From NCBI GenBank assembly GCA_964610875.1, contig CAZSWP010000044.1, positions 1 to 30,713 of the forward strand: a stretch of DNA of 30,713 nucleotides. Reading direction: 5' to 3'. This stretch comes from an uncultured archaeon (GTDB lineage: Archaea; Asgardarchaeota; Thorarchaeia; Thorarchaeales; Thorarchaeaceae). The stretch's first letter is position 1. Each line of letters opens with the position of its first letter. The notes below the pieces were generated by a model. The model worked only from the letters and a program-made list of their open reading frames with translations. It had not been told where the DNA came from and did not search any database. A program made the position numbers and the translations under genes. Shown here piece by piece: positions 1 through 30,713 of the stretch.

Positions 1-110
1 GTGCAATCGATTCAGGTTGCGTGAAGGACCTTACCCTTTCCTCATGCTGTTGAGCGCCCTTTTCATTTTTCATATTTTTAGTCAGATGAGTGGAATTTAG
101 GTCTAGGATT
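1..110 (+). repeat. rRNA-tail repeat copy R1 (cut by window start)
   Basis: GTGCAATCG..GGTTGCGTGAAGGACCTTACCC..CTGTTGAGCGCC-T tract-TTAGTCAGATGAGTGGAA..TAGGTCTAG, shared with six other copies. Confidence 0.93.
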
Positions 111-209
111 TCTTCCTTAGTAGATATCCAACACTAGTTTCATGAGTTTGCATTCAATGTGCATCTTTATATCACTCAGAATTGAAAGATGTACTGAGGT
201 CTTGAGCCA

Positions 210-401
210 GTGACAGATAGAACAATATCAATCTCAGAGGAGTTCTATGGAATATTACAGAAGCTGAAGCTTCCTGGTGAAAATCTTGAAGATACTATTC
301 TCCGTTTATCTGGTTTGAGATCTCGAGGAGCGGATTTTGAAAAAGCACTCGATAAAGTCCTCACCGAGGATGCTGAGCTTCTTGAAAGATTGGCACAATG
401 A
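210..401 (+). CDS. Antitoxin (VapB/DUF217-like DNA-binding N-terminus) paired with Doc
   Basis: TISISEEFYGILQKLKLPGE..DTILRL N-terminus; C-terminal AELLERLA helix; directly upstream of Doc; TTTATAT box at ~165. Confidence 0.8.
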   Translation: MTDRTISISEEFYGILQKLKLPGENLEDTILRLSGLRSRGADFEKALDKVLTEDAELLERLAQ

Positions 402-424
402 ATGATATCCTCTGGTGAAACTAT

Positions 425-808
425 TTGAGATATTTGACCTTTGATGAAGTACTTACAATCCACAGGAAAATGATTGCTGTATTTGGTGGTGAGAGTGGTG
501 TTCTCTCTCAAGAAGGACTGGAGAACTGCTTAGCACTTCCAATGATGTCTGTATATGGGACAGAAACAAATCCTTCATTATGGGAAAAAGCAGCATCACT
601 ACTACACTGCCTTGTTACAAGACATCCCTTTGTTGATGGTAATAAAAGAACTTCATGGGCTGCTGCCAAAGTATTTCTACTGCTCAATGGTTTCAGACTG
701 TCTACAGAACACGATGATGGTGAACAAACTATTTTGAATGTGATTAGTGGAAAAATCAACAAAGATCAGCTAGCAGACTGGATTGAATCCCATTCTAACA
801 GAATTTAG
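425..808 (+). CDS. doc: Death-on-curing (Doc/Fic family) toxin
   Basis: HPFVDGNKRT Doc-type Fic motif; MRYLTFDEVLTIH start; GGTGA SD before TTG. Confidence 0.9.
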   Translation: MRYLTFDEVLTIHRKMIAVFGGESGVLSQEGLENCLALPMMSVYGTETNPSLWEKAASLLHCLVTRHPFVDGNKRTSWAAAKVFLLLNGFRLSTEHDDGEQTILNVISGKINKDQLADWIESHSNRI

Positions 809-832
809 TATATCCAATTCAGATCACCCGAC

Positions 833-906
833 GGACCTTACCCTTTCCTCATGCTGTTGAGCGCCCTTTCATTTTGTATTGTTTAGCTAGATTGAGTAGA
901 ATCTAG
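833..906 (+). repeat. rRNA-tail repeat copy R2 (5'-truncated)
   Basis: GGACCTTACCCTTTCCTCATGCTGTTGAGCGCCCTTT identical to R1, starting ~25 nt after doc stop. Confidence 0.92.
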
Positions 907-1073
907 AAAAGACCTCTCTTCCTCAAAGTCTTCAAGTTGAGTTTTCACAATCAAAATCATATCCTGACAGTTGATTTTCTCGTAAAACCTCTCTCTTGAT
1001 GATCGAGCTTGATTTAGCCAACACACAATGCAGCTTATATATCTACATATACATATATAGACAGTGATTCTCA

Positions 1074-1322
1074 ATGCCTTCAAAGACCATTTCTGTGACA
1101 CTGGATGTGTACAATCTCCTCAAGAAGATGCGACTCCCTGGAGAGAGTTTTGGAGATACGATTGCTCGTCTATGTAAGGGGAAGACATCGGAAGCGTTGT
1201 ATCTGTGGACACAAACCTCTGATGGTTGGACTGACCTGACAAAGGAGGAGTATCGCCTTCTTGACGAAACACTTCGCGATGTCCAAGCATCATTCCAAGA
1301 AGAACGAGTTGATTTGAGTTGA
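1074..1322 (+). CDS. vapB: VapB-family antitoxin (DUF217-like)
   Basis: KTISVTLDVYNLLKKMRLPGESFGDTIARL; overlaps start of PIN gene. Confidence 0.85.
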   Translation: MPSKTISVTLDVYNLLKKMRLPGESFGDTIARLCKGKTSEALYLWTQTSDGWTDLTKEEYRLLDETLRDVQASFQEERVDLS

Positions 1323-1726
1323 TATTTCTAGACACTACTTTCTTGGTGGATGTTCTACGGAAGGATGCAGGTGCACTATCATGGTTAGCGAAGACTGATG
1401 AAATTGCCCTCTATACCTCTGAGATCAATGTGTTTGAGCTCTATACAGGGCTATTTCGATTATCATCTAAGTCTGAATCTTTTCTACGAAAGCGAAGGCT
1501 GGAACTTGAGCAAGTTCTTACTCGGATGGAGGTTCTCCCATTTGAGAGATCAGCTGCCTTAGAATCTGGGAAGATACTGGCACAACTTCTAGCAAAAGGA
1601 AATCCTATTGGCTCAAGGGATGTGATGATTGCTGGAGTTTCCCTTGCAAATGGTATACAAAGAGTTCTAACACGAAATGTCAGGCATTTCAAGGTAATTC
1701 CTCGAATGGATGTAGAAACTTACTAG
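1319..1726 (+). CDS. vapC: VapC PIN-domain ribonuclease toxin
   Basis: IFLDTTFLVD..E..DVMIAG..LTRNVRHF PIN motifs. Confidence 0.92.
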   Translation: MIFLDTTFLVDVLRKDAGALSWLAKTDEIALYTSEINVFELYTGLFRLSSKSESFLRKRRLELEQVLTRMEVLPFERSAALESGKILAQLLAKGNPIGSRDVMIAGVSLANGIQRVLTRNVRHFKVIPRMDVETY

Positions 1727-1817
1727 ACAGAGGAATAGGATGCACGATTGTCTAAATTCGTCCGCGAAAATAGTTTCATTTTTTATGACTGGTATTATGG
1801 TCGATACTATGTGTTGT

Positions 1818-1933
1818 CTTTGAACGGGACAGTGTAATTGTTTCGATTGCGTGAAGGAGCTCATCCTTTTCTCATGCTGTTGAGCGCCCTTTCATTTTTC
1901 AGATTCACCTGATGAGTAGTAGCTAGGTTTCTA
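1818..1933 (+). repeat. rRNA-tail repeat copy R3 (diverged; may extend left to ~1790)
   Basis: GTGTAATTGTTTCGATTGCGTGAAGGAGCTCATCC..CTCATGCTGTTGAGCGCCCTTTCATTTTTC..GATGAGTAG..CTAGG. Confidence 0.88.
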
Positions 1934-2000
1934 ATCGAATCCATAGCATGTTCTAGTCACTTTCCAATGAAATTATAAGTAGTTATTAGCATTATAAGAT

Positions 2001-2198
2001 ATGATAGATATGGGAGAAACTACTACCATTCCTCTCTCTAAAACGACACGGGACCAATTGAAAAAATATGGGCGTAAAGGAGAAACCTATGACGAACTGA
2101 TACTCCGGCTTCTTGAGATAGCAGAACAGATGGAGTTTGTTGAAAGACAGAAACGCATTCTATCTGAAGAGGAGTTCGTTCCACTTGACCAAGTTTGA
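2001..2198 (+). CDS. Antitoxin of RelE toxin (start may be ATG 2010)
   Basis: TTIPLSKTTRDQLKKYGRKGETYDELILRL, acidic C-terminus, overlaps RelE gene. Confidence 0.8.
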   Translation: MIDMGETTTIPLSKTTRDQLKKYGRKGETYDELILRLLEIAEQMEFVERQKRILSEEEFVPLDQV

Positions 2199-2466
2199 AG
2201 TTTTCCTCTCTCAGACAACGGTTTCACAACTGAGCTTACTTGACCACAAACAAGTTAATCGAGTAAAGACTGCTCTTAGCGACCTTGCAATCAATCCCTT
2301 TCAAAAACGATCTGGAATTGACATCAAGAAATTGATGACCAAAGATGATCCTCCCCTGTTCAGACTACGCGTGGGGGATTATCGCGCAATCTATTTTGTA
2401 GTTAACCAAGAGGTAAGAGTTACAGAGATTCTCCACAGAAGTAAAGCATACAGATGGTTGGACTAG
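2185..2466 (+). CDS. relE: RelE/ParE-family toxin
   Basis: FRLRVGDYRAIY and EILHRSKAYR motifs; start moved to TTG 2185 behind GAGGAG SD. Confidence 0.88.
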   Translation: MTKFEVFLSQTTVSQLSLLDHKQVNRVKTALSDLAINPFQKRSGIDIKKLMTKDDPPLFRLRVGDYRAIYFVVNQEVRVTEILHRSKAYRWLD

Positions 2467-2524
2467 ATTCTAAATAATACACTTTAGAATCCAATGTATG
2501 TAGTTCTGTATAGAGCATTTCCAA

Positions 2525-2590
2525 CTCCACGGTTGAGCGCCTTTTCATATTTTAGTCAGGTGAGTGGAACCTAGGTCTACTGCCACTGTT
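2525..2590 (+). repeat. rRNA-tail repeat copy R4 (shortest)
   Basis: CTCCACGGTTGAGCGCCTTTTCATATTTTAGTCAGGTGAGTGGAACCTAGGTCTA. Confidence 0.9.
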
Positions 2591-2620
2591 TCCCCATGTT
2601 CTTCGGTGTTGATATGCACT

Positions 2621-2650
2621 GAGTTTATATGTACTCATATGCATATGTAT
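2621..2650 (+). promoter_or_regulatory. TATA box with overlapping palindromes (probable autorepression operator)
   Basis: GAGT-TTATATGT-ACTC and perfect palindrome CATATGCATATG (2636-2647) before ATG 2661. Confidence 0.55.
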
Positions 2651-2660
2651 ATTGATTATT

Positions 2661-2903
2661 ATGGCGAAGAATGTGGCATTGGCTGATGACGTCTACAGTG
2701 ACCTCAAGCGTCTAAAGCGTAAGGATGAGAGTTTCAGCGATGTGATTCGTAGATTGCTTCGGACGAGAGGTACGATTGCAGACCTTGCAGGGTCTGAAAC
2801 GCTTAGTTTAGAAGAATGGCTGAAGATGAAGAGACTCAAAGAAGAACAGGCAGAAACCGATGAGAAACGAGCGGATGTCCTTCTCTCACAACAAGAAGGG
2901 TGA
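2661..2903 (+). CDS. vapB: VapB-family antitoxin (DUF217-like)
   Basis: KNVALADDVYSDLKRLKRKDESFSDVIRRLL. Confidence 0.88.
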   Translation: MAKNVALADDVYSDLKRLKRKDESFSDVIRRLLRTRGTIADLAGSETLSLEEWLKMKRLKEEQAETDEKRADVLLSQQEG

Positions 2904-2911
2904 ATGTACTA

Positions 2912-3316
2912 ATGCCCATTTTTGATACGAGCTTTCTCATTGATCTTACTAGAGGCGACGAGGGAGCAGTAGCCATAGCAAAACAAGTTGACAGCGGGTC
3001 TGATTTCAAAGCAGTGTCAGTCGTGACAGTCCACGAGTACCTTAGAGGTGTGTTCTATCATCATGTTGGGAAGAAGTCTTTAGACAAGAAATTACGCAAA
3101 GCACTCACTGATTTAGCACATTTTGAACAGCTTGAATTCACGTCAACCATTGCTCGGGAAGCAGCTCTATTGGATGCAAATCTTTTCCGAAAGGGAAACA
3201 TGATTCCATATGCAGATGTAATAATCGCCGCAACAGCTATTCATCACAAGTCTTCTCTTGTTACAAGAGATACGCATTTTCAGTCCATAGGTGACCTTGA
3301 CATAATTGAGTATTAG
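2912..3316 (+). CDS. vapC: VapC PIN-domain toxin
   Basis: PIFDTSFLID..HE..DVIIAATA..LVTRDTHF; GGGTGA SD before ATG 2912. Confidence 0.92.
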   Translation: MPIFDTSFLIDLTRGDEGAVAIAKQVDSGSDFKAVSVVTVHEYLRGVFYHHVGKKSLDKKLRKALTDLAHFEQLEFTSTIAREAALLDANLFRKGNMIPYADVIIAATAIHHKSSLVTRDTHFQSIGDLDIIEY

Positions 3317-3322
3317 AGTGTT

Positions 3323-3402
3323 GAAGTGTAAGAAATACTTCGTAGCGGATGCTGCGGATGGAAGAAGACGAGAGTCATTCTCGCTTCCATCAATCACCTC
3401 CT
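3323..3402 (+). pseudogene. Decayed 16S rRNA 3'-terminal fragment
   Basis: GAAGT-GTAAGAA..TTCGTAGC-GGAT-GCTGCGGA-TGGA[insert]TCACCTCCT versus universal AAGTCGTAACAAGGTA-helix 45-TGGATCACCTCCT. Confidence 0.8.
3363..3393 (+). other. Putative 31-nt bulge-helix-bulge intron in the 16S fragment
   Basis: Central helix GATG(3357-60)/CATC(3388-91), bulges GA^A and AA^T, intron stem GAAG/CTTC plus CGAGA/TCTCG; ligation gives GGATGGATCACCTCCT. Confidence 0.75.
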
Positions 3403-3540
3403 AGGATCTCTACTTTTTAGAGGTAGAGCAGCTTGGTTCTGGCAATCCTCTGGATTACTGGAAGAGGTACAGGCCTTCGATGGGATAGTGCAATCGTACA
3501 GGTTGCGTGAAGGACCTTACCCCCCTCCACTGTTGAGCGC

Positions 3541-3557
3541 CCTTTTTCATTTTTCTT
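3541..3557 (+). terminator. Archaeal U-rich terminator-like tract (equivalent tract follows GTTGAGCG in every copy)
   Basis: CCTTTTTCATTTTTCTT. Confidence 0.55.
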
Positions 3558-3610
3558 TCATCATTTATCCACTAGACATAGAAATTGTTCTTTTAAAATT
3601 CATGTACAAC

Positions 3611-4771
3611 TCAATTGACAATCAATCCTTTTGGTCTTCTGATTTTTCGAATTGCAACAACAACTGCAATGATTATGAATCCCCCTCCAATAATCGATAG
3701 AAATAGAGGGTCTGTGGCACCTTGCCATAATCGTGTTCCAATAGAATTTCCCTGTTGTGTACGTAAAATCTTACCGTGATATCCAGAAGCCCACCCATGT
3801 GTTTCGTTTATGAAATCCACAGCAAGAAGTCTTGACAAACCAATATCGACTCCCTGCGCGTACCACGTATTTCCACCATCTGATGAATACATGATTGGTG
3901 GTTCAGATCCAATAATCCATCCATGTGACTCATCATAGAATTGAATGTCTGTGAGATACGCATCCCTGAACCCTGGGATTGGTGAACCACTCGGAATCGG
4001 AATTTCTTGCCAAGTCATATCATCACTTGTTTTTGCAAGCATATCATCTGCTATCGCCCATCCATGTAGAGAATCACTGTATTCTATTGCCCATCCTCCT
4101 TTGTCAAAGTTCTTTTCCCACGAGTATCCACCATCAGTTGACTGGTATATCCCATCAAAACCAATAGCATCCATGGCCTCATTAGAATGGAAGTATATTC
4201 TTCTCAGAGTATCATCAAATATCCATCCCTTGCACTTATTCCATGTCACACCTGAGTCATTTGTATTGAAGAGTATCTTATTTGTTGCAGCCCATCCGTG
4301 TGTTCCGTTAGAAAAAGCGATTGTGGAGAATAATGATTGAATATCATCAAATTCAACAACTGTCCAAGAAGACCCATAATCTTCCGAAAAAACCAGGTTT
4401 CCAAGAGATGCAATCCAAATAATATTCCCATCAGTAATAGTAATCTGATTGAACCAGTCTTCTGAATTTTCAAGCTGAATATTCCATGTATTTCCCCTAT
4501 CTGTGGTAGCAAGTATAATTCCATTACCAACTCCCTCCGATGATTGACCAACAGTCCATCCATGACTGGCATTGATGAAATCAATATCCCAAAGTATGCC
4601 TTCTGGGTATCCTGAATCTAATGATTCCCAGATATCCTCATTGTGATTTCCATTAGGTTGTGCTCTTCCGTAAGAAAGCAATAGCAAAGAGATGATTAGT
4701 ACGAGTATGAATAGTCTAGATAATCTACCTTTGTACTTGATACTTTTCGTATCTATTGCTATACTAATCAT
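3611..4771 (-). CDS. YCF48/BNR-repeat beta-propeller, secreted and C-terminally membrane anchored
   Basis: Repeated F.D..HGW and T.DGG.TW motifs; N-terminal hydrophobic signal; C-terminal TM helix and basic tail. Confidence 0.85.
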   Translation of the reverse strand: MISIAIDTKSIKYKGRLSRLFILVLIISLLLLSYGRAQPNGNHNEDIWESLDSGYPEGILWDIDFINASHGWTVGQSSEGVGNGIILATTDRGNTWNIQLENSEDWFNQITITDGNIIWIASLGNLVFSEDYGSSWTVVEFDDIQSLFSTIAFSNGTHGWAATNKILFNTNDSGVTWNKCKGWIFDDTLRRIYFHSNEAMDAIGFDGIYQSTDGGYSWEKNFDKGGWAIEYSDSLHGWAIADDMLAKTSDDMTWQEIPIPSGSPIPGFRDAYLTDIQFYDESHGWIIGSEPPIMYSSDGGNTWYAQGVDIGLSRLLAVDFINETHGWASGYHGKILRTQQGNSIGTRLWQGATDPLFLSIIGGGFIIIAVVVAIRKIRRPKGLIVN

Positions 4772-4806
4772 CTCCTATTCTCTATTCCATACATACGATT
4801 ATTTGG

Positions 4807-5907
4807 CTATTCAGGCAGTGGTGTTCCTCCCCCGCCGCCTCCACCTCCACCAGGAAGTGTCACATAGGTATAATCGCTTCCCAGATAGTGATTCGATGAA
4901 TCATATGCTTTAACCTTGACTCTCATTTGTACATAACCCGTAAGTAACGACCATGAAACATAGTAATCTCCACTTGTATATGGTGTGTAGTCAATTCCCA
5001 CATACATATCACTAGTCCAATATCCCGAACTAGTCTTGTATTTGACATAGACCTTGACATAATCCATAGCAGTATAGTGATTTACACGTACATAACCTGT
5101 GACACCATTTGACTCCCATGCATTATAGATGAGATTGGATGCAGGTATCGGGTCATTGCTATCCAGAGGATCATATCCCCAAGCTATTTCATTTCCATCA
5201 CTTATGATATCTTGGTCTGTACTCCATAGTAGCGGATTTGTTCCATATGCAAACTCGTCCGAGTCGGAAATAGCATCATCGTCGGTATCACTATCCAATG
5301 GATCAGTTCCGTGGATTAAGACTTCATTGGCATCTGATAAATCATCATTATCTGTATCCCAATCATTTGGATTTGTACCATATACGTATATCTCCAAATC
5401 ATCTGAGAGTCCTTCTCCATCTGTATCCGGTCCGCTTGTTAGCCAATCTGAAATATCATCATATGTTTCTTCGTTTTCAGGGTCATTTATCAGTAGTCCA
5501 TGTGATACATCATAGAATTGACGATTGGTTTCCGCATATGATAGATATGCTCTGGACTCACCTACGATAGGGTCACTGTATTCACCATGAATACTTAGCA
5601 ATAGGAGTCCCCATGCTGGGTCTATTCCCGCACCTGTATACCACCTAATTCCATCAGAATAAGAACTCGGATCATCATTTAAATTGTCAATGAGTTGAGA
5701 GTGAGGTGCAAGTGACCAAAAAACTGGACTTGGCCAAAGATTTCCATTATCCCCAATATAACCTCCAATTAATGACATTATAAGTGACCAAGAGTTTAAT
5801 GGATCAGCTAAGCATGTACCATCATTTGGAGTTCCCATTGTTATTACAGTACCAATGTCAATACGTGAAGACTCTAGTTGCGTGCTATGATCCATCAACA
5901 TTTGACG
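4807..5907 (-). pseudogene. C-terminal half of split alpha/beta-hydrolase with DxDxD Ca-binding repeats
   Basis: RQML..IGTVITMGTPNDGT, D.IV and H motifs, DTDxDxLSD..E...GT.P repeats; 5' end abuts the mobile element and joins in frame to 23804-24631. Confidence 0.88.
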
Positions 5908-6097
5908 GGTCGCGAACAGATACTAATAATCAGGACAAACCTTGACATTGTTGTGTAGGTGCTTATATAGGACCGGTAAGGATATTTTAGTGAGGGTGTC
6001 TTGACACACGATCTTACCCTCGCAAAGCCAGTCCCAGTACCGTTGTCTGGGAGGACAAAGCTTTGGTGTCCAGATCTGTCCAACTTACAATGAACGG
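5908..6097 (+). mobile_element. 190-bp non-autonomous IS607-like element, copy A
   Basis: Identical to the reverse complement of 24630-24819 except 2 nt; GG at both junctions; no terminal IR; right end TGTCCAGATC-TGTCCAACTT..GAACGG; left end has 10-bp spaced GACA motifs. Confidence 0.85.
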
Positions 6098-6150
6098 TTA
6101 GAACTGGTTTCATAAGATAATAACCAATCTATTAACGTCAAGACATTTAC

Positions 6151-6645
6151 TCAATTTTGAAATCTTCTGTCAGAAACAAATGACCTACTTTCGTCATTCA
6201 TAGATGATATCAACCAACCGGAGGTTGCACCCAATCGATTGTCAAATTCAGGAACAAATGGTTTTATGTCAAGTAACGGAGTTCTATCAAGCATATCAGC
6301 ACCGTTGAATAGTATGATATTCCCAGTCATATTTACAAGCTGTACAATTGATATACCAATAGGATTTGGTCGAGAAGGGATTCTCGTTGAGAACAGACCA
6401 TGCTTCTGTTTGTCAAGATATGGAACTATCTGCATCTCAGCGGGTTTTGCCCTATCAAACCAGTAGAGAAGAATGATGTGTGAGAATAGATCCAAGGATT
6501 TCAAACCTGGCACGAATTCTTCTCGTATTATAATCTCACCTTGAAACTCAGATTTTGAAGATTGAATTGGAATACCATCGCTTGAAGTGAATGGAGTCCT
6601 TATGATACCTATTGGTTTAACACCGAGTTCCATGATTTGCACCAC
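6151..6645 (-). CDS. tsaA: tRNA m6t6A37 methyltransferase TsaA/TrmO
   Basis: PIGIIRTPF, FSHIILLYWF, GLFSTR.PSRPNPIG, TPLLDIKPF. Confidence 0.92.
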   Translation of the reverse strand: MVQIMELGVKPIGIIRTPFTSSDGIPIQSSKSEFQGEIIIREEFVPGLKSLDLFSHIILLYWFDRAKPAEMQIVPYLDKQKHGLFSTRIPSRPNPIGISIVQLVNMTGNIILFNGADMLDRTPLLDIKPFVPEFDNRLGATSGWLISSMNDESRSFVSDRRFQN

Positions 6646-6673
6646 AATTACTTTCGTGTGTTTCGTATAAGCA

Positions 6674-7147
6674 CTATGTTGGATTTAGCGTTGAGAGGAG
6701 ATCCCTAGCAAATTGACGCGCGTTCTCTAGGTCTTCAGATGACGGATGCCCTTTGCTTCTTCCGCCGCCAATCTTGAAGAGTCCATAAGTATTCCAGCCG
6801 CGACAAGAGAATGAAGCCGAGATACTTGCATTCTTCTTTAACAACTCGTCGACCAATGATTTTTCGAATTCCTTAAGGACTGGAAATTTTGTGAAGCCAC
6901 TAGTATAATAGACAAAAACATGTTTTCCTGAGAATGAATCTATTCTCCGAACAAATTCAAAGATACTTCTATGATGCTTTCCAAAGTAGATACCAGAACC
7001 AATGCCGATGACGTCATATTGTTTTATGGTTTCTACATCCACTTCTTCTGGAGGGAGGATTTCTGCATCCATTTCCTCAGCCATGACTTCTGAAATTTTC
7101 AAAGTATTACTATGATGTATTGATTTACAGACAAGTAGTGAGTTCAT
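6674..7147 (-). CDS. Flavodoxin-family protein
   Basis: SIHHSNT.KI, YDVIGIGSGIYFG, GHPSSEDL..A..FA; start placed at ATG 7147. Confidence 0.85.
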   Translation of the reverse strand: MNSLLVCKSIHHSNTLKISEVMAEEMDAEILPPEEVDVETIKQYDVIGIGSGIYFGKHHRSIFEFVRRIDSFSGKHVFVYYTSGFTKFPVLKEFEKSLVDELLKKNASISASFSCRGWNTYGLFKIGGGRSKGHPSSEDLENARQFARDLLSTLNPT

Positions 7148-7240
7148 TGCATATTTTGTCGTTATACAACCTACCATAAGTCTGTCTGATTGCACTAAAA
7201 TCTCTGATTGCATCCACCAGTTTTTGAAACCCAATTAGTC

Positions 7241-8212
7241 CTAATTTGACGGAGGACCAGGTGTGATTTCCAGTTCCCTTACAAATTCTTTGTAACGATT
7301 ACGAACCGTCACTTCTGTTACGCCTGCAGCTGCTGCAATCTCTCTTTGTGTGGCACGATTCTCAGTTAGAATGGATGCAATATAGATGGCAGCGGCTGCA
7401 AGACCTCGCGGATCTCTTCCGGTCAACAGACGCCCATGTTCTTTAGCATCCTGAAGAATATTAAGAACCACATTCTGCATGTTACCACTCACTGATAATT
7501 GGGAGAGGATTTTTGGTACATAGCTCTTAGGATCAGGAATAGGCATTTTCAACTTCATTTTGCGAGCTAGAAGACGATAGTGTCGTCCAATCTTTTTCTT
7601 ACTAATTCTCGAATAATGTGCAATTTCCTCTAATGAACGAGGAATCTGTCGTAATCTGCATGCCGCATAAATTGCAGCTGCCACCATTGCCTCAATCGAC
7701 CTACTACGAATAAGCCGTTTGAGTATGGCTTTTCGATACAACATTGCTGCGAGTTCTTTTACACTCTTCTTCAACTCCATCTGAGACGCTAATCTATCCA
7801 TCTCAGATAATGCTTGAGCCAAGTTCCTTTCAGCAGAACTGTGTATACGGGTTCGTATCTGCCATTTTCTCAAACGATGAATCTCAGCACGTCGCTTCCC
7901 AGAGAGTTTTCTTCCTGATGAATCCCGATCACGCCAGTCTATACGTGTCGAGAGACCCTTGTCATGAATTGTATATCTTGTTGGTGCACCAGTTCTTGCT
8001 CGTGACCGCTTTTCTTCAGCAGTAAAGGCTCTCCATTCGGGACCCATATCGATACTGCGTTCGCTAACAACTAATCCACAGCTGGCACAAACCAGTTCAC
8101 CTGTTCTGGGTTTTCGTATAGCTTTTGTTCCAGAGCATTCGGAACATCTAAACTCTTCACTCTCTCTAGTACTTCTTTTTCGCTCTTTGGGATGGGTTGG
8201 TCCAGACTTCAT
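7241..8212 (-). CDS. tfb: Transcription initiation factor IIB (start uncertain, ORF open to 8281)
   Basis: Zn ribbon CSEC..GELVCASCG, GPEWRAF, two cyclin folds, GVTEVTVRNRYKE. Confidence 0.95.
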   Translation of the reverse strand: MKSGPTHPKERKRSTRESEEFRCSECSGTKAIRKPRTGELVCASCGLVVSERSIDMGPEWRAFTAEEKRSRARTGAPTRYTIHDKGLSTRIDWRDRDSSGRKLSGKRRAEIHRLRKWQIRTRIHSSAERNLAQALSEMDRLASQMELKKSVKELAAMLYRKAILKRLIRSRSIEAMVAAAIYAACRLRQIPRSLEEIAHYSRISKKKIGRHYRLLARKMKLKMPIPDPKSYVPKILSQLSVSGNMQNVVLNILQDAKEHGRLLTGRDPRGLAAAAIYIASILTENRATQREIAAAAGVTEVTVRNRYKEFVRELEITPGPPSN

Positions 8213-8378
8213 TACATAAATCCTGCATTCTTGGACTGCTTCTGATGGATTATTCGAAATCACCAATACTGGTATCATCAATCTCTTGAGGTCAGTAAGG
8301 TCTCTTACTATAGTCCAATTATCATTTAACGCGAGGGCATATTAAACCCACGACACATGCCAATATGGTGTTGTTCAG

Positions 8379-8621
8379 CTATAGCTTCGTCAGAAACTCC
8401 TCAGCTTGTTCTTCCCACTCTCTGCTTCGTATTACTACTTCTCTTCCTTCAGTGGAGTTATTGATTTGGACAGTAATGAAACCAGAGTCGTTAAGAAATT
8501 CAATACAACAATCGGATGGTTCGGTCTGTAGTCTAAATCCAAATTTCCCCTCAAAGAAGTCGCGTGCTCTAGTAATTACCTCTTCATTAGTAATCTTAAT
8601 CTTCTTTGATAGTACTTTCAT
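8379..8621 (-). CDS. Hypothetical protein
   Basis: Clean 80-aa ORF; its C-terminus has a paralogous fragment at 14935-15000. Confidence 0.7.
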   Translation of the reverse strand: MKVLSKKIKITNEEVITRARDFFEGKFGFRLQTEPSDCCIEFLNDSGFITVQINNSTEGREVVIRSREWEEQAEEFLTKL

Positions 8622-8749
8622 AATTCTTCATTATACTGAATTTACTGAGATATATACTATTTTTGATATGTAACAATTGTCCATCTTCAGATATATTACA
8701 TCAAGAGTAATTTTCAAATTGATGCCATTCAACAAACATCTGAATTGAA

Positions 8750-9085
8750 ATGACAACAGAATCATATCCTGATTGTATCAAGAATCTTCCCATGGCTAAG
8801 ATTCCTTTCAAAGGTGTCAAGGCATGGATTGCACAAGGCGAGAGTCATCAAGTAGGTTTTTTCGAAATTGAACCAATAGGAGAGGTAGCTCCGCACAGTC
8901 ATGGTGCTCAGTTTGGATTTGTCATTGATGGAGAGATGCGATTGACTATTGGTGATGAAACAAAATTGTACAAGAAGGGGGATTCATACTATATTCCCGA
9001 AGGGGTCGTGCACTCTGCAAAATTCGTAACACAGTGTAAGCTAATGGATTTCTTTGATGAACCTCATAGGTATGAAACTCAATGA
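8750..9085 (+). CDS. Cupin-domain protein
   Basis: PHSH..QFGFVIDG and GDSYYIPEGVVHSA cupin motifs. Confidence 0.9.
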   Translation: MTTESYPDCIKNLPMAKIPFKGVKAWIAQGESHQVGFFEIEPIGEVAPHSHGAQFGFVIDGEMRLTIGDETKLYKKGDSYYIPEGVVHSAKFVTQCKLMDFFDEPHRYETQ

Positions 9086-9361
9086 CATAACCAAAAGAAG
9101 TAGACACATGATAAATATGTCAACCTAAACGCAGACATAATACTTGTCAGAAAACAAGACCCGATATAAACCAAGACAGTAATTGCTGCATCAAACGACA
9201 ATGAACGAGTTTCTAGACTTTTTTACTATCAAGAATACTGAATTAGAGTAGACAGTTGAAATCTTACATCAAGTGTTAAAATTGACATGTACCAAAGTGA
9301 AGAATTATATCGTTTGAAGACGTCTTTTACCATTAGCCACTCTTTCTAGTTTAAATAACAT

Positions 9362-10615
9362 GTGAAACGGGTTTACGAGGAAGAACAATTGAGCTACACA
9401 GAAACAATCGACCATGAGGAATTTAAAAGTGGCAGAAAAGAAACACAGAACGTCATTATTTTTGGTGTATTGACTCTATTAACAGTGATCGCAGCGTCAA
9501 TTCTTCACGTTAATCAACCAGAGTTTATCTTGGACCGGTTTGCGGGCATATCTGAATTTGATTATTCATTATTTGATACCGTTCTGTATGTCGCATACCT
9601 TCTTGGAGGATTAGTAATAGGAGTGGTTTCAGACCGATGGAAAAAACGTAAATTGTTCTTATTAGTGGGAACACTTGGATCTGCCACATTCTATTGGCTA
9701 ATGCCCACAGCAATGTCATATGATTTACTTTTAACATACAGATTCTTACAGGGAATTTTTACAGTAATGGTTTGGCAGACTCTTATGACTCTTTCAATTG
9801 ATTTCTCAAAATCTGGAAATCGTGGAAGAAATATGGGAATTTATGGCTTATTTTTGGCTTTAGCCATGGGCCTTGGCCCCGCATTGGGAGGAATTGTGGC
9901 ATCATATGGTGTATTCCTACCATACTATATGTCTACATTATTGAGCATATTTGTGTTCATTTTCTCATCTGTATCTGTTGGAGATCCTGTCGATCTCGTA
10001 AAACGTCCTACTCTACAAGAGAGCTTATCAATTGTACAGCGCCAGCCAAAATTAATAATCCCTGGACTCTTTAATTTGATAGACCGTCTTCATATGGGAT
10101 TTCTCCTTACAGCAATTCCGCTCTTTTTATCCTTGATTTTGGGATTGTCAGAATCACTTAGGGGTTTTACACTTGCAATCTTTGCTCTTCCATTCATATT
10201 ACTTCAATATCCAGTAGGAAAACTTTCAGATACCTACGGAAGATACCAAATTCTTATCGTTGGAAGTCTTGGATACGGAATTGTTCTTTCACTGCTTGCA
10301 TATTTTGGTGCTATTGGATTCTCAGCATTTTTGCTGATGCTCATTGTGCTAGGGATATTCTCAGGAGTCACAGCTCCTCCATCTATGGCACTTGTTGGAG
10401 ATAGTGTTGAGCAACAAGACACAGCAATGGGAATGGGGTTCTTCAACTTCTTTGGAAATATTGGAATGGTCATCGGTCCTATTTTATTTGGAGCTCTAGT
10501 TTTCTTTTATGATTTCTTTACAGCATTTTTAGTAGCAGGTTGTCTAGAGATATTTGTGCTATTAGTGAATATCATCTTGATCAAGGTGGTAGTTAGAGAG
10601 AACCTACATCATTGA
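9362..10615 (+). CDS. MFS transporter
   Basis: About 12 TM helices; GVVSDRWKKR and GKLSDTYGR motif A. Confidence 0.92.
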   Translation: MKRVYEEEQLSYTETIDHEEFKSGRKETQNVIIFGVLTLLTVIAASILHVNQPEFILDRFAGISEFDYSLFDTVLYVAYLLGGLVIGVVSDRWKKRKLFLLVGTLGSATFYWLMPTAMSYDLLLTYRFLQGIFTVMVWQTLMTLSIDFSKSGNRGRNMGIYGLFLALAMGLGPALGGIVASYGVFLPYYMSTLLSIFVFIFSSVSVGDPVDLVKRPTLQESLSIVQRQPKLIIPGLFNLIDRLHMGFLLTAIPLFLSLILGLSESLRGFTLAIFALPFILLQYPVGKLSDTYGRYQILIVGSLGYGIVLSLLAYFGAIGFSAFLLMLIVLGIFSGVTAPPSMALVGDSVEQQDTAMGMGFFNFFGNIGMVIGPILFGALVFFYDFFTAFLVAGCLEIFVLLVNIILIKVVVRENLHH

Positions 10616-10671
10616 ATACTAAGAAACGTTTTCCAAGCATTGTGATGGGAAGAATTGAGGGGCCATATCTA

Positions 10672-11103
10672 TTAGAAATCCCCCAGACGATTCTCTCCAC
10701 TGATACCCTGAAGGGGTGTGAGGTTTATGGTAGTTTCAAGTGTTCCAAGGTAATCCCCCTTTTCAGATCGTATTGCAAAATATCGGATCAGTAACTTTCG
10801 GGGCTCGTCCCCATCTGGGAGGTCCAACCAAAAATCCACATGCTCTTTCTTTCCACTTTTTAATACCTCAATAACCTTCTCAACTTTGTCAAGGCTGTCT
10901 TTTGGATGACACATCCTGACATTTCTACCAATGACGCCAGGCCCTCTTTTGAAAATTCTAACACCATGCTGATTCCAGAAGAGAACATTGTCATCCGCAT
11001 CAAGTACTGAAAATTCCATTGGAAAAGTATCGAGCATTGCAGCAAGAAAATCAGTTGGCATTCTTTCTAATGCATCTAGAAGTGGCTTAATAGACATCGT
11101 CAA
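10672..11103 (-). CDS. Stand-alone PAS-domain protein (DUF438/PAS_10 type)
   Basis: P.EFSVLDADD.V.FWN, IGRNVRMCHP, IRYFAIR..G.YLGTLE. Confidence 0.85.
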   Translation of the reverse strand: MTMSIKPLLDALERMPTDFLAAMLDTFPMEFSVLDADDNVLFWNQHGVRIFKRGPGVIGRNVRMCHPKDSLDKVEKVIEVLKSGKKEHVDFWLDLPDGDEPRKLLIRYFAIRSEKGDYLGTLETTINLTPLQGISGENRLGDF

Positions 11104-11352
11104 TATACCTCTTGAACTTCATTTAACCTCTGTCCTATAATAATCTGTTCAAGCATCGGAATTACGTTTAACAGTATTTAAGTGTAGTATCGTGGTTGGT
11201 ATTCCGGATTATGTACTTTGTTGAAGAGGGATGTATTTCTCCTTCTTTCCAATCAGCGCTCTGGTATAGTTCTTTTATCTAATACTCACTCTTGATTATA
11301 CAACCATTCTGGTCTAATTCGGTTGAAAACTAATGCACACTATAGACGATAT

Positions 11353-11661
11353 CTATTTCACTCCAAGCTTTTCCATTATCTCTTCAACTTCTTCCATACC
11401 TTCCTTGTAGAATCCCTCTTCATCAGGAGCAAGGTAATAGAGAAGTTTCAAGAACTCACCTGCATGAACTCTCTCTTCGTCAGCGATGTCAATCAAAACT
11501 TCTTTTGCTAGTTCGTCATCGATTGATTCTGCGAGTTGCATGTATAACTGAATAGCTTCGTATTCAGCGGCAATCATAAATCTGATTGCACGTACCAATT
11601 CTGGTTTTGTCAATTTGCGTTCTTTCGCTAAGGCATCAAAAGGGTGTCCAAATTCTGGCAT
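11353..11661 (-). CDS. Short ferritin-like/rubrerythrin-family protein
   Basis: AAEYEAIQLY..DIADEERVHAGEF di-iron motif. Confidence 0.88.
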   Translation of the reverse strand: MPEFGHPFDALAKERKLTKPELVRAIRFMIAAEYEAIQLYMQLAESIDDELAKEVLIDIADEERVHAGEFLKLLYYLAPDEEGFYKEGMEEVEEIMEKLGVK

Positions 11662-11783
11662 ATATAATCAGTATAATAGTATTTTGAGGTATTATATAAC
11701 TATTATCATTTATCAGGGAACTGATAAAATTCCTTTAGCGATAAATAAATAAGATAGAACCTTTTAATATAATATATTAGTAG

Positions 11784-12803
11784 ATGTGTTTGTATTTGAA
11801 GTTTGAAGGATTATTGGAACTTAAAGGTCTGTTTTTTGCAAAGATATCATCGGAAGATGAGATGGAATGGTTGTCAACTCGGATAGTAGACGTCGAAGAA
11901 GGCATCAAACTTGCTCTGAAAAAAATAGCGACCCGTTTGATAGAGAAAGACAGCTCACGTAGGTCCTATGGTGGCGTCTTCAGAGAGAACATGGCACCGT
12001 GGGAGAACATATCGCGCGAACTATTCCGACTTAGAACAATCAGACTCCCCGAAGATTATGACGTGTTTGAAGATACGGCAGTTGCAATTACACTTAAGTA
12101 TGCAGATTCCATTGATAGTAGGTCGAATATAGGTTCTCTTTTCATTGCAGTACTTAGTCAAGGAAATCATAATATCATTGCAATGATCAGTATGGACCAA
12201 ATGATATCGAATCATTTTGAATTAGATTCCGTCAATAAAATACTCAGTAAACGCCCATCACAGTCAATGCTACTAGATAGAACTCACTTTCAAAAGGGAA
12301 CAATTTACCCCCATCCTTTCATATCAGCATTTGATATGAAAGTCATAGAGAAGAACACCTCTGTATACTACAAGGACCTTCTCTGTATAACTAGAGTCTA
12401 TGAACTTGGTCCGTTTTTGGATCTCTTAGAAGATGCGTCAAATACAGTAAGAGGTCATACTTTGAAAATAGGGGAGATAACCAAATTATTCCAATTACTT
12501 CGCGCTGCGGCTGCGAAAGGAGATACGATTCTGAAAGGAAACAACCTTGATGCCGTGATTACCAAGTTTGTCCTAGATGATAATGGAGAGAGAATCAAGA
12601 ATCACTTGAAAGCAGAAGGTGTCAATAGTGTTCTGGTCAACAGAGATATGCTTGGAAGCATAGATCTTCGAATAGAATTAGACATGGGAGTCCTAGAGGG
12701 AAAAGCAGATGATCTACTGACATCCATGATCCACCGAGGATATCCAGGAGGACAAGTGATCAGCGTTGCAAGCAATGATGTGGAAACAGACATGGAAGAC
12801 TAA
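11784..12803 (+). CDS. Hypothetical protein (start uncertain)
   Basis: 339-aa ORF, no motif recognised. Confidence 0.7.
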   Translation: MCLYLKFEGLLELKGLFFAKISSEDEMEWLSTRIVDVEEGIKLALKKIATRLIEKDSSRRSYGGVFRENMAPWENISRELFRLRTIRLPEDYDVFEDTAVAITLKYADSIDSRSNIGSLFIAVLSQGNHNIIAMISMDQMISNHFELDSVNKILSKRPSQSMLLDRTHFQKGTIYPHPFISAFDMKVIEKNTSVYYKDLLCITRVYELGPFLDLLEDASNTVRGHTLKIGEITKLFQLLRAAAAKGDTILKGNNLDAVITKFVLDDNGERIKNHLKAEGVNSVLVNRDMLGSIDLRIELDMGVLEGKADDLLTSMIHRGYPGGQVISVASNDVETDMED

Positions 12804-12850
12804 ACAAATGCGAGAATTTAAGTACATTATTTAATATAGTTAATTGATAG

Positions 12851-13096
12851 TTGAGAGAAATGAAGAGTGCATATGGAAAGATTGTGTCATCTCAAGTTGA
12901 ACCCTATGAAAGCCCAAGAACATCCCACGGCATAATAACAATCCAAATACCAAGTAAGGATTACATGAAGTTCAATGTGGATGCATATACAAATTATGAC
13001 ACCCTAGATGAAGGAAAAACTGTTACTGTTGAATACGAAGAGAAACCAGACACACTTGAGCTATTTGCCAAGAGAATTGTAGAGAGAAACGACTGA
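12851..13096 (+). CDS. Small hypothetical beta-rich (OB-like) protein
   Basis: Paralogue of 29519-29764 (D.YT.YDTL..G). Confidence 0.75.
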   Translation: MREMKSAYGKIVSSQVEPYESPRTSHGIITIQIPSKDYMKFNVDAYTNYDTLDEGKTVTVEYEEKPDTLELFAKRIVERND

Positions 13097-13112
13097 AAAG
13101 CAATCATTTGAG

Positions 13113-14324
13113 GTGTGCTATGTGAAGCGAAGATGGAAAATTGCACAGGAGGACGAGATTCTTTCAGGACGTACTACTGATACATACTTTGAACGGACAG
13201 TCGAAGTACTGAATGGAGAGAATATTGATCCAATTGTACATGCCGAAGTCACTGTATCGGGTATTCCACAAGGTTTCGAGTGGGCATTTGTTGCTGGAAT
13301 AAATGATGCCTTGGAACTGTTTAAGGATAAGTCACTGAACATAGGAGGCCTTCCGGAAGGAACACTGTTCTATCCTAGAGATAAGAGTGGTATCAAAGTA
13401 CCTGTTTTCACAATTGAAGGACACTACTCGGAATTTGCTGTTCTTGAAACACCAATGCTTGGTTTCATCTGTCACACTTCAGGTATGGTCACGAAGACGA
13501 CACATATCAGATTAGCTGCTGGTGATAAGGACTTGCTCTCTTTTGGAGCAAGACGAACGCATCCAGCAATCACACCACAAGTAGAGTATGCAGCCTATAT
13601 TGGCGGTTGTGATGGAGTGTCCTGTGTTCTTGGTGCAGAATTACTTGATATCGAACCATCAGGCACTATGCCACATGCTTTGGTGATCAGTTTTGAAGAC
13701 CAGGTCAAAGCATGGAAAGCCTTTGACAGGCATGTTGCAAAAAATGTCCCTAGGATTGCAATAGTGGACACATACTCGGATGAAGTGCATGAAGCAGTAT
13801 TGGCTGCAGAAAACATACCCAACCTCATGGGTGTTCGAATCGACACAACAAGTAGTCGACGGGGCAGTCTCCGCAGAATTATCCAAGAAGTAAGGTGGGA
13901 ACTTGATGTTCGTGGATTTTCAGACATTAAGATTTTTGCCAGTGGAGGCCTTGGCATAGAAGAGCTTGTAAGCTTACAAGATGTCCCTGTTGATGGATAT
14001 GGTGTCGGGGGTGCGATAAGTAATGCACCGGCAATAGATTTCGCCATGGATATTGTTTCAATAAAGAAAGACCAGAAATGGATGCCTGCAGCAAAGAAGG
14101 GCAAATTCTCGGGAAGAAAGATAGTATGGCGTTGTGAACAATGTATGGATGTGCGAGTCACACAAGAAGGCAATGAAGCCCCAATCTGTCTGAATTGTGA
14201 TCAGAAGACTGTGAAACTGACAACAGAACTTGTCAAAGGGGGTAAGACTATGCATCGAAAAAAAGAACCCCATGAGATTAGAGAACATGTACTGAAACAA
14301 TTGGAGCGTGTTAGTCTAGAATGA
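13113..14324 (+). CDS. pncB: Nicotinate phosphoribosyltransferase
   Basis: TDTYF, SFGARRTHP, GTMPHA, VDTY, GVRIDT, SGG motifs; C-terminal CxxC..CxxC. Confidence 0.93.
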   Translation: MCYVKRRWKIAQEDEILSGRTTDTYFERTVEVLNGENIDPIVHAEVTVSGIPQGFEWAFVAGINDALELFKDKSLNIGGLPEGTLFYPRDKSGIKVPVFTIEGHYSEFAVLETPMLGFICHTSGMVTKTTHIRLAAGDKDLLSFGARRTHPAITPQVEYAAYIGGCDGVSCVLGAELLDIEPSGTMPHALVISFEDQVKAWKAFDRHVAKNVPRIAIVDTYSDEVHEAVLAAENIPNLMGVRIDTTSSRRGSLRRIIQEVRWELDVRGFSDIKIFASGGLGIEELVSLQDVPVDGYGVGGAISNAPAIDFAMDIVSIKKDQKWMPAAKKGKFSGRKIVWRCEQCMDVRVTQEGNEAPICLNCDQKTVKLTTELVKGGKTMHRKKEPHEIREHVLKQLERVSLE

Positions 14325-14884
14325 AGGATATAGATAGTGAGAAGACGTGTTTGATAGTAGTAGATATGCTGAATGATTTTGTACGAGAAGGTGGAGCACT
14401 GGTTGTTCCGGATGCTAAAGAGCTCATCGCACCTCAGCAGATGTTGCTTGAACGAGCTCGGGAGGAAGGTATCAAAATAGTCTACCTTGCAGACCATCAT
14501 CTCCCTGATGATGATGAGTTTTCAAAATGGCCTCCTCATGCAATAAGAGGCACTGAAGGGGCAGAAGTTATAGATGAGCTAAGACCAGAGGAAGAAGACC
14601 GCCTCATCCCCAAGAGACGCTATTCAGGATTCTTCGGGACTGAACTCGATTTGATTTTGAGAGAGAATGATATTGAGAATGTAATCCTTGTAGGCGTTTT
14701 GACAGATATCTGTGTGATGTATACATCAGCAGATGCATCTGCGAGAGGATACAATGTTACAGTTGTTGAAGATGCAACAGCTAGTGTTACTAAAGAGAGA
14801 CATCAATTCGCACTCAACCACATGAAAGAAGTACACGGTACCACTCTGATGATAACAGAAGAAATTCTAGAATTGATGGAGTAG
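14321..14884 (+). CDS. pncA: Isochorismatase-family cysteine hydrolase, probably nicotinamidase
   Basis: VVDMLNDF, D.H, WPPH, KRRYSGF, TDICV; overlaps pncB. Confidence 0.85.
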   Translation: MKDIDSEKTCLIVVDMLNDFVREGGALVVPDAKELIAPQQMLLERAREEGIKIVYLADHHLPDDDEFSKWPPHAIRGTEGAEVIDELRPEEEDRLIPKRRYSGFFGTELDLILRENDIENVILVGVLTDICVMYTSADASARGYNVTVVEDATASVTKERHQFALNHMKEVHGTTLMITEEILELME

Positions 14885-14934
14885 TGGTCTATTAGCTAGT
14901 CATATGTGTCATTTTGAACTGTGACCATATTTCA

Positions 14935-15000
14935 CTAAAGATTCAATAAGAAATCTTCAGCTTGTTTTTCCCATTCCCGAGCCCTAACAGTGACCTCGCG
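14935..15000 (-). pseudogene. 3' fragment of a paralogue of 8379-8621
   Basis: REVTVRAREWEKQAEDFLLNL* versus REVVIRSREWEEQAEEFLTKL*. Confidence 0.7.
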
Positions 15001-15277
15001 TTTTTCGCCCCCATATGTGCTCTTCAATAAGCTCATTCATGATTCGGGTATCTTCTTCATTCATTTTCTTTTTGGCTAAATCGCGAAAGAGAATCTCTTC
15101 CTCCTTACCATGATGGCATCGATCTGCATATACACTGATGAAGTCCACTGCAGAATCAATAAATTCTGGATTCACATTCTTCTCTTTCTCAATTCAGATG
15201 ATTTCTTTCTTCATGAGTTCAATCATTCTCTCAATCAAACGATGTTCAATCATGAGAGGTCCTATTGGTAATACCAT
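15000..15277 (-). pseudogene. Hemerythrin-domain gene, in-frame stop and 3' truncated
   Basis: LMIEHRLIER..YADRCHHGKEEEILF..EEH; TGA at 15194-15196. Confidence 0.85.
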
Positions 15278-15348
15278 TTCACTGCCTCATCTGATATTCA
15301 ATCAGACCTTGCATAAATAACATATCACCAGACAAAAATCATCCTTAG

Positions 15349-15600
15349 TTACATACTATTTTGGTTTACTTTCATGTCATAATCAAAATGATGAATTCGA
15401 CCAAGCCATTCTTGAATTAGAATTTTGAAGACACTGTCTTGATCAATGGGCAATCCATGTCCTGCTGCATCTAAAACTGCAAAGGTGTATCTTTTAAATT
15501 TGGATTCAAACTTCCAAGCATTTCGATATCCCACAGAAACATCATGGCGACCTGTAAGGATTAGTGATGGTTTCTCAAACTCATTCATATCAAGATACAT
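15349..15600 (-). pseudogene. C-terminal fragment of an alpha/beta-hydrolase
   Basis: KPSLILTGRHD..VG and VLDAAGH motifs, no nucleophile region. Confidence 0.75.
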
Positions 15601-15621
15601 CAAACAGAGATTACTGGACAA

Positions 15622-15966
15622 ATGATGATGAGGATAGTCAATTTCGAGGAGTATTGTAAATCAGTCAGTATTCCCGACAGAAATGATACGGATATTACCA
15701 TAGAGCTTGCTGATGTCCAGTGCCCATGGAATGAAGGCACATATGAACTAGTAACATCAGGGGTCGAGTTGGTCGTTGAAAAGGATAATACGTCAGGTAA
15801 GGCGGATATCACTCTTGATTCCCATCAACTCTCGATGATAGCAGGAGGCATATCTAGTCCTATAGAACTACAGAAGTATGGATTGATTCCATGCTCACAA
15901 GAAATCGCAATGAAACTTGATGCGATTTTTCCAAAAGATTCATTCATGTCTTACTTCAGGTTCTAA
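15622..15966 (+). pseudogene. C-terminal (sterol-carrier-like) part of an Eis-type acetyltransferase, probably 5' truncated
   Basis: MMRIVN, D..CPWNEG.Y.L, L....G motifs; GNAT domains absent. Confidence 0.65.
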
Positions 15967-16060
15967 AGAGTAGAGGCTGAGAAGCAATCTGTAGATGAAA
16001 ATACAGAGAGCTCCTCAGTTAGTCTGTTTGCTTAACACAACAGCACTCTATGTGTTTCAT

Positions 16061-19000
16061 TTAACCTGATTGTCGTTTTCTCAATAGCATCACTGCCATA
16101 ACTAAAACAATGATGCCGCCTCCTGCACCTGCAACAATAATTATTGTACCCAGACCATCATCAGTTGGAATATCAGATGTTGTGGTGGTTTCAGTTGTGT
16201 CATCTGTTGTTTCAGTCGTGGTGTCAGTTGTTGTATCAGTTGTAGTGGTTGTGCTTGTAGTTGTGGTGTCAGATGATGTGACAGTAACTATGACTGAGTC
16301 GCTTGAAAATAGTCCACACTCTGAATAAACAATAAGAGTGAAGTTGTATATACCAACATCAAGACCATCAAGCGATACTACAATGTTTGAACCGTCCCAT
16401 TCACCTGAGGCAGATACACTTCCATTGAGCAATATCTCATAGGAGTCCGGATATGAATCAGAAACTATCCAAGTGATTGATTCTCCTTCGGAACCTTCCG
16501 TAAAGGATACATCATCTGGATGGTTGATCTCAGGTGTACTCAGAGCCATTACCGTGAGGAATACTGTATCAGAGGAGCAATTATTACTATCAGAGAATAC
16601 AACAAGGGTCAGATTATATACACCCACTGCAAAGTCATCCACATCTATTTCAATGTCAGTGCCATCCCATTCTCCAGAGTTTTCCAGTGTTCCATTGACA
16701 TAGAACTCAAAACTATTGGGATATTGAGAAGATACGTCCCAAGACACCAGGTTACCATTAGACCCATACCAATACCAGAAATCTTCAGGTTGGTCAATCT
16801 CAGGAATGGTTCCGGTTTTCACCGTAAGGAGGACTGTATCATATGTCTGGTTGTTGCTTTGAGAATACACAAAAAGTGTTAGATAATGGAGACCGACTGA
16901 GAGACCGTCTACATCTATCTCGATATCAGTCCCATCCCATGGACCTGAGGCCTCTATTGTTCCGTTGATATAGAACTCGAAACTATCAGGGTATGTGCAA
17001 GAAGCATTCCAGACTACGGAGTGTCCATCGGTGCTATACCAATACCAGAAATCTTCAGGTTGGTCAATCTCAGGAATGCTTCTGGCTCTCACTGTCATGA
17101 AAACGGTATCTGATGCGTTATTACCACATCTAGAATACACAATAATGGTCACATTGTAGACCCCAACATCGTAACCATCCATAATTCCTTCAACACTGCT
17201 TCCGTCCCAACCATATGGACCATAGTAAGTATCATTGAGATAGACTTCCATAAAATCGGGGTCCGAAGATGCAGCATCCCACATGATAGTATTGCCTTTA
17301 TCACCATACCAGTACCAGAAATCAGCAGGATGGTCTATTGTAGGAGTCGTGATTTCAATGACTTCAATTACAACAGCGTCATGATTTGATGATGCGAAAT
17401 ATGATGTCAAGTATATTGTATAACAATAATAACCAGGAGAAAGACCATTCAGATTCACTACTACGGGACCACCGGTCCATAAACCTCCAAATTGAAACGA
17501 TTCATTCATGTAAACCTGATAGGACCGGATGTAGCTTGAAGGACTTGTCCAAGTTATAGAATTGCCAACACTTCCTTCATTAAATGTTTGATTGGCAGGA
17601 TTACTGATGACAATAGTGTAACCCGGGAGACTATTTGGAAAACCATCAATAGATCCACCTGTGCCAGGAACTTCGTATATTCCGCCACCATAGTAGTCAG
17701 ACCAAGTGTTCCCATACATGACATCATCATCCCAAAAGTTGCCAGCAGAATCATCCTGAGCGTTATTGTCGGAATTCCCACCAAACTCGTTGAGATAGAA
17801 TAAATTGTTTGTACTTGATTGGACCAGAACACCAAGTGAGTTATTGAAGAAACCACTGTTGGTAACATTACAGTTGTTTGCTCTATACAAGTTCAAACCA
17901 TGATCACAATCAATGACAAGAGTGTCATTAATGGCAACACCATCTGACCCGTAGAGATACAGACCTGTTTTAGTACTATTGATAACATTCAAACCCTCAA
18001 TCTGGAGATCATGCGAGTTCTCTGCGTATATGCTATACTTTGAACAATTCCATACTTCTGAATTAAGGATCACTGAATCTTCAGATTGATACAGATAGAG
18101 ACCATAGTATTCGGAGAAGGATGAATTCACATTGGATAACGATGCATTGTGTGATTGAGTCAAATATAATCCAGCACGTGCACTCTCCGTGACTGTGAAG
18201 TTTTCAATGGAGCAATGAGTGCTGTTGTAACTTCTCAACCCATCGTACACATCACTCAGAGAATAGTTTGCCACTGTTACATTGTAGCAAGATGCAAGGT
18301 ATAACGGAATTGAAACCTGTGCCATCTCATGTCCCTTAATTGTACTATTCTCACAGTATAGAAGGAAAATTTGCCCATAGTCCGAAGCATCAATCTGAAG
18401 TTCATGTTGATTCTTGAAGTATCCTATGGGTAACCCACCAACCGTATTGCCAGTCATTGTATGGTTATAATAAGCGATATTGTCATTGTTGATGATAATA
18501 ATACCCGTACTGCTGAATGTGTTGGAGTAAATCTCCAAATCCCGAGAAGAGAACAACCGTATACACGCAGAGTTACCTTGGACCATATTAGCTTCAAGAA
18601 TGCCACTACTGATACTGGACAATGAGATTCCTACATCACTAGCAACAATTTCATTATCTATTATACTGAAATTCTGACATCTGTATAGTTGAATCGCATC
18701 TTCAATATCATCGACCAATATGTTATCTTCAAGACGGATATTATCAGACCAAGAAGCGTAAATCGCATTGTCAGACATTTTTGACATAGTGTTGTTTGTT
18801 ACGATACAGTCGTATGAATCTTGGATCGATATCCCATCATGTGTGATGTTCAAGGCCTCGTTTTTGTTAATGATAGAATTATCAGAATATTGCAAATGGA
18901 ATCCTGTACCATACCCTTCAGCATAGCAATCGGTGATATTCATTGATGTCGAATGGTCACCAGAGACTGCTACTCCATTATAGCTCTCATAATAGAATTG

Positions 19001-21106
19001 ACTACTTATCACATTACAATCTTCGGAATAGAAGAAGAGTAAACCTTTGCGGCACCCATCAATCAGTAAAGAAGAGACAGAGCAGTTGCTTGAGAAAGCC
19101 ATTACGTAGCCCACAATTGATTTTGTTAAACTACCACCAGTAGTCGATACATTCTCAGAGTCTACGATAAATACCTGTCCAGCAGAGGTCAAATCATAGT
19201 TAACATCGGATTCATTCACTAGATAGTAAATCGACTTGCCTAATACTGTATTATCCAGTGTAATCTCGTGAAACCAATATTCACGTAACTCCCCTTCAAC
19301 ATAAAGGCCGCCAGAATCCAGTGTGTTGTTATCCAGATAGCAGGCAGTGGATTGGTCCAAGTAGATTGCGGCATCATCCATATTCGTTATCTGATTATCT
19401 TTGATTGTTACGTCACTGCTATCTTCAACATAGATTCCTTCATAGTTAGTTTCGGGGCTATAGTTGTCATCTATCGTGTTCCGAATAAGTGTGACATTCG
19501 TGCTTGATTCCACGTAGATAGCATGACCACGATTGAACTGAAAAGATGAGTCTGAAACGGTGACATTGGTGACATCCACCATTCCGATTGACCCGGACCT
19601 ATAGAGTTCAAGATTATCGAATTCAAAGAAATTGCAGGAGCTTAGTGCAATACCTCCAGCATCTGAAATACCAGATAGTTTCACAAGTCCGTAATAACAT
19701 TCCCTGAAATAGAATTCTCGGCCCGAATTGCCTTCAGCAATAGTCCACCAAATTTGAGTGTGATTTGAGTAGTTGATCTCGTATCCTTCATATCCAAAGG
19801 TCTGTGCGTTGTCATATGCTCTACATTCCCAAATGAAAGTATCATTATCAAAACTGAATGCGAAGCCAGAGTGTTCATTGAATTCAGAAAAGCAAAACCT
19901 TACCTGGGATTCATAGCATTCATGTATGTAGAAGCCATCGCCCTCATTCGCGGATGAGTTGCAGTAGTCCAATTCTGTGCGATTGCTTTGCCAGACGCTA
20001 TATCCATCGTCCCAATTATCATAAGCAATGCAATTATTGAACTTCGTATCGAGTGTACCACGGTCATAGTATCCGTAGTTGTTGTAGAACGCAATATTAT
20101 CACGCACAATGGTATTGTTGGAATAGAGAATACCAATTCCTGCGATATCATTATTGTTAGAAACAGTATTATTCTGAACAGTACAATCTAGTGAGTCCTC
20201 TATTAGGATTCCATAATCGTTGTTTGTTTTACCTAACGAGCTATATACAGTATTGTTCCTAAGAATCACCTCTGCGGATTCCGAAACTGTGATTCCGTTT
20301 ATCAATTGGTTTGCAACACTATTATGACTGATATTACATTGACTACAGCTTAGAATCTGAATACAGTCTTTACCATCATTCCCATCAAATGTATTATACT
20401 CAGCAACCACGTCTATGGATGTGTATAGATACAACATACTCCTGAACAGAATATTATCTATGGCATTTGTTTCATTTGAATTGATGATCTGGATACGTGA
20501 CCATGTTACATTGTTACCTATGATATGCGAATAATTACACCCCGTTAATTTGATATCAGGAATACCAGTCCAATAAGAACCCTGGACTGTGTTTCCGGTA
20601 AGGTTAGCATATGGACAGTTAGTCAGATAGATAGAAGAGGCTCTAATATCGTAAGAATAGGCATCAATAATTGTAAGATTTGAAGAACCAGTCGCTTCAA
20701 CTATTTTTGAAACGTTATAGAAGATGCATCCTTCGATGGTGACATGAGATGCATTATCGAGAACTATCGCATCAGCTCCAAAAGGTTCACCTGTTACAGT
20801 TCTAAAGAAACAGTCCCTTATTACACAATATGCATCAGTATCTGTTATGTTGATGAGTGCGTCAGCACCAGTTATGTTCCGACCCTCGAAGGTATACGGC
20901 TGTTCAGCAGTGCCTAATCCACTGAAGTTCGTGACAAAGTCATCATTACCAACAACTGTGAATGTTGGATGCTCCACATAGGAAATGAGTTTCTCATCTA
21001 CAGGTGCAGTATCCAATTCTACCTGAGAGAAATCAGATAGAACGGGTATCACCAAAAGAAATAGAATAGAGAGTATAATTAAGGGTCTTTTCATAGCAAA
21101 TCCCAA
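16061..21106 (-). CDS. 1681-aa cell-surface protein: parallel beta-helix (NosD-like) repeats, ~5 Ig-like 90-aa repeats, Thr-rich linker, C-terminal TM anchor
   Basis: Signal peptide; many GI.L..S.N..I..N repeats; PEIDQPEDFWYWY..W repeats with 270-bp period; poly-Thr; TM helix plus RKR. Confidence 0.9.
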   Translation of the reverse strand: MGFAMKRPLIILSILFLLVIPVLSDFSQVELDTAPVDEKLISYVEHPTFTVVGNDDFVTNFSGLGTAEQPYTFEGRNITGADALINITDTDAYCVIRDCFFRTVTGEPFGADAIVLDNASHVTIEGCIFYNVSKIVEATGSSNLTIIDAYSYDIRASSIYLTNCPYANLTGNTVQGSYWTGIPDIKLTGCNYSHIIGNNVTWSRIQIINSNETNAIDNILFRSMLYLYTSIDVVAEYNTFDGNDGKDCIQILSCSQCNISHNSVANQLINGITVSESAEVILRNNTVYSSLGKTNNDYGILIEDSLDCTVQNNTVSNNNDIAGIGILYSNNTIVRDNIAFYNNYGYYDRGTLDTKFNNCIAYDNWDDGYSVWQSNRTELDYCNSSANEGDGFYIHECYESQVRFCFSEFNEHSGFAFSFDNDTFIWECRAYDNAQTFGYEGYEINYSNHTQIWWTIAEGNSGREFYFRECYYGLVKLSGISDAGGIALSSCNFFEFDNLELYRSGSIGMVDVTNVTVSDSSFQFNRGHAIYVESSTNVTLIRNTIDDNYSPETNYEGIYVEDSSDVTIKDNQITNMDDAAIYLDQSTACYLDNNTLDSGGLYVEGELREYWFHEITLDNTVLGKSIYYLVNESDVNYDLTSAGQVFIVDSENVSTTGGSLTKSIVGYVMAFSSNCSVSSLLIDGCRKGLLFFYSEDCNVISSQFYYESYNGVAVSGDHSTSMNITDCYAEGYGTGFHLQYSDNSIINKNEALNITHDGISIQDSYDCIVTNNTMSKMSDNAIYASWSDNIRLEDNILVDDIEDAIQLYRCQNFSIIDNEIVASDVGISLSSISSGILEANMVQGNSACIRLFSSRDLEIYSNTFSSTGIIIINNDNIAYYNHTMTGNTVGGLPIGYFKNQHELQIDASDYGQIFLLYCENSTIKGHEMAQVSIPLYLASCYNVTVANYSLSDVYDGLRSYNSTHCSIENFTVTESARAGLYLTQSHNASLSNVNSSFSEYYGLYLYQSEDSVILNSEVWNCSKYSIYAENSHDLQIEGLNVINSTKTGLYLYGSDGVAINDTLVIDCDHGLNLYRANNCNVTNSGFFNNSLGVLVQSSTNNLFYLNEFGGNSDNNAQDDSAGNFWDDDVMYGNTWSDYYGGGIYEVPGTGGSIDGFPNSLPGYTIVISNPANQTFNEGSVGNSITWTSPSSYIRSYQVYMNESFQFGGLWTGGPVVVNLNGLSPGYYCYTIYLTSYFASSNHDAVVIEVIEITTPTIDHPADFWYWYGDKGNTIMWDAASSDPDFMEVYLNDTYYGPYGWDGSSVEGIMDGYDVGVYNVTIIVYSRCGNNASDTVFMTVRARSIPEIDQPEDFWYWYSTDGHSVVWNASCTYPDSFEFYINGTIEASGPWDGTDIEIDVDGLSVGLHYLTLFVYSQSNNQTYDTVLLTVKTGTIPEIDQPEDFWYWYGSNGNLVSWDVSSQYPNSFEFYVNGTLENSGEWDGTDIEIDVDDFAVGVYNLTLVVFSDSNNCSSDTVFLTVMALSTPEINHPDDVSFTEGSEGESITWIVSDSYPDSYEILLNGSVSASGEWDGSNIVVSLDGLDVGIYNFTLIVYSECGLFSSDSVIVTVTSSDTTTTSTTTTTDTTTDTTTETTDDTTETTTTSDIPTDDGLGTIIIVAGAGGGIIVLVMAVMLLRKRQSG

Positions 21107-21673
21107 TCCGGCGTCTATCTACAAAAAGAGAGATTTTATTGCTTTCTACTGTAGTGGCGCTGATCAAACGTTAGGAAGGGAAAAACATCATCATTATTTA
21201 AATTATTTTATTAAAAATCCGAATTATGATAGTCTTATTTGAATTATTATCAGTTGATAGCATAGAATTCTGGAATGCCTTTTTGGTTCCAAAAACTCTC
21301 AGAGCTTACGTATCAGTGCAACCCAGCTATTTTATTGTTGTGTCTAGAAGAAATTTTGGGAGTTTTCAAAGAACGCTTAGATTCGTTTGTCACTAAATAC
21401 TTTGGAACAGACGAGAAGACATCATCGAGAGTAGCCGATTTTGATTCACTCTTGCAATAACTCCAAATTGTTCTCAAGAGAATCAGAATACAATGGTAGC
21501 ATACCTAGAATCCTCTCAACTAAATTAAATAATGAAAGAACGCTCAACAGTGGAAGGGGTAAGGTCCTTCACGCAACCTGTACGATTGCACTATCCTATC
21601 AAAGCCGGTACCCCTTTCACAGTCCCAAAGGACTGCGAAACAAGCTGCTTCTACCTCTAGAGATAGAAATCTT

Positions 21674-21756
21674 AGGAGGTGATTGATGGAAGATGAGAAT
21701 GACTCTCGACCTCTTCCATCCACATCTTCCGCTACGGATACCTCATCAGTCAACTT
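21674..21756 (-). pseudogene. Decayed 16S rRNA 3'-terminal fragment
   Basis: AAGTTG..TGATGAGGTATCCGTAGC-GGAA-GATGTGGATGGA[insert]TCACCTCCT. Confidence 0.82.
21683..21714 (-). other. Putative 32-nt bulge-helix-bulge intron in the 16S fragment
   Basis: GTG-GATG-GA^A-GAGG..CTTC-CATC-AA^T-CAC: outer stem GTG/CAC, 4-bp helix, two 3-nt bulges. Confidence 0.75.
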
Positions 21757-21834
21757 GATACTCAGTCCATGACTTTATATTGCCTGAATTAGTACTATAT
21801 GTCAGAGTCTAAACTGAAAATCAGGTGATGGTCA

Positions 21835-22089
21835 ATGGGTCTGAAAGCAGAAGGACAAATTGGAAAGAAGCATACAATATATCTCCCAAAGGCGGTTGTT
21901 GATGAAGCAAATCTTGAGGTAGGCATGAAAATCATAATCACAGTTGAGGGAAACAAAATCATCATCGAACCAGTACCCGACCCTATTTCCCTCGCTATTC
22001 ACGGAAAGAAGTTCGCATCAATGACATTAGAACAGATTGAGGCAATTAGTCTTGAAGAACAATCAAAGCATGCAGAAGATTCTTCTTGA
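21835..22089 (+). CDS. AbrB/MazE/SpoVT-family antitoxin
   Basis: GQIGKKHTIYLPKAV..L.VG..I...VEG.KIIIEP. Confidence 0.88.
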   Translation: MGLKAEGQIGKKHTIYLPKAVVDEANLEVGMKIIITVEGNKIIIEPVPDPISLAIHGKKFASMTLEQIEAISLEEQSKHAEDSS

Positions 22090-22504
22090 TACCTCTTTCT
22101 TGCTTCCGACACTTGGAGTTGAAGTAGAGGCAGAGGTGATAAGAACTCTTTCAAAGATCAATCTTGAGAAAATCCATCTATTCTATTCCAATTGGAGCCT
22201 GCTTGAAAGTAGCTGGATTGCAATACAACAAATCAAACAAGGAACATATCAAGCACCTCTGTTCAGGAAAGGACTCCTAAGTATAACAAAAACAGAGGTC
22301 TATCAACATATTCAGGCAAGTCCAGATGACTATCTGAATGCCCTTGATTTCTACCAAAAAGGGCATCCGGATATGATTGACAATATGTTGTATGTGACAG
22401 CCCTAAGAAAGCAATATCGATTTCTCACAATAGATAGTGAATTTATGGAATTTATTTCCGAGAACGATATCGAGGACATTGTAGTCACTCCAAAAGATTT
22501 CTGA
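22070..22504 (+). CDS. vapC: PIN-domain toxin
   Basis: ILLDTSFLLP..SLLE..DMIDNMLY..FLTID; overlaps antitoxin. Confidence 0.88.
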   Translation: MQKILLDTSFLLPTLGVEVEAEVIRTLSKINLEKIHLFYSNWSLLESSWIAIQQIKQGTYQAPLFRKGLLSITKTEVYQHIQASPDDYLNALDFYQKGHPDMIDNMLYVTALRKQYRFLTIDSEFMEFISENDIEDIVVTPKDF

Positions 22505-22531
22505 TTGACCTTCTTTTCAGCCTCCTAGTAA

Positions 22532-22714
22532 ACTTCATCAAACGTCAAATATCTCAACGAGTTTCACCAGAGGACATCATTCATTGTGCCAATCTTATAA
22601 GAAGCTCAGTATCCTCGGTGAGGACCTTATCGATTGCGATTTCAAAATCCACTCCCCGATATCTCAAACCAGATAAACGGAGAATCGTATCTTCAAGATT
22701 TCCAGCAGGAAACC
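22532..22714 (-). pseudogene. Relic of the antitoxin-doc operon (homologous to ~268-450)
   Basis: Reverse complement aligns at roughly 85-90% by eye; covers the antitoxin 3' part, spacer and first ~9 doc codons. Confidence 0.9.
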
Positions 22715-22749
22715 TATGGAGATTCAAAGAACCAATTGAGATTCACGAA

Positions 22750-23205
22750 TTAACCAATTTGAAAAGATCCAAAGAAGCACTCAAGAAATTCAATTCTATC
22801 CAAGAGCTGTTTTTTCCTAATAGCATCAACTATTTCCTTTTCCCTACGAGCAAAGATGGCTTTTCCTTTGAATATTCGCGCAGCAACAATCGAAAAACAA
22901 TCAGACAAAGCAATAGGGACATCGCATTTGATTTTAGAAGCTTCCATCCATAGTGCTTTAGAAGGAACTATTGCAACTGCGGAAGAATGAATCAGGTTCT
23001 GTGTCTTTTCCCAAGCTTGCTTCCAAGTTGAATTTCGACAGAGAATGTAGTTTAATTCACACAGGGCAATTTCAGTACATGCATAATGACCATGCCTTTT
23101 GATAATACCTCTAGATAGTTCTGCAGCTGAGGCTTCATTAAGTGCCAATCCGATTAGTACCCCTGCGTCTAACACAAAGAGAGGATTATTCTTTTCTTTC
23201 ATCAA
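22750..23205 (-). CDS. vapC: PIN-domain toxin
   Basis: FVLDAGVLI..ALCELNYILCR..IALSDCF. Confidence 0.85.
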   Translation of the reverse strand: MMKEKNNPLFVLDAGVLIGLALNEASAAELSRGIIKRHGHYACTEIALCELNYILCRNSTWKQAWEKTQNLIHSSAVAIVPSKALWMEASKIKCDVPIALSDCFSIVAARIFKGKAIFARREKEIVDAIRKKQLLDRIEFLECFFGSFQIG

Positions 23206-23434
23206 GAGCTCGCTCCTGAATCAGGTCATGATATGCTGATTCAAAATCCACTCCAGGAATAGGAGTTGTGAACTTGTCCCAGGCTTCTTGATCAATTTGC
23301 TCCTGCATGTAGTTCTTAATCAGAAACTGGATCACAGAGTCAAAGTCAACTCTACGTTGCGTCCTTTTCTGAAGCTCACCTGCAATCTGAAGTAACTTCT
23401 TTCGAGTGTCCTCTTTAATCGAGATGGTGGTCAT
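23186..23434 (-). CDS. VapB-type antitoxin
   Basis: MTTISIKEDTRKKL..DFDSVIQFL; overlaps PIN gene. Confidence 0.8.
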   Translation of the reverse strand: MTTISIKEDTRKKLLQIAGELQKRTQRRVDFDSVIQFLIKNYMQEQIDQEAWDKFTTPIPGVDFESAYHDLIQERALDERKE

Positions 23435-23470
23435 GGTTTTTCATCATTCATATACACACTTTCTATAATA

Positions 23471-23495
23471 AACACAACAATTGTGTTAAACACAA
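23471..23495. promoter_or_regulatory. Triple alternating heptamer, probable operator of the TA operon
   Basis: AACACAA-caa-TTGTGTT-a-AACACAA upstream of 23434. Confidence 0.5.
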
Positions 23496-23527
23496 CTAAT
23501 ATGGTTTTAGCTGTTCATTTCTTGAAG

Positions 23528-23615
23528 AAAAATCCTATACTCGGATTCCACTCATCTGACTAAGAATATGAAAAGGCGCTCAACAGTGGAGGGAGGGTAA
23601 GGTCCTTCACGCAAC
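23528..23615 (-). repeat. rRNA-tail repeat copy R7 (5'-truncated)
   Basis: Reverse complement GTTGCGTGAAGGACCTTACCCTCCCTCCACTGTTGAGCGCCTTTTCATATTCTTAGTCAGATGAGTGGAA. Confidence 0.92.
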
Positions 23616-23803
23616 TTCAAGCAGTCATATGAACTAAACCTAAGAACAATTACTTCTCAAGTGATTCAAATTAATAGAATGTCTGGTACTCAACTAGAGG
23701 AGAGGGATTAATCAATCAGAAACAACTTGCTTAAATAGAAAGGGGATGATATAGGAATAATCTGAACTAATGTTCGGATAAATCGTGATTAGGAGAGCAA
23801 GAA

Positions 23804-24631
23804 ATGACCAAAAAAAGTAGAACACTTACTATCATAGTATGTCTATTGTTTTTTCAATCGGTTTGTTTTAGTTTCATGACTGATACTCATGAGTATCCTG
23901 CAATATGGGTTGTTGAAATTGGGGAAATAGACTCGAATACGGAACTGGCAATAGATACTACACTAAATCAGATTCAGAAATATGAGTTACTAGTGAAAGT
24001 TATCGATTTTTCAAAGATAAACAGAGTATCTAAGGGAAACATTGTTGTACTAGTTGGTCATGGTGCACCTGAAGGTGTTCAAATTCATGACGAAACAGTA
24101 AATTGGGATGTATTATATCAAGGATTATTGGAAATTGAACCTTCTAGAGCAATAGTTTTAGCTTGTTATGCACCCTCAGTCCCTGAGAAATCAATATTCG
24201 GTTTTAATGGTGTTGTTGATGCTGTAGCAGGAGGGCTGTTAGCAACATGGCTCATGTCAGAAGCTTTTGATGAACCTGTTATCAAGGACATTCCTTTTGG
24301 AGAGATAATCGAAGCTCAAAGGAACATGCTTCATCCGCTAGCGAGAATACTGTATTTTGTGCACAGCTATTATGGCAGCACAGCGGATTTCGCGGATTTG
24401 ATACAATCTCTATTTGTAGAGGGTGATATGGGCTCTGAATATTCAACCTATCAAACTTTTTCATATTACTCGGCTTACGGTGTATCTGATGATGATCCTG
24501 ATGCAATAAACATACTTCATTATACAACCAGCATTGAAGATTATGGAGATGATTTGTATGACGAATTGAGTCAATATCCTTCAGGAACCCAGATTAATTT
24601 TGTAGCTCATAGTATGGGAGGAATTATTACC
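23804..24631 (+). pseudogene. N-terminal half of split secreted alpha/beta-hydrolase
   Basis: Signal peptide; LYFVHSY; ends at nucleophile elbow FVAHSMGGIIT where the mobile element begins. Confidence 0.88.
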
Positions 24632-24819
24632 GTTCATTGTAAGTTGGACAGATCTGGACACCAAAGCTTTGTCCTCCCAGAGGACGGTACTGGGACTGGC
24701 TTTGCGAGGGTAAGATCGTGTGTCAAGACACCCTCACTAAAATATCCTTACCGGTCCTATATAAGCACCTACACAACAATGTCAAGGTTTGTCCTGATTA
24801 TTAGTATCTGTTCGCGACC
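24630..24819 (-). mobile_element. 190-bp IS607-like element, copy B (inverted relative to A)
   Basis: CC-GTTCATTGTAAG..CTGTTCGCGA-CC. Confidence 0.85.
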
Positions 24820-24851
24820 CTTTTATATACATAAACCTCCCATAATTGCAA

Positions 24852-25667
24852 ATGATACTATCTCGATTTACAACGATTCTTCTGTTGTGCTGTCTGATTA
24901 CACTAACGATAGCAACTCCAAGTATTACTCCAGTTAATGCGTTGGAGATGGAGTATTTTCCTCTCGCGCCGGGTAATACTGTAATCTACAATTCAACAAA
25001 CGACGATGGTACATGGACAACAAAACGATATGTAGCTGATGAAACAGAGTTTCTTGGTGGGCCATATGGTACATTAACAGTTCTGTGGACTGAAGCACAT
25101 ATGCAACTTGATGAAACGGACTACACATTTGTAAATCAAATGTGGCTAAGCAAGACAGCGGACACATTACTGTGGTGGGGATTTGAAGACACCTCTGACA
25201 AGGTAATTGCTACAACTGGTCTGAACTACGTCACTGAACCAGTTGAAGTTGGAGCAGTTCATAGTGGAACTACAACTGTTACACTAACCATCAAAGAAAC
25301 AGATACAGTGATGACTGGAGTGTCATTTAGTGCAAATTACACAATAGAAGCAATAGAAGATGTGACTGTTCCCGCAGGCACGTTTGAGGATTGTATTAAA
25401 ATCCATGAAGAGGAGATTACACCTGATGGTGAAGTCAGCTTTTGGGTTTGGTATGCGCCTAATGCAGGAGCTGTACAGTATTACTATCCTCAACAGGAAA
25501 ATCGTTGGGATAAAGCCACGGAATATACAGTAGACCTCGATAATGATCCATGGGATGATTGGTTCCTTCCGCAGGTTCCAACAATGCTTCTGTATACTAC
25601 AATTTCGGTAATTGTAGTCGTAGGATTGATTATTGGATTTAAACTGATGAGGAAGAGGACAGCATAA
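24852..25667 (+). CDS. Secreted, C-terminally anchored beta-rich protein
   Basis: Signal peptide, YFPL..G, EDVTVPAGTFEDCIKI, WYAP..G.V, C-terminal TM helix. Confidence 0.8.
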   Translation: MILSRFTTILLLCCLITLTIATPSITPVNALEMEYFPLAPGNTVIYNSTNDDGTWTTKRYVADETEFLGGPYGTLTVLWTEAHMQLDETDYTFVNQMWLSKTADTLLWWGFEDTSDKVIATTGLNYVTEPVEVGAVHSGTTTVTLTIKETDTVMTGVSFSANYTIEAIEDVTVPAGTFEDCIKIHEEEITPDGEVSFWVWYAPNAGAVQYYYPQQENRWDKATEYTVDLDNDPWDDWFLPQVPTMLLYTTISVIVVVGLIIGFKLMRKRTA

Positions 25668-25706
25668 TTATATGCTTCTTCTCTTCATACTTTTTTCTTT
25701 CAAAAA

Positions 25707-26651
25707 TTACGGCATCAAAGAGATATTCAGACCCTTGACCATGTCTTTGTAGCGATTTCGTACGGTCACTTCTGTAACGTTTGCAGCATCTGCAATTTCT
25801 CGTTGGGTTCTTCTATCATCTTCAATAATACCAGCTATATAGATTGCCGCAGCTGCTATACCACTGGGATCTTTTCCTGCAGTCAAACCTTTACCTCTAG
25901 CTTCAGTAATAATCTCTGCAGCTCGGGTCACAGTTCTTCCAGACAACTTAAGATCGGATGAAATCCTGGGAAGGAATCCTTTCGCTGAAGGCAGTGGAAC
26001 ATGAATATTGAGATGCTGTTGAATCATTCTAACACATTTACCAATCTGCCGTCTGTCTATCTTGGCTTCCTTTGCCACCTCATCAAGCTGTCGAGGTCGT
26101 TTATGTATTCGACAGGACAGATAGAGTGATGCTGACACCATTCCATCAATACTTCTACCACGTACAAGACGCTTATCCAAAACTTTTCTGTACACCAAAG
26201 CACCTGTTTCCACGGTTTCTCGTGATATGCCTAATTGTGAAGCTAGTCGTTCAATCTCGTTCATAGCAATCTGAAGATTTCTCTGCTTGGAACCATGAGC
26301 CCAACTTCTTCTCTGCCATTTTCTCATTCGATAGAGCTGCGCTCTTCGCGATCCACCAATTGACCTTCCGGATGCATCTCTATTTGCTCTGCTTATTCGT
26401 GTGGCTAGACCCTTGTCAGCAATAGTGTATCTTGTAGGAGCTCCTGTTCGCTCTCGGTTGTTCCGTTCTTCAGCAGTAAAAGCCCTCCATTCAGGCCCGC
26501 TGTCAATGATTCCACTTGACATCACAAAGCCACATGAAGTGCATACGCGTTCTCCACGTGACCTATCCCAATGTAGTTCTTTGGAACCGCACACTGTGCA
26601 ACTAAGTGTTTCTTCTTTCTCGCGACCGGCTTTTCTGGTAGTCTCTGTCAT
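25707..26651 (-). CDS. tfb: Transcription initiation factor IIB, second paralogue
   Basis: CTVC..GERVCTSCG, GPEWRAF, GKDP, VTEVTVRNRYK. Confidence 0.95.
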   Translation of the reverse strand: MTETTRKAGREKEETLSCTVCGSKELHWDRSRGERVCTSCGFVMSSGIIDSGPEWRAFTAEERNNRERTGAPTRYTIADKGLATRISRANRDASGRSIGGSRRAQLYRMRKWQRRSWAHGSKQRNLQIAMNEIERLASQLGISRETVETGALVYRKVLDKRLVRGRSIDGMVSASLYLSCRIHKRPRQLDEVAKEAKIDRRQIGKCVRMIQQHLNIHVPLPSAKGFLPRISSDLKLSGRTVTRAAEIITEARGKGLTAGKDPSGIAAAAIYIAGIIEDDRRTQREIADAANVTEVTVRNRYKDMVKGLNISLMP

Positions 26652-26956
26652 GTTTAGTACCTTACAATCTTGGCTTATCTAGTTAAGACGGCATGAATTT
26701 CAATATCCTAGCAAGCAACAGATATTGATTCGGCTGGCAACTAGAGTATTTTTTATCTACTTATAAAAGGTCGGTTAATACTGTACCAAGAGAGAATGAC
26801 TCTATTATTGGCAATTCGGCTACCCTGAGATTTATTAATCCTCTTTCGAATGTATACTATGAAAGTAGACATTTCCCAATATGCACGAGATTAGTATTGG
26901 AGATTTTCAAAGTAGAAATCTGCATTTAGGGATGTCTGTTACTATGCGTGATACGT

Positions 26957-27364
26957 ATGATTTCAGAAACAGAAGATAGTATAGTTAGTATATCAGAACT
27001 AGCTCCGAAGATGAGAAGTATTGATGTTGAATTCAAAGTACTAGAGAAAGAGAATCCTCGAGAAGTTCACTCCAAGAGGGACAATAATACACACTATGTC
27101 ACTGATGCAACAGTAGGTGACGAAACAGGAGTTGTAAAAATGACGCTTTGGGATGGGGCCATAGAGCGAGTGAAAGAAGGTCAAACATATATCTTGAAAG
27201 ATGGATATACCGATCTTTTCAGAGGGAGTTTGCGATTGAAGATTGGTCGTCGAAGTAAACTGCAAGAATCTGATAAGGAAATTGAGGATGTAAACAGATT
27301 TGTAAACAAATCTGAAAGAAATTCCAGATACGGTAGAAAACGACATTATTATCTCGGGTATTAA
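26957..27364 (+). CDS. Single OB-fold ssDNA-binding protein (RPA/SSB-like)
   Basis: ISEL.P, VGDETGVVKMTLWD, F.G.L.L.IG. Confidence 0.85.
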   Translation: MISETEDSIVSISELAPKMRSIDVEFKVLEKENPREVHSKRDNNTHYVTDATVGDETGVVKMTLWDGAIERVKEGQTYILKDGYTDLFRGSLRLKIGRRSKLQESDKEIEDVNRFVNKSERNSRYGRKRHYYLGY

Positions 27365-27461
27365 AGCGGTTTCACCTACTCCCCAATTTTTTTTATAATT
27401 CTTCCCTAATACATAGTCATTTATTGTTGCTTTTTTGATGTAGACTAACTCTTTAGTTAGG

Positions 27462-28082
27462 ATGACTATTTTGTTCGGAGATGAAAAGACATCTGAAAAG
27501 ATTGCTTATGTAATCGATAAAGATGTTCGAATCAAGATTATTGAACTCTTAGAAAACATTGTAAGTGAAAATCCAGATATATCTTCAGATGTCCTGGCCA
27601 AAAAAGTCACAGCTGAGTTAGACATCGATAATGAGGATTTAGCAAATTTCACGCTAATAGAAGCAATAAATGTCTTAAATCGGTGTCACTATTCATACAC
27701 TCCTATTGAGGACCGCATTCTTTTGATTCCACACTGCCTTCGTAATCCGGAGAAATGCGAGGCACCTATTGATGATGAAGGTTATCATTGTCTAAAGTGC
27801 GGAGCGTGTTCTATTAGTGATATTACAAAGGCCGCGGAGGCACATGGATTGAAATGGTATATGGTAGGGGGAGGTTCTCATGCTGTTCGCATTGTAAAGG
27901 ATGTCAGACCACGAGCGATATTTGGTATTGCTTGTTTTAATGAGGCTATGATGGCGATTGAAAAATTCACTGAATATAACATTCCAACTCAAGCAGTTTT
28001 ACTCAGCAAGGATGGTTGCGTAAATACCGAGGTCAATTTTGAAGAGGTTGTAGCAAAAATAGATATGGAACCTTGTGAGTAG
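27462..28082 (+). CDS. DUF116-family protein
   Basis: RILLIPHCLR..C, C.KCGACSI, VGGGS, GIAC, GCVNTEV. Confidence 0.85.
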   Translation: MTILFGDEKTSEKIAYVIDKDVRIKIIELLENIVSENPDISSDVLAKKVTAELDIDNEDLANFTLIEAINVLNRCHYSYTPIEDRILLIPHCLRNPEKCEAPIDDEGYHCLKCGACSISDITKAAEAHGLKWYMVGGGSHAVRIVKDVRPRAIFGIACFNEAMMAIEKFTEYNIPTQAVLLSKDGCVNTEVNFEEVVAKIDMEPCE

Positions 28083-28114
28083 GAAGAAAATAGTCGCCGA
28101 GGGAGCGTGTTCTA

Positions 28115-28825
28115 GTGATTGTTCCAGAAATAGCAATTCCTTCAATGAATGACTACTTCCTGGCATTTTTGACATTGTTAGCAGTCTTCTTTACCATAGG
28201 TCTATCTCACTATTCAAAAAAACAAGGAAAACCCAGCTGGTTCTCAAGAAAAATCATTCATGTTGGTATTAGTACAGTTATTGCATTGACTCTTCATCTC
28301 TATTCTAGTTTTTCAGGGCCATTGCTTGTGATTGGAACTTTTTTGTTGGCTCTGTTGGTTGGAAAATTAATGTTTGGAAATCCTGCTATTGCACTCATAA
28401 AGACAGCTTCACGTGAGAATGGTACAAAAAAGGGGACATTATTTGCTGGAGTCTTAGCGATTTTGGCGTACTCGTTCGTATTCCTCGCATTTCCAAACAA
28501 CCCAGAAGTGTTCTCTAGCGCTATCCTCATCGTTGCATGGGGAGATGGAGCTGGCGAATTGATTGGTCGACCTTTTGGAAACCATCATTATCATATCTGG
28601 AATACTGAAAGATCAATAGAAGGAAGCGTAGCTGTATGTATTTTCAGTTTTCTGGCTCTCCTGATCACCCAGATTGTGTTTTCTATCATGTTAACTGTCT
28701 ATTTATTCATAGTAGTAGCAATTATAGCAATCACTGTCACCCTTATAGAGGCATTCAGTGTTTCATGGAGTGATAACTTCTTGATTCCTATAGCAGTAGG
28801 ACTACTATTCCTCATACTAATTTGA
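28115..28825 (+). CDS. Dolichol/phytol kinase-like membrane protein
   Basis: SRKIIH, WGDGAGELIG..FG, RSIEGS, DNFLIP. Confidence 0.85.
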   Translation: MIVPEIAIPSMNDYFLAFLTLLAVFFTIGLSHYSKKQGKPSWFSRKIIHVGISTVIALTLHLYSSFSGPLLVIGTFLLALLVGKLMFGNPAIALIKTASRENGTKKGTLFAGVLAILAYSFVFLAFPNNPEVFSSAILIVAWGDGAGELIGRPFGNHHYHIWNTERSIEGSVAVCIFSFLALLITQIVFSIMLTVYLFIVVAIIAITVTLIEAFSVSWSDNFLIPIAVGLLFLILI

Positions 28826-28860
28826 GATATAATCACGAGCACAAAGTAAGGTGAAGTTGC

Positions 28861-29385
28861 CTAATCTCGTTTTTTCCGCCAATGTGAATGGGGATAATGA
28901 TACATGTAGTCAATTTCGACTTCCCATTCAGTCCTGCATGTTCTACATCTAACAATGATTATGTCAGTAGTCCAACCTTCGTCATATTCGCGTTGTGCTT
29001 CTCCGATCTTCTCAAGGTCGTCCATATATGGGGGTACATTGTACCTAGAATCCTGATAGACATTACAGTTGCACTTAGCTCCTGCACGAGCATTTTGCAG
29101 GAGTGCCATGAGATACTCGTATTCATTATAGTATGTATTTTTCCACCTATCACGAAGCTGTTCAAGAGCATCGATAATTGTGTGATCACGTAGTCGGGCA
29201 AGCTCAAAGTACGCGGTCTTGATAAGTTTCGGACGGGATTCATAATCAAAAGTTGTGATAATCCATTTATAGAAATCAAGAAGTAAATCATGCTCACGAT
29301 TACGAATTGATTGGAAGAATTCTGATGGCTCGAAGTCATTCTCAAGTATCATTCTATGTATTTCTTCTCTCAATGATTCTTCCAT
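28861..29385 (-). CDS. Hypothetical protein with Cys motifs
   Basis: MEESLREE start; CNC and CRTC..W motifs. Confidence 0.65.
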   Translation of the reverse strand: MEESLREEIHRMILENDFEPSEFFQSIRNREHDLLLDFYKWIITTFDYESRPKLIKTAYFELARLRDHTIIDALEQLRDRWKNTYYNEYEYLMALLQNARAGAKCNCNVYQDSRYNVPPYMDDLEKIGEAQREYDEGWTTDIIIVRCRTCRTEWEVEIDYMYHYPHSHWRKKRD

Positions 29386-29518
29386 ACTTTTGTTCTGTTG
29401 AATGTAGATGATAATCTTCCTGTGATGTTCAAAAAACAAGGAGGTTATGAAGAATAACTGAAAAAATTGATTCTTCATGCTTTCAAAGCTAAACTAAAGT
29501 TGACAGAACAGGTAAGCA

Positions 29519-29764
29519 CTAAGGTCTTCGTATTTCTCTCGCGACAATTACTCCATCAGAAGAGATTGATTTTGTTTTTGCAACAATGCTTTCTCCTCTT
29601 TCAAGTGTGTCGTATTTTGTGTAGGAATCAATCTTGATCCTTACATGTTCTTTTTCATCAGTTTCAAGTGTTATGTAGCCGTACTTAATATCCGAATTTG
29701 CATAGTTTGCAAGCTGAGTGGCTACAATGGTACCTTTTCTCTGCTGCATAATCATATCTTCCAT
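29519..29764 (-). CDS. Small hypothetical protein, paralogue of 12851-13096
   Basis: G.IV..Q...Y..G.IT..D.YT.YDTL..G..A..I shared. Confidence 0.75.
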   Translation of the reverse strand: MEDMIMQQRKGTIVATQLANYANSDIKYGYITLETDEKEHVRIKIDSYTKYDTLERGESIVAKTKSISSDGVIVAREIRRP

Positions 29765-29906
29765 CTACTACTATCATTCATAGAGATAAAAGTCTGTTCA
29801 TAGAACCGTATTTTTAATAAATGAGCATAATAAACTTAATTTAATAATATTGGGGAGAATGGATACCTTTCCAAAATAATTCGCATTGGCAAGAAGATAT
29901 GTTATA

Positions 29907-30451
29907 CTAGTCAGAAAGACTCATACCAATGCTTCTTGCTTTTTGTATCAGCTTGTAATCTCTCGATACTATTCCTTTCCTTGAGAAGCCAGTAGCAATA
30001 ATCGTGGAGAGATGGTTCATTCTTAGGTAAGGAAACACTTCCTCCACTATACCAACAGTATGACGTACAAATGTATCACCACGACCACCACTTACCACTA
30101 TCAGAATGACCTTTCGGTTTCTGAATAACAATCGGTCTGGTGCATACCAACGATTAACGAAAGCCTTGAATTGAGCAGTGGGACCTGACCAATAAACTGG
30201 TGTGCCAAGCACCCATATGGCATGTGAATTCATATGCTCAAGCAATTCATTCATGTCATCCTTTTGTATACACTCGGATTTTTTGCACATACGTTACATG
30301 CTTTACATGGATTGATTGTCATTTCTTCAATATAGAACTTCGTTGTTCTCAAACCTGCCTCTTGAGCACCTGCAAATACTTCATCAAAAAGGGAATAGGT
30401 ATTTCCGCCTCGTCGAGAACTTCCTACAATTCCTAGGACATTAATTTGCAA
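29907..30451 (-). pseudogene. Iron-sulfur flavoprotein/NADPH-dependent FMN reductase family, frameshifted
   Basis: GIVGSSRRGGNT, CKACNVC | KSECIQKDDM, GTPVYW; one base short at the A6 run 30279-30284. Confidence 0.85.
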
Positions 30452-30650
30452 ATGCTTTTACTAATCTTACAGCATCATCACTGGTTCTTATCGACATAAC
30501 TGGATTCTCTGATTCATACTTCTGTAGATGTGCTTTATTTCTCATGCTCATCTCATAGTACCAGTTTCCATCGTCCACATGATAGGGACGTATGACCAGG
30601 CGCTCTGTAGCAATTAGGGAAGGGATAGTAAATTTCATTCGGAACACCAC
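30441..30650 (-). pseudogene. N-terminal fragment of a RimJ/RimL-type GNAT acetyltransferase
   Basis: TERLVIRPY...D motif; stops after ~65 aa. Confidence 0.7.
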
Positions 30651-30659
30651 TTCTATACG

Positions 30660-30713
30660 GGTCGCGAACAGATACTAATAATCAGGACAAACCTTGACAT
30701 TGTTGTGTAGGTG
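30660..30713 (+). mobile_element. IS607-like element copy C (left end only, cut by window end)
   Basis: Identical to 5908-5961. Confidence 0.85.

Follow-up and report, generated by a model that had tools for sequence, protein, structure and literature searches.

Several described systems share traits with the locus reported here, which lies in a 30,713-nucleotide stretch of DNA (the window, meaning that whole stretch) from an uncultured archaeon of the Thorarchaeota. Integrons and CALINs, including those of Asgard archaea (PMC9668308), resemble it in their long co-oriented arrays of small cassettes with many toxin-antitoxin (TA) pairs, in repeats that are similar within one genome, and in TA pairs that probably stabilize the array. 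The Thorarchaeota repeats differ in deriving from an rRNA gene flank, and an integron or CALIN identity was rejected: no IntI lies next to the array, and four copies folded as ssDNA on both strands give neither an attC-type fold nor an end-to-end hairpin. Across the genome, PF00589 (tyrosine recombinase) has a single match, which falls on contig C52 and outside the window; a sequence-only reading of this DNA had likewise noted no integrase in the window. Pfam results for the ORFs of the window and of contig C63 contain no tyrosine or serine integrase. The integron-like platform proposed in that reading therefore holds in outcome only. Islands accreting at tRNA or tmRNA 3' ends are alike in using the end of a stable-RNA gene as landing site while the gene stays intact, in having displaced partial 3' copies as the direct repeats that bound successive blocks, and in the decay of older blocks. 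Here, however, the target is the 16S rRNA end with its trailer, the repeats are up to 220 nt long, no tyrosine or serine integrase was seen in the blocks (relatives' ORFs, by eye), and the engine is putatively a Cas1-like protein acting with TnpB.

Casposons (PMC4779613; 6opm, PMC6977970) are alike in having a Cas1-family protein as the likely integrase, in inserting at the 3'-distal part of conserved genes, and in using one site repeatedly, which leaves tandem, partly inactivated elements; in Methanosarcina they stand in tandem at tRNA-Leu (PMC4779613). Unlike in casposons, the Cas1-like domain of Thorarchaeota is the N-terminus of a protein of 1600-1700 amino acids that also has a Cas4-like domain and is paired with TnpB and guide units; no family B DNA polymerase, terminal inverted repeat or 14-15-bp target duplication came to notice on contig C78 of this genome or in the relatives' modules. 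The aCas1-associated TnpB loci Cas1H-Asgard-1 and -2 also share traits, as they combine a TnpB with a rearranged RuvC-II, an Asgard Cas1 homologue, flanking repeats and a TTCACTCA-like motif downstream of tnpB (PMC10691335). The available text of that paper names no target and describes no cassette arrays, and its main text uses the term rRNA 0 times, whereas in Thorarchaeota the flanking repeats consist of 16S tails and the gene matched by the guides is 16S. HeimM2 of Heimdallarchaeum is likewise an Asgard mobile element directly behind the only 16S gene, between 16S and tRNA-Arg, with site specificity credited to a nuclease; it differs in that one 8-kb element, encoding a homologue of homing endonucleases, makes up the whole insertion, and the available text of its report describes no tail duplications or array (PMC8813620). 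Our literature search found no paper linking Cas1-like/TnpB elements to such 16S-tail arrays and no published description of them, in agreement with what the sequence-only reading had supposed.

Within the window, the GTTGAGCG core has seven exact matches against 0.38 expected, a number that 0/100 shuffles reach, and every core sits inside a member of one repeat family (Table 1). Measured against the long copy W5 as reference, the copies (tails) keep the 3' part and start at varied points, with the breakpoints of short copies blurred by sequence divergence. W1 runs on into contig C63 (115-1), and W2 begins ~10-20 nt past the Doc stop codon. In four relatives the 16S gene, located with Rfam RF01959, has the same terminal sequence as the long copies: helix 45 is followed by a 31-nt insert and by TCACCTCCT, and then by a trailer of ~130-180 nt with the same core at its end. 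The repeat is the true 3' end of 16S together with its trailer. The core has its complement in the 16S leader and, because the two pair, sits at the base of the stem from which pre-16S is processed; the 3' strand of that stem, with a T-run, makes up the trailer. The core repeat, the variable starts of its copies and its 16S origin had all been read correctly from the sequence. The repeat is also confined to six contigs (C44, C63, C68, C78, C111 and C122), mostly at contig ends, rather than scattered genome-wide like an IS end.

Pfam likewise confirms the four plus-strand TA operons of the earlier reading (Doc, PIN, RelE/ParE and PIN). These small co-oriented, TA-enriched cassettes display a trait of integrons and CALINs. 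A conserved stretch of ~35-50 nt precedes each antitoxin start, and the cassettes probably carry their own promoters. Relative G022 has a cassette with 80% DNA identity to cassette 2, and homologues of cassette 3 are present in G002 and G014. The order RelE, short tail, cassette 4, long tail is common to the window and G002, as is the adjacency of the inverted cassette to a long tail. Partial copies of cassette 4 are found on C63 (the toxin-gene end, 89% DNA identity) and on C111 (promoter and start); the C63 segment is an intragenomic duplicate of window positions 2895-3524, again at 89% identity.

Table 1. Repeat (tail) copies, toxin-antitoxin cassettes and giant-gene remnants in the window
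Feature	Position	Strand	Reference interval or match	Remarks
Tail copy W1	1-71	+	158-225, 97%	Core at 49; cut off by contig start
Cassette 1	VapB-type antitoxin 210-401; Fic/Doc toxin 425-808	+	PF02697, PF02661	
Tail copy W2	817-884 (strict match 830-875)	+	179-223	Core at 856
Cassette 2	VapB antitoxin 1074-1322; PIN toxin 1319-1726	+	Pfam	
Tail copy W3	1826-1900	+	152-225, 82%	Core at 1879; most diverged copy
Cassette 3	DUF7557 antitoxin 2001-2198; ParE/RelE-type toxin, longest ORF 2137-2466	+	PF24434, PF05016	
Tail copy W4	2525-2552	+	195-224	Core at 2532; short, final ~30 nt of trailer
Post-trailer spacer and possible remnant	2553-2605	+		Possible last codons of giant Cas1-like gene (reverse strand)
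Cassette 4	VapB antitoxin 2652-2903; PIN toxin 2900-3316	+	Pfam	
Long tail copy W5	3331-3600 (annotated part 3341-3560)	+	Alignment reference	
W5, 16S part	Helix 45 3341-3362; 31-nt insert 3363-3393; terminus 3394-3402	+		Terminus is TCACCTCCT
W5, trailer	Core 3532-3539	+		GTTGAGCG core plus T-run
Giant Cas1-like gene remnant	21362-21496	+	tblastn, 76% identical to C78 protein	C-terminus, 45 aa
Long tail copy W6	21736-21528	-	11-224	Core at 21541; 90% identical to W5
Inverted cassette	AbrB/MazE-type antitoxin 21835-22089; PIN-like gene 22037-22504	+		PIN-like gene: no Pfam match
Partial duplicate of cassette 1	22532-22711	-	91% identical to 271-450	
Cassette	Antitoxin 23434-23186; PIN toxin 23205-22750	-	Pfam	
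Tail copy W7	23615-23562	-	172-227	Core at 23577

Tail copies were matched in 11/24 same-family genomes sampled. In G002, G003, G042, G046 and G055, the one assembled 16S gene is intact and is followed downstream by tail arrays that share its orientation, with blocks bounded by direct partial 3' copies. Older copies have lost 5' sequence and stand farther downstream, which agrees with the earlier proposal that old cassettes are pushed away with shortened tails. In the five relatives whose 16S and TnpB share a contig, 16S is followed by a tail, the giant gene, TnpB and guide units, and these in turn by cassettes with displaced tails. The array had been proposed to grow directly behind 16S; it does lie downstream in relatives, but the conserved module of giant Cas1-like gene and TnpB mostly intervenes. 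In five genera, the closest orthologues of the C78 TnpB (64-69% identity) share the strand of 16S and follow its trailer at a distance of ~4-6 kb. G002 is an exception in that a mercury-resistance island stands between its resident tail and the module, and its TnpB, behind that island, lies at ~11 kb. In G074 and G024, the contig with the TnpB orthologue carries pieces of trailer as well. The five genera, and G001 with a more distant TnpB, have the giant gene between trailer and TnpB and convergent on 16S; in G074 it stands beside TnpB, and in G002 a stub of its 3' end follows the resident tail. Behind TnpB, relatives carry cargo that includes TA genes of the Doc and PIN types, and cassette adjacencies are in part common to genera and in part different. 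By eye, from ORF sequences rather than Pfam, the cargo also appears to hold restriction-modification and other defense-type genes, with a methyltransferase-like gene and other defense-type genes in G046 and G055.

A fold comparison matches residues 1-217 of the giant protein to the Cas1 catalytic domain (Z 13.4, rmsd 3.7 A, 179 aligned), with no sequence-level Pfam match; counted at one row per entry, the 45 best-ranked are without exception Cas1 or casposase, and none has a Z below 8.8. The matched domain is helical, a class in which middling Z values can be unspecific. Residues ~325-560 give Cas4/AddB-type nuclease fold matches (Z 6-6.8). TnpB retains the RuvC-I Asp and the RuvC-III NADxN motif, and its canonical RuvC-II Glu aligns to Gly; the available text of PMC10691335 treats such RuvC sites as rearranged and predicts that they are probably active. 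Guide-like units fall into four classes, each following a conserved scaffold end GGTCGG, and match four 16S sites, all of which are preceded by GGAT or GAAT (a GRAT flank) in uninterrupted alleles. A guide right after the scaffold and a fixed-TAM target, as in IS200/IS605-type omega-RNAs, are thus found for all four classes. Long displaced copies from eight different upstream contexts start within ~15 nt of 16S GTCG/TAAC/AAGGTATCC, and this shared start lies on the TAM side of a guide target; the start of W6 corresponds to the 16S ...AGGTATCC position. The illegitimate joining envisaged in the sequence-only reading is therefore too simple, given that these starts cluster at one guide-matched 16S site.

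No 16S gene is assembled in this MAG, so the linkage of the window to 16S rests on the relatives, on C78 and on one 55-nt overlap. C78 carries a trailer end, the giant gene and TnpB in the order seen in relatives, and its guide unit matches 15 nt of 16S. TnpB, a Cas1 homologue and flanking repeats occur together on C78 and in the modules of five relatives; the window has the 45-aa stub only, and it conforms to the pattern of accretion islands in its displaced copies alone. Read in reverse complement, C63 shares an exact 55-nt overlap with the start of the window, and no second overlap of this kind occurs among the array contigs. This suggests that what stands left of position 1 is C63, which holds a further 13 kb of the array, and probably not the 16S gene that had been expected there. 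C63 also carries a stub of the giant-gene 3' end after a tail copy (8008-8298). The window has one certain giant-gene remnant after a tail copy, that at 21362-21496, which is convergent on W6. The segment at 2553-2605 is perhaps a second, an assignment tentatively made from ~70% identity to C78, counted by hand from the flank alignment.

These observations indicate that the flank of the essential 16S gene is a repeated landing site for new DNA, one that is probably served by an element with a Cas1-like protein and an RNA-guided nuclease. We regard accretion behind 16S with displacement of tails as probable. New DNA entering at the 16S end would bring or regenerate a working 16S end and trailer, and each entry would push the former end, its trailer and all DNA behind them downstream. 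The entering unit would most likely comprise trailer, giant Cas1-like/Cas4-like gene, TnpB, guide units and cargo, and we somewhat favor the view that the window is a distal, decayed part of an array built from such modules. TnpB with its 16S-matching guide RNAs may select or cleave the site, with joining of the DNA left to the Cas1-like protein or to host repair; that the module is the engine of accretion is a proposal we hold at a little short of even confidence. Later deletions would strip most of the selfish genes and leave tail, giant-gene stub and cargo, after which recombination between tails may reshuffle and delete cassettes. TA cargo would be retained best because its loss kills the cell. 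Most tail copies in 1-3560 have a TA promoter within ~150 nt and at most a few giant-gene codons after the tail, so that equating one cassette with one former module requires one deletion per cassette. A more pointed version, which we entertain with some doubt, is that of an RNA-guided gene-capture platform on the only 16S gene of Thorarchaeota, in which a selfish module cuts rival alleles and installs itself. The module (giant protein, TnpB and a few guides directed at the 16S 3' domain) would bring a replacement gene end and passengers and leave the old tail behind, integron-like arrays of TA and defense genes would build up over time, and small inserts in the resident 16S would break guide targets and shield the resident gene.

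Accretion might also proceed by recombination only, in which other-strain DNA holding a 16S end, trailer and cargo enters by homology on the left and end-joining on the right with no dedicated nuclease or integrase, the Cas1-like/TnpB module being one more cargo or a vertically inherited neighbor. The window without an integrase, the 1.5 kb of near-perfect homology offered by the 16S body and the variation of left junctions among copies are all consistent with this, as is the likeness of tails within a genome, which implies that recombination among tails is active. We nevertheless consider it unlikely, since the clustering of long-copy starts at one 16S position in eight contexts is not expected from random breaks, since guides match GRAT-flanked sites there and at three other positions, and since TnpB beside its guides is syntenic with 16S in at least five genera and giant-gene stubs follow tail copies. 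Tail copies cluster by genome without regard to array position, so the accretion model requires gene conversion or independent events. The same clustering would fit amplification in place, in which one ancient duplication of the 16S flank spread by unequal crossing-over, with no repeated import at the 16S end, and TA and other genes were inserted between tails later or left by differential deletion. Cassette order partly common to genera and the intragenomic duplicates (C63 against the window, C111 with cassette 4, the Doc fragment) point the same way. Against this reading, which we think less probable still, the upstream contexts at the common breakpoint all differ and cargo varies widely by genus, from the G002 mercury island to the genes of G046 and G055 that look defense-type by eye. 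In addition, the displaced copies of G002 share features with one another that are absent from the resident tail, as would suit a resident end that had been replaced.

The core conforms to the integron R' consensus GTTRRRY, and a recombinase acting in trans on the GTTGAGC region could exchange cassettes site-specifically. The co-oriented, TA-rich cassettes, the start of each tail near the preceding stop codon, and the short tail preceding cassette 4 in four genera with different upstream neighbors would suit such exchange. It is improbable, however, given that the folded copies score z -1.0 to +0.6 against shuffles, that on reading no inverse core is seen inside the copies, its partner lying in the 16S leader, and that the single tyrosine recombinase match of the genome is on another contig; conservation of the core is explained by its service in the processing stem. 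Contigs break at the repeat and the MAG has an estimated contamination of 5.8%, as might be expected of an assembly artefact or of a MITE or IS end with no relation to rRNA. This reading is close to refuted, because the same architecture recurs in MAGs from many independent studies and genera and the repeat sequence is continuous with real 16S genes.

If correct, accretion of 16S tails would be a third way of building cassette arrays, besides integrons and tRNA-gene islands, and the pairing of a natural RNA-guided nuclease with a Cas1-type integrase would be of interest for genome-insertion tools. The repeats may help explain assembly breaks in this region. The so far function-less aCas1-TnpB loci would gain a target and a consequence, and a reason would be suggested for the small inserts in Asgard 16S genes. 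There is a parallel in the rDNA-targeting elements of eukaryotes, and the arrays described here would be anchored on the lone 16S rRNA gene of the archaea most closely related to eukaryotes.

Exact matching found seven copies of the core GTTGAGCG in the window, with 0.38 expected, and each of them (7/7) sits within a copy of a single repeat family. These repeat copies, referred to here as tails W1 to W7, all retain the 3' part of the repeat, and their 5' starts differ when aligned to the long copy W5. Pfam assigned the four toxin-antitoxin (TA) pairs on the plus strand, all different, to Doc, PIN, RelE/ParE-type and PIN. Thus, both the array of cores with a shared 3' part and the four unrelated TA operons described in the sequence-only reading are borne out. 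Beside the two minus-strand tails, Pfam identified another PIN pair; an AbrB/MazE-type antitoxin in inverted orientation also lies there, together with a PIN-like gene lacking a Pfam match. Genome-wide, in a MAG (G000; 3.75 Mb, 124 contigs, 95% complete, 5.8% contamination) placed in the Asgard lineage Thorarchaeota in part by its TFIIB genes, the repeat is limited to C44, the contig that the window spans completely, and to C63, C68, C78, C111 and C122. Most of these copies lie at the end of a contig. Given this confinement to six contigs, we rejected the possibility that it is a scattered IS end. Either an inversion between the 208-nt repeats of the window or an assembly error appears to have divided one esterase gene and flipped the segment carrying W6 and W7.

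Coordinates of tails, cassettes and other features in the window and in related contigs
Location	Strand	Feature	Details
Window	+	Tail W1	5' start at reference position 158
Window	+	Tail W2	5' start at reference position 179
Window	+	Tail W3	5' start at reference position 152
Window	+	Tail W4	5' start at reference position 195
Window 3331-3600	+	Tail W5 (reference)	5' start at reference position 1
Window 21736-21528	-	Tail W6	5' start at reference position 11
Window 23615-23562	-	Tail W7	5' start at reference position 172
Window 3363-3393; matching part of 21736-21528		31-nt hairpin insert of long tails	Between GGATGGA and TCACCTCCT
Window 2652-3316	+	Cassette 4	VapB/PIN
Window 271-450 and 22532-22711		Partial Doc-cassette duplicate	91% identical; antitoxin gene end and doc start; second copy not flanked by tails
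Window 21362-21496		Giant-gene C-terminus stub	45 aa, 76% identity; behind W6
Window 5907-6114 and 24613-24820		Inverted repeat	208 nt, 96%
Window 30654-30713		Third copy of this repeat	Direct; contig end
Window 23804-24937		Gene with first part of esterase domain	N-terminal region and start of DUF676/DUF7379-like domain
Window 4807-5901		Gene with second part of esterase domain	Remainder of DUF676/DUF7379-like domain
Window 7241-8281 and 25707-26651		Two TFIIB paralogues	DNA stretches 76-81% identical
Window 16061-21106		Beta-helix (NosD-like) surface protein gene	1681 aa; 270-nt tandem repeats at 16551-17350
C111 1-267		Another cassette 4 copy	Promoter and start, cut by contig end
G002 C2 4033-9166		Mercury-resistance-like island (~5 kb; ORFs by eye)	Between resident trailer and displaced partial tail; ArsR-like regulator, MerA-like reductase; starts directly after 240-aa giant-gene stub
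G046 C31 2296-5699; G055 C131 1499-9856		Defence-type cargo directly 3' of 16S-linked TnpB guide units (by eye)	DNA methyltransferase-like gene, adjoining candidate restriction gene, DUF262-like gene, ATPase gene

Among 24 genomes sampled from the family, 11 have a match to the long copy, and in four relatives with an assembled 16S gene the match directly follows the gene or overlaps its end. The 16S genes of relatives end in helix 45, usually an insert of ~31 nt, and then TCACCTCCT; the trailer beyond them runs for ~130-180 nt, with the same core and a T-run at its end. We observed the complement of the core in the 16S leader of four relatives, and the leader is predicted to pair with the trailer along its entire length, with duplex energies of -99 to -142 kcal/mol. 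On this comparison, the repeat comprises the final 30-75 nt of 16S (~60 nt in the window's long copies) followed by the 3' strand of the pre-16S processing stem, as its earlier identification as a 16S 3' end and trailer had proposed, and the conserved core is the base of that stem. This position accounts for the conservation of the core across genera, with no recombination function required. No Rfam match was obtained across the whole window at E<=1, because the 16S fragments fall below the length that the models need; a tRNA search of the window with ARAGORN was likewise negative. A helix-45 motif scan of genome contigs also matched unrelated Patescibacteria 16S genes. Only W6 shows a weak continuation further into 16S (~64%), through an insert-like stretch, in local alignments that are noisy. 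The 31-nt insert is missing from the resident 16S ends of relatives G003 and G042 and from the G008 copies examined.

The 16S gene was not found in the G000 assembly with RF01959. In reverse complement, C63 shares an exact 55-nt overlap with the start of the window, the sole such overlap among the array contigs, and C63 is itself a further 13 kb of the same array. In order, its contents are a PIN toxin gene that the contig end truncates and that has 89% DNA identity to the cassette 4 toxin gene, then a long tail, HicBA, another tail, a set of three genes for surface proteins, a tail accompanied by a giant-gene stub, an ABC transporter (by eye) and a last tail. This overlap argues against the placement of a 16S gene just left of position 1, which is probably not where it lies. 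Contig C78 has a trailer end at its edge, followed by a convergent giant gene, which encodes a Cas1-like/Cas4-like protein of 1600-1700 aa, and a TnpB gene, and this is the order found directly 3' of 16S in most of the relatives G002, G003, G042, G046 and G055. The missing 16S gene most likely lies beyond the trailer-bearing edge of C78. In G003, G042, G046 and G055, the elements 3' of 16S are, in order, the trailer, the convergent giant gene, TnpB and a stretch of cargo and displaced tails. The corresponding order in G002 is trailer, a 240-aa giant-gene stub, a block of ~5 kb, a partial tail, a full giant gene, TnpB and a short tail at the contig end; its contig C14 ends in the same short tail and holds at least 11 further co-oriented tail copies. 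Along the G002 array, displaced tails show no trend in how closely they match the resident tail, indicating that cassette age cannot be read from tail divergence.

By NCBIfam NF040570 and Pfam PF07282, the C78 TnpB is a member of the RNA-guided TnpB family, with the RuvC-II Glu replaced by Gly. Its closest orthologues (64-69% identity) occur in seven other genomes, five behind 16S and two on contigs with trailer pieces; paralogues at 55-58% identity are neither behind 16S nor on trailer-bearing contigs. Paralogous pairs of giant gene and TnpB are present elsewhere in G000, on C18, C3 and C37, and a target search with the other TnpB paralogues of G000 yielded no guide targets relevant to the array. 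Sequence searches with the giant protein gave no match in Pfam, NCBIfam or PDB and only weak leads in Atlas, and its sequence relatives are all Thorarchaeota proteins without a name. The one informative search was a fold search with a model of residues 1-560 (pLDDT 81, 15-sequence alignment). In this model, residues 1-217 resemble the catalytic domain of Cas1 (Z 13.4, rmsd 3.7 A, 179 aligned), and each of the 45 best-ranked entries is a Cas1 or casposase with Z of at least 8.8; residues ~325-560 resemble Cas4/AddB/Exo5-type nucleases (Z 6-6.8). Among the residues without variation are those of an H...D..D stretch within the Cas1-like part and of a D...E-x-K motif within the second, and we infer that these residues are catalytic. 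The giant gene and TnpB fit the aCas1-TnpB loci of Asgard archaea; the available portion of the report on these loci describes the rearranged RuvC-II site as probably active, does not name a target and never mentions rRNA (PMC10691335).

A conserved scaffold 3' of these TnpB genes ends in GGTCGG, and behind it come one to three short units with matches to 16S at four places within its final 200 nt, two per strand, over up to 25 nt (15 nt for the C78 unit). In uninterrupted 16S alleles, GGAT or GAAT precedes each of the four places, and in other alleles inserts or substitutions interrupt the matched site exactly at that point. It is very unlikely that four sites would have a common four-letter flank by chance. 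Given this shared flank, we accept the units as guides of a system aimed at the 16S 3' domain. Directly 3' of the units, relatives carry Doc, PIN, methyltransferase-like and other defence-type genes as cargo (by eye).

A giant-gene C-terminus stub lies behind W6 and a second stub, of 97 aa, behind one C63 tail, with shorter stretches resembling the giant gene behind W4 and the C68 and C111 copies, indicating that tails were duplicated together with the sequence behind the resident trailer. TnpB cleaves distal to the TAM. Long displaced tails in eight upstream contexts from five genera start within ~15 nt of 16S GTCG/TAAC/AAGGTATCC, a position that is both the TAM-proximal side of one guide target and the insert site. 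This pattern would be the expected trace of a cut followed by erosion of a few bases, and a reading of the position as the insert site would fit equally well.

Homologues of the cassettes in the arrays of other genera have 67-80% DNA identity over a span that begins ~35-50 nt 5' of the antitoxin start and ends at the toxin stop. Adjacencies common to G000 and G002 include the series RelE, short tail, cassette 4 and long tail, as well as an inverted AbrB-PIN followed by a long tail and a long tail followed by HicBA. G008 differs in having Doc immediately before cassette 4. Tail copies resemble others in their own genome more closely than their positional counterparts in the arrays of other genera, which makes it necessary to assume either gene conversion between copies or recurrent local events. 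The C111 copy of cassette 4 has the same right tail junction and a tail ~100 nt longer than W4, indicating that upstream truncation varies between copies of one cassette.

None of the four tail copies folded, on either strand, resembles an attC site, and we rejected a tyrosine-integrase reading after a genome-wide search gave one PF00589 hit, on contig C52; the array is not an integron. A literature search found no published description of such an array. The proposal of a 16S-anchored gene-capture array is supported in outline, with three corrections: the 16S gene probably lies elsewhere, a dedicated Cas1-like/TnpB module is present at another place in the genome, and the breakpoints are non-random.

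Follow-up and report, generated by a model that had tools for sequence, protein, structure and literature searches.

Layout of the locus and identity of the long copies

The window, i.e., the whole 30,713-nt stretch of DNA that was analyzed, is the entire contig C44 of a 95%-complete metagenome-assembled genome of the Thorarchaeaceae. It carries seven copies of one repeat (R1 to R7), of which R5 and R6 are long forms. R1–R4 separate cassettes encoding VapB-type antitoxin/Doc, VapBC and DUF7557/ParE, and a convergent BNR-repeat gene lies downstream of the R5 trailer copy. An AbrB/MazE-type antitoxin (PF04014) gene and a 155-aa partner ORF with no Pfam match are located upstream of R6, and R7 heads a second, inverted array. 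No tRNA genes were found in the window. The features are as follows:

1-105 (+): R1, short form, a trailer copy truncated at its 5' end and complete at its 3' end
817-905 (+): R2, short form, truncated at 5' and complete at 3'
1826-1935 (+): R3, short form, truncated at 5' and complete at 3'
2525-2580 (+): R4, short form, truncated at 5' and complete at 3'
2652-3316 (+): second VapBC cassette, between R4 and R5
2900-3316 (+): vapC (PIN) gene, stop codon at 3314..3316
3323..3336 (+): R5, heavily mutated remnant of the h44/h45 linker (E. coli ~1491-1505, GAAGT-GTAAGAAAT), forming the 5' edge of R5
3337..3362 (+): R5, remnant of helix 45 (5' arm 3337-3346, loop GGAT 3347-3350, 3' arm 3351-3360, then GA)
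3363..3393 (+): R5, copy of a predicted 31-nt bulge-helix-bulge (BHB) mini-intron, after E. coli A1531 (helix GATG/CATC, bulges GAA and AAT, inner hairpin)
3394..3402 (+): R5, intact anti-Shine-Dalgarno end TCACCTCCT (E. coli 1532-1540)
3403..3560 (+): R5, trailer copy with blocks GCAGCTTG, GGTACAGGCC, CTTACCC and CACTGTTGAGCGCCC, then a T tract
21767-21500 (-): R6, long form overall
21674..21767 (-): R6, 16S part
21767-21744 (-): R6, possible remnant of a 1499/1500 mini-intron
21740-21715 (-): R6, helix 45
21714-21683 (-): R6, copy of a predicted 32-nt BHB mini-intron
21682-21674 (-): R6, TCACCTCCT
21500..21673 (-): R6, trailer copy with an extension beyond the T tract
23525..23620 (-): R7, short form

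Several further similarities were observed in the window. A truncated second copy of the antitoxin region of the first cassette, at 22532-22714 (-) and similar to 265-450, sits between a PIN gene (22750-23205) and the convergent AbrB/MazE-type antitoxin operon; thus, cassettes have been overwritten inside genes too. Two paralogous TFB (TFIIB) genes, at 7241-8281 (-) and 25707-26651 (-), lie 18.4 kb apart and are flanked by other short similar stretches. The last 55-57 nt of the contig (30657-30713) recur in identical form at 5905-5961 and, inverted, at ~24766-24820. They belong to a ~190-bp mini-element that is present on several contigs, including C2, C23 and C34, which explains why C44 ends there. 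The inverted copies of the mini-element fit an 18.5-kb inversion proposed in the first-pass annotation of this DNA.

That annotation had read the long form of the repeat as starting with a decayed 16S rRNA 3' terminus, comprising the 1492 primer region, helix 45 and the anti-Shine-Dalgarno. The organism's own 16S gene is represented by its first 507 nt only, found by BLAST at the end of contig C25, and its 3' end is not assembled; therefore, real full-length 16S genes of the same family were used for comparison. An nhmmer profile built from the 3' ends of nine such genes matched the 16S part of R5 at 3339-3402 (+) with an E value of 9e-18 and that of R6 at 21767-21674 (-) with 3e-23, bearing out the proposed identity, and gave no other significant match in the window. 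When the trailer was added to the profile, the values became 1.5e-41 for R5 and 1.4e-48 for R6, and the homology to real genes runs on through the whole ~150-nt trailer. Rfam, searched with gathering and E-value thresholds, yielded no relevant match in the window, including the archaeal SSU model RF01959, as expected for only ~45 nt split by an insert. RF01959 also had no match in the organism's own genome, despite the 507-nt 16S piece later found by BLAST.

Real 16S genes of the relatives end in GGTATCCGTAGCGGAAGCTGCGGATGGA...TCACCTCCT, which is exactly the lineage-specific sequence of R5 and R6. The lineage-specific helix 45 of the real genes, TATCCGTAGC GGAA GCTGCGGATG, is recognizable in both copies together with their anti-Shine-Dalgarno end. 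The homology of R5 starts at about E. coli position 1491 (possibly 1483) and that of R6 at about 1503, perhaps preceded by the remnant of another mini-intron. A third long copy was identified in the same genome on contig C63 (C63:12646-12838). The GGAA loop of helix 45 is the site of two dimethyl-adenosines. In R5 the loop is GGAT and the 5' arm has decayed, in R6 the 3' arm carries two changes, and the C63 copy has about 10 changes; the altered positions of R5 and R6 are invariant in all real genes seen. A 16S body is absent beside all three copies. The earlier statement that these are not functional rRNA genes therefore holds, and the long forms are cut-off, drifting copies of the family's 16S 3' end plus trailer.

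It is hardly credible that these copies are an assembly artefact in which real 16S reads, own or foreign, were misjoined to the cassette contig. The organism is present at only ~5x depth, the contig ends inside repeats, and the real 16S of an abundant Thorarchaeon resembling the relative G001 aligns to 3341-3403 at 90% or more in the same runs, all of which would favor a misjoin. However, R5, R6 and the C63 copy differ from one another and from every real gene at invariant positions, independent Logan contigs from two runs span their junctions at the depth of the organism itself, and the same architecture is found in many independently assembled genomes, including the single-contig genome G044. 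The contig of the abundant Thorarchaeon, with 110-156x depth in runs X1 and X2 (the same microbial-mat samples), contains both of the mini-introns described below.

Predicted mini-introns, trailer pairing and drift of the copies

The first-pass annotation had counted the 31-nt insert in the copies as a sign of decay. This does not stand, since real full-length 16S genes have the same piece in the same position. An insert of 31-33 nt between GGATGGA and the anti-Shine-Dalgarno end was found in G001, G002, G016, G022, G052 and several other metagenome-assembled genomes, and real 16S genes of G003, G013, G012, G055, G067 and G095, as well as G044, are devoid of it. The insert forms a canonical BHB structure, with a 4-bp helix GAUG/CAUC, 3-nt bulges GA^A and AA^U and an inner hairpin that co-varies among real genes. 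The pattern GATG (GA^A), inner hairpin, CATC (AA^T) and CACCT is present in all six insert-bearing genes of the nine-gene sample. R5, R6 and the C63 copy share it, the latter with a compensatory GATA/TATC central helix. Predicted excision within the bulges restores GGAUGGA-UCACCUCCU (GGATGGA joined to TCACCTCCT in the DNA), as in the real genes that have no insert. Based on this fold, the 31-nt insert is a predicted BHB-type mini-intron and a lineage feature of real genes rather than decay. This 1531 insert is present in every long orphan copy, even where the resident real gene is devoid of it, as in G044, G055, G067 and G095.

About half of the real genes contain a second 30-nt insert of the same kind, between GUCGUA and ACAAGG (E. 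coli 1499/1500). Further 30-nt hairpin mini-introns were observed in 16S genes of relatives between CCTGGA and ATCCCTAGTA (~E. coli 1340), between CCCTA and GTA, and between ACGTCCCTGC and TTCTTGC (~1385); the real 16S genes behind these extra sites are L035, L194, L197, L041, L040, L034, L038, L036 and L162. Several real 16S genes show point recoding at the same mini-intron sites, and in G019 the loop of helix 45 is enlarged by an insert of ~100 nt with three hairpins.

The 16S trailer is the 3' strand of the processing stem formed by leader and trailer of pre-16S rRNA. The pairing, e.g., of leader GCTCAACAGTG with trailer CACTGTTGAGC, extends over the whole length of the trailer with -118 kcal/mol, which explains the trailer's conserved blocks. 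The motif (A/T)TGAGTGGA(C/T)..TCTA, located ~20 nt beyond the T tract, is conserved downstream of real 16S genes and in most copies (76-105, 2550-2579 and 23537-23566 (-) in the window), and the similarity between copies stops ~10 nt beyond it.

R5 and the C63 copy are parts of one segmental duplicate that includes vapC, whose stop codon is separated from the 16S-derived stretch by 6 nt at R5, with the same junction in the C63 paralogue. We therefore used vapC as an internal yardstick. Within this pair, vapC is 97-98% identical at codon positions 1 and 2 and 84% identical at position 3. The stretch before helix 45 is 74% identical, helix 45 70%, the insert 87% and the anti-Shine-Dalgarno identical at all nine positions (9/9). 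Since helix 45 is less conserved than the third codon positions of vapC, the rRNA-derived helix appears not to be under constraint, and the copies drift near the neutral rate. The speculation in the first-pass annotation that the unit may act as a decoy for ribosome-directed toxins thus remains unsupported, as helix 45 changes at least as fast as the synonymous sites of the neighboring vapC.

In a broader form, the ~240-nt unit would be transcribed and selected as an RNA, either as such a decoy or as a processing or terminator module of the cassette mRNAs, in which the splicing endonuclease would cut the BHB site and the trailer would pair with the 16S leader. We consider this improbable. The BHB layout is retained in most orphans, including the compensatory change of the C63 copy, the insert (87%) and the anti-Shine-Dalgarno (9/9) are well preserved in the R5/C63 pair, trailer copies could pair with the 16S leader, and some orphans occupy the same chromosomal place in several genera, beside DUF1801 and LplA genes. 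Against this, a decoy would depend on helix 45, which has diverged more than synonymous sites and whose universally conserved loop carries a mutation in R5. Insert and anti-Shine-Dalgarno together are not significantly better preserved than expected (36/40 observed vs 34 expected in the R5/C63 pair), and covariation among copies can be inherited from different real source genes.

Cassette arrays, the break zone and the TnpB element

BLAST revealed matches to the 16S-end/trailer repeat in 61 of the 86 genomes searched, many of them with several orphan copies. The array begins directly behind the real 16S gene in G067, G055, G052 and L082, and a real 16S end with downstream copies in the same orientation was found in G002, G003, G052, G055, G067, G044 and G095. 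The cassettes are mostly toxin-antitoxin pairs, together with HNH, AlkZ, GNAT and other genes; in G002 (L035, contig G002:C2), the island that separates the real 16S gene from a trailer copy contains an ArsR-MerA-MerB mercury-resistance operon (4358-7154). With the HNH cassette of G067 as a query, no homologue was found in the window's genome. In G055, the gene that faces the real 16S trailer in convergent orientation is 43% identical (3e-94) to the BNR gene at R5, a likeness that would fit R5 as the displaced end of an original gene; a common BNR neighbor was not found in the comparison with G067.

Terminal 55-mers of contigs (1-55, 2621-2675 and 2895-2949 in the window) join C111 (reverse complement), the twice-used segment 2621-2949, C63 (reverse complement) and C44 into one array of ~20 kb, and the ends of C78 and C111 have one trailer 55-mer in common. 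From the relatives and these contig overlaps, we infer that the array is linked to the organism's own 16S gene. A joint of position 101 to 2609, considered as an excision, proved to be the C111 path in DNA contigs of two studies.

The starting points of the long copies fall in one zone. About 33 long orphans from 17 Thorarchaeota genomes all start at E. coli ~1483-1512 (profile positions 80-123) and none further upstream, with at least 10 different upstream junctions within these ~30 nt. Consistently, orphan BLAST matches in the 61 genomes begin at query position 109 or later, and those of long forms at 109-126. Short forms start at profile positions 138-295, and nearly all copies end at 330-332. 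The preferred breakpoint that the first-pass annotation had suggested from R5 and R6 is therefore strongly supported by breakpoints collected from homologous arrays. Within this genome the evidence is weaker, with two independent junctions only, as R5 and the C63 copy inherited theirs from a common ancestor. The break zone coincides with the site of the second BHB mini-intron (1499/1500).

Direct repeats of an RNA gene's 3' end around an island are a hallmark of islands at tRNA and tmRNA genes. Classical integrative elements could produce the arrays if a tyrosine integrase recognized the hairpin of helix 45 as a core site, in the way that others use tRNA anticodon or T loops, so that R5 and R6 would represent attR. 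Helix 45 forms a 10-bp inverted repeat, the 5' arm of which is the starting point of many long forms. However, a crossover in helix 45 predicts the reverse of what the copies show, namely variable 5' ends and a fixed 3' end. Pfam scans of the cassettes revealed no integrase; the genome has one PF00589 gene, on C52 and far from any copy, and the SSV-type integrase (PF16795) was not found. Among five relatives, PF00589 is absent from the array and 16S contigs (four have none; G002 has two, on C34 and C52). We therefore regard this explanation as very improbable. LAGLIDADG matches in the relatives were not located in arrays; they lie inside ORFs of more than 700 aa and are intein-like.

On C78, the window's genome encodes a TnpB with a TNB domain (C78:1602-3290) beside a divergent gene for a 1,614-aa protein. 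The 3' end of the latter gene directly adjoins a trailer copy. Its giant product shares 37% identity with the one encoded convergently to the real 16S trailer in G003; it has no Pfam match, and a protein-atlas look-up gave weak AAA/restriction-like leads. A large beta-helix protein of the window (16061-21106), examined as a possible relative, is unrelated. In G002, G003, G068, G093, G077, G050 and G095, the TnpB and giant-protein pair is found downstream of the real 16S gene, at a distance of ~6-13 kb that is mostly ~7 kb. The conserved region downstream of tnpB ends in the motif GGTCGGAC; in relatives the motif is repeated, with a distinct short segment after each occurrence. Segments from the relatives' elements match 16S over 14-17 nt at four sites:

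CTTGTTACGACT(TC): complement of 16S 1491-1506, six genomes
GTCCCTGCTTCTTGC: 16S ~1377-1393, the window's genome and five others
GGGGATCACCTCCT, running into the trailer: 16S 1529-1540, six genomes
TAGGGATTCCRGGTT: complement of 16S ~1332-1348, several genomes

The 1491-1506 segment spans both the zone in which long forms begin and the 1499/1500 mini-intron site, and the 1529-1540 segment spans the site of the 31-nt insert. Real 16S genes have 30-nt mini-introns or point changes exactly in the four matched sites, and in G002, G077 and G094 every site matched by an own segment is interrupted. The sequence CGGAT can be read 5' of two of the proposed targets. Judging from these matches, the segments may serve as guides of TnpB, and the break zone was probably set by this element, a candidate RNA-guided nuclease. 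Another 16S-like stretch, at C3:16082 within a TnpB ORF, was dismissed as a chance similarity.

Our favored interpretation, which we hold with some confidence, is that R5, R6 and C63:12646-12838 are the severed 3' ends of former 16S alleles, left behind by insertions at the end of the 16S gene. Accessory-cassette DNA, mostly toxin-antitoxin pairs, would have inserted so as to separate the 16S body from the terminal ~45 nt. This DNA would have brought along a replacement 3' end and trailer, the latter needed because the trailer pairs with the leader for processing, and the old end would have been pushed downstream, where it drifts. The break itself could have been made by the RNA-guided nuclease of the 16S-adjacent element encoding TnpB and the ~1,600-aa protein, with mini-introns in the target sites protecting resident 16S genes. 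In an allele with the 1531 intron and without the 1499 intron, one cut would yield exactly a long form with insert. Later 5' truncations would produce the short forms, and recombination among copies would shuffle the cassettes.

Homologous recombination among copies probably acts as well, and it could be the whole story. Circular DNA carrying a piece of 16S end and trailer would then integrate by a single crossover (Campbell type) with no nuclease, copies would spread by excision and re-integration between repeats, and the 5' edge would be inherited from a few founding events. Integrase or any other recombinase was not found in the arrays. Every cassette remains associated with one particular copy downstream of it, recognizable by its 5' edge, and has differing neighbors in G055, JAFGAR and G077, as expected from crossovers inside the shared 3' part. 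Arrays are also present in G055, G067 and G052, genomes with no match to the TnpB 3' region, and some orphans are closest to the resident real trailer (98% in G052, 91% in CAYPUO), the long copy of G052 being recent. In a tree of long units, which is poorly resolved, resident-like and foreign-like orphans are mixed and no donor was inferred. Nevertheless, common descent alone is insufficient to place so many different junctions in one ~30-nt zone of a 1.5-kb gene, and the coincidence of break zone and insert site with guide-like segments and mini-intron sites would not be accounted for. Recombination with no nuclease is therefore an unlikely account of the whole, albeit the most serious of the alternatives.

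Some observations bear on the nuclease itself. Of the four segments, the own element on C78 shows only that for 1377-1393 and thus not the one for 1491-1506. G003 and G022 carry the 1491-1506 segment and their own 16S genes have no 1499 intron; G068 and G012 have one uninterrupted site each. The 5' edges of the long forms are spread over ~30 nt and do not fall at one base. It is possible, and we propose it tentatively, that the TnpB element, located behind the single 16S gene, spreads 30-nt BHB mini-introns into its own four target sites as immunity, breaks rival 16S alleles devoid of them and captures foreign genes behind the rRNA gene by one-sided repair. If so, this would be gene capture without an integrase and also an origin for rRNA mini-introns, and severed tails such as R5 and R6 would be dated scars.

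Comparison with known systems

The literature that we searched yielded no description of integration at the 16S 3' end or of Thorarchaeota rRNA introns, nor of 16S-aimed guides, mini-introns at their targets or arrays of severed tails. The observations have practical consequences as well: small inserts in the 1492R and anti-Shine-Dalgarno regions of Thorarchaeota 16S lead to primer bias, assemblies of this group break at the 16S end, and an orphan tail may be taken for an rRNA gene.

Chromosomal integrons and integrase-less attC clusters have been reported in Archaea, including two Thorarchaeaceae genomes with two attC sites each (PMC9668308). The arrays described here likewise consist of co-oriented cassettes of ~1 kb, rich in toxin-antitoxin genes, with a repeat after each. 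In contrast to integrons, the repeat is an rRNA trailer, with neither an attC with paired R''/R' cores nor IntI. We considered GTTGAGC as an attC core (RYYYAAC ... GTTRRRY); it is the 3' strand of the leader-trailer stem, an inverse core was not seen upstream by eye, and GTTGAGC was not found in the supplement of PMC9668308.

The att sites in tRNA and tmRNA genes offer a second parallel, in that a partial copy of the RNA gene's 3' end marks the far border, the gene is restored and islands are stacked in one orientation. Here, however, the target is the 16S gene with its processing trailer, the duplicated block is ~290 nt, no integrase was found, and the copies are ragged at 5' but all run to one fixed point at 3'.

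Loci with aCas1-associated TnpB in Asgard archaea (Cas1H-Asgard-1/-2) have been catalogued (PMC10691335, citing Makarova et al. 2020). These loci likewise combine a TNB-domain TnpB with a giant divergent gene in Thorarchaeota, and a conserved region downstream of tnpB carries a GTTCACTCA-like motif. A search of PMC10691335 by term revealed no mention of 16S targeting, 16S adjacency, target-site mini-introns or trailer-copy arrays.

If the link to TnpB is true, the most conserved gene of the cell would be a battleground in these Asgard archaea: 16S would be the target of a selfish RNA-guided nuclease, the home of protective mini-introns and a landing pad for accessory genes. The severed tails would then constitute a fossil record of successive cuts, in which the introns of a tail tell which guide reached the allele.

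A functional parallel to such a link is collaborative homing, known from phage systems, in which an ORF-less intron interrupts the target of a free-standing homing endonuclease and renders the host allele immune. The mini-introns of the Thorarchaeota are likewise positioned exactly in the putative nuclease target and would protect the host allele. A related case is HeimM2 of Heimdallarchaeum, which lies behind the only 16S gene, between it and tRNA-Arg, and carries a homologue of an rRNA homing endonuclease (PMC8813620). Unlike both of these systems, the candidate nuclease described here would be directed by RNA and, through several guide-like segments, aimed at several sites of 16S. The introns are predicted 30-nt BHB introns rather than group I introns, and the by-product would be an array of severed 16S ends.

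Follow-up and report, generated by a model that had tools for sequence, protein, structure and literature searches.

Why do the last bases of a 16S rRNA gene, interrupted by some 30 nt immediately before the anti-Shine-Dalgarno (anti-SD) sequence, stand behind a toxin-antitoxin module, and is the interruption an intron? The question is raised by the window analysed here, the whole stretch of 30,713 nt, which is one contig of a Thorarchaeota MAG (124 contigs, 95% complete). The initial annotation of this DNA proposed a minimal bulge-helix-bulge (BHB) intron that separates the anti-SD from the body of the 16S rRNA.

The putative mini-intron motif in the window

Inspection of the sequence located the motif at 3354-3402 on the plus strand (copy 1) and at 21674-21723 on the minus strand (copy 2). 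A pattern built on the conserved ends of the insert matched twice in the window, compared with 0.00 matches expected from 100 dinucleotide-preserving shuffles. The features of the two copies are:

3338..3359, plus strand: helix-45-like segment of copy 1, found by alignment; the loop reads GGAT, not the invariant GGAA, and the 5' strand is altered
3357..3362, plus strand: exon-1-like end GATGGA of copy 1 (GATG, 5' strand of the central helix, then GA, bases one and two of the 5' bulge)
3357-3360 and 3388-3391, plus strand: central helix of copy 1, GATG/CATC, read from the sequence
3361-3363 and 3392-3394, plus strand: bulges of copy 1, GAA and AAT, read from the sequence
3364-3387, plus strand: inner hairpin of copy 1 (24 nt), stem end GAGA/TCTC, loop GTCAT, read from the sequence
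3363..3393, plus strand: putative mini-intron of copy 1, 31 nt, made up of one bulge base, the inner hairpin, CATC and two bulge bases
3394..3402, plus strand: anti-SD TCACCTCCT of copy 1, exon-2-like, read from the sequence
3403..3570, plus strand: 16S trailer of copy 1, with a T-rich end
within 21674..21739, minus strand: tail of copy 2 with a helix-45-like segment that has one mismatch, found by alignment and sequence
21714-21683, minus strand: putative mini-intron of copy 2, 32 nt, laid out as in copy 1
21682-21674, minus strand: anti-SD of copy 2
21505..21673, minus strand: 16S trailer of copy 2

The helix, bulges and intron stem that the initial annotation described are all present in both copies. 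Cuts after the second base of each bulge take 31 nt out of copy 1 and join GGATGGA to TCACCTCCT, and the excision of 31 or 32 nt that had been claimed for the two copies does reproduce the canonical 16S end. A third long copy is located on another contig of the same genome (C63:12646-12838, minus strand). In this copy GATA/TATC replaces GATG/CATC, a double change by which the pairing is kept.

Orphan tails of a 16S gene

In the window no 16S body was found upstream of the insert, and the copies are decaying orphans. Rfam searches of the window, which comprises the whole contig, revealed no rRNA at either gathering or permissive thresholds and no other family at the site; a tRNA scan returned zero tRNAs. 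Copy 1 is preceded by a PIN-domain gene, the end of which lies 22 nt upstream. The decay is most evident in helix 45, which contains mismatches in all three long copies and several changes in the C63 copy. The loop of copy 1 reads GGAT, in contrast to GGAA in all 34 other aligned sequences.

A BLAST search of the region against the genome identified a family of repeats spread over several contigs, in many cases at their ends. The three long copies consist of helix 45, the insert, the anti-SD and a trailer of about 170 nt, and some nine shorter copies contain the trailer core only, the whole 16S part being missing. Since the trailer pairs with the 5' leader in the real 16S loci of relatives, the core of the repeat amounts to one side of the 16S processing stem, the 3' strand. 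The pattern searches demanded conserved ends, and the conservation of the anti-SD among the orphans is therefore in part a matter of ascertainment. A reading of the site on the reverse strand, where the complement of the anti-SD forms a perfect Shine-Dalgarno sequence followed by ATG, was rejected: the copies differ in length by one base and hence in frame, and the frames stop after about 25-28 codons.

The homology of the long copies begins near position 1499/1500, a further intron site at the base of helix 45 (see below). Together with the lack of a 16S gene in the assembly, this boundary would suit a split 16S rRNA, the body of which is encoded separately and for which the long copies serve as working 3' exons. 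Such an arrangement is extremely improbable, as the three copies differ from one another and from the family consensus at invariant positions (GGAT, the helix-45 mismatches, GATA), and relatives that possess the same orphans also possess complete, contiguous 16S genes.

The insert in working 16S genes of relatives

Several complete 16S genes of the lineage are interrupted between GGATGGA and TCACCTCCT, and others are clean. The parental 16S gene with an ORF-less intron that the initial annotation postulated thus exists in relatives; the organism's own 16S gene is absent from its assembly. An insert of 30-33 nt interrupts the complete 16S of at least 13 of 86 family genomes, distributed over 7 genera, when a bona fide 16S context is defined by the h44-h45 junction sequence in front of the insert. 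An insert-bearing copy of any context is present in 23 of the 86 genomes and an uninterrupted junction in 28, counts that refer to non-independent samples from one family. Complete 16S genes with the insert occur in L009, L011 and L012 of the same family; the junction is straight in L004, L005, L006 and L010 and in L003 of the same order. On metagenome contigs, 24 of 37 further 16S 3' ends contain the insert. All 37 contigs carry a trailer except L118, which ends 6 bases into the anti-SD, and they therefore represent DNA or precursor forms.

L075, a Thorarchaeote from a different family, and L018, a Heimdallarchaeote, possess the insert as well. There the 16S has GCTG in place of GATG, and the 3' end of the insert reads CAGC or CAGT to match. 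Removal of the insert joins GGATGGA to TCACCTCC, which is identical to the intron-less 16S of the same family. The insertion site, which we take to be A1531/U1532 in E. coli numbering, was counted from the 3' end of the 16S. Behind an identical 75-nt segment of h44, all four combinations of presence and absence of the inserts at 1499/1500 and 1531 were observed (L127, L131, L140, L143), which indicates that the inserts are optional for the mature RNA.

Matches of the pattern in bacteria (Acidimicrobiia, Verrucomicrobia and others) were rejected, since they arise from a second TCACCTCC in the spacer, from assembly duplications or from chance matches in coding DNA. In L014, L021 and about 35 other loci of Acidimicrobiia/Poriferisodalis, TCACCTCC appears again in the spacer 19 nt past the normal 16S end. 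There the second TCACCTCC is conserved and forms a hairpin with the anti-SD; it contains no insert.

Structure and covariation

The 25 distinct inserts in 16S context are all 30-33 nt long, and in each of them the central helix forms four of its four pairs. The helix occurs in the variants GATG/CATC, GATG/CATT, GCTG/CAGC and GCTG/CAGT, which include a double compensatory change from A-U to C-G and a change from G-C to G-U. The 5' bulge comprises 3 nt, GAA or GAT in all sequences, and in 6 of the 25 inserts it cannot be removed by a slip of the register. In the bulged register the inner helix has at least 4 closing pairs in 24 of 25 inserts. In an alignment of 35 sequences the inner helix shows changes on both sides at all 10 pairs and 88.9% of cells paired, and for the bulged structure as a whole the values are 87.8% of cells paired and 11 pairs changed on both sides; its score is never matched by shuffles, and slid registers all remain below 58%. 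RNAalifold, without a supplied structure, returned a helix of 4-5 bp followed by a 3-nt 5' bulge. A continuous hairpin of 9 bp, which fits the main clade, was rejected in view of its three distinguishing pairs, which show no compensatory change and are broken in divergent sequences.

The outer stem G(C/T)G/CAC of the initial annotation could not be maintained. In copy 1, GCG/CAC has a C-A mismatch, and of the two window copies only copy 2 (GTG/CAC) is fully paired. Of the 33 distinct sequences compared, 32 have an open middle pair, and the two remaining pairs are invariant. The canonical hBHBh' form with an outer stem is unsupported by these 33 distinct sequences, and the motif accordingly falls into the relaxed HBh' class only. 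What stands of the proposed BHB is the central helix, the 5' bulge and the inner helix, all supported by covariation; the canonical form is lost. In the bulged fold, the remaining 6-bp stub of helix 45, which directly abuts the central helix, could stack in place of the outer helix. The competition between the BHB and helix 45, another point of the initial annotation, is real in that the motif can form only when helix 45 opens at its lowest 3 bp. In five real 16S contexts, the fold with intact helix 45 is more stable than the BHB fold by 2.2-5.7 kcal/mol.

Sister inserts at the decoding site and in the actin gene

The same 16S genes also carry inserts of identical geometry, 29-30 nt long, at about 1386 and at 1499/1500, near the decoding site. 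Their inner helices differ wholly in sequence between species and yet keep 9-10 pairs. A retained hairpin beside the decoding adenosines is not credible. These mini-inserts were noted in L009, L011, L012, L005, L077, L083 and L136. There is likely an extra site just upstream, at about 1375, in L083 and L136, and another in L010.

The actin gene of the genome under study (C13:33731-34864, minus strand, locus L155) contains a 30-nt insert with an in-frame TAA. It is built of a CCAA/GTGG helix, AAA and TAA bulges, and an inner helix that closes at its first 6 pairs. Deletion of this insert according to the bulge rule restores the conserved C-terminus of actin. As the actin gene carries a module of the same geometry, the module is not confined to stable RNAs.

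Proposed splicing of the insert

In the mechanism proposed, GAUG of the pre-rRNA, composed of the last bases of helix 45 and G1529, would pair with CAUC at the 3' end of the intron. The resulting 4-bp helix, flanked by a 3-nt bulge and the intron hairpin of 9-10 bp, would constitute a BHB motif of the relaxed HBh' type. A splicing endonuclease of the heterotetramer type would cut after the second base of each bulge, and RtcB would then ligate the 16S body to the end that bears the anti-SD, such that the junction of the spliced RNA would read GGAUGGA-UCACCUCC. The genome encodes one RtcB and two EndA paralogs (tRNA_int_endo, at C12:30518-30772 and C3:125936-126193), the open frames of which measure 193 and 210 aa. 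Asgard EndA is reported to be an (alpha-beta)2 enzyme, with an L1 loop that permits relaxed motifs (PMC5829648).

The energy ranking of the two folds lends itself to a different explanation, according to which the insert is a small expansion hairpin retained in mature 16S between helix 45 and the anti-SD, and no intron at all. In the minimum-energy fold helix 45 is intact, the 4-bp helix does not form and the only addition is a hairpin; the canonical outer helix of a BHB is missing; and at the peripheral 3' tail of the 16S an extra hairpin would be tolerated more easily than at the decoding site. However, such a hairpin would have no need of an insert 3' end that pairs with helix 45. This pairing, useless to a retained hairpin, is perfect in 25 of 25 inserts and covaries. 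Moreover, the cuts of the bulge rule give back the universal sequence exactly and without a scar, presence and absence of the insert vary behind identical flanking rRNA, and the same 30-nt architecture recurs at the decoding site and, with a stop codon, in the actin gene, places where retention would not be viable. Expansion of the mature rRNA is therefore unlikely. Based on the scarless restoration, the covarying pairing with helix 45, the sister modules, the optional presence of the insert, and the EndA paralogs and RtcB encoded in the genome, we infer that the insert is an ORF-less mini-intron that would be removed by cleavage and ligation. The window sites themselves probably duplicate the 3' tail of a Thorarchaeota 16S gene; orphaned and in slow decay, they preserve a mini-intron of working genes, in which it is presumably spliced.

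Toxin-antitoxin rows and the origin of the orphans

In most cases tail and repeat copies have the orientation of the toxin-antitoxin modules with which they alternate; one cassette runs opposite to its own repeat. In the window the row and its repeats are arranged as follows:

1..110, plus strand: short repeat (trailer core only) at the contig start
210..3316, plus strand: toxin-antitoxin row with repeats between the modules (Pfam scan)
210-808, plus strand: VapB-like and Fic/Doc (Pfam)
817..906, plus strand: short repeat (trailer core), 3' of the VapB-like/Fic-Doc module
1074-1726, plus strand: VapB and PIN (Pfam)
1826..1907, plus strand: short repeat (trailer core), 3' of the VapB/PIN module
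2137-2466, plus strand: ParE (Pfam)
2525..2593, plus strand: remnant of a partial repeat, located between ParE and the VapB/PIN module that follows
2652-3316, plus strand: VapB and PIN, second module (Pfam)
23530..23615, minus strand: short repeat (trailer core), upstream of the minus-strand PIN module

Modules of about 1 kb (VapBC, Fic/Doc, ParE, MazE-like) split by copies of the 16S trailer thus occupy window positions 1-3554 and 21505-23615. Such rows are also present on contigs C63, C111, C68, C78 and C122 of this genome (G000), and the contigs break at the repeats. One VapB/PIN module together with its long tail is duplicated on C63 with 89% identity. Similar rows were seen in relatives, for instance in L052, where five copies are spaced at about 1 kb, and in L113, where the modules are HicAB/VapBC.

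The position of the tails directly 3' of toxin-antitoxin genes, mostly in the same orientation, could mean that they are functional RNA modules of the cassettes and that the hairpin is kept for that role, possibly as a 3' UTR processing or termination signal derived from pre-rRNA or as a decoy for toxins directed at the 3' end of the 16S. The T-rich end of the trailer, the double change by which the C63 copy keeps its central-helix pairing, and the similar rows in many relatives are consistent with a role of this kind. Against it speaks the decay of helix 45 and its invariant loop in the window copies, as well as the inner helix, which pairs less well in several orphans than in the 16S-context copies. 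The short copies without the entire 16S part show that this part is not needed at every junction, and the inverted cassette does not share the orientation of its repeat. We regard a function within the cassettes as quite improbable.

A short conserved repeat, the trailer core, closes each small toxin-antitoxin module, a trait shared with integrons. An integron was nevertheless ruled out, as no IntI-type recombinase is located nearby. A Pfam scan of 30 window ORFs gave no match to a recombinase family, and the sole Phage_integrase (tyrosine recombinase) match of the genome lies on contig C52, away from the rows. The orphan tails most likely arose from repeated events at the 16S end in which modules were inserted or recombined; given that the only recombinase is the one on C52 and none is near the rows, this origin is a conjecture.

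A BNR/YCF48-like repeat gene follows directly after the tail of copy 1 on the opposite strand (window 3611-4771, minus strand). Genes of this kind, with 38-44% identity, likewise follow complete 16S genes in two related lineages, L113 (2214-3617, minus strand) and L132 (764-1621, minus strand). The shared neighbour suggests that copy 1 may occupy the ancestral position of the 16S end.

Other features of the window were noted in passing. An inverted repeat of 208 nt (96%) is located at 5905-6114 and 24613-24825, and its first 57-60 nt recur at the contig end (30654-30713); it overlaps an ORF of 72 aa and the 3' end of a hydrolase-like ORF of 377 aa. The ORF of 1681 aa at 16061-21106 (minus strand) contains a 270-nt tandem duplication at 16551-17090 with 71% identity. 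Two TFIIB paralogs are encoded on the 30-kb contig (7241-8281 and 25707-26651, both minus strand), which have short DNA stretches in common (8012-8053 and 26466-26507).

Orphan tails and the intron state of the resident 16S gene

The intron state of the orphans can differ from that of the resident gene. In G049 and G061 the complete 16S gene lacks the 1531 insert, and an insert-bearing orphan tail lies downstream on the same strand, at a distance of 5.8 kb and 2.8 kb, respectively; a HicAB, VapBC or HNH endonuclease gene is situated between the 16S gene and the orphan tail. In G061 (L114 1952-2500, minus strand) the HNH endonuclease gene ends directly at the start of the intron-bearing tail. 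G055 has an intron-less resident 16S and intron-bearing orphans on another contig, and in G008 the orphans are without insert. Owing to these mismatches, orphan tails cannot be simple copies of the neighbouring gene end. The orphans of one genome contain intron variants identical to the resident 16S intron of a congeneric species.

These observations prompt a proposal of low probability, that intron-bearing tails may be a vehicle by which mini-introns move in and out of 16S genes through recombination between repeat and resident gene, with a swap of the intron state at the DNA level, and that the introns may persist as a shield against a nuclease. Such a nuclease would be sequence-specific for the uninterrupted junction. 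The proposal draws on the intron-bearing orphans downstream of intron-less 16S genes, the variants shared within a genus, the occurrence of all four intron states on identical rRNA, and the HNH gene that adjoins the G061 orphan tail. Guide-like copies of intron-less 16S junctions were found neither in the genome (at up to 2 mismatches) nor, among the loci examined, outside 16S contexts.

Relation to known introns and integrated elements

Small hairpin BHB introns of less than 50 nt are known from the 16S genes of Thermoproteales, Desulfurococcales and Aigarchaeota, where they occupy 13 loci from 374 to 1391 (PMC4496867). The initial annotation was not familiar with a 16S intron at the present site, and 1531 is indeed not among these 13 published loci (PMC4496867). 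A full-text literature search, which covered mainly titles and abstracts, returned no report of a 16S intron at 1531 or of 16S mini-introns in Asgard archaea. With 1531 outside the published loci and none reported in Asgard archaea, an element of a known kind appears at a new site and in a new lineage. Like the 16S introns described by Jay and Inskeep (2015), the Asgard insert is free of ORFs, tens of bases long, situated in a conserved part of the 16S, patchily distributed among close relatives, and presumed to be cut by the splicing endonuclease. Unlike them, it is hosted by Asgard archaea (Thorarchaeota and one Heimdallarchaeote) at site 1531, borrows the end of helix 45 for its central helix, lacks the outer helix and leaves a 3' exon that amounts to only a dozen or so bases in the mature RNA.

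Non-canonical tRNA introns with relaxed HBh' motifs are cut by splicing endonucleases of the (alpha-beta)2 or epsilon2 type (PMC5829648, PMC3239211). Common to them and the insert are a 4-bp helix that pairs the end of exon 1 with the 3' end of the intron, a bulge of 3 nt, an inner helix within the intron, and cleavage sites, predicted in the present case, behind the second bulge base. They differ in the host RNA, here 16S rRNA. BHB introns also occur in archaeal mRNAs, namely in cbf5 of Crenarchaeota (PMC2738675). They resemble the 30-nt module of the actin gene, the removal of which is needed for the conserved C-terminus; this likeness concerns the sister element, not the 16S insert.

Elements integrated at the 3' ends of tRNA, tmRNA and rRNA genes, which leave a partial copy of the gene at their distal end, are likewise known, among them mobile elements right after the single 16S gene of a Heimdallarchaeum (PMC8813620). 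As in integration or tandem accretion, direct, 5'-truncated 3' ends of a stable RNA bracket accessory modules here (e.g. in G049 and G061). In contrast to integrated elements, the modules are only about 1 kb in size and contain no integrase, and no recombinase is found nearby. A single-crossover model does not predict the order of the copies, since in the window it is the distal copy that is longest.

Significance

The 1531 insert, if spliced, would be the 3'-most intron in any 16S rRNA to our knowledge. The anti-SD would then reach the ribosome only after endonuclease cleavage and RtcB ligation. Shine-Dalgarno sites are in use in this genome: SD-like motifs precede 17% of the long ORF starts compared with 4% of control windows, with a peak at -14 to -10. 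That unligated rRNA might give rise to subunits without an anti-SD is pure speculation. Since the base of helix 45 cannot form in the splicing fold, a fixed order between splicing and the late maturation of the small subunit would be required.

The orphan copies mark 16S gene ends in Thorarchaeaceae as recombination hot spots that break assemblies. In practical terms, the inserts fall within or close to sites commonly targeted by 16S primers and probes, and on the end of the gene that annotation relies on. Together with its sisters at the decoding site and in the actin gene, the 1531 insert points to a uniform family of protein-spliced micro-introns of about 30 nt in Asgard archaea, a family of relevance to the debates on the origin of introns.
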